From positions 75,733 to 139,732 of the forward strand of contig CAVYYH010000005.1 of the NCBI GenBank assembly GCA_963772705.1: a stretch of 64,000 nt of DNA. Reading direction: 5' to 3'. The notes beneath the pieces were generated by a model. It searched no databases. It was not told the origin of the DNA and saw only the letters and a program-made list of their open reading frames with translations. The stretch is from an uncultured Bacteroidales bacterium. GTDB taxonomy: Bacteria > Bacteroidota > Bacteroidia > Bacteroidales > VadinHA17. Below, piece after piece: positions 1 to 64,000 of this stretch. The translations under genes and the position numbers were made by a program. The first letter of the stretch is position 1; each line of letters opens with the position of its first letter.

Positions 1-2
1 CT

Positions 3-383
3 CCGTTCCACATAATGCAGCAGAGAACAGAGCTGCTGAAGAAGGCTGACAGGGCCGGGCTGAAGGAGCTGGAGCAGGTATGCCTTGCAAATAATGCCAG
101 GTTCATGGACTGGGAGTATGACATGGCAAAGATGAAGGTTACCAGGAATGGCGATGCATTGTATATGCACTGCCTCCCGGCTGACATCAGCGGTGTCTCG
201 TGTGAGAGGGGCGAGGTGAGTGCAGAGGCGTTCGAGCGCTACAGGACGGAGACATGGAAGGAGGCGGGGTTCAAACCGTATGTCATTGCAGCAATGATGA
301 TTGCAAACAGGTTCGAGAATCCGGGTGCGGTTGTGCAGGATTTAATCAAACGGAACAGAAAACGTATCGGGATAAACCGGTAG
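3..383 (+). CDS. ygeW: Knotted carbamoyltransferase YgeW, 5'-truncated by the window edge
   Basis: C-terminal motifs YMHCLPADISGVSCERGEV and KEAGFKPYVIAAM match the YgeW family; frame is open to the window start. Confidence 0.88.
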   Translation, partial: PFHIMQQRTELLKKADRAGLKELEQVCLANNARFMDWEYDMAKMKVTRNGDALYMHCLPADISGVSCERGEVSAEAFERYRTETWKEAGFKPYVIAAMMIANRFENPGAVVQDLIKRNRKRIGINR

Positions 384-395
384 AGACGCAGCATA

Positions 396-1784
396 CTACG
401 TCTCTGCGGTTGGACGGAATATCGTCCGGTATAAATATTTGCCGGATTCTGCTGCACCGGTCATTTGACCCTTTTCAATCACCACCCTGCCGTTAATGAT
501 AACGTATTCGGCCATTCCCTTCACCGTGATCCCTTCATAAATATTAGTATCGCAATTCTGGTGATGATTTACGGCCGATATTATGCTTTCCGGCTCCGGA
601 TTCCAAATTACAAGGTCAGCATCGGCCCCAGCCATTATATGGCCTTTACGGGGTGACAGACCGAAGATTTTTGCCGGTTGTGATGCGAATAAATTAACCA
701 TCTGGTTAATATTTAACCGTTTGGTTAAAAAACCATATGTATAAAGCAGCGCAAGACGGTGTTCAACCCCTCCCGCGCCACCGGGGATCAGCCTGAAGTC
801 GCTGAGGCCTGCTCTTTTATCTGACATCATGAAGGGGCAGTGGTCAGTGCCGACGGCATCGATGGTGCCGTCTGAGAGTGCAAGCCATAGCGCCTCACAG
901 TCCTCAGGCTTTCTGAGGGGCGGACTGATGACAAAGGGGGCTGACTCTCCGAAGTCACCCAGGTATTTTGAATCGTCAAGCAGAAGGTACTGCGGGCATG
1001 TCTCTGCATAAACAACCTGTCCGCGTGACTTTGCCTCCCTGATATGGTTGAGTGATTCACGGGCTGATACATGTACAATGTAGAGAGGACAACCGGCTCT
1101 GTAAGCAAGATCAACAGCCTTTCCGACAGCCTCAGACTCGAGACAGGCCGGACGTGAAAGAGGATGGTATTCAGGCGTTGTTTTACCCTCAGCGATGAAA
1201 CTGTTACGCAGCTGCTCGATTCTATCGCCCGCCTCGCAGTGTGCCGTGACTATTCCGCCTGCTTTACCGACCGTTTCCATGACCCTGAAAAGATCATCGT
1301 CACCCAGTCCGACAGTATCCTTGTAGGCCATGTATACCTTGAACGAGGTGACCCCCCTGGCGATGCATTCGCTTATCTCAGAGGCGGTGCTGTCGCGCCA
1401 CTCCACCGGGCTGACGTGAAAGGCATAGTCAGTCAGCGACTCTCCTGCCTCTGCCATGCGCCTGTCAAGGGCTGTCACGAGTGACTCTCCCCTCCGTGGG
1501 GTAACGAAGTCGATTAATGTTGTGGTGCCTCCGAAGAGTGCTGCCCGGCTGCCGGTGAGGAAGCTGTCAGACGAATATCCTGCTGCCGAGGGGAGGTGCA
1601 TATGGACATGCGGGTCAACCCCGCCGGGGAAGATGTACATACCGGCAGCATCAATTATCCTGTCACAGTTGTTCCGTTCGATGCCGCGGCCCGATGCCGA
1701 TATCACTCCCCCGTCAATAAGCAGGTCTGTTTCTGTTACACCGGAGGGTGTCACAACGGCACCGTTGATGATGAGCATCTTCAC
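396..1784 (-). CDS. hydA: Dihydropyrimidinase / D-hydantoinase (amidohydrolase)
   Basis: PGGVDPHVH metal site, GGTTTLIDF, SFKVYMAY (carbamylated Lys), GTDHCPF, GADADLVIW. Confidence 0.92.
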   Translation of the reverse strand: MKMLIINGAVVTPSGVTETDLLIDGGVISASGRGIERNNCDRIIDAAGMYIFPGGVDPHVHMHLPSAAGYSSDSFLTGSRAALFGGTTTLIDFVTPRRGESLVTALDRRMAEAGESLTDYAFHVSPVEWRDSTASEISECIARGVTSFKVYMAYKDTVGLGDDDLFRVMETVGKAGGIVTAHCEAGDRIEQLRNSFIAEGKTTPEYHPLSRPACLESEAVGKAVDLAYRAGCPLYIVHVSARESLNHIREAKSRGQVVYAETCPQYLLLDDSKYLGDFGESAPFVISPPLRKPEDCEALWLALSDGTIDAVGTDHCPFMMSDKRAGLSDFRLIPGGAGGVEHRLALLYTYGFLTKRLNINQMVNLFASQPAKIFGLSPRKGHIMAGADADLVIWNPEPESIISAVNHHQNCDTNIYEGITVKGMAEYVIINGRVVIEKGQMTGAAESGKYLYRTIFRPTAET

Positions 1785-2877
1785 CTGGCGTTCTGTTTCA
1801 TCGATCCGTACACCTTCCTCATGGTGGCTATCTTGTCATCATTCTGCGCCACGGCGCGGCTGGTGAACATCATCACCCCGCTGCTGCATCCTGAGGCGCC
1901 GAGGTGCAGTACCTGGCTGAACTCTTCAGGGGTGACGGTATAAGGTTCATCGTAAGCCTGAACAATAGTCCACACCATAGGATACTCTCCCTCCTTTATC
2001 CCCAGCCGGTTGCACAGCCATAGCGGTGTTTTCCCCTACCCATTGAGGAGTCCTTCCCATCCGGGCATGATACACCATGGGCGAGAAGACGTCAGTGACC
2101 CCGCGCAGCATGTCGTAGTCGAGGCCGAGGATACGGCGCTGCGCACCCTCATACTCATCGTCGTTCCACGGGCAGTGATAGATGCCCAGCAGCATGCCGG
2201 GGTCATGCCCCTTGACTATTGCTCTCATCTCTTTTACCCATCCGGCGATGACCCTGCAGCGCCATTCGCGCCACAGGCTGTCAGCCGAGGAGAGTATCCA
2301 CGACGCCCTTGCCGGGGTGTCACCTGGCGGCACTTCCACCGCCATCTCCTTCCCGAAGAGTGTGATGCACCGGTCGCAGAAGCATGTCTCGGGCAGTATC
2401 GGCTCAGGGTCCTCGAACTGGGCATGCCAGTGAAGGTAGTCGAGCCAAATGCCGTCAAGGTCAAACCTGGTCAGCAGGCTATGCAGCTCTGCAGTGCGGT
2501 ACTCCCTGAAGGCGGTGTCGGTGGGGCAGACCCCCATGAACCACGTCGCAGGCTCCACCTTTAAACCCTTATCATCCACGGCCCATGCCTCCGGGTGGTT
2601 CTCAACATATCCCTTGCCGATCAGCAGAGGGAACTCGGCGAACACCTTGGCCCCTTCTGACCTCGTCCGCACAAGCATGGAATCATTTATTGAATGCCAG
2701 TTCAGAAAGACTGCATTCACGCTGAGGGAGTCGAGCCTGTGACCCTTCTCCCACAGAGGTGCCGGGCTGCCGTAGATGCCCAGTATCATGTGCCTCATTT
2801 TTCTTTTCTGCCTGCCGGCACTGGCTGTGGGTCAAAGCGACAAGCGCTGACAGGGATATTAAAATCACTGTTCTCAT
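1781..2877 (-). CDS. Putative exported glycoside-hydrolase-like TIM-barrel protein (GHL10-like), split by two indels
   Basis: Signal-like N-terminus MRTVILISLSALVALTHSQC from ATG 2877; core ORF 1947-2798 has DGIWLDYLHW, CFCDRC and DVFSPMVYH; tail is in ORF 1781-1978. Confidence 0.5.
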
Positions 2878-2897
2878 GAACCGTTTCACCTGCTGAT

Positions 2898-3564
2898 TTA
2901 CTGTTTCTCCTTCGCTGCAAGAAGGCTTATCTCCTTTCCGGCAATGATGTTCTGCGGATGATCCTCCTTCACCAGGCTTATCATTGAGAGAGCAAGCTCC
3001 TCCATGGTGTTGAAGCCGTTGGGGAACAGCTTTTTCCCGACCGGGAGGAACCAGTTTATGTATCTGTAGAACGAGTGTGCCCGCGTCTGTCCATGATAAG
3101 GTTTGATGAATCCGGGGCGGTAGCCGTAGGCTCTTCTGAACGGAAGCTTCATCAGGTCGTTCTCGGTCTTCCCCTTGATCCTTGCCCACTCGATGCGGCC
3201 CTTCTCGGTTCCGTCGGTCCCCGCCCCTGGAGACATAGATGAAAACCATATTCTTATTCAGCCTGCTGACTGTCTCTCCGAAATGCATCGTAAGCTGATA
3301 GGTCACCTTGTAGTATTCATCCATCTTCTTCCCGAGCGATGTGACGCCAAGGCAGAAGAAGCATGCGTCATAACCTGCCAGCTGCGATTCGACGGGTGAG
3401 AGATCATGGAAGTTCTCATGAACTATCTCTGTCAGTTTCGGGTGGGTGATGCCGAGGCTGCGCCTGTTTATTATCAGGACCTTTTCGACGTCAGGATTAT
3501 CCAGGCAGACGAGAAGTACGCCTTCCCCCACCATTCCTGTAGAACCGGTGATTATTACTTTCAT
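2898..3564 (-). CDS. NAD(P)-dependent epimerase/dehydratase (atypical SDR), one indel near 3230
   Basis: GSTGMVGEG Rossmann motif and YDACFFCLG; C-terminal part GAGTD..WARIKGKTENDL..YRPGFI is in ORF 2898-3236. Confidence 0.8.
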
Positions 3565-3616
3565 ATCGTTGTCTGTATCACAATTACTCTTTCATTTATC
3601 CTTAAATTGGAACATG

Positions 3617-4955
3617 TCATACTCCTGCAACCACCACATCGTCGAAGACAAGGCTTGGTAGTCTTGCCGGGCTGTAGATCCATGGGTCATTTGCAACTTC
3701 AACAAGTTTATTCCAGAAATTCAGGTGGTTATCAGCGATATTCATTTCTGCAGCGTTCTGGACAAAGCTTCCTCTTTCATACAGCTTTCCTATCACCCCG
3801 AGCGAAAAGTCACCTGTAGTCGAGTTGGAGTTACCCCCGATAAAGCCTGTTATCAGAATGCAGCGTCCCAGGTCTTTGATTATGTCACTGACGCTCCTGG
3901 ATCCGGCGGAATGATATAGTTGGAAATAGATCCTGAAGTAGGCTCCCAACCTAATTTACGACTGTAGTACCAGTCGACAAGAAACTCATTCAGGATTCCT
4001 TCAGTAAAAAAGGTTCGCTTCCTGGCAGGAAATCCGTCACTGTCATAATACCTTGAACCCAGTCCCCTGGAATAAAGGGATCGTCAATCACAGTTAGAAG
4101 CTTACTGCCTATCTGTTTACCCTTTTTATCGGCAAGGAAGGATCTTTTCTGCTGGATATTTCCCGCATACATCGCATCGCCAAGACAGGAAAGAACACGT
4201 TCTGCGCCACGGTTCAGGAGGATAACCGGAGATTTTTGTGTTGCGATCTTCCTGCCGCCCATCAGATCAAGAGTTCGTCTGGCTGCTTACTTCCGATTTC
4301 TTCAAGCGGGGGAAGGTCGCTTCTGTATATGCACTGCAGGTAATTATAACCTGCCGGACGTCGGTCACCCTCATCCTGTGCTGACATTGTTGCGCCGATG
4401 ACACAATATGTACCCTTGGTTGAACCTTCAAAGCCATTGCTCGATTTAACGAACTCCTCATACAGGCCATCATATTCTCCTGCTTCAACAGAGATAACCT
4501 TTTCACCACCTTGCTGCAGACAGGCTTCTTCAACGACTTTGACCATTGCATGTCTGTTCTCAGGAGTCAACTGAGGATAATCCGGGTCATAAAGCTGAAG
4601 ATCGCTGATCTGTCATTCCGGCATAGTATTTCGGATCAGGAAGAGTGCGAAACGGATCTTCCTCCATGATGTTGGCGCTTCCGACAACATCAGTGATAAA
4701 GCCTTCAAGTGTTGATTTGCGAAAGTCGGGCGTCGACTGTACTGCAAACCTGTTGTTGATATAGACCTCCAGGGAGAGACCCTGGGTCGTAGCTTCCTTG
4801 ATGACATCGGGTTTACGGTCACGGTAGATGATCTCCACCAGCCGCCTCTTTGAGATGTTCACCCTGCAGTCACTGGCGCCTGCCTTCTTTGTCTGGCTGA
4901 TCACCCAGTCTGCCAGTTCAGGGAAGCTCAGCGGTTTGTCTTTTATGTATGTCAT
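3617..4955 (-). CDS. pmbA: PmbA/TldE family protein, fragmented by several indels
   Basis: Pieces 4587-4955, 4262-4570, 3990-4262 and 3617-3949 carry PmbA motifs (SFLADKKGKQIGS, VIDDP, GGNSNSTTGDFSLG); ATG overlaps the upstream tldD stop (ATGA). Confidence 0.75.
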
Positions 4956-6503
4956 GACCGGCCTCCTTTCTGCTGTGTACCGCCGACGGTAAGTGATTTA
5001 ACAAGACATGTTGGCATACCGAATGACACCGGGACTACCCTGCCCGTCCTTGCCGCACTGTCCGGCGCCACCGTAATACATCTTCAGGTCATTCTGCCGC
5101 CAAAGTAATATTGGCGAGCATTTTCGGACCGTTACCCATGATGTTTACATCCTTGATCGGATAAGTGAGCTTGCCGTTTTCAATCATTCTGCCCTGCGAG
5201 ACATAGAATGCAAAGTCACCCTCACCAATCTTAACTTCTCCGTTGCTTACGTCCTCGACATATATTCCATTGCCTGCCTGCCTGATCACATCTTCAACAG
5301 TGGCATCGCCACCAAGCATGTATGTATTGCGCATCCGCGGCACAGGATAATTCTGGAAGTCCTGCCTGCGGCCGTTGCCTGTAGGCTCAACACCGTAATG
5401 TTTTGCTGATATCTTATCATGGATATAGCTGTTAAGTATGCCGTTCTCAACAAGGACAGTCTTCTGTCCGGGTACACCTTCATCATCAACATTGATACTT
5501 CCGGAAAGGTTCATATTGGTGCCGTCATCAATGATCGTCACAAATGATTCGGCCACCTTCTTACCGAGCATGGTACTGTACGTGGAGATGTTCTTGCGGT
5601 TAAAGTCAGCTTCCATACCGTGCCCGATGGCCTCATGAAGCAGTACTCCCGTTACTCCCGGACCAAGCACCACAGGCATCTCACCTGCGGGAGGTTGTAT
5701 AGCATCAAACAGTGTCAGAGCATTTGTGACGGTTTTTGAGGCTACTTCATTTAGTAACCTCATCAGTGTAGTAGGAAAAATCACGATGCCCGCCAAGATT
5801 CCAGGATGCCTGTTCACGTTTTCCGTTTCTCTCAGCCACAACAGATGAGTAGATGAACCCTCCGCGGAATAATGTCTTCAGCCATTACCCCGTCGCTTGA
5901 AACGATGAGAATGCGTTTTATGCTGCTCTGGAAATCCGGCACTCACCTTAATTACCTCAGGCGAGAGTGCAAAGCATTTCTGGTTGAGGTCCTGTATCAA
6001 TGGCAGTTTTGACTTCAGCCGGGATGCCATTGAAATCAGCTGCCACCGGATAGTAGTTTCCTGTCATCGGCCGTGAAAATGATGAACCAACAGGAGAGGC
6101 GTTCATGTCACATAATGTAGAAGCTGTAGCCGCCGAAGACATCATTGAATCTTCGGTGAGTTCCTGTGTGAAGCCATAGCCGATCTGGTCACCCTTCACT
6201 GTTCGGATCCCAACGCCGAGCGAGATGTTACCGTATGACTGGTTCACTTTGCCGTCTTCAAGTCCAAGAATAATTTGATAACGTGAACTCAAAATAGAGG
6301 TCTGCAAAATCACCTCCTCTCGAAAGTGCTTTCGCCAGTAGTTTACGGCAGAGCGTCTCATCGATCCCGAATTCTTTAAGGAAATAGTTTCCCGATGAGC
6401 CGGAATCAAGGAATGTGCATGCTTTCAATCCTGGAAGCACCAGCAACGCTCCGCCAGCCAGAGCAGAGCTCTGAATGAATTTTCTTCGCGGAATGGGTCT
6501 CAT
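4952..6503 (-). CDS. tldD: TldD metalloprotease with N-terminal Tat-like signal, fragmented by several indels
   Basis: HEAIGHGMEAD (HExxxH), PRMRNTYM, C-terminal CGKDG read from the DNA near 5045-5060; N-terminus RRKFIQSSALAGGALL. Confidence 0.8.
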
Positions 6504-6707
6504 TTTCAAAATGATTGGTTAATTGAGCAATTTAAGAAATTCAGGGGAAATAATCGAAGAGAATGGCTGTCATGAATTTCGATAGAATATGAGATAATTG
6601 CATCCATTTCAGGGTCATGACCCTGCCAGAGGGTCTTTTTATTACAGAAGGAAATAATTGATATTTTTATAGTGTTTCAGAAGTGAGAGTAGTTGAAGAT
6701 GCAGAAG

Positions 6708-7654
6708 ATGAGAATTCCGTAAAGTAATATTGGCGATGTTAATTTCTCATTACTCTTGCGGGCTGTCAGAAAGACCCGGAAGAGATAAGGGATGAGTATG
6801 TCAGTAACATGGCTGCCGCTGTCAGGGCTGACAGTCTCGAATCGTATGTGAGGTGGCTTGAGGATATGGGAACAAGGTTTGCACTTGCCGATAACCGCCG
6901 GGAGGTTGCAAGGAAGATCAGGGACCGGTTCATTGCCTTCGGGTACCCTGACGCGAAGCTTGATTCCTTCTCCCTGACCAATACCTACCGGAGCATCACC
7001 TACACGACAATGCAGTATAATGTCATTGCCACACTTGCCGGCAGCTCTTCTGACAGCGTCAGTGTCATAGGAGCACACCATGATAATAACATTTCTGCCG
7101 GAGACCCGTTCACCATTGTTCCGGGGGCGAACGACAACGCCTCGGGTGTGGCGGCAACCCTGGAGATAGCCCGTGTGATGCGCAAATACAAGTTCAGGCC
7201 AAAGTACACTATTCATTTTGTGACCTTTGCCGCTGAGGAGGTGGGACTGCACGGCAGCAGGGATTATGCTGCCAGGGCAGCAGCCAGGGGTGATAACATG
7301 ATCATGATGATCAATCATGACATGATCGCATACCAGCCATCCCAGGCGTCAAAACCATGGTATGTAAATATCATTCATTATGACAACTCGTACGGACTGA
7401 TGTCTGATGCTGCAAGGCTCTGTGCTGCAAACACCAACCTGTTGTCTTACTCTGATAATACATTTTATAACAGGAGCGACAGCTATCCCTTTTTCATGAA
7501 TGGATTCAGGCCTCTCTTCTTTCACCAGGATGAGACCGAAAGCACCTATCACACTGTTAATGACCTTGCCTCCGGCTGCAATTTTGAATATTGCCGGGAG
7601 ATTGTGAAGATATCATGTTCGCTGGTGGCAGAGAGAAACTATCAGTCAGATTAG
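6708..7654 (+). CDS. M28 family aminopeptidase, lipoprotein (N-terminus disrupted by indels)
   Basis: IGAHHD, PGANDNASG, FAAEEVGL, NHDMI, RSDS and YHT motifs; in-frame lipobox LAGC upstream of ORF 6809. Confidence 0.82.
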
Positions 7655-7690
7655 GTATTTTACTAATGTTTTCCGTTGTACTGACAATTA

Positions 7691-8968
7691 ATGGCACAAA
7701 AGAAATATATAACCTTCCATGATGCAATAAAGAGCGGCGCACCGGCCGCTTTTGCAACAATGGTGAAGCCGCTGGGCTCGGCCTGCAACCTGAACTGCTC
7801 ATACTGCTACTACCTCGACAAGGCCCCTACCATATATGAGAACCGTCAGCCACTAATGCCGCTGAATGTCCTGGAGGAGTATATACGGCAGTATATCATT
7901 GCCAACGAGGTGCCTGAGGTGACATTTGTCTGGCACGGCGGAGAGCCCCTGATGGCCGGGATAGATTATTACAAAAAAGCAATAGAGTTCCAGCGTAAGT
8001 ACGCCTCGGGCAAGGGGATAGTGAACTCGCTGCAGACCAACGGGCTGTTGATGAACGCTGACTGGGCAAGGTTTTTTCATGTCAATAAGTTCCTAATCGG
8101 CCTCTCTGTCGACGGGCCGCGTGATATTCATGACGCATACAGGGTGAACAAGGCGGGCCGCCCTTCCTTTGATAAAGTCATGGCTGCTGTCAGCCTGATG
8201 AAACAGTACGGTGTTGAGTATAACACGCTCAGTGTGGTGACTAACCTCAGCGAGGGGAGGGGGGCTGAAGTATACCGCTTTCTGAAGTCTATCGGCAGCC
8301 GGTTTATGCAATTTCTTCCGGTTGTTGAACATGTCATTACGGGCGATGAGAACCGAAAGCCGGTAATAGCCAAACCGGGAACGGACGGTTCAGTCATGGC
8401 TCCGTGGAGCGTCTCTGCCGCCGGCTACGGCAGGTTCATGACAGATATCTTCGATGAATGGGTTGTCAGGGACGTGGGAGAATACTTCGTACAGGCCTTT
8501 GACATGACACTTGCCCAGTGGGTCGGAGCAAAGCCCGGACTCTGCGTTTACTCGGAGACATGCGGTGACGCACTTGTTGTCGAGCATAACGGCGACGTAT
8601 ACTCATGCGATCATTTTGTATATCCTGAGTACAAGCTCGGCAACATACTCGAGACTGAACTGTCAGTTCTGTATCAGAGCCCAAAGCAGTTTGAATTTGG
8701 TGTCAACAAAAGAAATACCCTTCCACGATATTGCTTAAGGTGCAAATATTACTTCGCCTGCAGGGGAGAGTGTCCGAAGCACCGGTTTATGAAGACGGAG
8801 ACAGGAGAAGATGGACTGAATGCACTGTGCGAAGGGTTCAAGCATTACTTCAGCCATGTTGAACCCTACATGGAGTACATGGCCATGCTCCTGGCACAAA
8901 AAAGAGCACCTGCTCTTGTCATGCCATGGGCCAGGGAAAGGATCAGCGGGAATGTGAAGGGTGCCTGA
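7691..8968 (+). CDS. Anaerobic sulfatase-maturating enzyme (radical SAM/SPASM)
   Basis: CNLNCSYC radical SAM motif, WHGGEP, YSCDHFV, SPASM cysteines CLRC..CRGECPKHR. Confidence 0.92.
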   Translation: MAQKKYITFHDAIKSGAPAAFATMVKPLGSACNLNCSYCYYLDKAPTIYENRQPLMPLNVLEEYIRQYIIANEVPEVTFVWHGGEPLMAGIDYYKKAIEFQRKYASGKGIVNSLQTNGLLMNADWARFFHVNKFLIGLSVDGPRDIHDAYRVNKAGRPSFDKVMAAVSLMKQYGVEYNTLSVVTNLSEGRGAEVYRFLKSIGSRFMQFLPVVEHVITGDENRKPVIAKPGTDGSVMAPWSVSAAGYGRFMTDIFDEWVVRDVGEYFVQAFDMTLAQWVGAKPGLCVYSETCGDALVVEHNGDVYSCDHFVYPEYKLGNILETELSVLYQSPKQFEFGVNKRNTLPRYCLRCKYYFACRGECPKHRFMKTETGEDGLNALCEGFKHYFSHVEPYMEYMAMLLAQKRAPALVMPWARERISGNVKGA

Positions 8969-9518
8969 AGCAGGTAACGATGTGATCATTCACAATGCCT
9001 GCTGCCTGCAGGAAAGCATAAACGATGGTTGAACCAACGAAGGTAAATCCCCTTTTCTTCAGGTCTTTGCTGATGGTATCTGACAAAGGTGTGCGGGCCG
9101 GCAGCTCACTGAGGCTCTTCCAGGAGTTGATGACCGGTTTGCCGCCGGTAAAATGCCAGATGTAATTATCAAAACTGCCGAACTCTTCCTGAACCTTCAG
9201 AAAAGCCCTTGCATTGGTTACAGCCGAACGGATCTTCAGTCTGTTGCGTATTATGCCGGGGTCATTCAGAAGATCAGCTATTTTGTCTTCATCATACCTG
9301 GCTACAACTGCCGGGTCAAACCCTTCGAACGCTCTCCTGTATCCCTCCCTTCTGTGTAGTATGGTTTTCCAGCTGAGCCCTGCCTGGGCGCCGTCAAGGA
9401 TTATATGTTCGAACCACCTTATATCATCATGGACAGGGATACCCCATTCATTATCATGATAATCAATCATCAGGGCATCCCCTGAGGGCCATTCGCAACT
9501 GTTCCTGGTCATCGTCAT
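8943..9518 (-). CDS. tag: DNA-3-methyladenine glycosylase I
   Basis: YHDNEWG, QAGLSW, GIIRNRLKI, GFTFVGSTI, NDHIVTC. Confidence 0.95.
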   Translation of the reverse strand: MTMTRNSCEWPSGDALMIDYHDNEWGIPVHDDIRWFEHIILDGAQAGLSWKTILHRREGYRRAFEGFDPAVVARYDEDKIADLLNDPGIIRNRLKIRSAVTNARAFLKVQEEFGSFDNYIWHFTGGKPVINSWKSLSELPARTPLSDTISKDLKKRGFTFVGSTIVYAFLQAAGIVNDHIVTCFRHPSHSR

Positions 9519-12159
9519 CTCAGTCCGAACCTGTAAGAGAGCTTAACGAGAAATACATTGTATGGTCTCCTGACGGTAAGCAGGTCATGCATCTGGTCGC
9601 TGATGTCAAACTTTCCGTCACCGGTATAGTAATCACGTGTCTGGGACCAGACAAGGTAAGCGGTTGATCCGGGAAGGAACTCCCATCTGATAACCAGGTT
9701 ACTCAGAAACTCGCTTACAGTGAAGTCCGGCTTTTCAAAACTGTAGTCGAATGAGCCGTCGACATCTTCATCAACATGGTAGTTCCCGTCGTCTTCATCA
9801 AATAATATCTCATTATCGTTATAGACATGAAACCGGTCTGTGAACTCAGGGGCATTGGGATCAGTGATATATTTGAAATCAGTATAGGCGCCTGATCCGA
9901 AGAATGGCTGTCCCCAGTATTGAATTGTAAGGTCGGGAGTAATGTTATAATCGACCCTGAATGAGATGGCGAGGATCTCCTGGTCTATTGTTCCGAAAAC
10001 ATACCTGGGGTCATCAGGGTCACCGTCATTCTCAGTGGTTGTTACATATTGCATTGTATTCCATGACTTGCTCCATTCGGGTTCGGCACTAATTGTAAGA
10101 GTATTGATGGGCCTGTAGCTAAGTTCAAATCCCACTTCGTACTCGTCATAGTAGTTTTCAAATCCCCATCCGTAGCCAAGGTCTAGTTCCGCCACAATTT
10201 TTTTGCGTTCACTTGTGCTTACGCCTCCATGAAATCTGGCGCTACCCGGCATCAGCATTGAAGGTCCGCCGCGGAGAAGGAGGTTGTCTCTTTCAGGGCT
10301 GTTGACACCTCCTCCGAAGTATGTGTTCCATAGATTCTTATACCCTGCCTGCCAGGAGAATTCATCACCGATCATTAGAGTGTTTCCGCCGAAATCAGCT
10401 ACATGGATTACATTGGTTCCGAATGACATGCGGTTAAAGACGCTGAAGGGTTTATTGATGCTGTAGCTGATGACTCCAACGCCCAGGATACTGGTCGGCG
10501 ACACGCATATAACCCAGGTCATTGATTTCAAATCCCGGTGATTTCCAGGATGCAAGGTAGATAAGTTGCAGGTTGCCCCCGATCTTCCCGGCCATCAGGT
10601 TACCTCCGTAGCCGCTAAGTGAGGTCCTGGTGGGATCATATTCCACGTAGTCTGCATCTGGTCTTACAAAATTATGCACCGGAGAACGCTGTGTCCGTGC
10701 GATGTCATTTTCATTACCGGTGATATTACTGAAAGCCGTACGCAGCTGGAAAATATAATTCATATCCTTGAAATACTGGGTAAAGTCGAGCCCTGCGGCA
10801 GTTGCCGACTTATGGAAATAATCGGCTGTCTCGTCATCGAGTGACCTGATTGTGCTGGTCATCATGCCTCCGATGATTGTCTTGCCTTCCTTGAAATCCT
10901 GCTGCACCCTTCCCACGGCATAATTTGCAAATGGCTCAGCCTTGACATACGATGTTTCGCCGGTTTCTTCGTTATATATCTTCGTATTTACTTCTGCTGT
11001 CACGGCGTCAATTGCCCCTACTGAAAGGCCGGAGCCGGATTTGCCGGTAAGCTTTGCAGCTCCGATGATAGGGATGAAGGCAGGGGTGTAGGCATATTCG
11101 CCGTCGTCAGGACTGGCAGGATGCCTGGGGCTGCGGCCGATCCTCCTGGAGTAGAACAGGTTGTCATTTCCAACATCGCCTTCTCCGATTCCCAACCCGA
11201 AGCTTGTAATGTTCTTTCCCTCAACGAAGAATGGTCTTTTCTCCCGGAAGAATGACTCAAAGGCAGTCAGGTTAACCTCAGAGGGGTCTGCCTCGACCTG
11301 GCCGAAGTCAGGATTGAGGGTGAGGCTCATGATCATGTTGTTTGTGATGCCTATTTTGGCATCAAGACCTGCATTAACCTTGAAGTCAGATCCGTCGAGC
11401 CATGGGTTACCCTCTTCCCCCTCATAAGTTTCAAGCTTGGCCACGCCGTAGGGAGTCAGGTCAAAGAGGGTGCGCGGTTTGATATTACTGAGGCCATTGA
11501 GAAGCCCTGCATTATGCACAAGGCCTGATGCATTCCTGGCAATCGGCTGCCAGAGATCGGTCTCATCATGCCTGTATATTTCTCTCATCACTTCCAGTCC
11601 CCATGTCTGGGTCTCACTTGCCGAGAAGCGCAGCTGGGTGAGAGGGATCCGCATCTCGGCTGCCCACCCCCAGTCATAGATGGCTGTCTTTACATACCAT
11701 ATAGGGTCAAAGGTCTCGTCCTCATTCATGCCGTCATCGGTCCAGATGAGATCACCCTTTACTCCGGCAGCACTGACCCCGAATCCAAATGCAGTACGCT
11801 GGTCAAAATATGAATCGAGGGCAACCATTACCGCATCGCCATCGGTGTCATCACGTCGGGTCATCCTTGAGACGATGCTGTCCGGGGCAGTATCATATGC
11901 CTTGATTGCAATATAGATATCAGTGTTGTCATAAAGAATCTTAAACTCTGTCTTCTGCCTTACCGGAGCTCCTTCGGCGGGTTCAAACTGGAAGAAGTCT
12001 CCGCCCCACTCACCCATTGTCCATGCTTCATCGTCAAGCACGCCATTGATGGCCGGGGGAGTGTTTATCCGGACAGTGGTATAGCTCCTTTTTTCATATT
12101 CCTGGCCGCTCAGAGAGAGGGAAATCAGTAACAGCAATGACAGAAATATAGCTTTTCAT
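9515..12159 (-). CDS. DUF5916 / CBM9-like outer-membrane protein, paralogue 1 (indels near 10490 and 12155)
   Basis: N-terminal CBM9-like region (WAAEMRIP), LNPDFGQVEADPSEVNL, EKRPFFVEG, LFYSRRIG; barrel-like C-terminus FLVKLSYRFGLR. Confidence 0.8.
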
Positions 12160-12300
12160 TTCAGTCAGGTTTCGGAGGTTGGCAGTTTTATGGCACCACA
12201 AATTTATGCAAATAATTTTCACAGATAGATACGGATAGTATCCGATAAAATGTGCGGGTACAAAATATTCCCGCTCGCCCCGACCTCTTCATTCTCGTCT

Positions 12301-14939
12301 TTACCGCAGACCGAACCTGTAGGTGAACTTTACCAGGAAAGTGTCATACGGTTTGTTGGTCGAGAAGAGATTAGACAGGTTCTGGTTCATTGAAAACTCT
12401 CCGGTATTGTCAAAATAACCCCTGTTCTGTGACCATACCACATAAATTATCGAGCCCGGGCGGTACTCCCAGCGCACCACCAGGTTAGAAAGAAATTCAT
12501 CAAAGTTACCGTCAGGATTACCAAAGCTATAGTCGCTTGTCCCGTCTGTGTTTTCATCGACGTAATAGCGGTTCTCTCCCTGGTTGTAACTGATCTCGTC
12601 ATCTGTGTAAGTATGAAAACGGTCTGTGAATGCATCGGCCTTCGGATCTGTCACCATCTTGTATTCACTGTAATCCATTGCTGCCAGGAAGGGCTGTCCC
12701 CAGTACTGTATCGTGAGGTCAGGTGTGATATTGTAGTTTAATCTCAATGACATGCGGAGTATCTGCTGGTTGATGGTGGCCAGGATATAACGGTCTTCAT
12801 CATCGTATGTTTTCCTGGTTACATACTGAAGCATACTGTACCGGTCTGATATTGAAGGTGAGATACTTATATAAAATGACTGTCCCGGTTTTGCTGTCAG
12901 TTCCACCCCCGCATTAATCGACCGGGATGAGTTTTCTGCCCCCTGATTTATGTTTCCGAAGAAATCTGCCGAGAGCTTTCTGGACGAGTTGCTTCCTACG
13001 TTCATGAAGAAGTTGGTGGTTGATGGCATGTACATTGCCGGCCCTCCGCGCAGCTTGGTATTGTCAGTTGACTCGGCATTGTAATTGCCTCCTAAGTTCA
13101 GGGTCCAGAGGTTCTTAAACTGTGTGAAGAAGCTCAGGTTTCCCCCGATGTTGAGGAAGGTGCCGCCCCAGTCCCAGAAGTTCCACTGGTTGCCGTTAAA
13201 TCTGATCCTTCGGAAGATACTGAAGGGCTTGTCAATCGTATATGCTGACCAGAATATCGCATTCAATTCGTCTGCACTCTGCATAAATCCCAGGTCATTG
13301 ATATCAAAGCCCGGAGATTTCCATAGCCCGAAGGCTGCAAAATTCCAGTGTCCGCCTACTTTCCCGAACTGGATGTTACCTCCGTGTCCGTTAAGTGATG
13401 TCCTTGTCGGATCAACTTCAACATAGTCAGCGTCGGGTCTCTGGAAATAATGCGCAGATGAATACTGGAGGGCTTCTATTGCCTCCGTGCTGCCTGTAAG
13501 GTTGCTTACAGCAGCGGAGGTGGAGAGCATCCACTCGCGTTCTTTTCCGAAATAGCGGGTGAAGTCTATTCCGGCAGTGTTGGCGTTTGTAACCAGGCTG
13601 TTGATCCCGGTGCCGTCAAGGAAGCGGTGAGTGTTGGTATAGGCACCTCCTATGATGGTTCTGCCACCTCCGAAGTCTTTCATGACCCTGGTGACGAGAT
13701 AGTTTGTCAGCGGCTCTACGGTCTGGTAACTTCTCTCGCCCAACGAGTCAATTTCTGCCTTCGCCTCCGCTGTCACAGCCTCGAGGATGCCGACGGACAG
13801 CCCGTCAGATGTTTTACCGGTTATTTTTGCAGCGCTGATGATAGGCGTATTGCGTGGTGACGACGCATATTCATTCTCGCCAGTCTCAGCATCGAGATGT
13901 GGGCTGCGGCCTATTCTTCTGGAATAAAACAGGTTATCATTGCCGATATCGCCGTCTCCGATCCCTACCTTAAAGCTTGTGATGCTTTTTCCTTCAATAA
14001 AGAATGGCCTCTTCTCTTCGAAGAAGGTCTCATAGGCTGTGAGGTTTACCTCAGAGGGGTCAGCCTCCACCTGGCCGAAGTCAGGGTTAACAGTGAGGTC
14101 GAGGGTCATGTTGTTCGTTATTCCGATCTTGGCATCAAGGCCGGCGTTTGCCTTAAAGTCGGAGCCGGCTGCAAACGGATTGCCCTCCTCTTCCTCATAC
14201 CTTTCGTAGCTGCCCACCGCGAAGGGGGTAATGTCAGCCTGTTTGCGCGGCCTGATGCCCTGCAGGCCGCTTATCTCCCCGAAGTTATGAACCAATCCTG
14301 ATGAAGTTCCGGTCGATGAACTGCCATGTTGTAAATTCCTGGTTCCGGTGCTGTTGCCTGAAAAGCTCCATCCCCCATATTCCTCCGTCTGATATCCTGA
14401 ATCTCAGCTGGCTGAGGGGTATCTTCAGCTCGGCGGCCCATCCCCAGTCATACAGTTCGGCTTTGGTGAACCAGATGGGGTCCCAGGTGTCATCTTCATT
14501 CTGTGCATCATTTGACCAGATAAAGTCGTTCTTCACCCCTGCGGCATTGACAATAAAAGTAAATCCTGTCCGCAGATCATGATAACTGTCGAATGATATG
14601 CCTACAAAGTCGCCGTCAGCATTATCACGTCGTGAGATGCGTCTGCTGATGCTGTCAGGGGCGGTGTCCCATGCTTTTATGGCAACATAGATATTGTCTT
14701 CGTCAAAGAGAACCTTGAATTCTGTTTTTTGTGATGCTGGTCCTCCGTTTACCGGTTCAAACTGGATGAAGTCCCCTTCCCATGGCAGAATCTGCCAGCT
14801 CTCGTCATCAATCACCCCGTCAATCAGCGGGGGATCTGAGGTGAATGTTGCTCTGTATGTTTTTTTTCTCTCCGGGGGTCTGCGCACTTGCCAGAGTGCA
14901 TAGAAATGCCACAAGGGCAATGAATGATATTCTCTTCAT
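12301..14939 (-). CDS. DUF5916 / CBM9-like outer-membrane protein, paralogue 2 (indels near 14295 and 14865)
   Basis: Same motifs (VNPDFGQVEADPSEVNL, LFYSRRIG, FLVKFTYRFGLR); signal peptide MKRISFIALVAFLCTLASAQ read from ATG 14939. Confidence 0.8.
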
Positions 14940-15017
14940 GGCGGTCAGGGTAAATGTCCAAAATGCAAATCCTGAATAAAGACCGGCAAAGGGGAGTGTA
15001 TGCTGCTCAGGAGAAAG

Positions 15018-15038
15018 TATTTAGAATGATTCTAAATA
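15018..15038. promoter_or_regulatory. Perfect palindrome TATTTAGAAT-G-ATTCTAAATA, Fur/PerR-family-like operator
   Basis: 10-1-10 inverted repeat containing the 7-1-7 core TTAGAATnATTCTAA, about 80 bp upstream of the DUF5916 paralogue 2 start. Confidence 0.6.
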
Positions 15039-15067
15039 AGATAACAGGCAGTAGCCGGGGGCATTGG

Positions 15068-15107
15068 GCGATGGAGCGACTGTGCGATGGAGCGACTATG
15101 CGAGGGG
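15068..15107. repeat. Octamer tandem repeat (GCGAnnnn)x5
   Basis: gcgatgga gcgactgt gcgatgga gcgactat gcgagggg. Confidence 0.8.
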
Positions 15108-15117
15108 TTGAAGTTGT

Positions 15118-15600
15118 TCAGATGAATTCGTAGGTGTTGCCGGTGTGGGCGAGAAATCTGAACAGCCCTTCGCGGGGGATGATGAGCGAGGCAGTGTTGG
15201 TGTTGGGATGGAATGAGAGACGCTCGTGCTCCATCAGTGAGCTGTCAATGAAAAGATGGACATGGTGTGTATGGTCATTGATGAGTCCGAAGGGGGAGAC
15301 TGACCCGGGGGTGACTCCGAGGTACTGCATGAGTCTCCTGTCGGAGGCAAACGAGAGCTTTCCCTGGCGTAGTTTCTGTTCCAGCTCCCTGATATTCAGC
15401 TGGGAGTTATAATAGAGTATCACGAGGTAGTGCCTGTCACCCTTGTGATTACGGAAGAAGATGTTCTTGCAGTGCCCTGATTTTATGGGAGCCCAGTATT
15501 TCATAGCCTCCTCAACGGTGGCTACGGGCGGGTGTTCATGATACTCAAATGGTATCTGAAGGTCATTAAGCAGAGCATAAAGTTCTGCCGGTCCTCTCAT
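15118..15600 (-). CDS. Prolyl-tRNA editing protein (YbaK/ProX family)
   Basis: HEHPPVATVEE, CKNIFFR, LSFAS, LGVTPGSVSPFGLIND, FHPNTNTAS; likely start ATG 15600. Confidence 0.9.
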   Translation of the reverse strand: MRGPAELYALLNDLQIPFEYHEHPPVATVEEAMKYWAPIKSGHCKNIFFRNHKGDRHYLVILYYNSQLNIRELEQKLRQGKLSFASDRRLMQYLGVTPGSVSPFGLINDHTHHVHLFIDSSLMEHERLSFHPNTNTASLIIPREGLFRFLAHTGNTYEFI

Positions 15601-16009
15601 CGCTTTTGCCTTCTTTGGGGATGTAAGTGAACTGCATTTCGAGCAGAATTGCCAGGTCTTCACCGGCATCATGCAAATCGGTATCCTCAGCGTCATAATA
15701 CCACTCCACTTTGACAGGTACTCCCGTATCAATAAGTTCTTTCAGCCTGTAGATGATATCATAAAGAAATTTGGCCGAAGAGGAATTGAAATATTCGAAG
15801 TCGAATTTAAACAGCAGCGGGTTCTTGTAGTTGTAGGGGCTATTTACCGAGACTTCGGTTACGAATTGATCAATCCACTCTAAAACAGGATAATATACAC
15901 TACGAACATCCTCCGGGGCAGACCTGCCCGATATTTCGAATCTGTTTTCTTCCGGGCTGAGGTAGATCTCCGGCGAGCTTGAAGTGCCCTGGTGTATATA
16001 ACTGTTCAT
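15566..16009 (-). CDS. SiaC family (DUF1987) regulatory phosphoprotein
   Basis: SPEI..ISGRSAPED..YYPVLEW..FEYFNSSSAK..VEWYY..GED pattern typical of DUF1987/SiaC. Confidence 0.82.
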   Translation of the reverse strand: MNSYIHQGTSSSPEIYLSPEENRFEISGRSAPEDVRSVYYPVLEWIDQFVTEVSVNSPYNYKNPLLFKFDFEYFNSSSAKFLYDIIYRLKELIDTGVPVKVEWYYDAEDTDLHDAGEDLAILLEMQFTYIPKEGKSDERTGRTLCSA

Positions 16010-16071
16010 GGTTCCCCTTTTATGCAAATTTGCAATATTTTTAATTATTAACAACAATTGTTGTCAGAAGG

Positions 16072-16551
16072 TCAGAGCAGTGAGCTGCTGTCATTCTCCG
16101 GACGATACCCGGTGTCATCGGCCAGCATACTGTTTTTTGAAGCGGCTACTGCCAGGGTGTCACACCGCTCATTTTCAGGATTGTTATTATGTCCTTTGAT
16201 CCATATCAGAGTCACTTTATGGCGTCTGTAGACATCCAGAAAGCGGATCCAGAGGTCCGGGTTTTTTTTCTTTGCGAAGTGTTTTTTTTCCCACCCGAAC
16301 AGCCATCCTTTGTTGACCGCATTTACAAGGTACTGTGAGTCGGTATGGAGCCTCACGGTTGTGCCGGGGTTTTTCAGGGCCTCAAGGCCGGTGATGGCGG
16401 CCAGCAGCTCCATCCTGTTATTGGTGGTCAGACGGAATCCTTCCGAGAGCTCCTTCCTGTGGCGACCGGAGATAAGGACCACCCCGTAGCCGCCAGGGCC
16501 GGGGTTGCCGCTGCATGCTCCGTCGGTATAGATGGTCACCTCATGAGCCAT
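16072..16551 (-). CDS. rnhA: Ribonuclease HI
   Basis: YTDGACSGNPGPGG, TTNNRMEL, TDSQY, WIKGH..NERCD. Confidence 0.96.
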   Translation of the reverse strand: MAHEVTIYTDGACSGNPGPGGYGVVLISGRHRKELSEGFRLTTNNRMELLAAITGLEALKNPGTTVRLHTDSQYLVNAVNKGWLFGWEKKHFAKKKNPDLWIRFLDVYRRHKVTLIWIKGHNNNPENERCDTLAVAASKNSMLADDTGYRPENDSSSLL

Positions 16552-17125
16552 GTGGCAGGTTCAGTCCGGTGTTATTTAAGAAGAGTCTGACAGCTATCGC
16601 TATAAGGATAATCCCGAAGAACTTCTTCAGGATATGCAGCCAGGTAGGACCGAGCCACTTCTCAATGGTTGATGTCATACGCAGAACGACGTAGACGATG
16701 ATCATGTTGAGAAGCAGGGCGATAAGAATATTGACAGTCTGGTATTCAGCTCTTAATGAAAGTATTGTGGTAATTGATCCTGCACCGGCAATGAGCGGGA
16801 ATGCGATCGGGACGATTGTTCCTCCGCCGGGGGAGTCATGTTTGAAGAATTCTGCTCCGAGGACCATCTCCATTCCGAGAAGGAAAATGATAAAAGAGCC
16901 GGCGATGGCGAAAGAGTTGGCGTCGATGCCGAAGAGTCCCAGCAGTTTCTCTCCGAAGATCAGGAAGGCGAGGAAGATGCCGAGAGAGACCAGGGTTGCT
17001 TTGCCGGCATGGACGTTGCCTGTTTTGGCCTTGATATTCACTATAATAGGGATAGAGCCGGGTATGTCTATAATTGCAAACAGTACCATGAAGGTGGCTA
17101 CTATTTCTATGAAGTCAAAGTTCAT
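16541..17125 (-). CDS. MarC family membrane protein
   Basis: Six hydrophobic segments, VPIAFPLIAGAGS motif. Confidence 0.9.
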   Translation of the reverse strand: MNFDFIEIVATFMVLFAIIDIPGSIPIIVNIKAKTGNVHAGKATLVSLGIFLAFLIFGEKLLGLFGIDANSFAIAGSFIIFLLGMEMVLGAEFFKHDSPGGGTIVPIAFPLIAGAGSITTILSLRAEYQTVNILIALLLNMIIVYVVLRMTSTIEKWLGPTWLHILKKFFGIILIAIAVRLFLNNTGLNLPHGS

Positions 17126-17140
17126 TTATGAAAATTTTTG

Positions 17141-17148
17141 CAAAGGTA
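17141..17148 (-). promoter_or_regulatory. Bacteroidota -7 promoter element (TACCTTTG) for marC-rnhA
   Basis: Matches TAnnTTTG about 15 nt upstream of the ATG. Confidence 0.55.
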
Positions 17149-17158
17149 GTAAAAGGAG

Positions 17159-17410
17159 GGGCATGGAGCAAGCTTTGCCCGCCGAAGCCTTGGCGAAGGC
17201 GGGGAGCAGGGGGCAGGGGGCGAGGAGAATTTGCGATTTGCGATTTGCGATTTGCGAATTGCGAATTGCCAGGAATAGGCAGTAGGCAATAGGTTTTGGG
17301 TCAGAAGACGGAAGACGGAAGACTGCAAGACCGCAGGACTGCAAGACCGTCCCGACGCTTCGGTCGGGATCTCCGCGGAGTTTACCCCGCACAGCGGGGC
17401 TCCGACAAGA
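17159..17410. repeat. Mosaic of heptamer/octamer tandem repeats and short palindromic elements
   Basis: G(A/G)GCAGG units; palindrome CCCGCCGAAGCCTTGGCGAAGGCGGG at 17178-17203; (TTTGCGA)x4 plus 2 variants at 17230-17271; AGGCA(G/A)T units; (GAAGACG)x3; GCAAGACC octamers; hairpins TCCCGAC-GCTTCG-GTCGGGA and CCCCGC-ACA-GCGGGG. Confidence 0.85.
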
Positions 17411-17415
17411 CAAAG

Positions 17416-17446
17416 AAAAAGGGCCACTGCAACAGCGACCCCTTTT
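17416..17446 (-). terminator. Intrinsic terminator of the S46 peptidase gene
   Basis: Minus strand GGGTCGCTG-TTG-CAGTGGCCC followed by TTTTT. Confidence 0.7.
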
Positions 17447-17468
17447 CGTATTTCGAAACTCAGCTTTA

Positions 17469-19619
17469 TTACTGCCTGATATCCATCTCCTTAAGGAGGT
17501 GGCCGGCGCCGGAGTAGATGTCAATGACCCATAGCACATAACGGATGTCAACATTGATGCATCTCTGAAGGTCAGGCTCGAATGCTATGTTGCCTGTCAT
17601 CGCTTCCCAGTTGCCGTCAAAGGCCAGACCGATGAGTTCACCGTTGCCGTTGATGACCGGACTGCCGGAGTTACCTCCCGTGATGTCATTATCTGTGATG
17701 AAACATACAGGCATGTAACCCTCCGGTGCAGCATACCTGCCGAACTCTTTCTTATTGTACAGTTCGAACATACGCTCAGGAAGATCAAACTCATAGTCGC
17801 CCTCCTTGTACTTCTGGATGACACCGTCAAGGGTCGTGTACCAGTTGTAATGAACAGCGTCATAAGGATAGTAATCTAGCACTTTACCATAGGTGAGCCT
17901 CATGGTGAAGTTGGCATCAGGATACTGTGTCTTGTCAGGTGCATATTCCATTACACCTGCAAGGTATGTGCGCTGCCCCTTTGAGAGGTCGGCACTGAAG
18001 CCGGCAAGATCCTTCTGAAGTGTGGTGCCGACTGCTGCAATTGATTTTGCCATAATAAATGCAGGGTCTTTTGAAAGGACCTTGATGTCAGGTTTTGCAA
18101 GGAAAGCCTTGAGCTTATCGGGAGTGGTAAAGATTGACTTCGCGAACATGTCATCAACGAATGCGTCAACATTACCCTTGAACTTCTTATCGATGGTTGG
18201 CATAGAAGTCGGGCAGGTATTTCGGGTCGATGTCAGCCTTGTAGAGTCTGATCATAGCCTTCGTCATCTTTATGTCGGTCGGATAGTTATAGTCACCGTA
18301 GAAGTTATCAAGGTTCTTCAGAATCCTGCCGGTCATATCGGTTACCTTGTCAGCTTCGCCTTTCGTGAGAGCATCTTCCAGTGCTGTCATCTGTGATGCA
18401 AATGCAATCATCTCGCAAGAGCCCCTGAATGTCTCGTTCAGGTATTGCTGAACATTGTATTTCTCTGCCCTGTTCTTAACGGCGTTTTCAATCAGTGAGA
18501 GGGCGTTGCCGTACTTCTCCATACGTGCGGCGTCAGCATTGACCCATTTCATGAACTCAGCCTCGAAGGCTGCCTTTTTTGAGGCCGTGCGCAGTCTCTC
18601 GAGACCTTCGTTCTGACCTATCGAGAACTTCCAGTAGTTTGATGAACCTGCGTACTTTGACGAGTACTGGATGTTGACTTTCGGGTCGGCCATCATATCT
18701 TCCATCCAAATCTCCTGGCGTTCGCCGCGGATCTTGATTCTGTTGGCGTTGGTGATCTTCATTGTCTCGTCAACCTCGAATGAGGTCATATACCTTGTGG
18801 TACCGCCAGGGTAGCCCATCACCATGGCGAAGTCATTTTTCTGAAGAGGCCTGATTGAAATCGGAAGGTAATGCTTCGGTTTCAGCGGGACATTATCTGC
18901 CGAGTACTGTGCAGGTTTGCCATCGGGGCCCATATAAACCCTGAATACGCTGAAGTCGCCGGTATGGCGGGGCCACATCCAGTTGTCGGTGTCATGGCCG
19001 TACTTGCCTATTGAGTTGGGGGGGTGCCGACGAGTCTCACATCACTGTAGATCTCGTACACCAGCAGGAAGTACTGGTTGCCTCCGTAGAAGGGCATTAC
19101 CTGAGCACGGTAATGGTTGCCCTTGGTGGCTTCTGCCGTGATGACAGCGTTCTCGGCCATCAGCGCCTCGCGGCGTTCGGCTTCTGTCATTGCGGGTGTT
19201 ACTTTTCCGAGCATGCGTGCTGTCACATCTTCAATTCTGACAAGGAAGCTGACGCTAAGTCCCGGGTTGGGAAGCTCCTCTGCGCGTGTCATCGCCCAGA
19301 AGCCGTTGTTGAGGTAGTCGTGCTCAACGGTGCTGTGATTCTGTATCTGACCGTAGCCGCAGTGGTGGTTTGTCAGCAGCAGGCCTTCAGCCGATACTAT
19401 CTCAGCGGTACATCCGCCGCCGAAAATGACGATGGCATCTTTCAGGCTTGCCTGGTTGAGGCTGTAGATATCCTCAGCAGTGAGCTTGAGTCCCATCTCA
19501 GTCATGGTACCGATATTCAGCTTCTCGAGTAAAGGAAGGATCCACATTCCCTCATCAGCCTTTGCCCCTGAACCGGCGAAGGTGATAAGGATGATAATGA
19601 TTGCAAATAGTTTTCTCAT
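17469..19619 (-). CDS. S46 dipeptidyl peptidase, DPP7-type (indels near 18200 and 19020)
   Basis: ADEGMW, GCTAEIVS..TNHHC, WPRHTGDFS, DITGGNSGSPV; LAFDGNWE has Gly at the S1 position, as in DPP7. Confidence 0.9.
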
Positions 19620-19652
19620 GAGTTATGATATTGGTTGTTTTTAGCAAAGGGC

Positions 19653-19660
19653 CAAAGATA
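19653..19660 (-). promoter_or_regulatory. Bacteroidota -7 promoter element (TATCTTTG) for the S46 gene
   Basis: TAnnTTTG about 33 nt upstream of the ATG. Confidence 0.55.
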
Positions 19661-19696
19661 TTAAATTACTCTTTGCCGAAAGATGACTTTAACATT

Positions 19697-20302
19697 TTAT
19701 AAGAAACGGAGTTCGGTCTGTGTCTCCCTGAGGTTAAATGAGAGGCGGTGGTAAGGGGTGATGCCGTGGTCTGTTATTGCTCTGCGGTGTTCGGGGGTGG
19801 GATAGCCCTTGTTATGGCGCCAGCCATACTGCGGGAAGAGGAGGTCAAGCTCTTCCATGAAACGGTCGCGTTCGGTCTTGGCGAGGATGGAGGCGGCGGC
19901 GATGGAGAGGTATGTGGCGTCGCCGCGTACTATGGTGTGGTGGGGTATTTTCTCATACTGATAGAACCTGTTGCCGTCGATCAGGAGGAGCTGTGGTTTC
20001 GGGTTCAGTCTGCTGATGGCCCTGTGCATGGCTGTTATTGAGGCTCTGAGTATATTCATTGCGTCTATCTCGCCGTTGGTGCATGAGGCTATCTCCCAGG
20101 CTATTGCGTCGGAGATGATCTCCCGGCGGAGTCTCTCGCGCTGCCGGGGGGTGAGTTTCTTGGAGTCGTTGAGGTTGTCGTTGCGGTAGTCTTTCGGGAG
20201 GATTACGGCGGCGGCGAACACGGGTCCGGCGAGGCATCCTCGTCCTGCCTCGTCGCAGCCAGCCTCGGTCATGGTGGGGTGGTGGTATGGAGAGAGTGTC
20301 AT
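19697..20302 (-). CDS. rnhB: Ribonuclease HII
   Basis: [41 protein letters not shown]; likely start ATG 20302. Confidence 0.95.
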
Positions 20303-21432
20303 GAACGTGTTTGTGTTGCCTTGACGATGGAGTCCCACATTTTCTTTGCGGTGTTGTCCCATGTGTATCGTTGTGAGTTGATGATTCCCTGCTCGGTGAG
20401 GTGGCGGCGCAGCGCCTCGTCTCCGACGAGGCGGGCCATAGCGTCGGCTATGGCCCCTGCGCCGGCGGGGCCGGCGCAGAGCGCTGCGCCGCCACTAACC
20501 TCCGGCAACGACGAGGTGTCAGACAGGATACACGGCGTGCCACACCGCTGCGCCTCCACCACCGGTATCCCAAAACCCTCGTACCACGGAACGAACACAA
20601 GTGCCTCCGCACCTCCGTATAACCTCCGCAGCTCACTGCGACTGACAGAACCGGTAAACAGAATATCCCGATGATAAGGCGATTCTTTTACTGCACGGTC
20701 GATAGACCCCGTAAGGTAAAGCCTCCTCCCTGCAAGCAACAGCACATGATCACCCTTGCCCTCTCTCCTGAAGATTTCCCAGGCCTTTATCACAGTCTCT
20801 ACATTCTTACGCGGCGAGAAATTGCTTACGAAAAGAAAGTAAGGCCTGCCGCCGCTCCGTTCCCGCCTCGTCTCTTCAGCCTCGCCCGGCAGCGGCGGCG
20901 AGAATATCTCAGCCACACCATTCGGCACGACGTCAATCTTGTTACGTTCAATGGCATATGTCTCGGATATGTCTCGGGCAGAGAACTCTGATACAGTAGC
21001 TACCCTTGCCGCCCCGGCAGCAAAGAGCGGAAAAAAATGACGGTAGTACATCCGCTCCGACCAAGGTATGTCGCCGGGACGATGCTCATGATTCAGGTCA
21101 TGGATCACCGAAATGCACGGAACAGAAGTGCGCAGCGGAATCAGACCGTCAGGGGCAATAAAAAGGTCAGCCTTTATCTTCTTAAGCACCCCCGGCAGCA
21201 GAATCTCATGCCAGACATACCAGAGTGACGGATGAATGTTGCGAAGAGGGATCGTTACATAATCAATATTGTTACCGGTGACCGGCAGACTCTCATATCT
21301 CCTGTCACTGACAAGAACAAACCTGTGCTCCGGATGATCAGCAGTGATCCCCCTGATAACCTCGTAGGTGAACCATCCTATCCCGTCGCCGGGAATCCTC
21401 TTCAGCGTTCGCGCATTGACCGCAATAACCAT
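20299..21432 (-). CDS. Glycosyltransferase family 4 (GT-B)
   Basis: [31 protein letters not shown]. Confidence 0.9.
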
Positions 21433-21617
21433 CTTGGTACCATTACCCGGATACAAATGTGCAAATAACTTACATGAATTCTATGCCCTTTAACCTCGAA
21501 ACAGCCTCAGCTGATACATATTTAATGTTTTAGTCTTACAGTATTGAAAGTAAAAGAATTTATTATGATATTTGTGGAAGTGCATCCTTAGGTCTGATCA
21601 ACTGCAATACTGTAATA

Positions 21618-24260
21618 ATGAAAATCCGGGGGCGGAGTCTTTCAGAGGAAGCGAAGTATCGGTCGCTGTTTGAAAACGTCAGGGAGGGTATATACCAGAG
21701 CACCCCTGACGGTAAGATCATAACAGCCAATCCTGCCCTGGTCCGGATGCTGGGCTACGAGAGCGAAGAGGAGCTCATGAGCCTCCATATTGCACGCGAC
21801 CTGTATGTCAATCCCGACGATCGCGACAGGCTTCTCAATGAGCTGGTGGAGAGCGATGCCGACGGAGATATTGAGCTCAGGCTGAGACGCAAGGACGGTA
21901 CTGAGATCTTTGTCCTGGAGCACTCTCATCCTGTGCGTGATGACCAGGGAGAGGTGCTCTATTTCGAGGGAGCGCTGACAGATATTACCCGGAGAAAGGC
22001 AGCCGAGACAGCCCTCCGGGAGAGCGAGGCAAAATACCAGACCCTCCTCGAGATGATGCAGGACGGTATCTCGCTGTTCGACGATAAGGGAAAGCTTCTC
22101 TGGTTCAACCAGAGGAAGAGGATAATGCTCGGTTACGAAAGCGACGGGGAGCTTTACGAAAAAAATGCATTTGATCTTATAAGTCCTGAAGATCAGAACG
22201 TGGCCCGTGAAAGCTGGGCAGTGCTGATTGCAAAAGGTTTTGTCACCAATGTTGAGATGCGTGTCCTCAGGAAGGACGGATCATTCTTCTGGGCTGAGTT
22301 TAATACTACAGCCATAAAGAATGATGAAGGACAGCCTGAGTTTTTCATGGACACCATGCGTGACGTCACCGGGAGAAAGAGAGATGCTGACCTGCTACGC
22401 GAGAGCGCCGAAAGCTACAGGGCGCTGTTCAACAGTATTACCAGCGCCATGTATATCCTCAACAGGCAGGGTAAGTTTGTGAATGTCAATGACGGAGCAG
22501 TACTGATGTATGGCTATGACCGCGATTACTTCATTGGCAAGACCCCTGAGTTCCTGGGTGCACCGGGAAGAAACGACCTGAAGGAGGTCATGAGAATGAT
22601 CGCGGGGGCTTTCTCGGGTACACCGCAGCGATTTGAATTCTGGGGACTGAGGAAGAACGGAGAGCAGTTCCCGAAGGAAGTGAGCCTGTTCAAGACCACA
22701 TACTTCGGAGAGGAAGCTATCATTGCCATCGGCGTCGACATCACCGAAAGAAAAAGAGTGGCAGAGGAGCTGCGGATACACAGTGAACACCTGCAGAGAA
22801 TAATCGACCTCGTACCCAGCTATATCTTTGCCAAAGACATTGACGGACGCTTTATCCTTACCAACAAGGCACTGGCCAGTGTCTTCGGGATGGAGCCCTC
22901 TGAGACACAGGGGAAAACCGATGCAGATTACGGTGCCACCCCCGAACAGGTGGAGTGGTACCGCGAGGCTGACATGAAAGTCATCGAGAACGGCAAGCCT
23001 GTAATGATACCTGAGGAGCAGGTATTGCGACAGGACGGCTCCCTGGGATGGTTCCAGACCGTGAAGATACCGTATATCCATCCCGGGTACGAAAAACCTG
23101 CTATACTGGGTGTCGCCACCGATATCACTCTGAGAAAGGAAACTGAGGATGAGCTCCGGAAGAGTGAGGAGAGGTTCAGGAAACTCTTTGAATCACATTC
23201 GGCCATAAAGCTGATAATTAACCCTGCAGACGGATCAGTAGTCGATGCCAACCTCGCAGCTGCCGAGTTCTATGGCTGGCCTGCCGGGACCCTCAGGAAG
23301 ATGAAGATATATGAGATAAGTACCTTGTCTCAGAGCGGGGTTGATGAACTGATGAAGAATGTGGTCGATCAGCGCAGCATAAGGTTCGAGTCAAACCACA
23401 GGCTCGCTGACGGAAGCATACGCGAGGTGGAGGTCTTCTCAAGCAGGGTGGAGATTGACGGCAGGGATCTGTTGCATTCCATTATCCATGACATCACAGA
23501 CAAGAAGAAGATACTGCTTGATCTCATTGCAGCAAAAGAAAAGGCGGAGGAGAGCGACAGGCTTAAGACAGCATTCCTTCATAATATCTCGCACGAGATC
23601 AGAACCCCCCTGAATGCTATAGTTGGCTTTACCGGCCTTCTCGATGCCCAGGGCCTGTCAGACGATACCCGAAGGCATTATATTGACATGGTCAGCCAGA
23701 GCAGCAGCCAGCTGCTGTCTATAATTTCAGACATCGTGGAGATCTCCAATATCGAGACAGGGCAGGCCAGGATCTCTGTGACAGAAACAAATGTCAACAG
23801 GATACTCATAAGTGCCTATGATCTCTTCTCCATGCAGGCCGGACAGAAAAAGCTAAGGCTCTCCTACAGCAAGAACCTCTCTGACCACAGAGCGGTAATA
23901 ATGACTGACGGAACAAAACTCCTCCAGGTACTTTCAAACCTCATCAGCAATGCCATAAAATTTACTGCTGCAGGCTCCGTCTCATTCGGATACACACTCA
24001 AAGGAAGTGACATGGAGTTCTTCGTGTCCGACACAGGGATCGGCATTCCCGATGACCATAAGACAAAGGTTTTCGAACGATTCTACCAGATTGAAGACCC
24101 TAAATGCACAAAGACGACAGGGACAGGACTGGGCCTCACCATCGCAAGGGCATTTGTTGAACTGCTCGGCGGAACCATCAGGCTTGACTCCGCCCCGGGA
24201 CAGGGCAGCACATTTTACTTTACCGTCCCCTACACAGAGTCTTCAGCCAGTACCGCATAG
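21618..24260 (+). CDS. Cytoplasmic multi-PAS sensor histidine kinase
   Basis: About five PAS/PAC repeats (each ending DIT/DVT), H-box FLHNISHEIRTPLN, NAIKFT, DTGIGI, GTGLGL; no transmembrane or receiver domain. Confidence 0.92.
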   Translation: MKIRGRSLSEEAKYRSLFENVREGIYQSTPDGKIITANPALVRMLGYESEEELMSLHIARDLYVNPDDRDRLLNELVESDADGDIELRLRRKDGTEIFVLEHSHPVRDDQGEVLYFEGALTDITRRKAAETALRESEAKYQTLLEMMQDGISLFDDKGKLLWFNQRKRIMLGYESDGELYEKNAFDLISPEDQNVARESWAVLIAKGFVTNVEMRVLRKDGSFFWAEFNTTAIKNDEGQPEFFMDTMRDVTGRKRDADLLRESAESYRALFNSITSAMYILNRQGKFVNVNDGAVLMYGYDRDYFIGKTPEFLGAPGRNDLKEVMRMIAGAFSGTPQRFEFWGLRKNGEQFPKEVSLFKTTYFGEEAIIAIGVDITERKRVAEELRIHSEHLQRIIDLVPSYIFAKDIDGRFILTNKALASVFGMEPSETQGKTDADYGATPEQVEWYREADMKVIENGKPVMIPEEQVLRQDGSLGWFQTVKIPYIHPGYEKPAILGVATDITLRKETEDELRKSEERFRKLFESHSAIKLIINPADGSVVDANLAAAEFYGWPAGTLRKMKIYEISTLSQSGVDELMKNVVDQRSIRFESNHRLADGSIREVEVFSSRVEIDGRDLLHSIIHDITDKKKILLDLIAAKEKAEESDRLKTAFLHNISHEIRTPLNAIVGFTGLLDAQGLSDDTRRHYIDMVSQSSSQLLSIISDIVEISNIETGQARISVTETNVNRILISAYDLFSMQAGQKKLRLSYSKNLSDHRAVIMTDGTKLLQVLSNLISNAIKFTAAGSVSFGYTLKGSDMEFFVSDTGIGIPDDHKTKVFERFYQIEDPKCTKTTGTGLGLTIARAFVELLGGTIRLDSAPGQGSTFYFTVPYTESSASTA

Positions 24261-24381
24261 TTTGACGATAAGGGATAGGCCGCGGGCAAGAGCAATGAAG
24301 CCTGAAAGAGCTGCATTTTGCATGTTGGCCAGCGTTTTCTTGCAGTCAGTAATTTGCACGGACTTTTTATAATTTTGAACT

Positions 24382-25824
24382 GTGAAGAGGAAATTCCTGG
24401 TAAATATTATTTTTCTGATCTCTGTAAGCGTACTGGTAAAGGCCTTCTGGGTTCTGGCTGTTGACCGTACCGTGCAGAATGTGGCAGGTGAAGAGGCTTA
24501 TGGATTCTATTTTTCGCTATTCAGCTTCTCTGTTCTCTTTACTCTGCTGCTTGACATGGGGCTGTCAGGGTTTAACAACAGGGCTGTTTCAGCCGATCCC
24601 GGGAGGGTAAAACTCTATTTTGGCAACGTCCTCCTGCTTAGGCTGGTCCTCACGGCAGCATACTTTGCAGTCACACTGGCTGTGGCATGGGCTATGGGCT
24701 ATTCGCCTGACCAGATAGCGATGCTCCTTGTGCTGATGTTTAACCAGGTTATGGCATCGCTTACCCTCTGGCTGAGGTCGAACATAAGCGGCATGCAGTA
24801 CCTGCTGCTCGACAGTATGCTGTCGGTTGCTGACAGGCTGGTTATGATAATCATCTGCTCCCTGCTGCTCTGGGGCGGTATGACTTCCGGACCGTTCAGA
24901 ATAGAATGGTTCGTGTGGTCTCAGACGGTGGCATATTTCACAGTGATGGCTCTCTCGTTCATGATCGTGATACGCAGGGGAGGGGTCTCGGGGGTGAAGC
25001 CTGACGTCAGGGTGCTGAAGAGTATAATTAAATCAGGATTACCGTATGCTGTTGTTGCCTTTGCCATGACACTTTACTGGCGCACTGACACAGTCCTTAT
25101 CGAACGACTGTTGCCTGACGGTGCCAGGGAGGCCGGTAACTATGCACAGGCTTTCAGGCTCTTTGATGCTTTTGCGATGATACCTATAATGTTCGGTGGA
25201 CTCTTGTTGCCGATACTATCCCGGGAGCTGGCCGCAGGGAATGATATCAGGTCTCTTGCTGCCACTGCGGCGAGATCACTGCTGCCTCCGCTGGGCATCG
25301 CTGCCGTGACACTGGCCACCTTCCCGCATGAGATACTTGACCTGCTCTACATCTCCCCGGCGCCCTCTGCCGTCAGCGCTTTCACCCTGCTCATGCTCAC
25401 ACTCGTGCCTGTGGGGGTGACGTTCATCTTCAGCACTATGCTCACAGCGGCCGGACTGATGAAGAGGCTGGGGTTCATCACTCTCGCAGCCATGGTTGTG
25501 AATGTAGTCATGAACATTCTCCTGATACCGGAGTATCATGGTGCCGGGGCAGCACTGTCGGCCCTGGTGACGCAGTTGCTGGTGGCAGCGGCATGTGTCA
25601 TTACGGTGCGAAAAAGTATGTTCAGCATGGTTGTTCCCGTGAAAGCACTGCTCTTCCTGGCGATGCTGGTCGTTACATTCGCTGCCGGGCAATTAATGAG
25701 GCATCTGGGTGTGCCGTGGGGGCTCTCAGCGGCACTGCAGCTTATTGCCGGATTCATCTGCGCGCTCCTTTTCAGGATGATTGAGCCTCTCCAAAGCCTT
25801 AAACTCATCCTCGCAAAGAGGTGA
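24382..25824 (+). CDS. Polysaccharide flippase (Wzx/MOP family)
   Basis: About 12-14 TM segments, LDMGLS, LLIPEYHGAGAA motif. Confidence 0.8.
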   Translation: MKRKFLVNIIFLISVSVLVKAFWVLAVDRTVQNVAGEEAYGFYFSLFSFSVLFTLLLDMGLSGFNNRAVSADPGRVKLYFGNVLLLRLVLTAAYFAVTLAVAWAMGYSPDQIAMLLVLMFNQVMASLTLWLRSNISGMQYLLLDSMLSVADRLVMIIICSLLLWGGMTSGPFRIEWFVWSQTVAYFTVMALSFMIVIRRGGVSGVKPDVRVLKSIIKSGLPYAVVAFAMTLYWRTDTVLIERLLPDGAREAGNYAQAFRLFDAFAMIPIMFGGLLLPILSRELAAGNDIRSLAATAARSLLPPLGIAAVTLATFPHEILDLLYISPAPSAVSAFTLLMLTLVPVGVTFIFSTMLTAAGLMKRLGFITLAAMVVNVVMNILLIPEYHGAGAALSALVTQLLVAAACVITVRKSMFSMVVPVKALLFLAMLVVTFAAGQLMRHLGVPWGLSAALQLIAGFICALLFRMIEPLQSLKLILAKR

Positions 25825-25873
25825 TTATGTTTAAAAAGTATTATTTTTGGCACTGATTATACTGAAGTCTGAA

Positions 25874-26393
25874 ATGAAAGGAATTGTTACAGGTGTTATT
25901 CTGGCAGTGACTTGTTCGCTCTCCTTTTCACAGAAGGCTTATGAGCTGTCTCACCAGGTCCTGGTGCCGGCAGCAGGACTGATAACGGCAGGAGGCATAT
26001 CATATCAGCAGACAGTTGGTGAGACTGCAGTCGAAGTCACAGTTCCGGCAATTTATGTTCTGACACAGGGTTTCCAGCAGCCGCGCTTTATCCCGAAGAT
26101 TGTCCTTCCTCCAAGAGAAGGTAATGGGGTGGATTTCTTTCCTAATCCGGTTAACCGAAAGGGCCAATCACATTTTTAATATCAGGCTTTATGGCGTACT
26201 CGGGAGACATTATGATATAATCATTGTTAACCTGCCTGGGTCGGTTCTCTACCGCACAAGCCTCGAGCTTTCAGCTGATCATGACTATATTCACCAGGTG
26301 AACATCCAGAATTACGCTAACGGTATCTACATAGTCAGGGTCACCAGCTCCGATGAAGTTATTGACAGATCGTTTAAAATTGAGAAACTGTAA
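25874..26393 (+). CDS. Small T9SS type A sorting-domain protein (indel near 26153)
   Basis: Signal peptide; QTVGE..LTQGFQQ domain; CTD motifs FPNPV, GIYIVRV and FKIEK spread across ORFs 25847 and 26100. Confidence 0.75.
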
Positions 26394-26403
26394 AGTAAAA
26401 GAG

Positions 26404-27343
26404 ATGAAAAGAATTATTTCTTGTGGATTGGCAGCAGTGGTGCTATTCTTTGCAGCAGAGAAGACAGGCTGGTGTCAGGGGACTGTTCCTGGCGGGATAA
26501 ATTATCAGGCTGTTGCCCGTGATAATGTAGGAAAGGAACTGGTCAATACCGATATAGAGGTCAGGTTCACCATCAAAAGTGGTTCTCCCACAGGCACAAT
26601 AGTGTACCAGGAAGTATTTACAGATGTAACTACCACAAAGTATGGGGTTTTTTCTCTCACAATCGGTAAGGGCGATCCCGTTACAGGAACTTTCAATGGA
26701 ATAGACTGGTCATCCTTTAACCACTATTTGCAGGTAGAGGTGAAGTTCGAGAACCTGTTCATGGACATGGGTACAATGCAGTTTATGGCCGTCCCTTACG
26801 CGCTCTATGCATGGAAATCGCTTGAACCTGGACCCCAGGGACCTCCCGGACCCCAGGGTATTCCGGGTGACCCTGCATCAGATGATCAGAAACTGTCTTA
26901 TAATCGAGGTACAAAAGTACTTTCATTGGATAACGGAGGCAGCGTGCGTCTTGATTCAATTGTTGCCTTCAGAGCGAGGAACCTTATTTCTGATATTGCA
27001 GCACAAATATCATACAGTTACTATGACTTATGACACGCCTGACCTGAGTATAGGGGGAGGATTTGACGCCGGCACAGGGGTCTTCACTGTTCCTGAAGAT
27101 GGAATTTATACTTTCAATGTTACATATTATGCTGATGGGTCAGGTGGTTCAAGAGAAGTATCTATATATGTCAATTCTGCTCCATACGAGAAAATTGCAA
27201 TTGATATCGGTTCCGCCACAACTATTACAGTGAGATCTGTCACCATCAAACTTAGTAAGGGGAATACAGTAACTCTCGTTGTATATACAGGAACGGCTAC
27301 TCAGACCGGCACAGGATCATTTGCCGGATACAAGGTGAATTGA
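26404..27343 (+). CDS. Exported collagen-linker plus C1q-like domain protein (indel near 27018)
   Basis: GINYQAVARD N-domain, AVPYALYA, GPQGPPGPQGIPGDP, then C1q-like VAFRA..FDAGTGVFTVPEDGIYTF..LSKGNTV..SFAGYKV. Confidence 0.72.
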
Positions 27344-27359
27344 TTCGCATATCGTAAAT

Positions 27360-27479
27360 GATCCCGGAGGGATCACAGCTTTGTAACACAAACGGCCAAT
27401 AATCGAATCTTCGACCCCTCCGGGGTCGTACAATTCTTAAATGACCTCAGGTCTACAAACAGGCGATCGCTACGCGATC
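27360..27479. repeat. 120-bp palindromic REP/REPIN-like element, copy 1
   Basis: Three hairpins GATCCC-GGA-GGGATC, CGACCCC-TCC-GGGGTCG and GATCGC-TAC-GCGATC; 7 mismatches to copy 2. Confidence 0.9.
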
Positions 27480-27480
27480 A

Positions 27481-27563
27481 ATTCACAAATCGCAAATCAC
27501 ACATCGCAATTCGCAAATCGCAAATCGCAAATCGCCCATCGCCCATCGCCCATTCTCCTCGCC
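27481..27563. repeat. Heptamer array (ATCGCAA / ATCGCCC)
   Basis: About 10 degenerate units ending in ATTCTCCTCGCCC. Confidence 0.85.
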
Positions 27564-27600
27564 CTGTCACCGGACCCTATTAAGATTCTGAAAATCGATG

Positions 27601-27790
27601 TCCTGTACCTACGGCACAGGGAGGGTAATTGTTTGCTGCCAGTTTACCAACCTCATGTGCCTCTGGCACACGGTAACTCCCCGCAGGAGTACAGGGCCAT
27701 GCGCCGGCGGCGCATAACTCTTCCCGTCAGGGAAGAAGGGTTGGTAACAACGTCACACTCCCCAAATATACAAGTCCCGCAGGGACGACA
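27601..27790. repeat. REP-like hairpin cluster (second sequence type)
   Basis: Hairpins CCTGTACC-TAC-GGCACAGG, TGTGCC-TCT-GGCACA, ATGCGCC-GGC-GGCGCAT, TTCCC-GTCA-GGGAA and GTCCC-GCA-GGGAC, with opposed TTACCAA / TTGGTAA motifs. Confidence 0.7.
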
Positions 27791-27796
27791 CATCCT

Positions 27797-27916
27797 GATC
27801 CCGGAGGGATCACAGCTCTGTAACACGAACGGCCAATAATAGAATCTTCGACCCCTCCGGGGTCGCACAATTCTTAAATGACATCAGATCTACAAACAGG
27901 TGATCGCTACGCGATC
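27797..27916. repeat. 120-bp palindromic REP/REPIN-like element, copy 2
   Basis: Direct repeat of 27360-27479 (113/120 identical by manual alignment). Confidence 0.9.
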
Positions 27917-27995
27917 GATTCCTGCTAATTCGCCACATCCGCAAATCTGCGATCGCACTTCGCATCGACTCTGTGTCTCCATTGCTCATCCTGCA

Positions 27996-28030
27996 TTCGC
28001 AAATCGCAAATCGCAAATCGCACATTCTCC
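27996..28030. repeat. Heptamer array (TCGCAAA)
   Basis: ttcgcaa atcgcaa atcgcaa atcgcac attctcc. Confidence 0.8.
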
Positions 28031-28052
28031 CAGCATCTTCACCCCGTTTTAT

Positions 28053-28060
28053 TATCTTTG
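28053..28060 (+). promoter_or_regulatory. Bacteroidota -7 promoter element (TATCTTTG) for prfB
   Basis: TAnnTTTG 17 nt upstream of ATG 28078. Confidence 0.6.
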
Positions 28061-28077
28061 CCCGAAATTACAGACCA

Positions 28078-29170
28078 ATGATAACCAATGACCAGATAAA
28101 AGACCTCACGGGACGCAGGGACGCGTTAAGGAGGTATCTTTGACGTTGACGGCAAACTGAAACTCATACAGGAGAAGGAGGAGATCACAAAAGACCCCGG
28201 CTTCTGGAACGATCCCAAAAAAGCCGAGGAGCTGATGAAGGAGATATCCTCCGTCAAAAGCTGGACCAACGCATTCGCATCCGTCGACACCGCCGTGGAG
28301 GACCTTCTCGTCCTGAACGATTTCTACAGGGAGGGAGAGGTGACCGACACCGAGCTGGGCCAGCATTACGACAAGACACTGGCCGCCGTCGAGAAGCTCG
28401 AGCTGCGTAACATGCTCCGGAAAGAGGAGGATCAGCTCGGCGCCGTCCTGAAGATCAACGCCGGCGCCGGCGGCACCGAGAGCAACGACTGGGCACAGAT
28501 GCTCATGCGCATGTACCTCATGTGGGGTGAGAAAAGCGGATACAAAATCATTGAAGCATATTACCAGCCCGGCGATGAGGCCGGCATCAAAACAGTCACG
28601 CTCGAGTTCGAGGGAGAGAATGCCTACGGTTACCTCAAGAGCGAGAACGGTGTGCACCGCCTGGTGCGCATCTCACCCTTCAACGCACAGGGCAAGAGAC
28701 AGACGACATTCGCATCGGTATACGTCGCCCCTCTGGTAGATGATAACATTGAAGTGGCTATCAACCCGGCTGACATAACGTGGGAGACATTCCGCTCTTC
28801 CGGCGCCGGGGGACAGAACGTAAACAAGGTAGAGACGGCTGTGAGACTCCGCCACGCCCCCACGGGACTGGTCATTGAAAACCAGGAGACACGCTCACAG
28901 GGACAGAACAAGGAGAACGCCCTGCGCCTGCTGAGATCACATCTCTATGAGATGGAACTGCGAAAGAGACAGGAGGAGATAGCAAAGATAGAGGGGGCAA
29001 AGAAAAAGATAGAGTGGGGCTCCCAGATACGCTCCTATACCCTCCATCCCTACAAGCTGGTAAAGGACCTGCGCACGGGATACGAGACAGGCAACGCCCA
29101 GGCCGTCCTCGACGGCAATCTTGATGAGTTCATCAAGTCGTTTCTCATGGAGTTTGGCGGAAGCCAGTAG
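28078..29170 (+). CDS. prfB: Peptide chain release factor 2, with programmed +1 frameshift
   Basis: 21-codon first ORF ending AGG AGG TAT CTT TGA C (TGA at 28141); +1 frame has SPF and GGQ motifs. Confidence 0.97.
28129..28144 (+). promoter_or_regulatory. RF2 autoregulatory frameshift site
   Basis: AGGAGG-TAT-CTT-TGA-C canonical prfB signal. Confidence 0.95.
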
Positions 29171-29243
29171 GGCTTCATGACAAAACGCATGGTTTAAGCT
29201 TCGAATAATCTGTTATTTTGCACATTCATGAACATTTCACTTA

Positions 29244-31109
29244 ATGAGCAAGAGAGAGAAGTTGTTTGAAAAGTTTCCCCCTGTATCCACGGAGAAGTGG
29301 ATGGAGAAGATCACCGCTGATCTCAAGGGTGCCGATTTCTCAAAAAAACTGGTCTGGAAAACACGTGAAGGTCTCGAGTTCATGCCATTCTACAGGCAGG
29401 AGGATCTTGAGAAGATCAGGCATGCAGGATCTCTCCCCGGGGACTATCCATGGGTGAGGGGAGCAAGAGTATCCGACAACACCTGGCTGGTGAGACAGGA
29501 TATCACTGTTAAAGACTACAGCGAAGCCAACAGGAAGGCTCTCGACATACTGATGAAGGGGGTCACATCACTGGGCTTTGTCATTGATGACCCGGCAACG
29601 ATAACTGCCGACAACCTGACCCTTCTGCTCAGGGATATCCACTGTGAAAGCGTTGAGATCAACTTCAGCACAACAGGCAAGGCAAGGGAACTGCTTGCAT
29701 TACTTAAGTCTGTAATGTGGGCCAGGAAAACAGATACCAGCAAGGTGAAGGGAAGCATCGCCGCCGACCCTCTCGGAAGGCTTGTTGCAAACGGCAGGCT
29801 GTGCGTCACCGTTGATGAAGGGCTTGAGTACCTCTCTGACCTTGTGAGAGAGTCAGCCACCCTGCCAGGCATCAGGTGCGTTAATCCCTCAGGCATGCTG
29901 TTCAGCAATGCGGGAGCGGGGCCAGTCACGGAGCTGGCATATACACTGTCGCTGGGAAACGAATACATGGCCTCACTGACTGCCAGGGGCATACAGCCTG
30001 ACATGGCAGCCTCGCAGATACGGTTCACCTTTGGCATCGGCCCTGACTTCTTCCCTGAGATAGCGAAGCTGCGCGCCGCCAGAATGCTCTGGGCACTGGT
30101 GGTGAAGGGATACGGACCAAGATCGGAGGCAAACACTCTGATGCACATCCATTCTGTCACCGGCAGGTGGAACAAGACCCTCTATGACCCTTATGTCAAT
30201 ATGCTCCGCACGCAGACAGAGGCTATGTCTGCCGTTTTCGGAGGGGCTGACTCGGTAACCGTTGAACCGTTCGACATCATCTTCAGGGATCCTGATGACT
30301 TTTCTGAGCGCATAGCCCGCAACCAGCAGCTTCTTCTGATGGAGGAGTCACACCTGGGGATGGTCGCAGATCCCGGCGCAGGATCATATTACCTCGAGAA
30401 GCTTACCGCAGAGATAGCCCATGAGGCGTGGAAGCTCTTCATCGAGACGGAAAACGGGGGAGGCTTCCTTGAATCCGTACGAAGAGGCGTTATCCAGAAA
30501 AAGATTAATTCAATATCAGTTTCGAGGAAGAGCGACCTGGAGAAAAGGCGCGAGACACTCCTCGGCACAAACCAGTATCCCAACTTCAGGGAACAGAAGC
30601 CTGCGAAGGCTGACAGTGACAGGCTCTTCCGGCAGGGAGGGTCATCTGAAGGGCTCGAGGTGGAGAGGATCATCCCTTCGAGAGGGGCGGAGGAGTTTGA
30701 AAAGCTCAGGATGGCAACAGAGAGCTCAGGGCGCAGGCCGCTTGCCTTCATGCTTACGATCGGTAACCTGGCGATGCGCAGGGCAAGAGCACAGTTCTCT
30801 TCAAATTTCTTTGCATGTGCAGGGTACGAGGTGAGAGACAACAACGGCTTCGGTACTGCCGCTGAGGGGGTGAAGGCTGCCCTGGAGGCAAAAGCTGATA
30901 TCATTGTCATCTGCAGCTCGGATGATGATTATGCGATAGTGGCACATGACATCTTCACTCTCGCTGCAGGAAGGGCAATAGTCGTTGTTGCCGGTAATCC
31001 GCCCTGCATGGATACGCTTAAGGCTGAGGGGCTGGAGCATTTCATCAGCGTGAAGTCAAACGTCCTTGAGACCCTGAGGATGTTCAACAAATTACTGGGA
31101 ATAAACTGA
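29244..31109 (+). CDS. mutA: Methylmalonyl-CoA mutase small subunit
   Basis: EIAKLRAAR, DPYVNMLRTQTE, RIARNQQ, DPGAGSYY, ICSSDDDY; lacks the DxHxxG B12 motif. Confidence 0.92.
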   Translation: MSKREKLFEKFPPVSTEKWMEKITADLKGADFSKKLVWKTREGLEFMPFYRQEDLEKIRHAGSLPGDYPWVRGARVSDNTWLVRQDITVKDYSEANRKALDILMKGVTSLGFVIDDPATITADNLTLLLRDIHCESVEINFSTTGKARELLALLKSVMWARKTDTSKVKGSIAADPLGRLVANGRLCVTVDEGLEYLSDLVRESATLPGIRCVNPSGMLFSNAGAGPVTELAYTLSLGNEYMASLTARGIQPDMAASQIRFTFGIGPDFFPEIAKLRAARMLWALVVKGYGPRSEANTLMHIHSVTGRWNKTLYDPYVNMLRTQTEAMSAVFGGADSVTVEPFDIIFRDPDDFSERIARNQQLLLMEESHLGMVADPGAGSYYLEKLTAEIAHEAWKLFIETENGGGFLESVRRGVIQKKINSISVSRKSDLEKRRETLLGTNQYPNFREQKPAKADSDRLFRQGGSSEGLEVERIIPSRGAEEFEKLRMATESSGRRPLAFMLTIGNLAMRRARAQFSSNFFACAGYEVRDNNGFGTAAEGVKAALEAKADIIVICSSDDDYAIVAHDIFTLAAGRAIVVVAGNPPCMDTLKAEGLEHFISVKSNVLETLRMFNKLLGIN

Positions 31110-31115
31110 CCGGAG

Positions 31116-33272
31116 ATGAGCAAGAGACCAAGATATTCAATGCATGACCTTGAAAAGGTTTCCTCACCCTCCAGGAACATCCAGAAGTGGGAGAAAGATA
31201 ATGGCATTATCCCTGTCTGGGAGACGGGCGAGCGCATCAGGGTGAAGAGTGTTTATACGAGCGAGGACATGAGGGAGATGGAACACCTCGGCTATGCTGC
31301 CGGGTTGCCTCCTTTTCTCCGCGGTCCATATTCAGGCATGTATGCCATGATGCCATGGACTGTCAGGCAGTATGCCGGATTCTCGACGGCTGAGGAGTCG
31401 AATGCATTCTACCGGCGTAATCTTGCCTCGGGCCAGAAAGGTCTTTCGGTGGCATTCGATCTCGCCACGCACCGCGGATATGACTCTGATCATGAGCGTG
31501 TTGTTGGTGATGTAGGGAAGGCCGGCGTTGCCGTTGACTCTGTCCTCGACATGAAGATACTGTTTGATCAGATACCTCTTGACAGGATGTCTGTCTCGAT
31601 GACGATGAACGGTGCCGTACTGCCTGTAATGGCATTCTACATCGTTGCCGGTCTTGAGCAGGGGGCAAAGCTCGAGGAGATGCAGGGGACCATTCAGAAT
31701 GACATCCTGAAGGAGTTTATGGTGCGCAACACATACATCTATCCTCCGGCATTCTCGATGCGCATAATAGCCGACATCTTCAGGTACACCTCTGAGAAGA
31801 TGCCGAAATTCAATTCGATATCCATCTCGGGTTACCACATGCAGGAGGCCGGCGCGACGGCTGACATTGAGCTTGCCTATACCCTTGCAGACGGCCTTGA
31901 GTACCTGCGCACGGGTGTCAATACAGGGCTCAGTGTCGATGACTTTGCCCCGCGCCTCTCATTCTTCTGGGCCTCAGGGATGAACTTCTTCATGGAGATA
32001 GCCAAGATGAGGGCGGCGCGAATGTTATGGGCAAAGATCGTCAGCGACTTCAATCCAAAAAACCCGAAGTCACTGGCACTGCGCACCCACACACAGACAT
32101 CGGGATGGAGCCTCACCGAGCAGGACCCGTTCAATAACGTGGGCCGTACGTGCATCGAGGCGATGGCTGCTGCGCTGGGACACACACAGAGCCTTCATAC
32201 AAACGCCCTTGACGAAGCCATAGCCCTTCCTACCGATTTCTCGGCGAGGATAGCACGCAACACACAGATATATCTCCAGGAGGAGACTAACATATGCAGG
32301 GCTGTTGACCCGTGGGCAGGATCATATTATGTCGAGAAGCTCACTGACGAGATAGCACACCGCGCCTGGGAGCTGATACAGGAGGTGGAGAGCCTTGGCG
32401 GCATGGCCAAAGCGATAGAGTCAGGGGTGCCCAAGATGAGGATCGAGGAAGCGGCAGCAAGGGCACAGGCCAGGATTGACTCAGGGGCACAGACGATTGT
32501 GGGGACCAATAAATACCGTCTTGAGGTGGAGGAGCCACTTGAGATACTGGAGGTTGACAACACTGCCGTACGCGAGTCACAGTTAAAGAGACTGGCACAG
32601 CTAAGGGCTTCACGTAATGAGGATGAGTGCCGTAAGGCGCTCGATGCCATCACCAGGGCGGCGGAGACGGGAGAGGGTAACCTCCTTGAACTGGCTGTTG
32701 ATGCTGCCTCGAAGAGAGCAACGCTGGGTGAGATATCATATGCATGCGAAAAAATAGCAGGGAGGTATAAAGCCGTGATAAGAACCATTTCAGGAGTATA
32801 TTCATCAGAGTACAAGTCTGACTCAGATTTTGAGGAGGCCAGGGCGCTGGCTGCGGAGTTTGCATCCAGGGCAGGACGACAGCCCCGTATCATGATTGCC
32901 AAGATGGGGCAGGACGGTCATGACAGAGGTGCTAAAGTAGTCTCAACAGGATATGCCGACATTGGCTTCGATGTAGATATCGGACCGCTGTTCCAGACTC
33001 CGGCAGAGGCAGCCAGACAGGCCGTGGAGAATGATGTCCACCTGCTCGGGGTCTCCAGCCTCGCCGCCGGACATAAGACGCTCATCCCGCAGGTGATCGC
33101 CGAGCTGAAGAAACTGGGACGTGATGACATACTTGTCATCGCCGGGGGAGTGATCCCTGCGCAGGACTACCAGTTCCTCTATGACTCAGGGGTGGCGGCT
33201 ATATTCGGACCCGGAACATCTGTATCAAAAGCAGCAAAACAGATACTTACAATATTGCTTCAGACAGTCTGA
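31116..33272 (+). CDS. scpA: Methylmalonyl-CoA mutase large subunit
   Basis: [31 protein letters not shown]12-binding motif. Confidence 0.97.
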
Positions 33273-33295
33273 AAGCGAAAGAGACTGATCATGAG

Positions 33296-33328
33296 AACGG
33301 CTGCAGGAGATTTTTGACAGCCGTTTTT
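33296..33328 (+). terminator. Probable intrinsic terminator after the mutase operon
   Basis: AACGGCTG...CAGCCGTT followed by a T tract. Confidence 0.6.
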
Positions 33329-33366
33329 CAATTTTGATTATCTTGCATTGTTAATGGCTGGACTCT

Positions 33367-33981
33367 ATGGAAAAAATTACACTCTTATTTATTGTTCTTG
33401 TGTTACTTACAGGATGTAAAAGTTCAAAGAAGGGCTTGTCGCAGGAGGATCAGATGACCGCAAATGCACCGGCTGCAGGGGAGGTCATACAACAAACGCC
33501 CTCATTGCCTGGTGAAGCATCGGACCATGTATGGGACTTCCGTGATGCCACCACATGGATCCTTGGAGACATGACAATTGGGCAGATAAGGGACCGTGAA
33601 CCGCATATGACATGGTATGAAAAAGAGTATAACAGCTCCGACTATGTACCTGATGCAGATATAATTGAAGAACTGAAGGCAATCGCAACAGATGACCTTT
33701 CAATAACGATTGTACTTGGAACGTGGTGCCCTGACAGCCGCAGGGAGGTGCCCAGATTTATGAAACTTGTGACCGCATGGGGGTTCCCCGAAGAAAAGAT
33801 CAGGTTCATAGGGGTTGATATCGATAAGGTGGCACCACTTGGTGATTATCCTGCACTGGGAATTGAAAGGGTGCCCACTTTCATATTTTATGAAAATAAA
33901 ATAGAGACGGGACGCATCATTGAAGTTCCCGTCACGTCTTTAGAACAGGATACCAGAGATATCCTAAAGAGAAAAGAATGA
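33367..33981 (+). CDS. Thioredoxin-like lipoprotein (CxxS)
   Basis: Lipobox LTGC, GTWCPDS, VPTFIF..GRIIE. Confidence 0.8.
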   Translation: MEKITLLFIVLVLLTGCKSSKKGLSQEDQMTANAPAAGEVIQQTPSLPGEASDHVWDFRDATTWILGDMTIGQIRDREPHMTWYEKEYNSSDYVPDADIIEELKAIATDDLSITIVLGTWCPDSRREVPRFMKLVTAWGFPEEKIRFIGVDIDKVAPLGDYPALGIERVPTFIFYENKIETGRIIEVPVTSLEQDTRDILKRKE

Positions 33982-34000
33982 ATACTTAATACTTGAACCA

Positions 34001-34480
34001 ATGGAAGAAGAAAAAGACAAACAGGGAACAGGTCTGGGTGTGGGAGCCCTCGTGACGGCTATAATAGCTTTCCTTATGGCAGTAGTGCCATGTGTGGGTG
34101 TTATAGCCTTACTGCCGGCAGTGATTGCTCTGGTATTGGCAATTGTCGGCCTCTCACGTACCAGGAGCAACCAGGGAGTCCTTATCGGCGGACTGGCGGT
34201 GGCGATAATCGCCCTCATGATCTCTGTATCACAGATAGTTGTTATTGGCAAAGTGGCCAACCATTCAGACAACTGGGCAGGTGAGATTGAAAAGGTGATC
34301 AAGGATGTCACATCAGACATCGAGAAGGAGTTCGGAGACAATGAAGTAACAATACGTGTCGACAGCGGTGAGGAGACTGTTGAGATAAAGGCGACGACAC
34401 GCAAGAACGAGCTTGAGAACAAGCTTGATGAGCTTGAAGGGACAGTAGATACTGTCAAGCCGCCGGAGCCTGAGAAGTAA
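34001..34480 (+). CDS. Hypothetical membrane protein (DUF4190-like)
   Basis: Three hydrophobic segments followed by an acidic tail. Confidence 0.6.
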   Translation: MEEEKDKQGTGLGVGALVTAIIAFLMAVVPCVGVIALLPAVIALVLAIVGLSRTRSNQGVLIGGLAVAIIALMISVSQIVVIGKVANHSDNWAGEIEKVIKDVTSDIEKEFGDNEVTIRVDSGEETVEIKATTRKNELENKLDELEGTVDTVKPPEPEK

Positions 34481-34493
34481 AGCAGCCTGCCAG

Positions 34494-34910
34494 GTGAAAC
34501 GGTCTGCCGACCAGAGGGCATACTTTACTGTCAATGCCATACTCGCCGGAGTGATCCTGATAATTATGGGTTACTCCGGCTTTTATTCGCCTGATGAGAA
34601 CAGGTATCCCGTGCCGTGCATTCATGAGAAAATTACTGGGGAGCCATGCCCCTCTTGCGGCCTGTCACATGCCTTCTCACTCATAGTCAGAGGCAGGATA
34701 GATGAGGCCATGCAATGGAACAGCGCCTCACTAAGGGTCTTTCTCTTTTTTTCAGTTCAGCTGATCATGCGGGTCGCACTTGGGGTGAGAAGCCTGCTGA
34801 CCGCCAACGGGCTGAAGAAGACAGTGATGGCAGACAGCATCATCTCGGCAGTAATGGCTCTGATTGCCTTCTACCCCTTCGTCAGGTCATTGTGGCTCAT
34901 GCTCTTCTGA
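34494..34910 (+). CDS. DUF2752 family membrane protein
   Basis: C..ITGEPCPSCGLSHAF motif. Confidence 0.8.
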   Translation: MKRSADQRAYFTVNAILAGVILIIMGYSGFYSPDENRYPVPCIHEKITGEPCPSCGLSHAFSLIVRGRIDEAMQWNSASLRVFLFFSVQLIMRVALGVRSLLTANGLKKTVMADSIISAVMALIAFYPFVRSLWLMLF

Positions 34911-34913
34911 GTT

Positions 34914-35387
34914 TCAGTCTCTGAAGAGCGAGTTAATGGCATCATAGACAAGATGACTCTCAAATCCCTTTCCCAGTGCATGCCTGAGAAGCTTTCCCTT
35001 CAGGTCAAACCTGTTCTTTGCCTTTATCTTTTTCTGTTGTGTCACGATTATTTTCCTGAGGAGATCAAGGTATTCTTCCATGTCAATGGCTTCCAGCCCT
35101 GCTGATATGTCAGTCTCTGATATCTTCTTGGCTTTCAGCATCATGGTTATCTTAACCCTGCCCCACTGGTTGTACCTGAAGTGATCACGGGCAAAGGCAC
35201 TGCAATATCGTGCCTCATCGATGAATCGCTCTTCTTTGAGCTTGTCTATGATCTCAGTTTTCATCGCTTCTTCCGTCGCCCCCCAACGGCCAAGCAATGA
35301 GTTTATCTCGCTGACGCAATACTCCCTTCCTGAGCATAGCTGCTGAGCCCTCTGCAAAAGCTCCTTCTTCTCTTTCGCCTCATCCAT
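34914..35387 (-). CDS. recX: Regulatory protein RecX
   Basis: CSGREYC, FIDEARY, WGRVKI, GKGFE. Confidence 0.9.
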   Translation of the reverse strand: MDEAKEKKELLQRAQQLCSGREYCVSEINSLLGRWGATEEAMKTEIIDKLKEERFIDEARYCSAFARDHFRYNQWGRVKITMMLKAKKISETDISAGLEAIDMEEYLDLLRKIIVTQQKKIKAKNRFDLKGKLLRHALGKGFESHLVYDAINSLFRD

Positions 35388-36246
35388 TTTTTACTGCTTT
35401 GATGAATCGCTGTTTTCCTCTGAAATCTGCCATGACTTTTATTTCACTGTAGCGGGAAGGGCTGAACAGCCTGGCTGCCGCTTCAGCAAAGGCCTCATTG
35501 GCCTCAAGATAGATGCTCCCGTCAGTGGCAAGGCGTTCGTCAGCCGTCTTCACAAGGTGCCTGTAAAAGAGCAACGGGTCATCGTCAGGCACGAAGAGTG
35601 CCTCGTGAGGCTCATGATCAGTCACATTGACATGCATCATTCTTTTTTCGCTCTCTGTCACGTAGGGAGGGTTGCTGACGATCAGGCTGCTTTGCTCAAT
35701 TGCTCCGGCAGGCTGAGAAAGGATGTCGAACGGAATGAGACTCACGCCGGCTCTGTTTGAGATGACGTTGCGGGCAGCTGTCCGGAGGGCCTTTGGCGAG
35801 TTGTCTGCCCCGTAAACTGTCGCCTCCGGAAATGCCAGTGCAAGGGCAATGGCTATGCAGCCTGAACCGGTGCAGATGTCGGTGGCTACCCCCCTGAATC
35901 CTTTTTTCTCACTGATGATTAAGGAAGTAAGCTCCTCCGTCTCTGGCCTGGGTATCAGCACTCCGGGCCCGACCTCAATACGATGGCCGAGGAACATTGT
36001 GTAGCCGAAAATATACTGCAGCGGCTCGCCCTCTGCTGCCCTTGCGGCTGCTGACAGAACCAGGCGGACTGCCTCAGGATCGGCTCTCTGGTCACCGAAG
36101 GCAAGCTGCCGCGCGCTGCCCATGCCAGTGTATTCGCCTATTATGACCGACGCCATGGCCTCTGCTTCAGGTTGTTGCCACAGGGCTGACAGGAGGTGCG
36201 CTACATGTCGACGTAATTCGGTTATTGTTTGTAACTTTTCGGCCAT
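35380..36246 (-). CDS. prmC: Release factor glutamine methyltransferase
   Basis: EPLQYI, LIPRPETEEL, DICTGSGCIA, VSNPPY. Confidence 0.95.
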   Translation of the reverse strand: MAEKLQTITELRRHVAHLLSALWQQPEAEAMASVIIGEYTGMGSARQLAFGDQRADPEAVRLVLSAAARAAEGEPLQYIFGYTMFLGHRIEVGPGVLIPRPETEELTSLIISEKKGFRGVATDICTGSGCIAIALALAFPEATVYGADNSPKALRTAARNVISNRAGVSLIPFDILSQPAGAIEQSSLIVSNPPYVTESEKRMMHVNVTDHEPHEALFVPDDDPLLFYRHLVKTADERLATDGSIYLEANEAFAEAAARLFSPSRYSEIKVMADFRGKQRFIKAVKNG

Positions 36247-36250
36247 GATT

Positions 36251-36258
36251 CAAAGATA
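36251..36258 (-). promoter_or_regulatory. -7 promoter element (TATCTTTG) 4 nt before the prmC ATG
   Basis: TAnnTTTG inside the 25-bp divergent prmC/ribD gap. Confidence 0.5.
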
Positions 36259-36271
36259 GGAAATTGAACCC

Positions 36272-37321
36272 ATGGCTCATCCTGATGACCTTTTCTATAT
36301 GAGGCGCTGTCTTGACCTTGCGGTCAGGGCGGAAGGCAATACGTCGCCAAATCCGCTCGTCGGCTCGGTCATCGTACATAACGGCAGGATAACAGGCGAG
36401 GGTTACCATCTCAGGGCTGGCACACCTCATGCGGAGGTACATGCAATAAACTCCGTTGCCGATAAGAGCCTGCTGCCGCATTCGACGCTGTACGCCAGTC
36501 TTGAACCATGTTCGCATCAGGGACGAACACCGCCGTGCACTGACCTGATAATCAGGAGCGGCATAAAGCGAGTCGTGGTTGGCACCATCGACACAAGTCC
36601 CAAAGTTGCAGGAGCGGGGATCAGGAAGATGACGGAGGCAGGGATTGAGGTCGTGTCAGGGGTGGCCGGGGATGAATGCCGGTGGGTTAACAGGAGGTTC
36701 TTTGCCTGGCATGAGAAGCACCGGCCCTATGTCATACTGAAATGGGCGCGGAGCGCAGACGGATACATTGACTTCAACAGGTCTCCCGGCGATGCGGCAG
36801 AGCCTCACTGGATAACGGGAATGACAGAGAGGGTACTGGTACATCGGTGGAGGGCAGCAGAGGATGCCATCCTTGCCGGAGGAGGAACAGTTAGGGCTGA
36901 TAATCCGGCACTTGATGTACGCCTCTGGAGAGGGAAAAACCCGGTAAAAATCATTATAAGCCGCAGCGGTGCCCTCAACCCCGGCTCGAAGATATTCAGC
37001 GCGACAGCAGATGTAATACTTTTTACACGTAACAGGGATGTTTCATTTCCGAATACCAGGGTGATATATCTTAATGAAGATCAGAACTTTATCGGAGAAG
37101 TGCTGGGCAGGCTACATGAAATGGGAGTTCAGTCACTCTTTGTTGAGGGAGGGGCCTTCATCATAAAGAGCTTCATCAGCTCAGGTCTCTGGGATGAGGC
37201 CCGGCGCTTCACCGGAAAGAAGAATTTCGGCGGGGGGATCCCCGATCCTTTTACTACTTTCACTGCCGGCCGATCATACCACTTTGAGAACAGCATGTTG
37301 GAAACAGCCCTGAATTTTTGA
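36272..37321 (+). CDS. ribD: Riboflavin biosynthesis deaminase/reductase
   Basis: PNPLVG, HAEV, LEPCSHQGRTPPC, VEGG. Confidence 0.95.
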   Translation: MAHPDDLFYMRRCLDLAVRAEGNTSPNPLVGSVIVHNGRITGEGYHLRAGTPHAEVHAINSVADKSLLPHSTLYASLEPCSHQGRTPPCTDLIIRSGIKRVVVGTIDTSPKVAGAGIRKMTEAGIEVVSGVAGDECRWVNRRFFAWHEKHRPYVILKWARSADGYIDFNRSPGDAAEPHWITGMTERVLVHRWRAAEDAILAGGGTVRADNPALDVRLWRGKNPVKIIISRSGALNPGSKIFSATADVILFTRNRDVSFPNTRVIYLNEDQNFIGEVLGRLHEMGVQSLFVEGGAFIIKSFISSGLWDEARRFTGKKNFGGGIPDPFTTFTAGRSYHFENSMLETALNF

Positions 37322-37418
37322 CTAAACGCACTTTTTTGTATGTTAATAACTGTTTTTTTGTTGTTAATAAATAAATTTTTGTATTTTTGATATCCCATTT
37401 TATAAATGAGCTAAAATC

Positions 37419-39803
37419 ATGAAACGAGGATTCTCAGTTCTTGTAATTGTTCTTTTCACGGCTGGTTTGACTGTTTACGGGCAGAGTGCCCGCAAATACA
37501 TCAAGGCTGGCGAAGAGTTTGTCAGGAACGGTATGTACGATGATGCCATCGAACAGTTCTCACGGGCCATAGATGAGGCTCCTGCGTCGCCGGAAGGATA
37601 TGTTAAAAGGGCAGGCGCATACGAATCAACAGGTAACTACGGACTTGCCTATGATGACTACCACAGGGCAGTCAGTTTCGAATCTGATGATACGGGTATC
37701 CTTTATAATCTTGGCAGGATGTGCAACAAGCTTGCCTCTGCCGAGGGTGCAACACCGGAAGAGAGACAGAGATATTTTCTCGAAGCTGTTGAGGTGCTGC
37801 AGAAGGCCATCGCTGTTGAATACCGGAACGGGAAGCTTTATACTGAAAAGGTTGTGTCACTTATCGGGCTCGAGCTGTGGGACAAAGCGCTGGGCGCTTC
37901 TGACACTGCCATTCAGATGAGAGATGACGCCATCAACTATTATTACCAGGGGATAATCTATCAGAAAATCAAGGATGACAACACTGCAAGGCGGCAGCTT
38001 GAGAAAGCAGTGACAAAAGATAAATATCTCTCAATAGCCAGGCTGGAACTGGCCAGGGTCCTTATCCGTCAGGGCGATGTTAACAGCGCACTGGGTCAGT
38101 GCCAGATGGTCATCAATCAGGATGAAAAATATGTTGATGCTTACCTTACCCGCGCTACCGCATATGAAGCAAAGCTGGACTACCCGTCAGCCATAAACGA
38201 TATAAGCACGGCCATCCTTCTCGAACCGGCAAAGAAGAGCCACTACGTTAAAAGGGGAGTGTATTACCAGAGTTTTAACCAGCACCTGGCCGCCATTAAT
38301 GACTTTACAAAGGCCCTGGCCATTGACCAGTATCAGACAGATGTCTATCTCCTCCGGGCCAAATCATACGAGGAGATAAATGATTTCGAAAAGGCCGGGT
38401 CTGACTATGCAAAAGTAATCGCACTCAGTGAGAATAACTCTGTCGCCAAGAAGCTTATGGCCGAGGCCAACGAAAGGCTCTTCATAATAAACCGCGAGTC
38501 AGCCAGCCCGGAGATATTGATTGAGACACCGACCATAGTAGCGGGTCGTGAGATTGAGGTGGGTATTGACCGCAAGAGTGTGCTGGTGACCGGAAAGATA
38601 ACCGACAAGAGCCTCCTTGCCGAGTTCTCAATCAACAATATCCCGGTCATGTATGAAGGACGCAGCGGTACCATTCCATTCACTGCCGAGGTGGGGATAT
38701 CATCAGACGAGATTGTCAGGATAGTGGCACGTGACGTGTATAACAATGAGAGCGTGCTGACATACCATGTCAGGAGGACCGAGGCTGATGCGCCTGAGAT
38801 TCAGATACTCACACCTTATATCTCCGCCGAAAACATCCTTATTATTGACAGCGTTGCCACCAAGATCGACATCGAGGGCAAAGTGTTTGACCAGAACCTT
38901 ATCAAATCAGTGAAGATTGAGAATGTCAGCGCGCAGTTCTCGCAGGATAACCTTAACCCGGAATTCATTGCCAGGGGCATTGATATCAGGAACAATGACA
39001 AGATCACGATACTGGTTGAAGACAAATATGGCAACCGGACCATCAGGGATTACACTCTGAACCGCAGCGGCAACATTATCTCCGAGTCTAACCCGATGGG
39101 TAATACTCTTATCGTGTTCATTGAGAACAGTGACTACGAGAATTTTGCCATACTGGAGGGACCACAGAAGGATGCAAACCTGATCACCGGGGTCCTTGAA
39201 GACAATTACCAGGTCCTGCCCATACGGAGACTGCGCAACCAGACGAAGCAGCAGATGGAGAAATTCTTCTCCATCGATCTTCGTGAAGAGGTGCGTGCCA
39301 AGCAGATCAAGTCACTCGTGATATGGTTTGCCGGCCATGGCAAGTTTATCAATGACGTAGGATACTGGATACCCGTTGACGCACGCCGTGATGAGGAATT
39401 CACCTACTACAGTCTCAACACCCTGAAGGCTTCCATGGAGACTTACATGAATTACCTGACCCATGTCCTTGTTGTCACTGACGCCTGTGAGTCGGGTCCC
39501 AGTTTCTACCAGGCGATGAGGTCAGATGTCAAGGCCCGCAACTGTGCTGACTGGAAAGCCACGCAGTTCAAGTCGAGCCAGGTATTATCATCTGCCGGAT
39601 ATGAGCTTGCCGTAGATGACTCACAGTTCACCCGCACGTTTGTGAATGCCCTGCGCGGCAACCCGAACACCTGCATCTCCATTGACGAGATTGCCACACA
39701 GGTAACCAAGGCGGTAACCCAGAATAACCGGCAGAAGCCAAAGTTTGGAAAGATAACCGGGCTCAAGGACGAAGACGGGACATTCTTCTTTGTAAAGAAA
39801 TAA
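37419..39803 (+). CDS. Exported TPR-repeat protein with Ig-like domains and C-terminal caspase (peptidase C14) domain
   Basis: Signal peptide, roughly 9-10 TPR-like repeats, two beta-rich repeats, catalytic WFAGHG and TDACESG. Confidence 0.85.
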   Translation: MKRGFSVLVIVLFTAGLTVYGQSARKYIKAGEEFVRNGMYDDAIEQFSRAIDEAPASPEGYVKRAGAYESTGNYGLAYDDYHRAVSFESDDTGILYNLGRMCNKLASAEGATPEERQRYFLEAVEVLQKAIAVEYRNGKLYTEKVVSLIGLELWDKALGASDTAIQMRDDAINYYYQGIIYQKIKDDNTARRQLEKAVTKDKYLSIARLELARVLIRQGDVNSALGQCQMVINQDEKYVDAYLTRATAYEAKLDYPSAINDISTAILLEPAKKSHYVKRGVYYQSFNQHLAAINDFTKALAIDQYQTDVYLLRAKSYEEINDFEKAGSDYAKVIALSENNSVAKKLMAEANERLFIINRESASPEILIETPTIVAGREIEVGIDRKSVLVTGKITDKSLLAEFSINNIPVMYEGRSGTIPFTAEVGISSDEIVRIVARDVYNNESVLTYHVRRTEADAPEIQILTPYISAENILIIDSVATKIDIEGKVFDQNLIKSVKIENVSAQFSQDNLNPEFIARGIDIRNNDKITILVEDKYGNRTIRDYTLNRSGNIISESNPMGNTLIVFIENSDYENFAILEGPQKDANLITGVLEDNYQVLPIRRLRNQTKQQMEKFFSIDLREEVRAKQIKSLVIWFAGHGKFINDVGYWIPVDARRDEEFTYYSLNTLKASMETYMNYLTHVLVVTDACESGPSFYQAMRSDVKARNCADWKATQFKSSQVLSSAGYELAVDDSQFTRTFVNALRGNPNTCISIDEIATQVTKAVTQNNRQKPKFGKITGLKDEDGTFFFVKK

Positions 39804-39807
39804 CCTG

Positions 39808-42800
39808 ATGCAGGAGAGAAGAGGCTTTTGCGGAACATTTTCGGTTTGTTCATTAGCCTGGCTGCTTCTTTTCCTTGTTGCCACACCCCGCGACGCTGCC
39901 GGACAGAACTACTATTTTCAGCATCTGAGCTCGAAGGAAGGGCTGAGTGCATCAAAGATCTACACCATCATTCAGGATGCCAACGACTTCATCTGGCTGG
40001 GGACAGGCAGCGGGGTGACACGTTTTGACGGCCTGCGGTTTGAAAATTTCTCAACGTCAGACGGCCTTGCCCCGGGGGGAGTGAAAAGCATACTCGAAGA
40101 CAGCTACGGACGGATATGGATGGGTCATATAGGAGGCGGCATGTCACTCCTCGAGGGTGACATCTTCAAGAGAGTCTCCTTCTCCTCGGTATTATTCTCC
40201 GGGCCTGACTCAGTGAGAGTCTCAGACGCCGAAGGACCTGTCTTTAACCTCAGGGGAGACGTGACAGGCATCAAGGAATTTGACAGTTATCTCTGGATTT
40301 CTACCTCACTCGGCGGGGTGCTGAAGCTTGACCAGCCTGAACCGGGAGTCACCGTCATGTCCGGACGACAGTACCTGGGGCGTGACGGACTGAGCAATGA
40401 TGCATTCGGGTTCCATTCAGACCGTGACGGAAACCTCTATTGCATCACCGATGTCGGGATAAGGAAGTACAACTATGAGACTGACCGCTTCGATCCCTAC
40501 AGCCCTGACGGTCTGACAAAGTACTTCCTTACAATAACAATGTTCGAGGATTCCAGGGGCAATATGTGGTTCGGGACATATAACGGAGGCCTCTATAAGC
40601 TTGACAAAGAGAGCGGCAGGATGGATATATATGATACCCGTAACGGCCTCTGGGGGAACTTTGTCACTTATGTTACCGAGGATTACCGGGGCAATATATG
40701 GGCATCATCAATGGAAGACTGGGAGAGCAAAGGCGGTATCACCGTCTTCTCCCCTGAGGGAACTGTTGTCTTCAACAGTACGAACGGGCTCAACTCACTG
40801 CATCCCCTTTGCATGCTTGAGGACAATGAGAAGAATGTCCTCATTGCTGACAGGGATGCAGGGCTGTTCATATACAAGGGTGACCACCTTACGTCATATA
40901 ACGCACCGCAGTTCCTGCTGTCGAATGATGTTTCTTCCATTGCCCAGGACCAGGAAGGAAGATACTGGTTCGGCACGCGCGAGGGATTGTCAATTTATGA
41001 TCCGGAGAAAAAGGAGGGTGGCAGCACTGACCTGGCAGGCCTTCCCGCCAGCCTTAAAGGAAAACAGATAAGCATCATAAAACCCGGCAGTGACGGATAT
41101 GTGTGGATAGTAACGGCGGAGGATGAGGTTTTCAGGTATGACCTGAAGGAGAAAACCAGCCGCTTTGATCTTGACCTGAATGCAAAGCTTCACTCGCTGA
41201 GGATTGCTGCAATTGAGACTGATGATAACGGGAATCTGTGGATCGGCACTCACAAGGCTCTTGTTTCATGGAATAGTGAGACCAGGGAGAGCTATACCTT
41301 CACGGAGGGGCATGGACTGACAGGTAACAATATAACATCGCTTTTCAAAGACAGTAACGGGTTTCTCTGGATCGGCACAGAGGAACGAAACGGGCTGACT
41401 AAGCACCATCCGGGAAGATCAGTATTCACGACGGTGGAAATTGGCGCCGACGTCAGGCCCAACGCCATTGCTGAGACCTCTGACGGGACAATCTGGGTGG
41501 GAACGATAGACGGTCTTTACGCTCTTCGGGCTGACACGGTGTGGAAGAAGCTGACAGAGACCGACGGATTGCTGATGAACTCAATAAACCTGCTGCAGTC
41601 AGACGGGGCCGGAAACCTGTATATCGGTACAAACCTGGGGCTCAACAGATATGACACTTCGACGGGTAAGATATCTTCATTCACTGAGAAGAACGGGTTC
41701 ACAGGTATTGAGACGAGGCCCAATGCAGCTTTTGCTGACAGCGGAGGCGACCTGTGGTTCGGGACCAGCAACGGCGCCATCCGGATGAGCCCTTCCCGTC
41801 TGCCCCCTGTAGTAACTGAGCCGGCAACGCATATCTGGAGGACACTTGTCAACCTCGAACCATATCCGATGTATGATGGCATCCGCCTCCCGCATTCAAT
41901 GAACAGGATCGCCTTTGACTTCCTCAGCATCTGCCTGGTGAACCCGGCAGCGGTGAAATACCAGTTCATGCTCGTCGGGAACGATGAAGACTGGATCTCC
42001 ACTGACCAGACCAGTGCAATGTATTCGTCAATCAGTCCCGGCAAGTATACCTTCATGGTCAGGGCTTCAAACAATTACGGATACTGGAACGAGACCCCTG
42101 TTACCCTTGGTTTTACAATAAAAGCACCATTCTACCAGACTTTCTGGTTTATACTACTGGTTATTCTGGCGGTAATAGGGGCAATTTATTTGATTATCAG
42201 CATGCGCGAACGAAACCTGCTGAGAGAAAAGGAGGTGCTTGAGGAGAAGGTTGAGGAGCGTACTGCAGAGGTTGTGACCAAGAGCCTGGAGCTTGAGGAA
42301 AAGAACAGGGACATCACTGCCAGCATAAGGTATGCCGAACGTATTCAGAGGGCTATGCTGCCCCCGGAAAACTATTTCAATAAGACCTTTGTACTATTCA
42401 TGCCGAAGGACATCGTCAGCGGTGATTTTTACTGGATGTATGACAGCGGCGACAAGCAGTATATTGCCGTTGTTGACTGTACCGGACACGGTGTGCCGGG
42501 TGCGTTCATGTCGATAATAGGGCACAACTCACTCAACAAGGTGGTCAAGGAGAACGGCATCCGCAGGCCTGCCGAAATACTCGATCATCTGAATATTGAG
42601 GTCGTCCATGCACTGCTGCAGCGCAGTGAGAAGGCAGTGCGTGACGGGATGGATATTTCAATCGTCTCTTATGATCCCCGCGAACATTATATTGAGTATG
42701 CCGGCGCCTACCAGTCACTCTATCTGGTTCGTGACGGAACTGTATCAATCTTCAAGGCTGACCGATTTCCCATCGGTATGATTGACGGGCATGAGAAGAA

Positions 42801-43053
42801 GAACTTCACCAATCACAGGCTTGATGTAAGAAAGGGAGATATGCTCTATCTCTTTACTGACGGTTATGCCGACCAGTTTGGAGGGGCCGATGAGAAAAAG
42901 TTCAAGACAATAAACATAAGGCGTCTCCTCTCAGATATCTATCGTCATCCCGAGGACGATCAGAAGCGGCTCCTCGAGAGAGCTATCCGCAACTGGATGG
43001 GCAGTGTACCCCAGATCGACGACATCCTGATCGTCGGGACAAGAGTGCCATGA
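39808..43053 (+). CDS. Beta-propeller / Y_Y_Y sensor with SpoIIE (PP2C) phosphatase output
   Basis: Repeated ED..G.IW.GT propeller blades, PGKYTFMVRA, one TM segment, coiled coil, VSGDFY, DCTGHGVPGAFMS, DGMD, TDGYADQFGG, DDI. Confidence 0.9.
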   Translation: MQERRGFCGTFSVCSLAWLLLFLVATPRDAAGQNYYFQHLSSKEGLSASKIYTIIQDANDFIWLGTGSGVTRFDGLRFENFSTSDGLAPGGVKSILEDSYGRIWMGHIGGGMSLLEGDIFKRVSFSSVLFSGPDSVRVSDAEGPVFNLRGDVTGIKEFDSYLWISTSLGGVLKLDQPEPGVTVMSGRQYLGRDGLSNDAFGFHSDRDGNLYCITDVGIRKYNYETDRFDPYSPDGLTKYFLTITMFEDSRGNMWFGTYNGGLYKLDKESGRMDIYDTRNGLWGNFVTYVTEDYRGNIWASSMEDWESKGGITVFSPEGTVVFNSTNGLNSLHPLCMLEDNEKNVLIADRDAGLFIYKGDHLTSYNAPQFLLSNDVSSIAQDQEGRYWFGTREGLSIYDPEKKEGGSTDLAGLPASLKGKQISIIKPGSDGYVWIVTAEDEVFRYDLKEKTSRFDLDLNAKLHSLRIAAIETDDNGNLWIGTHKALVSWNSETRESYTFTEGHGLTGNNITSLFKDSNGFLWIGTEERNGLTKHHPGRSVFTTVEIGADVRPNAIAETSDGTIWVGTIDGLYALRADTVWKKLTETDGLLMNSINLLQSDGAGNLYIGTNLGLNRYDTSTGKISSFTEKNGFTGIETRPNAAFADSGGDLWFGTSNGAIRMSPSRLPPVVTEPATHIWRTLVNLEPYPMYDGIRLPHSMNRIAFDFLSICLVNPAAVKYQFMLVGNDEDWISTDQTSAMYSSISPGKYTFMVRASNNYGYWNETPVTLGFTIKAPFYQTFWFILLVILAVIGAIYLIISMRERNLLREKEVLEEKVEERTAEVVTKSLELEEKNRDITASIRYAERIQRAMLPPENYFNKTFVLFMPKDIVSGDFYWMYDSGDKQYIAVVDCTGHGVPGAFMSIIGHNSLNKVVKENGIRRPAEILDHLNIEVVHALLQRSEKAVRDGMDISIVSYDPREHYIEYAGAYQSLYLVRDGTVSIFKADRFPIGMIDGHEKKNFTNHRLDVRKGDMLYLFTDGYADQFGGADEKKFKTINIRRLLSDIYRHPEDDQKRLLERAIRNWMGSVPQIDDILIVGTRVP

Positions 43054-43083
43054 TCCGCAGCCCGGCAGGGGCTTTATTAAACT

Positions 43084-43124
43084 TCAGATTCTTGCGATCA
43101 CTTTCGGATCGGCATGCCAGCCGG
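43084..43124 (-). repeat. Displaced duplicate of the LOG gene 3' end (att-like site)
   Basis: Encodes GWHADPKVIARI-stop; 35/41 identical to 44957-44997, all six differences synonymous. Confidence 0.9.
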
Positions 43125-43204
43125 CATGATTGATTTTTTTCAATTTGGGACGCAGAGTCAGATTTTTTGTACAAATAGAAAAACAGCCCCCCGATTTTCA
43201 TATC

Positions 43205-43212
43205 TAACTTTG
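43205..43212 (+). promoter_or_regulatory. -7 promoter element (TAACTTTG) of the islet cargo gene
   Basis: TAnnTTTG about 63 nt upstream of the ATG. Confidence 0.5.
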
Positions 43213-43275
43213 ATCTGAATGTGACATTCGCATGATTGGATTTGATATCTCCTTATACCTAGGTTTAATCAAAAT

Positions 43276-44754
43276 ATGAAGCTTATGAAAAAGATGATGT
43301 TTCTCTGGTTCATTGCAACTGTTTGTATTCTTGCATCTTGCACAAAGGATGGCGGGATTGACCCCGTCATTGATTCTTCCGACAACTTGCTCAAAGGCAA
43401 GCCTGTACAAGGGCCTGTGGTTGTCCTTCCGCCTTCAGGCGGAGATGATACCGACGCGCTCCTTGATGCAATAAACTCATCCGCAGCGGGTACCACAATT
43501 CAGCTTACTGAGGGTGAATATCATACAAGGTACTTTGAAATACATGGCTTTAACGGCGTAATAAAAGGGGCAGGCAGAAATAAGACATTCATTATGCCTT
43601 ATGAACTGATAGAGGTCATGCCCCAGATTAATGACTGGAATAAAATGCCCTCATGGTGGCGCATACTGGGAGGCAACGTAACTATCTCTGACCTGACGTT
43701 CAGGACTGGTGACGGGACTCTTCTGGCAGATGATGACCCCTTCTACAATGATGCCCTGGTATCACTGATAACGGTCAACAACTTCAGTCTTAATTACCAG
43801 TATAATGACCCGCAGCCGATGACATTCAACTTTATCAATGTCGATGTGCTGGGCGGATTTCTTGGTCCTGATGAGGTGGGTTATGCTGGCCTTCCTCATA
43901 ATGTGGTTATGGCCGTGTGGTTCGGTATGGATATCTGGGTCCCCACTGAGCCCATTCCGCTGAGTATCATCACATGCAATTTGTCCGGCTGCCACTTCGA
44001 AGATGTCGGCCAGGGTTTTGAAGCGTTGGGATGCGGAGACAATTCAACTTTAATATTTGACCGGAACAGGGTCGACAATGCCGCATGGGGAGCATTCTTC
44101 ACAGGTAATTATGGTTCAAAAATCTGGATAACGAACAACACTATTTCCGGTTCCATGATATATGATCTCCTGATCTCGGATTGGGAATGGGGTCTACTCG
44201 GCGCTACCCCGATTCCGGCAAAAAGAAGTGAATATTATATTACCGGGAATACCTTTAATGTAAGTAATGTGATCAGTTCTTTTATACTAAAGGATGAAAG
44301 GGGAGTTGCCGTACCTGATTTCTACTTCCCAACACTTGCCCTCGTAAAAAATAACCTGTTCAACCTGTGTGAGGGAAGCACAGGGATAAGCTGCCTTAAC
44401 AGCTGTGACGCCCAGGTGAGGAATAACAGGCTTGCCGGCAGCGCAGCTTACGGTGTATATGTTGACGGAGTTGTCGTTTACGATATATGGACGGGATCCG
44501 AACTGGGGATCGGTGAATCGAAGAATGCACTCCTCCTTGGCAACAATTTCTCTTCGCTGACAACTTCCGGATCAGACATCTATCTGAGTGCTCTGTCTTC
44601 AAATTGTACAGTTGTCGGCAACGGCAAGGATGATGTCATTGACCTTGGAACCGATAACAAGATAGTCGGTATGAATAAGATGTCAGGTGGCAATCATGCC
44701 GGTCCTGCTATCCGCGACAACTTCAGGATGATGCCGAAGATGAGGGGTCATTGA
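43276..44754 (+). CDS. Lipoprotein with predicted right-handed parallel beta-helix
   Basis: Lipobox LASC; DDTDALLDAI..TIQLTEGEY..IKGAG cap and Asn-ladder repeats (ITNNTI, ITGNTF, VKNNLF, VRNNRL, LGNNF). Confidence 0.7.
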   Translation: MKLMKKMMFLWFIATVCILASCTKDGGIDPVIDSSDNLLKGKPVQGPVVVLPPSGGDDTDALLDAINSSAAGTTIQLTEGEYHTRYFEIHGFNGVIKGAGRNKTFIMPYELIEVMPQINDWNKMPSWWRILGGNVTISDLTFRTGDGTLLADDDPFYNDALVSLITVNNFSLNYQYNDPQPMTFNFINVDVLGGFLGPDEVGYAGLPHNVVMAVWFGMDIWVPTEPIPLSIITCNLSGCHFEDVGQGFEALGCGDNSTLIFDRNRVDNAAWGAFFTGNYGSKIWITNNTISGSMIYDLLISDWEWGLLGATPIPAKRSEYYITGNTFNVSNVISSFILKDERGVAVPDFYFPTLALVKNNLFNLCEGSTGISCLNSCDAQVRNNRLAGSAAYGVYVDGVVVYDIWTGSELGIGESKNALLLGNNFSSLTTSGSDIYLSALSSNCTVVGNGKDDVIDLGTDNKIVGMNKMSGGNHAGPAIRDNFRMMPKMRGH

Positions 44755-44760
44755 AATTTA

Positions 44761-44936
44761 CAGGTCGCCCCTACAGGGCTGATAATTATTAATGACCATT
44801 ATCCCTACTAACAGTCCGCTCCTATGGAGCTGGCAGACGTGTTGCTGTGGGAGTGGCTTGATTATGGCCGCGTAGCGGCGCCCTGTTTGTAGCAACATGA
44901 CCGGGCCATACCAACCAGCCCTGTAGGGGCGACCTG
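44761..44936. repeat. 176-bp REPIN/MITE-like element with perfect 21-bp terminal inverted repeats
   Basis: CAGGTCGCCCCTACAGGGCTG (44761-44781) and its exact reverse complement (44916-44936); inner hairpins GCTCC-TAT-GGAGC and GCCGC-GTA-GCGGC. Confidence 0.85.
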
Positions 44937-44956
44937 ATTAATTGTTGTTTCGGAAA

Positions 44957-45532
44957 TCAGATCCTGGCAATGACCTTCGGGTCGGCATGCCAGCCGGTGT
45001 AGTTCCTGATTGCCGGTATCACCTCACGGGCTTCGGTGACTATCTGCCATATATCCTTATGCTCAAGCCTCATGAAATGGCCTCTGACCATGTGGTCGAA
45101 GAACTCGATGAGATGGTCATAGAAACCGTTGACATTGACGATTATTATCGGTTTGTTGAACTGCCCCAGCTGCTTCAGGGTGATCACTTCAGTCAGTTCC
45201 TCGAGCGTCCCAACCCCTCCGGGGAGGGCAACCGCTGCGTCAGACATTGCGAAGATTGTTTTCTTCCTCTCTGACATGTCAGCCGTTATTATCATGTCTT
45301 TAACGTCGTCATGCCCCCATCCTTCCGACATCATGAAACCGGGTATCACGCCGGTGACAGACCCGCCTGATTTAAGCAGGTTATCGGCAAAGATGCCCAT
45401 CAGGCCTATGCCACCACCACCGAAGACGGCATGAACCTTCTCTTCGGCAAAAGCCCTGCCCAGTTCGGCTGCTGCCGTCTCATAGGCATGATCGATGCGG
45501 CTGCTGGAGGCAGCAAAAACGCATACCCTCAT
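44957..45532 (-). CDS. LOG family nucleotide phosphoribohydrolase (TIGR00730-like)
   Basis: GGGGIGLMG, MSERK, LPGGVGTLEEL. Confidence 0.92.
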   Translation of the reverse strand: MRVCVFAASSSRIDHAYETAAAELGRAFAEEKVHAVFGGGGIGLMGIFADNLLKSGGSVTGVIPGFMMSEGWGHDDVKDMIITADMSERKKTIFAMSDAAVALPGGVGTLEELTEVITLKQLGQFNKPIIIVNVNGFYDHLIEFFDHMVRGHFMRLEHKDIWQIVTEAREVIPAIRNYTGWHADPKVIARI

Positions 45533-45853
45533 TTACTGGAGAAGTGCTGTTAGCTTGGCCTCAAAAGCTGACTTGGCAGCTGCCCCGACCTGCTTGTCAA
45601 CCACCTGACCACCCTTGAAGTAAAGCACAGTTGGTATATTGCGTATCATGAATCTCCTGGCAATATCAGGAGAAGTGTCTACATCACACTTTACAACCAG
45701 GGCTTTGTCACTGTAAGCCTCACCTATCTGTTCGATCAAAGGGGCTATCATCCTGCATGGGCCACACCACTCAGCCCAGAAATCGACTATTACAGGTTTA
45801 TCTGATTTCAATACGATCTCGTCAAAATTTGCATCGTTAACTGCTTGTGCCAT
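45533..45853 (-). CDS. trxA: Thioredoxin
   Basis: DFWAEWCGPC. Confidence 0.97.
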   Translation of the reverse strand: MAQAVNDANFDEIVLKSDKPVIVDFWAEWCGPCRMIAPLIEQIGEAYSDKALVVKCDVDTSPDIARRFMIRNIPTVLYFKGGQVVDKQVGAAAKSAFEAKLTALLQ

Positions 45854-45901
45854 AATAAATTAATAGTTTATGAATTCTTACTTAATGAAGTACAAAGATA
45901 T

Positions 45902-48900
45902 CTAATTTACTTTAAAGTCGAGCCCGGGATTATCTTCAAGCCAGCCGATGAGCTCATTGGTAATGCCGGCTTTTATGCTGCGCGAGAAGAGGGGCAGTGT
46001 TATCTTGTCTTCATGATCTATCAACAGGAATTTCACTGTTTTGTTTCCGGGGTTTTCAGAAATGATTGTTTTGAGGTTGTCGACGAATCCGGGATTAACC
46101 AGCTCGGTCTTGAGTTTAATTGTAATTGAGCTTATCAGGTCATCCCTGACGGCGGAGAGCAGGTGTACCTCCCTGATCCTGAATTCGAGCTCGTCGGGGT
46201 TATAGTGTCTGCCCTGAACCTTTCCCCTTACAAGAAGGTGATAATCAGTCACAAAGAAATTGCTGAAGGTAACATAATCCTTGTCGAACAGGAGGAAGGT
46301 GAACGAGTCTGTATAATCCTGCAGGGTGAATCCTCCGAAAGGTTTGCCGTTCTTGGTGACGCCGCTTCTTGTCTCGGTCACTATACCTGCAACACATACA
46401 TCACGGTTTGCAAATTCATGAAGATTCTGCAGGTCAGCCAGTGTTGCATTGCAGAAGGCGTTTATTTCAAGACGGTAGTCGTCGAGCGGGTGTGATGACA
46501 GGTATATTCCAATGACCTGTTTCTCCTTATTGAGTTTCTCCAGTTTTGACCAGTCGGCGCATGGTGCCGGTTCGGGGCGCACGAGTTCGAATCCGCCTGC
46601 TTCGCCGAAGAGCGACTGCTGACTGCTGTTACGAAGGTTTTTCACGCTGCTGCCGTAACGGATAAGACTCTCGAGGAAGCTTGAGCCCTTGCTGTCGGCA
46701 GAGAAATACTGTGCCCTGCTGATACCCGGAAGGCCGTCGACGGCACCTGACACCACCAGCGCCTCGAGCATCCTTTTGTTGACAGTGTTGAGATTGACAC
46801 GTTCTGCGAGGTCGTAGATGTCTTTGTACGGGCCGTTCTTCTCTCTCTCTTCTATAATGTTCAGCACCGCATTCTCGCCTACCCCCTTTATGGCTCCGAG
46901 TCCGAACCTGATATTCCCGGCCCGGTTTACGGTGAACTGCAGCAGACTCTCATTGACATCGGGCCCCAGTACGTCAATACCCATTCTGCGGGTCTCCTCC
47001 ATCATCACGGTGATCTTCTTGATGTCACTTATGTTGCGGCTGAGAACGGCAGCCATGAACTCTGCAGGGTAGTTGGCTTTCAGATAGCCTGTCTGGTAGG
47101 CGATGAGTGCATAGCAGGTTGAATGCGATTTATTGAAGGCATATTCTGCGAACGACTCCCAGTCTGACCATATCTTGTTGATGATGCTTATGTCATACCC
47201 ATTCTTCTGGCATCCCGCTACAAACTCAACCTTGAGCCTGTCCATTATGTCCCGCTTCTTTTTGCCCATGGCTTTGCGAAGCGAGTCTGCCTGCCCCTTG
47301 CTGAATCCTGCCAGTTCCTGTGAGAGAAGCATCACCTGTTCCTGGTATACTGTGATGCCGTATGTCTCCTGCAGTAACCGCTCCATTGCAGGAAGCTCAT
47401 ATTTTATCTTCTCTCTCCCGTGCTTGCGTTTGATGTACTGAGGGATATAATCCATCGGGCCTGGCCTGTAGAGTGCGTTCATGGCGATGAGGTCACCGAA
47501 CTGGTTGGGCTTGAGGTCACGCAGGTACCGTTTCATGCCGACGGATTCAAACTGGAACACCCCTGTCGTCTCTCCGTTGCTGAAGAGCTCATAGGTGTGG
47601 ACGTCATCAAGAGGCAGTGTCTCCAGGTCAATGGTGATCCCCTTTGACTTCTTTATGTTTTCGACTGCGTCCTTAAGGATAGAGAGGGTCTTGAGCCCCA
47701 GGAAATCCATCTTCAGCAGCCCTATGGCCTCCACATGGTTCCCTTCGTACTGTGTCACATAAAGGTCTGTGTCTTTTGCCGTACAGATGGGAACATATTC
47801 GCAAAGATTCTCCTTGCTGATAATGATTCCGCAAGCATGCACCCCTGTCTGCCTGATGCTTCCCTCAAGCACCTCGGCATACTTGAGTGTCTGTGCTACA
47901 AGCGGCTCCTTTGACTCTCTCTCTTTCAGCAACTCAGGTACCTCTTCGTATGCGGCAGAGAGAGTAATGCCCGGCCGTTCGGGTACAAGCTTCGTCAGCC
48001 TGATAGCCTCCGGCAGTGGCAGCTTCTGTACCCTGGCGACATCCCTGATGGCCATCTTGGCTGCCATCGTCCCGAAGGTGATAATATGCGCTACCCTGTC
48101 GTGACCGTATTTGTCAACAACATATTTGAGCACCTTCTCCCTGCCGTCTTCATCAAAGTCGATGTCGATATCAGGCATTGAGATACGGTCAGGATTAAGG
48201 AACCTCTCGAAGAGCAGGTTATATTTCACCGGGTCGATATCCGTTATCCTCAGTGCATATGCGACAGCGCTGCCTGCCGCGGAGCCTCTGCCGGGACCCA
48301 CCCAGACACCCATTTCACGGGCAGCCCTGAGAAAGTCCTGTACTATGAGGAAGTAACCCGGGAAGCCCATGTTCTTTATTACTGACAGCTCGAAGTCTAT
48401 GCGTGCCTCCAGGTCAGGGGTGATCTCACCCCAGCGTTCTGCCGCACCTTTCATTGTCAGGTGACGCAGATACTCATCCTTGTCTTCGAAATCTGCCGGA
48501 ATCGAAAACTCAGGCATGATAGGTTCACTGCCCAGAGAATAATATTCGACCTTGTCTGCTATTTCCTTTGTATTGAGGACCGTCTCAGGCATGTCTGCAA
48601 AGACAGAGAGCATCTCCTCCTCGCTCTTCAGATATTCCTCCTTGGTGTACCGGAGTCTTTTCGGATCGTCGATGTCGGCAGCGGTATTGATGCATATAAG
48701 CCTGTCATGTGCTTCCGCCTCGTCTGCCATGATGAAATGAACGTCATTTGACGCGATGATCTTGACTCCGTATTTTACTGCCAGTTCACGGTAGGCTGCT
48801 ATGACCCTCTGCTGCTCGGGAAAGACTGTGGTGTCTGCTGTCGGGTCGGCCGTCTCATGTCTCTGTATCTCAAGATAATAGTCGTCGCCGAATATCTCCT

Positions 48901-49387
48901 GGTATGAAAGTATTGCTTCCCCGGCCCCTTTCATATTCCCGGAAAGGACCTCCTGTGCCGTCTCTCCCGCCAGGCATGCAGATGATGCTATGATACCCTC
49001 ATGATGGAGGCGGAGCAGCGCCTTGTCAATACGGGGCTTGTAATAGAATCCCTTGATCCAGGCATGTGACACAAGCTTCACAAGATTGCGGTATCCGGTC
49101 AGGTTTTTTGCCAGCAGTATCAGGTGGTCACCCGAACGGTCTTCCTTGGAGGTTTTTTCCTCGAGTGTGCCACGGGCCACATATATCTCGCAGCCGATGA
49201 TCGGCTTTATCTTTGCGGCTGTGGCTGCATCGTGAAACTCCTTGACCCCGAACATGTTGCCGTGATCTGTAATCGCCAGGGCCTCCATACCCAGCACACC
49301 GGCTCTTTTTATCAGGGATTTGACACCTGATGCCCCGTCAAGGATGGAATATTGCGTGTGTACGTGTAAATGGACGAATGAAGACAT
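45902..49387 (-). CDS. dnaE: DNA polymerase III alpha subunit
   Basis: HLHVHTQYSILDG PHP domain, GRGSAAGS, PDIDIDF, KMDFLGL, YAFNKSH; no intein seen; likely start ATG 49387. Confidence 0.98.
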   Translation of the reverse strand: MSSFVHLHVHTQYSILDGASGVKSLIKRAGVLGMEALAITDHGNMFGVKEFHDAATAAKIKPIIGCEIYVARGTLEEKTSKEDRSGDHLILLAKNLTGYRNLVKLVSHAWIKGFYYKPRIDKALLRLHHEGIIASSACLAGETAQEVLSGNMKGAGEAILSYQEIFGDDYYLEIQRHETADPTADTTVFPEQQRVIAAYRELAVKYGVKIIASNDVHFIMADEAEAHDRLICINTAADIDDPKRLRYTKEEYLKSEEEMLSVFADMPETVLNTKEIADKVEYYSLGSEPIMPEFSIPADFEDKDEYLRHLTMKGAAERWGEITPDLEARIDFELSVIKNMGFPGYFLIVQDFLRAAREMGVWVGPGRGSAAGSAVAYALRITDIDPVKYNLLFERFLNPDRISMPDIDIDFDEDGREKVLKYVVDKYGHDRVAHIITFGTMAAKMAIRDVARVQKLPLPEAIRLTKLVPERPGITLSAAYEEVPELLKERESKEPLVAQTLKYAEVLEGSIRQTGVHACGIIISKENLCEYVPICTAKDTDLYVTQYEGNHVEAIGLLKMDFLGLKTLSILKDAVENIKKSKGITIDLETLPLDDVHTYELFSNGETTGVFQFESVGMKRYLRDLKPNQFGDLIAMNALYRPGPMDYIPQYIKRKHGREKIKYELPAMERLLQETYGITVYQEQVMLLSQELAGFSKGQADSLRKAMGKKKRDIMDRLKVEFVAGCQKNGYDISIINKIWSDWESFAEYAFNKSHSTCYALIAYQTGYLKANYPAEFMAAVLSRNISDIKKITVMMEETRRMGIDVLGPDVNESLLQFTVNRAGNIRFGLGAIKGVGENAVLNIIEEREKNGPYKDIYDLAERVNLNTVNKRMLEALVVSGAVDGLPGISRAQYFSADSKGSSFLESLIRYGSSVKNLRNSSQQSLFGEAGGFELVRPEPAPCADWSKLEKLNKEKQVIGIYLSSHPLDDYRLEINAFCNATLADLQNLHEFANRDVCVAGIVTETRSGVTKNGKPFGGFTLQDYTDSFTFLLFDKDYVTFSNFFVTDYHLLVRGKVQGRHYNPDELEFRIREVHLLSAVRDDLISSITIKLKTELVNPGFVDNLKTIISENPGNKTVKFLLIDHEDKITLPLFSRSIKAGITNELIGWLEDNPGLDFKVN

Positions 49388-49509
49388 GATTTCCGGAAGG
49401 TTTGCCAGCAAAGGCACAGGTAACAAAAATAAGTAAAAGCTGTTTTCCGGCTCAAATTATTTATTAACATGATCTCATTGAATATTTTTGTAACCTCGAT
49501 TTATTGTAA

Positions 49510-49517
49510 TATATTTG
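49510..49517 (+). promoter_or_regulatory. -7 promoter element (TATATTTG) for rpsP-rimM
   Basis: TAnnTTTG followed by CA, 46 nt upstream of the ATG. Confidence 0.6.
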
Positions 49518-49563
49518 CACCCTCAATCAAAAAAGAGGTATAAATTAAACCGTAGAATTTTAA

Positions 49564-50163
49564 ATGTCAGTAAAAATCAGATTAGCTAGGAAGGGCCGCA
49601 AGAAGCAGGCTTTCTATCACATAGTGGTAGCAGATAGCAGGTCGCCACGTGATGGCAGATTCATTGAAAAGATCGGAGTTTACAACCCGATCACTGACCC
49701 GGCAACCATCGACATCAACTTCGAGAAGGCATTGGGTTGGCTGCAGAACGGTGCGCAACCTACGGAAACATGCAAGGCAATCCTTTCATACAAGGGAGTG
49801 CTGATGAAGAAACACCTTCTTGACGGTGTCAAGAAGGGAGCCTTTGACGAGGCGGAAGCCGATCGCCGTTTTAATGAGTGGCTTAAGGGCAAGGAAGATA
49901 AGATCGAGGCCAAGAAATCAGGCCTTGAGAAGAAGAGTGAAGAGACACGCAAGCAGCGTCTCGAGGCTGAGAAAGCGATAAAAGAGGCCAGGGCAGCCGA
50001 GTATGCGAAGAAGATCGCAGCGCAGGCAGCTGAGGCTGAGGCAGCAGCAAAGGCAGCTGCAGCAGAGGCAGCAGGCACGCCTGAGACAGCAGAGGTCGCT
50101 GAAACACCCGCAGACGAGGTGAAGGAAGAGACTGCCGAAGAGTCTGAAAAGACCGTGGAGTAG
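49564..50163 (+). CDS. rpsP: 30S ribosomal protein S16 with Bacteroidota C-terminal extension
   Basis: [28 protein letters not shown]. Confidence 0.97.
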
Positions 50164-50186
50164 TCACTCCGAGCCGCACCAGGCCT

Positions 50187-50681
50187 GTGAGAACCATAGG
50201 TATTATAACCAAGACACACGGCTTCGACGGAGCCGTGGTTGTGAGAAGTGAAAGCGGCATCACCAGGGAACCTGAACAGGGAGAACCGGTATTCGTTGTA
50301 ATAGACGGAATACCGGTTCCCTTTTTTACACGCGAAGCATTCACTACATCACGTGATACTCTTGTCATTTCATTTGATGATTATCTGACTCCCCGGTCAG
50401 TTGCCCGGCTGAAGGGATGTGAGGTAAGAACAGGGGGGGAGCCCGAAGAGCATGATGACCTTTCAGATATTAAAGGGTATACCATCTTTGATAAAAAGAG
50501 TGGCTTCAGTGGTGTAATTGCCGGCATTGAAAAGAATCCCGGACAGCTTCTTGCTGTCGTCGTTGCTGCACAGGGCGAGATACTGATTCCGCTCCACGGT
50601 GACCTGATAATATGTGTTGACCCTGAGAACAGGACGGTAGAGATGTCGCTCCCCGAAGGGCTGGTCAACATTAATTTATGA
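50187..50681 (+). CDS. rimM: Ribosome maturation factor RimM
   Basis: IGIITKTHGFDG, VPFF, EILIP, LPEGL; directly follows rpsP. Confidence 0.9.
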   Translation: MRTIGIITKTHGFDGAVVVRSESGITREPEQGEPVFVVIDGIPVPFFTREAFTTSRDTLVISFDDYLTPRSVARLKGCEVRTGGEPEEHDDLSDIKGYTIFDKKSGFSGVIAGIEKNPGQLLAVVVAAQGEILIPLHGDLIICVDPENRTVEMSLPEGLVNINL

Positions 50682-50763
50682 TCATTTTTCTTTTCGCCTG
50701 TGCAACATACAGGAATCGATGACGTCTTTTTATTGTAATCAACCAACGAATAACAGAGCAGTC

Positions 50764-51459
50764 ATGAAAAGAACAATCGCGCTTGCAGCACTGGTGCTGC
50801 TTATGGTATCAGCCGCCCAGGCACAGACAGCATACACCGAAACACGCAATGTAACGGGATTCAATGAGATAGGCTTTGCCGTCTCAGGGGAACTGTACAT
50901 CACAATCGGCGAGGGATATAAGGTTGTCCTTGAGGGAGACAAGGATTATATCACCGAGATAGAGACAAAGGTATCGGGCGACAGGCTTGAGATCAAAAGG
51001 GAAAAATGGTATGACAACGGAAACAGGAAAGTGACAGTACGGGTCACCATGCCCTCCCTCGACGGCATATCCGTTTCAGGATCAGGAAAGGTTTATGTCA
51101 CAAACCCGCTGAAGGGTGACGAGCTTGACATAGCTGTCAGCGGAAGCGGCACCATTAACCTTACGGATGTGGATCTCAGGGATGTGGAGTGCAGCATCTC
51201 AGGGTCAGGGAATCTTCTCATTGCCGGAAGCGGGAGTATTGGGAACCTTGAAATAAGTATCTCGGGATCGGGAGACTACAAGGGCGAGTCTGCCTCTATC
51301 GGAACTCTTGAGGCACATATTTCAGGCAGCGGGAGCTGCGACTGTGTGGTAAGGGATATGCTCAGGGCTGCCATTTCAGGAAGCGGCACCATCTATTACT
51401 CAGGCAATCCGAAGATCGACGCTGCCATCTCCGGTTCGGGGAAGGTACGCACGAAGTAA
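50764..51459 (+). CDS. Head GIN domain (DUF2807) protein
   Basis: Signal peptide and repeated (I/V)SGSG motifs. Confidence 0.88.
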   Translation: MKRTIALAALVLLMVSAAQAQTAYTETRNVTGFNEIGFAVSGELYITIGEGYKVVLEGDKDYITEIETKVSGDRLEIKREKWYDNGNRKVTVRVTMPSLDGISVSGSGKVYVTNPLKGDELDIAVSGSGTINLTDVDLRDVECSISGSGNLLIAGSGSIGNLEISISGSGDYKGESASIGTLEAHISGSGSCDCVVRDMLRAAISGSGTIYYSGNPKIDAAISGSGKVRTK

Positions 51460-52035
51460 TCACTGCCGGAGGATTTTTATCACTCCGTTCGCGGATATTT
51501 TGATGACCGAAGAGGCTGCGGCTCTGCTTCGGTCGTCCTGTCTCCATACGCATACATAATCGACAGCAGCCTTTATCTCTTCGCTTATCTCGTCAAAGAC
51601 AGCGGGTGCCTCTGACCCGCTTATATTGGCGGAGGTTGATACCAGCGGTTTGCGGAAAGCATTCAGCAACTCGTCACAGAACGGGTCGGAACATATCCTT
51701 ACACCTACCGAGCCGTCATCAGATGTGACACCCTCAGCCAGGCCTCTTCCCCGGTCATAGACAACGGTGAGAGGCTTCTCCGCCATCTCCGCCAGTTCAA
51801 GGGCGATATCAGGGGGATTATCGACATATCTTGAAAGCATGGTGACGGAGTTGACAAGCACTATAAGGCTCTTGCTGTCAGCACGCTTTTTTATGTCATA
51901 GATCCTGCGCACTGCTTCGGCCCTGGTTGCATCACATCCCAGACCCCAGATCGTATCGGTGGGGTAGAGTATGACGCCCCCGTCGCGCAATACCTTCAGG
52001 GCATTCTTTATATCGTCACGGTAACCTTCTGTCAT
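51460..52035 (-). CDS. tsaC: L-threonylcarbamoyladenylate synthase (Sua5/YrdC)
   Basis: YPTDTIWGLGCD, STSANISG. Confidence 0.92.
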   Translation of the reverse strand: MTEGYRDDIKNALKVLRDGGVILYPTDTIWGLGCDATRAEAVRRIYDIKKRADSKSLIVLVNSVTMLSRYVDNPPDIALELAEMAEKPLTVVYDRGRGLAEGVTSDDGSVGVRICSDPFCDELLNAFRKPLVSTSANISGSEAPAVFDEISEEIKAAVDYVCVWRQDDRSRAAASSVIKISANGVIKILRQ

Positions 52036-52847
52036 ACCATCACATCATTTTCCCTCAGTGCATTGTTCAGTGAGGTTTTTTTGTCGGTCGATTCCTTTCT
52101 CTTGCCTATTATCAGGGCGCATGGCACATAGTAAGTACCTGCCGGGAATTCCTTAGGGTACGTGCCGGGTATCACCACGCACCCGGGAGGCACATATCCG
52201 CGGTATTCAACCGCCTCGCTTCCGGTAACGTCGATTATTCGTGTCGACCCTGTGATAACAGTGTTGGCAGCTATTACCGCCTCGGTGCAGATGCGCGCTC
52301 CTTCGACTATGACAGCCCGTGATCCGATGAAGCAGTAGTCTTCAACGATGACAGGTGCAGCCTGTACCGGCTCGAGCACACCGCCAAGACCCACCCCGCC
52401 GCTGAGATGCACATTCTTTCCTACCTGGGCACATGATCCTACTGTCGCCCATGTGTCAACCATGGTACCTTCCTCAACCCTGGCACCTATGTTTACAAAT
52501 GAGGGCATCAGTATAACCCCTTTTGCCAGGTACGAGCCGTAACGGGCAACAGCATGAGGCACAACCCTTACACCAAGTTCGCTGTAGTTGTGTTTAAGAT
52601 CAATCTTGTCATGAAACTCGAGCGGTCCGGCAACTGTTGTGCTCATCTCCCGCATGGGGAAATAGAGTATTACTGCCTTCTTAACCCAGCTGTTAACCGT
52701 CCAGTTGTCACCTGCAGGTTCGGCAACGCGCAGGATTCCTTTGTCAAGGGCATCAATGACCTCTTCAACGGCTTCCCTGACCTCAGGCTGCTTCAGCATT
52801 GCCCGGTCATCCCATGCTGCCTCTATCAAATCCTGTCTGTACCCCAT
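52032..52847 (-). CDS. dapD: Tetrahydrodipicolinate N-succinyltransferase
   Basis: WVKKAV, MPSFVNIGA, MVDTWATVGSCAQ, GGVLEP. Confidence 0.95.
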   Translation of the reverse strand: MGYRQDLIEAAWDDRAMLKQPEVREAVEEVIDALDKGILRVAEPAGDNWTVNSWVKKAVILYFPMREMSTTVAGPLEFHDKIDLKHNYSELGVRVVPHAVARYGSYLAKGVILMPSFVNIGARVEEGTMVDTWATVGSCAQVGKNVHLSGGVGLGGVLEPVQAAPVIVEDYCFIGSRAVIVEGARICTEAVIAANTVITGSTRIIDVTGSEAVEYRGYVPPGCVVIPGTYPKEFPAGTYYVPCALIIGKRKESTDKKTSLNNALRENDVMV

Positions 52848-52965
52848 TTTTTTCTGCAAAAATAAGAATTGTTGAACCGGTTCGTTAAAAAACTCTAATA
52901 ACTATCACACAACATAGATACTTTGCCATATAAGTTTAATTTTGAGCAGAGCTAAAACGTAGATT

Positions 52966-55377
52966 ATGATTAAGAAAATTCTTTTCACCGCATTTGTCCT
53001 GGGATCATTCATGATTGCAAATGGACAGGAAAAGTCAGGTTACCAGATGCCTCCCGAAGCAATAGTTGCAATCATTGATGCACCTCAGACTCCGGGAGTG
53101 CTTGTTAGTCCCGATAATAAGACCATCCTCCTTCTTGACCGTGCGGGTCTTGTATCGATAGCCGAGCTTTCTGGACCGGAGCTGCGTCTCGCAGGGATCA
53201 GAATCAACCCGGTCACGAACAGCCAGAGCCGCGGGCAGTCAGTCACCGGCATCTCTTCAATGAACATTGACGGAACGAACATACGGCCCCTGACAGGTCT
53301 TCCGGCTGATGCGAATCTCGGTGGCGTTTCATGGTCAGATGACAGCCGATGGTTTGCCTTTACAAGCACCACAGACAACGGTGTTGAACTGTGGGTCGCT
53401 GATGCAGCAGCCATGACCGCAAAAAAGGTTGATGAAGGTCTGAACAATATATTCATGAGGACGAGGAGCTGGATGCCTGACGGTTCAATAATCTATCTGC
53501 GTACGCTGAGAGAGCGTGGCAAAGCTCCTTCAGCCTCCCGTGTACCGGCAGGACCGTCGGTACAGGAGAGTGCAGGCAAGCAGGGCGAGTCGCGCACCTT
53601 CCAGGATCTCCTGCAGAATGTCGATGATGAGAAGATGTTTGAGTATTACGGCACCTCCGAGCTGGTGAGATGGGACGGACAGAAGAGTGAGGTTATAGGC
53701 AAAAAAGGGATGATCACGGACGTCTCTTCCTCTCCTGACGGGAAATGGCTGCTGGTGACGACGATAAAGAGGCCTTTCTCATATATTGTCCCTTATGCAT
53801 TCTTCCCGACGACCTTTGAAATATGGGATCTGAGCGGAAAGGTTGTCAGAACGCTCCTTGAAAAGCCATTGCAGGAGAACCTCCCGAGGGGTTATGACGT
53901 AGTTAATCCCGGCCCGAGAAACTACTCGTGGCGCAGCGACATGCCCGCAACACTTATGTGGGTGGAGGCTCTTGACGGAGGCGATTATCATGCAAAGGAG
54001 ATGCAGTACCATGACCAGGTTTATGCTCTTGAGGCTCCCTTCGCCGGGGACCCGGTCCCTTTCCTCGCAACCGAGAAACGGATACAGAGGATCACATGGG
54101 GTAATGAAGGTCTTGCAGTGCTCTCAGAAGGACTGCAGAAGAGCCGTGTGAGGGTCACAAGCACCTTCAGCCCGGCCAATCCGCAGGCAACGATGAAAAA
54201 AATATCGGAGCTCAACTCTGATGACCGTTACAACAACCCCGGTTTTTACATGACCACACGCAACAGCTTCGGACAGCAGGTGCTTCTGATAGCTGACAAG
54301 GGCAAGACGCTGTATCTCACGGGTCAGGGAGCCTCTGCCGAGGGAGACAGGCCCTTCATTGACAAGTATGACCTCAAAACGGGGAAGACAACAAGGCTGT
54401 GGCGTTCTGAGGCACCTTTTTACGAGACGGTAAGTGACTTCATAAATATTGACAAAGGGCTGGTGCTAACTGTAAGGCAGTCTGTCACCGAGGTGCCGAA
54501 CTACTTTATCCGTGACCTGAAAAAAGGGACACTTCAGCAGGTCACAAAATTCGGGAATCCCTATCCGCAGCTTGCAGGCGTGTATAAGGAAATGGTAACA
54601 TATAAGCGCAAAGACGGTGTTGACCTGTCATTTACACTCTATCTTCCATCAGGTTATGACAAGGCCAAGGACGGCCCGCTGCCAACGATACTATGGGCTT
54701 ACCCGCGCGAGTTCAATGATCCTTCGATGGCAGGCCAGGTAAGCGGATCGCCCTATACCTTTACCCGGATAAGCCCCTCGTCGGTGCTTATTTACGTCAC
54801 ACAGGGATATGCGGTTCTCAATGATGTCAGCTTCCCCATTGTGGGTGTTGGTGACGCTGAGCCCAATGACACCTTTGTCGAGCAGCTTGTGGCCAATGCT
54901 GAAGCCGCCATCAACAAGGCAGTTGAGATGGGTGTAACCGACCCCGCCAGGGTGGCTGTCAGCGGACACTCGTACGGTGCCTTCATGACGGGTCATCTCC
55001 TGTCGCACACGAGGCTCTTCGCTGCGGGTATAGCACGGAGCGGTGCATATAACCGCACACTGACTCCTTTTGGCTTCCAGAGCGAACGGCGCAGCTTCTG
55101 GGAGGCACCTGAGCTCTATCTTGAGATGTCACCTTTCTCGCACGTCACCAAGGTAAAAGATCCTATACTGCTTATCCATGGCATGGCCGATGACAACCAG
55201 GGTACCTTCCCGATACAGAGCGAGAGGTACTATGCCGCACTTAAAGGGGCAGGAGCTACCGTAAGGCTGGTTCTTCTTCCTTCTGAAGCACACGGCTATG
55301 CTGCCCGCGAGTCACTCCTGCATATGCACTGGGAGTATCTGAACTGGATGGATAAATACGTCAAGAACAAGAAATAA
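52966..55377 (+). CDS. S9 prolyl-oligopeptidase-family peptidase (glutamyl peptidase-like)
   Basis: Signal peptide, GHSYGAFM, ARSGAYNRTLTPFGFQ, HG..DDN, EAHGY. Confidence 0.9.
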   Translation: MIKKILFTAFVLGSFMIANGQEKSGYQMPPEAIVAIIDAPQTPGVLVSPDNKTILLLDRAGLVSIAELSGPELRLAGIRINPVTNSQSRGQSVTGISSMNIDGTNIRPLTGLPADANLGGVSWSDDSRWFAFTSTTDNGVELWVADAAAMTAKKVDEGLNNIFMRTRSWMPDGSIIYLRTLRERGKAPSASRVPAGPSVQESAGKQGESRTFQDLLQNVDDEKMFEYYGTSELVRWDGQKSEVIGKKGMITDVSSSPDGKWLLVTTIKRPFSYIVPYAFFPTTFEIWDLSGKVVRTLLEKPLQENLPRGYDVVNPGPRNYSWRSDMPATLMWVEALDGGDYHAKEMQYHDQVYALEAPFAGDPVPFLATEKRIQRITWGNEGLAVLSEGLQKSRVRVTSTFSPANPQATMKKISELNSDDRYNNPGFYMTTRNSFGQQVLLIADKGKTLYLTGQGASAEGDRPFIDKYDLKTGKTTRLWRSEAPFYETVSDFINIDKGLVLTVRQSVTEVPNYFIRDLKKGTLQQVTKFGNPYPQLAGVYKEMVTYKRKDGVDLSFTLYLPSGYDKAKDGPLPTILWAYPREFNDPSMAGQVSGSPYTFTRISPSSVLIYVTQGYAVLNDVSFPIVGVGDAEPNDTFVEQLVANAEAAINKAVEMGVTDPARVAVSGHSYGAFMTGHLLSHTRLFAAGIARSGAYNRTLTPFGFQSERRSFWEAPELYLEMSPFSHVTKVKDPILLIHGMADDNQGTFPIQSERYYAALKGAGATVRLVLLPSEAHGYAARESLLHMHWEYLNWMDKYVKNKK

Positions 55378-55527
55378 ACCCTTTCTCAGTGTCAGGAGGA
55401 GTTATAAACTGAAACTGAGGGTTTTTCAGAGCTATTTAACCGGCCAGGTTATTGGTTTCAAATTTTTTTAGTAATATCGGCTCCTGATATTATCCGAAAG
55501 AATTGTTTAACCAATAAAACCTATGTT

Positions 55528-57819
55528 ATGATTGATAGTTTGTTCTGGATTGCACCCATTTCCGCGGTGCTGGCTCTGTTATTTGCCTGGATCTTCTATC
55601 GCGGGATGATGAAAGCCCCTGCAGGAAATGACCGTATGCAGGAGATTGCCCAGTATGTCAGGGAAGGTGCCATGGCTTACATTAAAAGGCAGTATTCTGT
55701 CGTTTTTAAGGTTTTCATGGTGCTGGTGGTTCTCCTTGCAATAATGGCTTATCTCGGAGTTCAGAATCCATTTGTACCTATTGCATTCCTGACCGGCGGG
55801 CTTTTTTCAGGTCTCTGTGGTTACCTGGGAATGAAGACAGCAACACATGCTTCTTCAAGGACCGCACAGGGTGCTTCGGTGTCACTTAATAACGGCCTGA
55901 AGATTGCATTCAGGAGCGGTGCCGTCATGGGCCTCATTGTAGTGGGTTTCGGACTGCTTGATATTGCCCTCTGGTTCATTGTCCTTAACTACCTCGTGTT
56001 CACACCGGAACATATGGTTGAGGGATGGAAGTGGCTGGGGCTTACTTTTGTACAGGCAGGGACTGATGAGCACGCCAAACTGATAGAAATAACAGCAACA
56101 ATGCTTACATTCGGTATGGGTGCCTCTACACAGGCTCTCTTTGCCCGTGTCGGTGGCGGCATATTCACCAAGGCTGCCGATGTGGGTGCTGACCTTGTCG
56201 GAAAGGTTGAAGCAGGGATCCCCGAGGATGACCCGCGTAACCCCGCAACCATTGCAGACAACGTAGGAGACAACGTGGGTGACGTGGCAGGCATGGGTGC
56301 TGACCTTTATGAATCATATGCAGGCTCAATACTTTCGACTGCAGCACTGGGAGCTGCCCTTCCCCTGATTACAGGTGCTGACCAGATGAAGGCTGTCATC
56401 GCCCCGATGATTGTTGCCGGTATCGGCATTCTGCTGTCAATAGCAGGAGTTTATATGGTACGCACCAAAGAACAGGCAACGCAGAAGAATCTGCTGAATG
56501 CACTCCTGCTTGGTACCGGAGGAAGCTCATTCCTGATCCTTGTAGCGCTTGCAATAATGGCAGCCACAGGGTGGATAACCTGGGGAGTATTCGGCTCCGT
56601 GATAGCAGGTCTGGCTGCCGGGGTGATTATCGGACAGTCAACTGAATATTACACCTCACACGACTACAAACCTACTCAGGGTATAGCCAAACAGACAAAC
56701 CAGGGACCGGCAACTACCATCATTGAAGGTATGGCAGTAGGGATGCAGTCTGCATGGATACCTGTTCTTACTATTTCGGCAGCCATCATTGCAGCTTATG
56801 GGTTTGCAGGCGGATTTCACAATTTTGCCATGGGGGTCTATGGCATAGGGTTTGCCGCCGTGGGAATGCTCTCAACACTGGGTATCACCCTGGCTACCGA
56901 TGCGTTCGGTCCGATAGCAGATAATGCAGGAGGTAATGCTGAAATGGCACATCTCCCGAAGGAGGTCCGTGAACGTACTGATGCTCTTGACGGTCTTGGT
57001 AATACGACAGCCGCAACAGGCAAGGGTTTTGCCATCGGGTCAGCTGCACTGACAGCCATGGCTCTCGTCGCTGCATATATTGAAGAGGTAAAACTGTGGC
57101 TGGGCAGGTCTGCCGACACTTCAGCAGAAGGATTCAGACAGATAGGGGATGTATTGTTTTACAAAAGCATTGTCCCGACAGCCGTTCCTGAAGGTGTGAG
57201 GGCTGTTTTGGTCACTCAGGCTGATATACTCGACTTTGTCGATGCCTACAGCCTGTCAGTATTCAATCCGATCTTATTAAGCGGAATTTTTATCGGTTCT
57301 ATGATGGCCTTCCTCTTCAGTGCACTTTCAATGAAAGCTGTCGGTCGTGCTGCAGGAAGCATGGTTGACGAGGTGAGACGCCAGTTCAGGGAAATACCAG
57401 GAATCATGGAAGGGACAGGGAAACCTGATTATGCAAAGTGTGTTGCCATATCAACAAAGGGTGCCCAGCGTGAAATGCTGTTACCGTCACTTCTGGCCAT
57501 TGCTGTTCCGGTAGTAACCGGAATAGTTCTTGGTGTCGCGGGTGTGGTAGGTCTCCTGATAGGAGGGATGACTGCCGGATTCACCCTGGCAAGCATGCTC
57601 AACAATGCAGGCGGTGCATGGGATAACGCCAAGAAATATATTGAGTTAGGCAACTATGGCGGGAAGAAGAGCGAGGCTCATAAGGCAAGTGTCGTTGGTG
57701 ACACTGTGGGTGATCCGTTTAAGGACACATCGGGTCCTGCTCTGAATATTCTCATTAAACTTATGTCAATGGTTGCAGTGGTACTTGCAGGTCTCACCGT
57801 GATGTGGAGCCTTATGTAA
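55528..57819 (+). CDS. hppA: Membrane-bound K+-dependent Na+(/H+)-translocating pyrophosphatase
   Basis: [26 protein letters not shown] (K+-dependent), [10 protein letters not shown]. Confidence 0.95.
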
Positions 57820-57836
57820 GTTTTCGTGATAGAACA

Positions 57837-57870
57837 GAAAGAGAGCCTTGCCGGGGCTCTCTTTCATTTT
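57837..57870 (+). terminator. Intrinsic terminator after hppA
   Basis: GAAAGAGAGCC-TTGCCGG-GGCTCTCTTTC then ATTTT. Confidence 0.8.
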
Positions 57871-57885
57871 AATAAGACAGATAGT

Positions 57886-58844
57886 ATGTTCATATCCTGA
57901 TTTTCAGATGTCGTTGACGGCTTCGGAGGCCATCTCGTCCGTTTATTCACCGTACTCCTGTCATGACCTCGCGTCAGCTGGATGCTATCGCCGGGGCTCA
58001 TCTCCTGTTCAAGTGTGAGAATTTTCAGAAGGTAGGGGCCTTCAAGTTCAGGGGGGCCACCAATGCCGTTCTCAGAATGAGTGATGAGGAGCGTCGTCGC
58101 GGTGTCGTCACCCATTCGTCGGGCAATCATGCTGCTGCGCTGGCTCATGCGGCCGTGTCGAGGGGAGTGAAGGCCTATATCGTCATGCCCTCCACGGCGC
58201 CTGAGGTGAAGAAGAGGGCTGTCGCCGGATACGGGGCTGAGATAACCTTCTGTGAGCCTACCGCTGAGGCGAGGGAGGCCGCCGCCGCCGAAGTCATCCG
58301 GCGTACCGGCGCCACACTGATACATCCGTATGACAACTTTAATATCATCGCCGGTCAGGGCACGGCGGCACTCGAGCTGCTGACAGACCACCCGTCGCCT
58401 GACGCCGTGCTGGCTCCTGTCGGCGGCGGCGGCCTCCTCAGCGGCACAGCCATCTCTGCCCGTCACCTCGCACCGTCGATAAAAATATATGGCGCGGAAC
58501 CAATCCTTGCCGATGACGCCGCAAGATCATTCCACACCCGTACACTGCAGCCACCACTGCCGCCGCGAACAATCGCTGACGGACTCCTGACATCACTGAG
58601 CGAAAGAACCTACTCCATCATAAGCAAAAATGTTGATGATATCCTGACAGTCAGTGAGGAGGCTATCGTCGAAGCCATGCAACTGGTATGGGAGAGGATG
58701 AAGATTATCATCGAACCCTCGTCGGCAGTGCCCCTGGCTGCCGTCCTTGGCAACAGGAGCCTCTTTGCCGGCAAAACAGTGGCGATAATTATTTCCGGGG
58801 GGAATGTTGACCTGACAAAGCTGCCTTTCGGTCGGCACGCCTGA
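57886..58844 (+). CDS. PLP-dependent serine racemase / threonine ammonia-lyase family protein (N-terminal indels)
   Basis: FKCENFQKVGAFKFRGA, SSGNH, PVGGGGLLSG, EPSSA, SGGN; IHRTPV in frame just upstream of ORF 57963. Confidence 0.88.
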
Positions 58845-59914
58845 AGTAGGCTATGATCGGATAGTGATCGGAATACCTGGCCTTGACGATGTCAAAGTCA
58901 TTGCATTCAATCTCTTCGTTGTACAGTATGTAGTCAATCCTGTTCGGAGGATACTTGCCCCGGTATGTGAAGCCTGCACCATAGCCTGCCTCCACAAAGG
59001 CATCCCTGAGACCACGCCTCATCTTGCGGTAGGTGTATGATACCGGAGTGTCATTGAAGTCACCGGCAACAATTACAGGATATGGCGAGGTGGTTATATG
59101 CTGCTTCACCCTGTCTGCCTGGAGTGAACGGCTGGCAAAACCGTTGATAAGGCTCTTGTATATCTCCCTGACATTGCTCATCGAGCCCTCCTGTACCTCA
59201 TCCGTTATTTCAGTCAGCAGGTTGCCCTCCACACGCCTCAGCCTGAACGACTGAAGGTGATTGTTGTAGATCCTGAAGGTGTCGGCGTCAACAACAATAT
59301 CTGTAAAGATGGTCAGGGATGATGATCCGGGATGCACTATATCGCCTCTTCTTACTATGGGATAACGTGTGATGGTGGCTATCCCGTAATGACTTGATGC
59401 CCCGCTCTTTATAAGTTTGATGTGGGTGTGCAATCTTCCCCCGAGGCCCTCTTTAAGCTTTTGTTCGCCGGCCCACGGACTACCCTTGACGAAATATTCC
59501 TGAAGACATATTATTCCCGGCTCCTCCTTCCTCAGGAGCTGTAACATCTTCCGGTATGAGTCCCTCTGGCTCTCCTCGTAAAAGTTGAAGAGGCGTATGT
59601 TATAGCTTATCACCTTGAGGTCATGATGCTCCTCGGATCCATGGTTGGTGAACCTGATGAAATTGTGCAGATAACCAAATCCTATCGCGATAAGAAATAA
59701 TGATATCAGCCCGTACCATTTTCTGAATATCACCCAGATCAGCGCCATGACAATATTTGCTGCCACGATATAGGGATATGCCAGGCCGAAGAGCGAGGGA
59801 AGAGCTGTTGCGGAGGGGTTGATATATACTGACAGGTATGCAAGTATCAGCGCTGCGGCAAGAATGACGTTCACCGACAGAAGGATATTGCGGGAAAAGC
59901 GCTTTATCCCGCTA
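58789..59914 (-). CDS. Endonuclease/exonuclease/phosphatase family membrane protein (start uncertain)
   Basis: N-terminal TM segments, SYNI, CLQE, HLQS, GDFND, RIDYI, SDHYP. Confidence 0.88.
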
Positions 59915-60799
59915 CTTCTTCTGCTGACTCTCGCTGAAGAGGATCTCTTTTTCTTCTCTGGTGAGACTGTCATAACCGCCCTTTGAGATCTTGTCAAGTA
60001 TATGATCTATTGCCTTTTGCCTTTCGGCTCTTATCTTGTTGTAGTCGTAGTCTGTCTTTGGTTTCTTGTATGTCACCTTCATCCGCCTCCCCGGCCTGAA
60101 GAGTGTCACAAAGAAATCAATGATACTGTTGAGCCATGCCCCTACATCTTTCCCGTTCTTCAGCCCGTAACCGTATGCCAGTCCCATCATTGCTCCGCCT
60201 ATGTGTGCTATCTTGCCCCCGGTGTTGACCGAGAAGTCAAAGACAGAGGTTATCAGGAAGGTGATGAGTGCAAGATACTTGAGTTTTATCCTTCCGAGGA
60301 AGAGGAGATGGAGCTCCATCTCAGGAAGGTAGACAGCAGTGGCTATCACCAGGGCCATCACGGAGGCGGATGCGCCGAGAGCCACCGAGACATTGACGGC
60401 ACCGGCAAATGCGGGAAACAGGTTAAAGATGATTATATAAAGCAGTGCCCCTGCCAGTCCCCCCATGAGGTAGAGTGACACAACCTTCCTCTGGTCGAGA
60501 TAACTCATGAAAATCTTTCCGAACCACCAAAGCCACAGCATGTTGAAGAGGAGATGAATGAATCCCTGGTGCAGGAACATATATGTGACAGGTGTCCACG
60601 GTTTTGTTGCCAGCGCCCCGACGGAGGCAGGAACGGCAAGATAGGAGATGGCCGTTGTTGCCAGTTCGGGGCTTGATGCCAGGACACTGATCATCTCGAG
60701 TATCTTGATGATCAGGAATATGCCGGCGTTGACAAAGATGAGCCTTGTGAGGCTGGTCCCGTGCCTGAATGATGCCTTAATCTCGTCCCAGATACCCAT
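59912..60799 (-). CDS. Rhomboid intramembrane serine protease with C-terminal extension
   Basis: HLLFNMLWL, GASAS, AHIGG, ILDKISKGGYDSL tail. Confidence 0.92.
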   Translation of the reverse strand: MGIWDEIKASFRHGTSLTRLIFVNAGIFLIIKILEMISVLASSPELATTAISYLAVPASVGALATKPWTPVTYMFLHQGFIHLLFNMLWLWWFGKIFMSYLDQRKVVSLYLMGGLAGALLYIIIFNLFPAFAGAVNVSVALGASASVMALVIATAVYLPEMELHLLFLGRIKLKYLALITFLITSVFDFSVNTGGKIAHIGGAMMGLAYGYGLKNGKDVGAWLNSIIDFFVTLFRPGRRMKVTYKKPKTDYDYNKIRAERQKAIDHILDKISKGGYDSLTREEKEILFSESQQKK

Positions 60800-61533
60800 C
60801 AGTAAAGTGTTTTGGTGGTCTTGCGCCAGTATCGTATCAGGAGGTACCCGAATATCATCCCGCCAAGATGTGCGGCATGTGCTATGTTGCTGCCCGGGCT
60901 TGTTACAGCGAGATAGAGCTCTATGGCACCGTAAGCCAGGACGAAGTATTTTGCTTTGATAGGGATGGGGGGGAAGATAAGCATCAGCTGCGTGTTGGGG
61001 AAGAGCATGCCAAAGGCAAGCAGAACCCCGAAGACGGCACCTGACGCACCTACTGTCGGAGTATTAAGAATGGTATTCAGTGTCTGGGCTGCATTATCGG
61101 TATAGACCTGGCCTGATCTTAATACTTCCAGACCTGAGTCATAGATATGCTGAAGCTCTTCAGGACTCAGTGCAGCCATTGACTTGGTGTACTGAAGCCA
61201 CATGACCATCTCATGAGTGAAGGCTGCGCCGAGGCCGGTGATGAGGTAATAGATCAGAAACCGCTGCGGACCCCATACTCTCTCGAGCACACCCCCGAAC
61301 ATGAAGAGGGCGAACATGTTGAAGAAAAGGTGTATGAACCCGCCGTGCATGAACATATGGGTCACTATCTGCCATGACCTGAAGTGGTCAGATTCGGGGA
61401 AGTAGAGCCCGAGTATACTGTTAAGGTCTGTTCCCCATACAGCCTTGAGGGCAAACGTGAGGAGCAGCATTACAACGTTGAGAATGATAATATTTTTTAC
61501 TATCGGCGGAAGGCCTGCAAATCCACTGTTCAT
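60799..61533 (-). CDS. Rhomboid intramembrane serine protease
   Basis: HLFFNM, GASGA, AHLGG. Confidence 0.93.
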   Translation of the reverse strand: MNSGFAGLPPIVKNIIILNVVMLLLTFALKAVWGTDLNSILGLYFPESDHFRSWQIVTHMFMHGGFIHLFFNMFALFMFGGVLERVWGPQRFLIYYLITGLGAAFTHEMVMWLQYTKSMAALSPEELQHIYDSGLEVLRSGQVYTDNAAQTLNTILNTPTVGASGAVFGVLLAFGMLFPNTQLMLIFPPIPIKAKYFVLAYGAIELYLAVTSPGSNIAHAAHLGGMIFGYLLIRYWRKTTKTLY

Positions 61534-61586
61534 CTCTGTTCTTCTATAGTTTCTGAGTTTTCAAATTTAGCCATTCTGATCGATAA

Positions 61587-63401
61587 TCAGCCGAATCTTC
61601 TGTCAAGCTCTTCCAGGGTTATGATGTTCATCACTGTCCGCCCTGTGGGTGAATAGTTTGGCATGGAGCAGGCGAACAGCTGGTCGAACAGTTCCTCCAT
61701 CTCATCATGTGTCAGGGGCATGCCGTAGGGTATGGCTGACGCTTTTGCCATCGACAGGGCTACCCTTTCCCGGGCGCCTATTGACGGATCGTTCAGCGTC
61801 TGTTTATATTCTGTAATCAGTATCTCAAGCATCGCCAGCGGGCTCACGTTGCGGCTGTCGGCCGGATGAGCGGTTATTGTGACCATGTTGTCAGCGCTGC
61901 TCTCCACCTCGAAACCAAGTGTCCTGATATCTTCTTTTATCTCTTCAATGATAACAATGTCAGCCGGATTTAGTTCTGTCTCCACCGGGAAGAGCGACAC
62001 CTGGGCAGGCACCGGGCCGTCACCCAGCGATGACAGGTATTTCTCATACAGCACCCGTTCGTGTGCTCTCCGCTGGTCGATCATCATTATCCCTGAAATG
62101 ACGGGGCACATGACATACCTGTTCTTGATCTGGAAGAAGCGGCGCTGGCTCCCTGAAGGTGATTGCATTCCCTCCTTGCCTGCAGCCTCGCTGCTTCGTG
62201 CCGTGACGGTGAAGAGCGACTCCCATCCACGTGCCGCACCATGCTCATGATCACCCTTCCATTTTGTCTCCGGCCGGTTATATTCAGTTCCATGGAAAGG
62301 ATTGAAGCTCTGGTCAACTTCGATACGGGGTGTCTGAGGTGCCGGCATGTCGCCGGTGATGACGGGTATCTCCACGGCACCCTCAGGACCGAAGTCCATT
62401 GACGGCACCACATTGAACCTCCCCAGCGCTTCACGCACTGAAGCGAGCATTATCTGCCATACCGATCTCTCATCCTCAAACTTTATCTCGGTCTTTGTAG
62501 GGTGTATGTTAACGTCTATGGTTGACGGGTCGGCTGTCATGAACAGGAAATATGAGGGTACTGATTCTGGTGGCAGTATCCCCTGGTAAGCCTCCATCAC
62601 GGCACGGTGGAGGTAGGGGTGCCTGATGAACCTGTTGTTGATGAAGAAGAACTGTTCTCCGGGTGACCGTCGGGCGTTCTCCGGCTTGCCGGCGAAGCCC
62701 GTGATGCTGACTATTGAGGTGGCAGTCTCCACCGTCACCAGGTTCTGGTTATAGTGCTTCCCGAAGAGAGCAACTATACGCTGCCTGTGGTTTGATGCCG
62801 GCAGACGGTATATATCCTGGTCATTGTGTATCAGGGTGAGTCTTATCCCGGGATGAGCCAGTGACACGCGCTGGAACTCTGTTATGATGTGCCTCAGTTC
62901 TGTGTTGTCTGTCTTGAGGAATTTGCGGCGTGCAGGTACGTTATAAAAGAGGTTTTTTACACTGAAGACCGAGCCTGTTGCGCATGAGCAGGGCTCCTGT
63001 CTTGTCACCCTCGAGTTGCTGATCTCGACAAGGGTACCCTCTTCATCCTCCTCTCTCCTGGTGCGCAGTTCAGTCATCGACACTGCTGCCACCGAGGCAA
63101 GCGCCTCACCCCGGAATCCTTTTGTGGTGATGGAAAAGAGATCGTCGGCAGATGAGATCTTTGATGTTGCATGCCTCTCGAAGGCCAGTCGGGCATCGGT
63201 CTCGCTCATGCCGCTGCCGTTATCTATGACCTGCACCAGGGTACGGCCGGCATCCTTTATTACTATTGTTATCTCAGAAGCACCTGCGTCGACCGCATTC
63301 TCGGCAAGCTCCTTCACCACCGAGGCAGGGCGCTGTATCACCTCACCGGCTGCGATCTGGTTGGCAACGGAGTCGGGCAGAAGCCTGATAATATCACTCA
63401 T
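61587..63401 (-). CDS. mutL: DNA mismatch repair protein MutL
   Basis: NQIAAGEVIQRP, GFRGEAL, DVNIHPTK, DQRRAHERVLYE. Confidence 0.98.
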   Translation of the reverse strand: MSDIIRLLPDSVANQIAAGEVIQRPASVVKELAENAVDAGASEITIVIKDAGRTLVQVIDNGSGMSETDARLAFERHATSKISSADDLFSITTKGFRGEALASVAAVSMTELRTRREEDEEGTLVEISNSRVTRQEPCSCATGSVFSVKNLFYNVPARRKFLKTDNTELRHIITEFQRVSLAHPGIRLTLIHNDQDIYRLPASNHRQRIVALFGKHYNQNLVTVETATSIVSITGFAGKPENARRSPGEQFFFINNRFIRHPYLHRAVMEAYQGILPPESVPSYFLFMTADPSTIDVNIHPTKTEIKFEDERSVWQIMLASVREALGRFNVVPSMDFGPEGAVEIPVITGDMPAPQTPRIEVDQSFNPFHGTEYNRPETKWKGDHEHGAARGWESLFTVTARSSEAAGKEGMQSPSGSQRRFFQIKNRYVMCPVISGIMMIDQRRAHERVLYEKYLSSLGDGPVPAQVSLFPVETELNPADIVIIEEIKEDIRTLGFEVESSADNMVTITAHPADSRNVSPLAMLEILITEYKQTLNDPSIGARERVALSMAKASAIPYGMPLTHDEMEELFDQLFACSMPNYSPTGRTVMNIITLEELDRRFG

Positions 63402-63414
63402 CTCATGAAAGGGA

Positions 63415-63731
63415 TTAGAAACGTAGAAAGAAATATGCTATAATGATGAGTATCAATACAATGACAATCAGTCTTATCATGTTGTTCCTTTCGGCTTTCT
63501 CCCTCTGCCTGGGGAAGTAATTCTTCATTGACCCCCTCACGATCCTGCTCCTGTAGGGTGTGGAGTGTGCTCGCTGCTCCCCGCTCCCTGCTCCCTGCTC
63601 CTGCTCTCTGCACCCTGCTCCCCGCTCATGGCTCTTCTCGCCTCCCACTCCTCTTTCTTCGGGTCATAGTAGCGTGGAGTATAGTTGAATCCCCGTGGCT
63701 TAGTCTGCTTGAAGAAATTCGGTATTGCCAT
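63415..63731 (-). CDS. Small membrane-anchored protein upstream of mutL, with internal heptamer array and a 1-nt indel
   Basis: N-part KPRGFNYTPRYYDP (ORF 63537-63731) joins C-part with terminal TM segment (ORF 63415-63648) if one base is restored in the repeat. Confidence 0.7.
63568..63629. repeat. Heptamer array (TGCTCCC)n inside a coding region
   Basis: tgctcgc tgctccc cgctccc tgctccc tgctcc tgctctc tgcaccc tgctccc cgctcat. Confidence 0.85.
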
Positions 63732-63898
63732 CCTTCATTTTTTGCAAAAATACTAAGAAAAAGGGAGTTTTTAAGGGAGCAGTCAACTATCCCCGGCTAT
63801 GTTGAAATTGTAAAGCTCAGATGAGTTCTGTATGAAAGAGAACCAAAAAAGGTCGGTACAAATGTTTAACTTTGGACCGTTTAAGCCTTAAACCTCGA

Positions 63899-64000
63899 AT
63901 GAAGATACTCGTCACATATGCCAGTCGCACAGGCTCAACAGCCGCGGTTGCCGCGAGGGTGGGGCGTGTACTGACGGGATTGGGGGAGGAAGTCACCGTC
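63899..64000 (+). CDS. Flavodoxin-domain protein, 3'-truncated by the window edge
   Basis: MKILVTYASRTGSTAAVA FMN-binding loop; TAACTTTG promoter motif at 63867-63874. Confidence 0.75.
   Translation, partial: MKILVTYASRTGSTAAVAARVGRVLTGLGEEVTV

What the first reader, a model, noticed from the sequence alone, without database searches (positions are those of the whole stretch)
43084..44997. Integrase-less islet inserted into the 3' end of a LOG gene, supplying a synonymous replacement gene end
Seen: 43084-43124 and 44957-44997 are 41-bp direct repeats. Both read GWHADPKVIARI-stop on the minus strand, which is the LOG C-terminus. Their six mismatches are all at third codon positions (AGA/AGG, GCA/GCC, ATC/ATT, GTG/GTC, AAA/AAG, GAT/GAC), and a 16-bp identical core (TCGGCATGCCAGCCGG) lies at the gene-proximal end. 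Between them are only a promoter, a beta-helix lipoprotein gene and a REP-like element. Known: integrative elements that target genes carry a replacement 3' end. Inference: both ends evolved under protein-level selection, and a cargo gene was delivered at this site without a resident integrase. It could be a trans-mobilised cassette, a decayed island, or short-homology capture of a foreign LOG 3' flank. I do not know of LOG as a described integration target.
Basis: partly seen in the sequence, partly recalled or inferred. Interest (0 to 1): 0.8.

Follow-up and report, generated by a model that had tools for sequence, protein, structure and literature searches.

The report
Strain-variable gene islet in LOG tail
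A 1.9-kb piece of DNA carrying one sugar-polymer-enzyme-like lipoprotein gene really was spliced into the last codons of a housekeeping (LOG) gene, bringing its own synonymous copy of the gene's tail. It looks like a scar of ordinary recombination between related bacteria, not a new kind of mobile element.

Summary
The two 41-nt repeats match at 35 of 41 positions, both read GWHADPKVIARI-stop, and all six differences are at third codon positions.

The closest relatives, G050 and G064, have the empty site: SpoIIE, the same 30-31-nt spacer, and one LOG tail. So 1,873 bp were inserted.

- **Left copy.** It is the displaced native tail. It differs from G050 at 2 positions.
- **Right copy.** Its outer 16 nt are imported. 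It differs from G050 at 4 positions in 16 nt, then at none for 122 nt, and it matches a G049-like allele.
- **Crossover.** It lies in a 32-nt invariant tract, 44973-45004.

No recombinase lies in the islet, and the genome has only three tyrosine recombinases, none on this contig. In 59 genus loci where LOG abuts SpoIIE, the spacer reaches at most 213 nt, so no larger element sits there. The "core" is simply the best-conserved part of a conserved coding tail.

LOG-tail remnants of other lengths occur without cargo in at least five other species. The cargo is a hypervariable beta-helix lipoprotein whose alleles are swapped between near-identical backgrounds.

My best reading is host recombination in the conserved tail: one-sided homology capture, then spread by homologous exchange. 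A decayed or trans-mobilised integrative element is not excluded. Interest is modest.

The parts
39808..43053 (+). Sensor-phosphatase gene (Reg_prop repeats, Y_Y_Y, SpoIIE/PP2C domain). It is the native convergent neighbour of LOG.
   Evidence: Pfam hits. It is adjacent to LOG in 58 genus loci plus G044.
43054..43083 (.). Native 30-nt spacer between SpoIIE and the original LOG stop.
   Evidence: A near-identical spacer occupies the empty sites of G050 (31 nt) and G064 (30 nt), each with about 3 differences.
43084..43124 (-). Copy A: the displaced native LOG tail, a non-functional remnant (stop plus 12 codons plus 2 nt).
   Evidence: It differs from the G050 functional tail at 2 of 41 positions and from G064 at 3 of 41. 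L095 has the same remnant with different decay, including TGG to AGG.
43125..43275 (+). Upstream/promoter region of the cargo gene. The left end of the imported DNA is at 43125.
   Evidence: It is homologous to the upstream regions of L095, L096 and G077, and weakly to L097, with the TAACTTTG-like motif kept. Among 65 genus genomes it is found only in G000.
43276..44754 (+). Cargo: a 492-aa lipoprotein with a right-handed beta-helix, probably polysaccharide-active. It is hypervariable between strains.
   Evidence: Pfam PF13229. AlphaFold model with pLDDT 85.6. Best solved-fold matches are a mannuronan C5-epimerase, a fucoidan lyase and the RbmB lyase, E 3e-7 to 1e-5 and TM 0.4-0.58. Homologue identities run 95, 84, 72, 65, 60 ... 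26%.
44755..44956 (.). REP-like hairpin element. It is two inverted roughly 75-nt units with 21-nt perfect arms at 44761-44781 and 44916-44936. It probably terminates both convergent genes.
   Evidence: Inverted repeat I1. It is a dispersed repeat in relatives: 36 matches in G069, 10 in G064, 4 in G049. The loop is found inverted in L095 and in a contig of run X4 (table 5).
44957..44997 (-). Copy B: the functional LOG tail. Its outer 16 nt (44957-44972) are imported with the islet.
   Evidence: Mismatches between G000 and G050 fall at 44963, 44966, 44969 and 44972, then none until 45095. G000 and G049 differ at only 1 position in 44957-45004.
44973..45004 (.). Interval that contains the right-hand (homologous) crossover. 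It is a 32-nt tract identical in G000, G050 and G049.
   Evidence: alignment and mismatch lists.
44957..45532 (-). LOG (TIGR00730 / PF03641) gene, intact, 191 aa.
45533..45853 (-). Thioredoxin gene, part of the conserved dnaE-trxA-LOG block that gives the right-hand homology.

Best explanation
**What it is.** The 1,873 bp are a non-autonomous, strain-variable islet. It holds one beta-helix lipoprotein gene with its own promoter, plus a REP-type hairpin.

**How it got there.** It entered the chromosome through the host's own recombination in the conserved last codons of LOG.
- SpoIIE and LOG are convergent genes that abut in this genus. Of 58 loci, 26 have a spacer of 0-2 nt. DNA can therefore only be added between them if one gene end is rebuilt.
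- DNA from a related lineage (a G049-like LOG allele) already had the cargo gene and the hairpin next to its own LOG tail.
- Its right end recombined homologously inside the 32-nt invariant tract 44973-45004.
- Its left end was joined at 43124/43125 with no detectable homology.
- The native tail (copy A) was left stranded beside SpoIIE. The imported tail (outer 16 nt of copy B) now ends the gene without changing the protein.

**What happens afterwards.** The islet is bracketed by two copies of a sequence that nearly every genus member conserves. It can therefore be passed on, lost or refilled by ordinary homologous exchange. This also explains why the lipoprotein allele differs greatly between near-identical backgrounds.

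**Shown.** The insertion and the empty sites; which copy is native; the crossover interval; the absence of a recombinase; the recurrence of tail remnants in other species.

**Inferred.** The nature of the left join (illegitimate join, or an exchange within a donor's own remnant); the route of DNA transfer; the function of the cargo.
For: 1. **Empty sites.** G050 aligns at 96.6% to 42444-43124 and at 96.8% to 44957-46532. Its single tail aligns to both copies. G064 behaves the same way. Both share the 30-31-nt spacer.
2. **Tree.** The LOG+trxA tree gives ((G014,G049),(G064,(G050,(G000,L095,L097)))), with 100/100 support for G050 plus the G000 group. One gain on the G000 branch is the most parsimonious history.
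3. **Mosaic at the right end.**
   - 4 of the 29 G000-G050 mismatches in 904 nt fall in the first 16 nt of the tail (P about 9e-4).
   - G000 and G049 have 1 mismatch in the first 48 nt against about 15% elsewhere (P about 3e-3).
   - G049 also has the right hairpin arm and the spacer next to its tail.
4. **The left copy decays independently** in G000 and L095.
5. **No recombinase.** The islet has one ORF of note. PF00589 has 3 hits in the genome, none on contig C5.
6. **The core is conserved coding sequence**, identical in 11 of 61 genus tails, and occurs nowhere else in the genome.
7. **Recurrence without cargo and with other lengths.**
   - 5 of 32 genus spacers of 22 nt or more hold a remnant of their own LOG tail at p<=0.01.
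   - G009 has 21 nt whose 4 differences are all synonymous.
   - G062 has 25 nt lying 1 nt after the SpoIIE stop.
   - G012 and G005 have tandem 33-nt units.
   - G079 also has a remnant.
8. **The cargo is chromosomal elsewhere.** Of 29 further loci with homologues, 0 carry a LOG-tail-like 41-mer. Two show the same divergent pairing with a sensor gene that L097 has.
9. **Allele swapping.** L097 has LOG 99.5% identical in protein and 97.4% in DNA, but its lipoprotein is only 45% identical. A contig of run X3 shares the left junction and then diverges after 43350.
10. **Published models** of one-sided homology capture and displacement of old gene ends: passages read in PMC5361080.
Against: - The donor's left-hand sequence is unknown, so an illegitimate join is inferred, not seen.
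- The 2.2-kb contig L096 (lipoprotein 84% identical, LOG 89%) begins with ...GAGAGCCGG directly before the homologous islet start.
  - This fits the same junction in a distant lineage.
  - A fixed attachment site or a circular intermediate would predict that. Independent illegitimate joins would not.
- The direct-repeat architecture is the same as that of integrase scars.
- Earlier notes of this scan filed similar islets as decayed integrative elements.
- G077 has the cargo between SpoIIE and LOG without any remnant: only 21 nt separate the SpoIIE stop from the homologous upstream region. Its history may therefore differ.
- No transfer route is known for this organism.
Confidence: 0.55

Rival explanations
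1. It is a decayed or trans-mobilised site-specific element (CIME-like). An integrase encoded elsewhere, or lost, recognises the LOG tail as its attachment site. Copies A and B are attL and attR, and the islet can still be moved when such an integrase is present.
For: - It has direct repeats of a gene 3' end with an identical 16-nt stretch at the gene-proximal side.
- The native end lies on the far side and the imported end on the gene side, as a single crossover with a circle predicts.
- L096 may share the junction.
- The cargo allele varies at the same site.
- The CIME definition was read in passages of PMC5704250.
- Similar islets were filed this way in earlier notes (unchecked leads).
Against: - No integrase-bearing element was seen at LOG tails. 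In 59 genus loci LOG abuts SpoIIE with a spacer of at most 213 nt. In G000 and G077 only the lipoprotein gene lies between them.
- Only 3 PF00589 genes are in the genome. Two are of about 300 residues (Xer-like size; this reading is recalled) and one is 410 residues, on another contig.
- Remnants in other species are 21, 25 and 33 nt long, so they do not end at one fixed crossover point.
- The core is ordinary conserved coding sequence.
- Nothing in the islet resembles mobile-element genes: PHROGs 0 hits, Rfam nothing.
- Homologous cargo genes elsewhere carry no LOG-tail sequence (0 of 29 loci).
Confidence: 0.2
2. It began as a local tandem duplication of the LOG tail, of the kind seen in other species. 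The cargo and the hairpin element were inserted between the two copies later.
For: - Tandem 33-nt copies of the LOG tail fill the spacer in G012 (L008) and G005 (L012).
- A short second copy lies in G009 (L014).
- REP-like elements of this family are mobile in relatives.
Against: - Both copies would then start as the native allele. Instead the outer 16 nt of copy B are G049-like and differ from G050 at 4 positions, while the next 122 nt are identical to G050.
- The imported tract is continuous with the hairpin arm that G049 also has.
Confidence: 0.08
3. It is an assembly artefact in which two strain haplotypes are joined at the shared core.
For: - The genome is in 11 contigs and looks like a metagenome bin.
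- The site is polymorphic in nature.
Against: - The copies share only 16 identical nt.
- An independent 27-kb metagenome contig (L095) has the same order, including copy A.
- Contigs from runs of three different studies cover the islet. Contigs of two of them (X1, X3) bridge the left junction and one (X3) bridges the right junction (records 2, 10, 16).
Confidence: 0.02

Closest known systems
Homology-facilitated illegitimate recombination and 'displacement' arrays (Rhs / CDI C-terminal displacement, Vibrio T6SS effector-immunity arrays; PMC5361080, passages read)
   Same: - Incoming DNA is anchored by a conserved stretch of a resident gene.
- The other end has no homology.
- The old gene end is pushed aside and kept as an orphan, not deleted.
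- No integrase is involved.
- The resulting structure then spreads by ordinary homologous recombination.
   Different: - Here the replaced end is synonymous and only 16-48 nt of it are foreign, so the host gene is unchanged.
- The novelty lies in a separate cargo gene, not in a new protein tip.
- The anchor gene is a housekeeping LOG, not a toxin gene.
- The mechanism is inferred, not tested.
CIMEs and other integrase-less remnants of integrative elements in the 3' ends of genes (definition in PMC5704250, passages read)
   Same: [quoted passage not shown]
   Different: - No related integrase-bearing element was found at this site in the genomes searched.
- Repeats in other species have other lengths.
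- The cargo looks like a resident chromosomal gene of the order.
Flexible (strain-variable) genomic islets holding variable surface or glycan-related genes between conserved flanks (recalled concept; no paper read here)
   Same: - The site is empty, filled or differently filled among genomes at 96-97% identity.
- The cargo is far more divergent than its flanks.
- Short assembly contigs break at the flanks.
   Different: It is a very small, single-gene islet, and the insertion scar (a duplicated gene tail) is still legible.

Membership tests
Site-specific integrative element remnant (CIME-like) | [quoted passage not shown] | tested here: met
   41-nt repeats, 35 of 41 identical, both encoding the LOG tail.
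Site-specific integrative element remnant (CIME-like) | Descent from, or co-occurrence with, integrase-bearing elements that use the same site | tested here: not met
   No such element in the genus loci examined. The spacer is at most 213 nt in 59 loci, and G000 and G077 hold only the lipoprotein gene. The genome has 3 PF00589 genes, none on this contig. The wider family was not surveyed for integrase adjacency.
Site-specific integrative element remnant (CIME-like) | Excision to a circle / precise empty site produced by a recombinase | not testable with these tools
   Only assembled contigs of public runs could be laid. No skipping or backward joint across the islet was listed, which does not prove absence.
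Site-specific integrative element remnant (CIME-like) | One fixed crossover core shared by independent insertions | tested here: inconclusive
   L096 may share the CCGG/islet junction, but only 9 nt are visible. Remnants in G009, G062, G012 and G005 are 21, 25 and 33 nt.
Product of one-sided homologous (homology-facilitated illegitimate) recombination | One end lies in homology with a short donor-type tract | tested here: met
   The donor-type tract is 44957-44972 and the crossover lies within 44973-45004.
Product of one-sided homologous (homology-facilitated illegitimate) recombination | The other end is joined without homology, or at a microhomology | tested here: inconclusive
   The recipient side is known (LOG position 41 from the stop). 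The donor sequence left of 43125 is not available. The left 151 nt have no other copy in 65 genus genomes.
LOG / TIGR00730 family (target gene) | Match to the family models over the whole length | tested here: met
   PF03641 at 2.4e-37. TIGR00730 at 159 bits against a cut-off of 96. The cytokinin-specific equivalog is below its cut-off (105 against 300), so the substrate is not assigned.
Right-handed beta-helix polysaccharide-active enzymes (cargo) | Parallel beta-helix fold | tested here: met
   PF13229. Model pLDDT 85.6. 98 solved chains at E<=1e-3, the best being epimerases and lyases.
Right-handed beta-helix polysaccharide-active enzymes (cargo) | Catalytic residues / activity | not tested
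   TM scores of 0.4-0.58 and 9-16% identity give the fold only.
REP/BIME-like dispersed palindromic repeats (44755-44956) | Palindromic unit present in many intergenic copies | tested here: met
   Perfect 21-nt arms. 36 matches in G069 (including a tandem array), 10 in G064 and 4 in G049, but only fragments elsewhere in G000. No associated transposase was looked for.

The most novel reading that the evidence does not exclude
The conserved LOG tail is a true cassette site. An unlinked, still unidentified recombinase (or a circular intermediate formed between the two tail copies) inserts and exchanges single-gene cassettes there. Each cassette carries a different allele of a surface glycan-active lipoprotein and brings its own synonymous LOG tail. 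This would amount to a one-slot, integron-like system for surface variation in environmental Bacteroidales. The tail remnants scattered through the genus would then be scars of past cassettes.
Probability: 0.12. Interest if true: 0.7.

Novelty: new member of a known kind. Interest (0 to 1): 0.35.

Why it matters
It is a clean, datable example of how a gene can be added between two convergent genes that leave no room. The incoming DNA rebuilds the last codons of one gene synonymously and strands the old tail.

The same junction shows tail remnants in several other species of the genus. The conserved end of a housekeeping gene therefore acts repeatedly as the border where imported DNA is stitched in.

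The cargo is of ecological interest. It is a hypervariable beta-helix lipoprotein whose alleles differ by up to 55% between otherwise 97%-identical genomes. That points to diversifying selection on a surface or glycan-handling function.

None of this requires a new mechanism. The value is as a well-resolved case, and as a warning that a duplicated gene end without an integrase need not be a decayed mobile element.

Tried and rejected
- **Excision or circular forms.** Only Logan contigs were available. X1, X3 and X4 hold the region, and nothing was laid for X2. No joint skipping 43124 to 44998 and no backward joint was listed, so nothing can be concluded about excision.
- **Rfam on 42900-45100.** One sub-threshold hit (isrL, 15 bits against 35), rejected.
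- **PHROGs and NCBIfam on the cargo.** No family.
- **Earlier notes of this scan near the site and by cargo sequence.** Nothing.
- **Similarity between the inner ends of the islet** (43125-43154 against 44927-44956). The score was reached by 59 of 2000 shuffles, too weak to use.
- **A 50-residue tblastn match of LOG upstream of copy A** (40% identity). It was not examined further. Beyond the 12 tail residues the identity looks like noise.
- **Family-wide LOG search (312 of 349 genomes with LOG).** It was meant for an integrase-adjacency join. I abandoned it because the match table was cut (166 matches not listed), so that test is open.
- **Literature.** In a search for 'lonely guy' with 'integration site' or 'genomic island', none of the 10 listed papers held 'lonely guy'. 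This is only a weak sign that LOG is not a described target.
- **Ancient shared cargo.** Rejected, because most relatives are empty.
- **Chimera.** Rejected by independent contigs.
Full report
**Observation**

43084-43124 and 44957-44997 are 41 nt long, match at 35 of 41 positions and lie 1873 nt apart. Both read GWHADPKVIARI-stop on the minus strand. All six differences are at third codon positions.

The 16-nt core occurs only at these two places in the 3.42-Mb genome. Chance is excluded: about 5e-6 such matches are expected in 64 kb. Only 22% of single-base changes in this tail are synonymous, so six of six by chance is about 1e-4.

The genes are as described:
- a Reg_prop/Y_Y_Y/SpoIIE sensor phosphatase, 39808-43053 (+);
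- a 492-aa Beta_helix protein, 43276-44754 (+);
- LOG (PF03641, TIGR00730), 44957-45532 (-);
- trxA, then dnaE.

**The site in relatives**

The genus holds 65 species genomes here, and LOG was found in 63 of them. I fetched the locus from nearly all of them.

In 58 loci the SpoIIE gene and LOG are convergent neighbours. G044, checked separately, is the same. The spacer is 0-2 nt in 26 loci and 22 to about 210 nt in 32 loci. The arrangement also exists in another family, where G034 has a 9-nt spacer. So the abutting pair is ancestral.

The cargo gene has a close relative in only one other genus genome. G077 has it at 60% identity, between SpoIIE and LOG, on a 1.9-kb contig. Thirteen further genomes have paralogues of 27-38% identity elsewhere.

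**The nearest relatives give a clean empty site**

G050 has LOG 99% identical in protein. It aligns at 96.6% to 42444-43124 and at 96.8% to 44957-46532, and its single tail aligns to both copies. G064 does the same. Both have the same 30-31-nt spacer as 43054-43083.

A LOG+trxA tree gives ((G014,G049),(G064,(G050,(G000,L095,L097)))), with 100/100 support for G050 plus the G000 group. One insertion on the branch to G000, L095 and L097 is the simplest history.

**Which copy is native**

- **Copy A.** It differs from the functional tails of G050 and G064 at 2 and 3 of 41 positions. Copy B differs from them at 4 and 5.
- **Mismatches along LOG against G050.** They fall at 44963, 44966, 44969 and 44972, then none until 45095. 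In all there are 29 mismatches in 904 nt. Four in the first 16 nt has P of about 9e-4.
- **Mismatches against G049.** There is 1 mismatch in 44957-45004, then about 15% divergence. P is about 3e-3.
- **Downstream of the G049 tail.** G049 also has the right hairpin arm and the spacer next to its tail, but no cargo.

So copy A is the native tail left behind. The outer 16 nt of copy B came in with the islet from a G049-like allele. The right-hand exchange lies in the 32-nt tract 44973-45004, which is identical in all three genomes.

Four of the six synonymous differences are therefore differences between two functional alleles. The other two (43102 and 43108) are transitions specific to G000's dead copy. 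The sister contig L095 keeps the G050 bases there and instead has a TGG-to-AGG (Trp to Arg) change in its remnant. Their being synonymous is luck, about 0.05-0.09.

**The structure is real**

L095 is an independent 27-kb metagenome contig. It has SpoIIE, copy A, the cargo at 95% identity, the hairpin, copy B and LOG in the same order.

Contigs from public runs of three studies cover the islet:
- records 2 (X1) and 10 (X3) bridge the left junction;
- record 16 (X3) bridges the right junction.

No joint across the islet was listed. With contigs only, that says nothing about excision.

**The cargo and its variability**

The protein has an LASC lipobox (read by eye), and Ser21-Cys22 are invariant in 16 of 16 homologues. 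The model is confident (pLDDT 85.6) and shows a right-handed beta-helix. Its best solved matches are a mannuronan C5-epimerase, a fucoidan lyase and the RbmB polysaccharide lyase (E 3e-7 to 1e-5, TM 0.4-0.58). This is fold-level evidence for a glycan-active enzyme.

The gene is hypervariable:
- Homologues run at 95, 84, 72, 65, 60 ... 26% identity, and many sit on 1.5-3.5-kb contigs.
- L097 has LOG 99.5% identical in protein and 97.4% in DNA to G000, with a B-type tail. Its lipoprotein is only 45% identical, apart from the last roughly 390 nt and the hairpin arms at 76-84%. Its left neighbour is a different gene, X, a sensor paralogue with no orthologue in G000.
- A contig of run X3 shares the left junction and signal peptide, then diverges after 43350.

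Outside the genus, 29 loci with homologues never have LOG beside them. None carries a LOG-tail-like 41-mer at 11 or fewer mismatches (0 of 29). Two of them (L111, L119) have the same divergent X-cargo pairing as L097.

The cargo therefore looks like an ordinary chromosomal gene of Bacteroidales that reached the LOG tail in some lineages of this genus. The title of the public record behind G077 calls it an uncultured Rikenella species.

**Is there a recombinase or an attachment site?**

- The islet has no such gene.
- PF00589 has 3 hits in the genome: two frames of about 300 residues and one of 410 residues, none on this contig.
- The 16-mer is identical in 11 of 61 genus tails, its 13-mer in 34 of 61, and the tail peptide in 50 of 61. 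Identity of the core in both copies is what conserved coding sequence gives.
- Of the 32 longer spacers, 5 contain a remnant of their own LOG tail at p<=0.01 by 500 shuffles:
  - G009 has 21 nt whose four differences are all synonymous;
  - G062 has 25 nt lying 1 nt after the SpoIIE stop, where its sister G071 has its functional tail, followed by 39 nt and a new tail;
  - G079 has a remnant;
  - G012 and G005 have tandem 33-nt units.
- These remnants have various lengths and carry no cargo. That fits repeated recombination or duplication at a junction where only events that rebuild the LOG end survive. It does not fit one fixed crossover point.

**Mechanism**

The right end is a homologous exchange. 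This is shown.

The left end joins LOG position 41 (CCGG) to islet sequence that has no other copy in the genus. The donor's left flank is unknown, so the kind of join is inferred. Three routes give the same product:
- capture anchored by homology on one side, with an illegitimate join on the other, as proposed for displaced gene ends in T6SS and Rhs loci (passages of PMC5361080);
- exchange with a donor that already had a tail remnant, using the conserved core on both sides;
- a single crossover with a circular copy.

I favour host recombination at 0.55 over a dedicated site-specific system at 0.2. One observation keeps the second alive. Contig L096 (cargo 84% identical, LOG 89%) begins with ...GAGAGCCGG directly before the homologous islet start. 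This may be the same junction in a distant lineage. G077 has no room for a remnant.

**Comparison with what is known**

The product looks like an integrase scar or CIME (definition read in passages of PMC5704250). Earlier notes of this scan filed similar islets that way (unchecked leads). The feature that defines that class is kinship with integrase-bearing elements at the same site. That was looked for in the genus and not found.

The product works like the displacement products of one-sided homologous recombination. It behaves like a small flexible islet.

**Verdict**

This is a new member of a known kind. It is worth recording as a well-resolved case, with modest interest.

**Limits**

- Supplementary files of papers were closed.
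- The tool that fetches contigs for the homologues was closed.
- Only assembled contigs of public runs could be laid.

Noticed in passing
window 44755-44956; L095 4505-4605; G069 (e.g. C18:64081-64629): The hairpin element belongs to a dispersed repeat family of roughly 75-nt units. It has 36 matches in G069 (including a tandem array with a 79-nt period), 10 in G064 and 4 in G049, but only fragments elsewhere in G000. The 134-nt loop between the 21-nt arms is found in the opposite orientation in L095 and in a contig of run X4.
   Followed up: partly
L008 (G012) and L012 (G005), spacer between SpoIIE and LOG: The spacer is built of 3-6 tandem, decaying 33-nt copies of the last 10 codons plus stop of LOG. 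It looks like a spacer born from duplication of a gene tail.
   Followed up: partly
L074 (G062) and L014 (G009), spacer between SpoIIE and LOG: These are two further cases of a stranded LOG tail beside SpoIIE with a different functional tail after 39 nt (G062) or 4 nt (G009). In G009 all four differences in 21 nt are synonymous.
   Followed up: partly
L097 2-4482; L111; L119: The beta-helix lipoprotein family is divergently paired with a roughly 915-aa Reg_prop...SpoIIE-type sensor (X) in three unrelated contigs. This hints at a regulator-target pair. In G000 the cargo sits instead behind a paralogous sensor gene.
   Followed up: partly
genus-wide, SpoIIE/LOG junction (window equivalent 43053/43084): In 26 of 58 loci the two convergent stop codons are only 0-2 nt apart, so there is no room for a terminator between the genes.
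   Followed up: no
L067 (G044) about 1575-1660: The spacer holds two tandem copies of a roughly 40-nt unit that is unrelated to the LOG tail.
   Followed up: no
window 43125-43154 vs 44927-44956: The first bases of the islet and the last bases before copy B are weakly alike (TGATTGATT..TTTC against TGATTAATTG..TTTC). The score was reached by 59 of 2000 shuffles.
   Followed up: partly
L004 (G014), L084 (G055), L036 (G077), L096: Several assemblies break within or just beside the LOG tail or the cargo gene. Contigs end 26-49 nt past the LOG stop, or are 1.9-2.2-kb contigs holding only the cargo. This is what strain variation at this site would produce.
   Followed up: no
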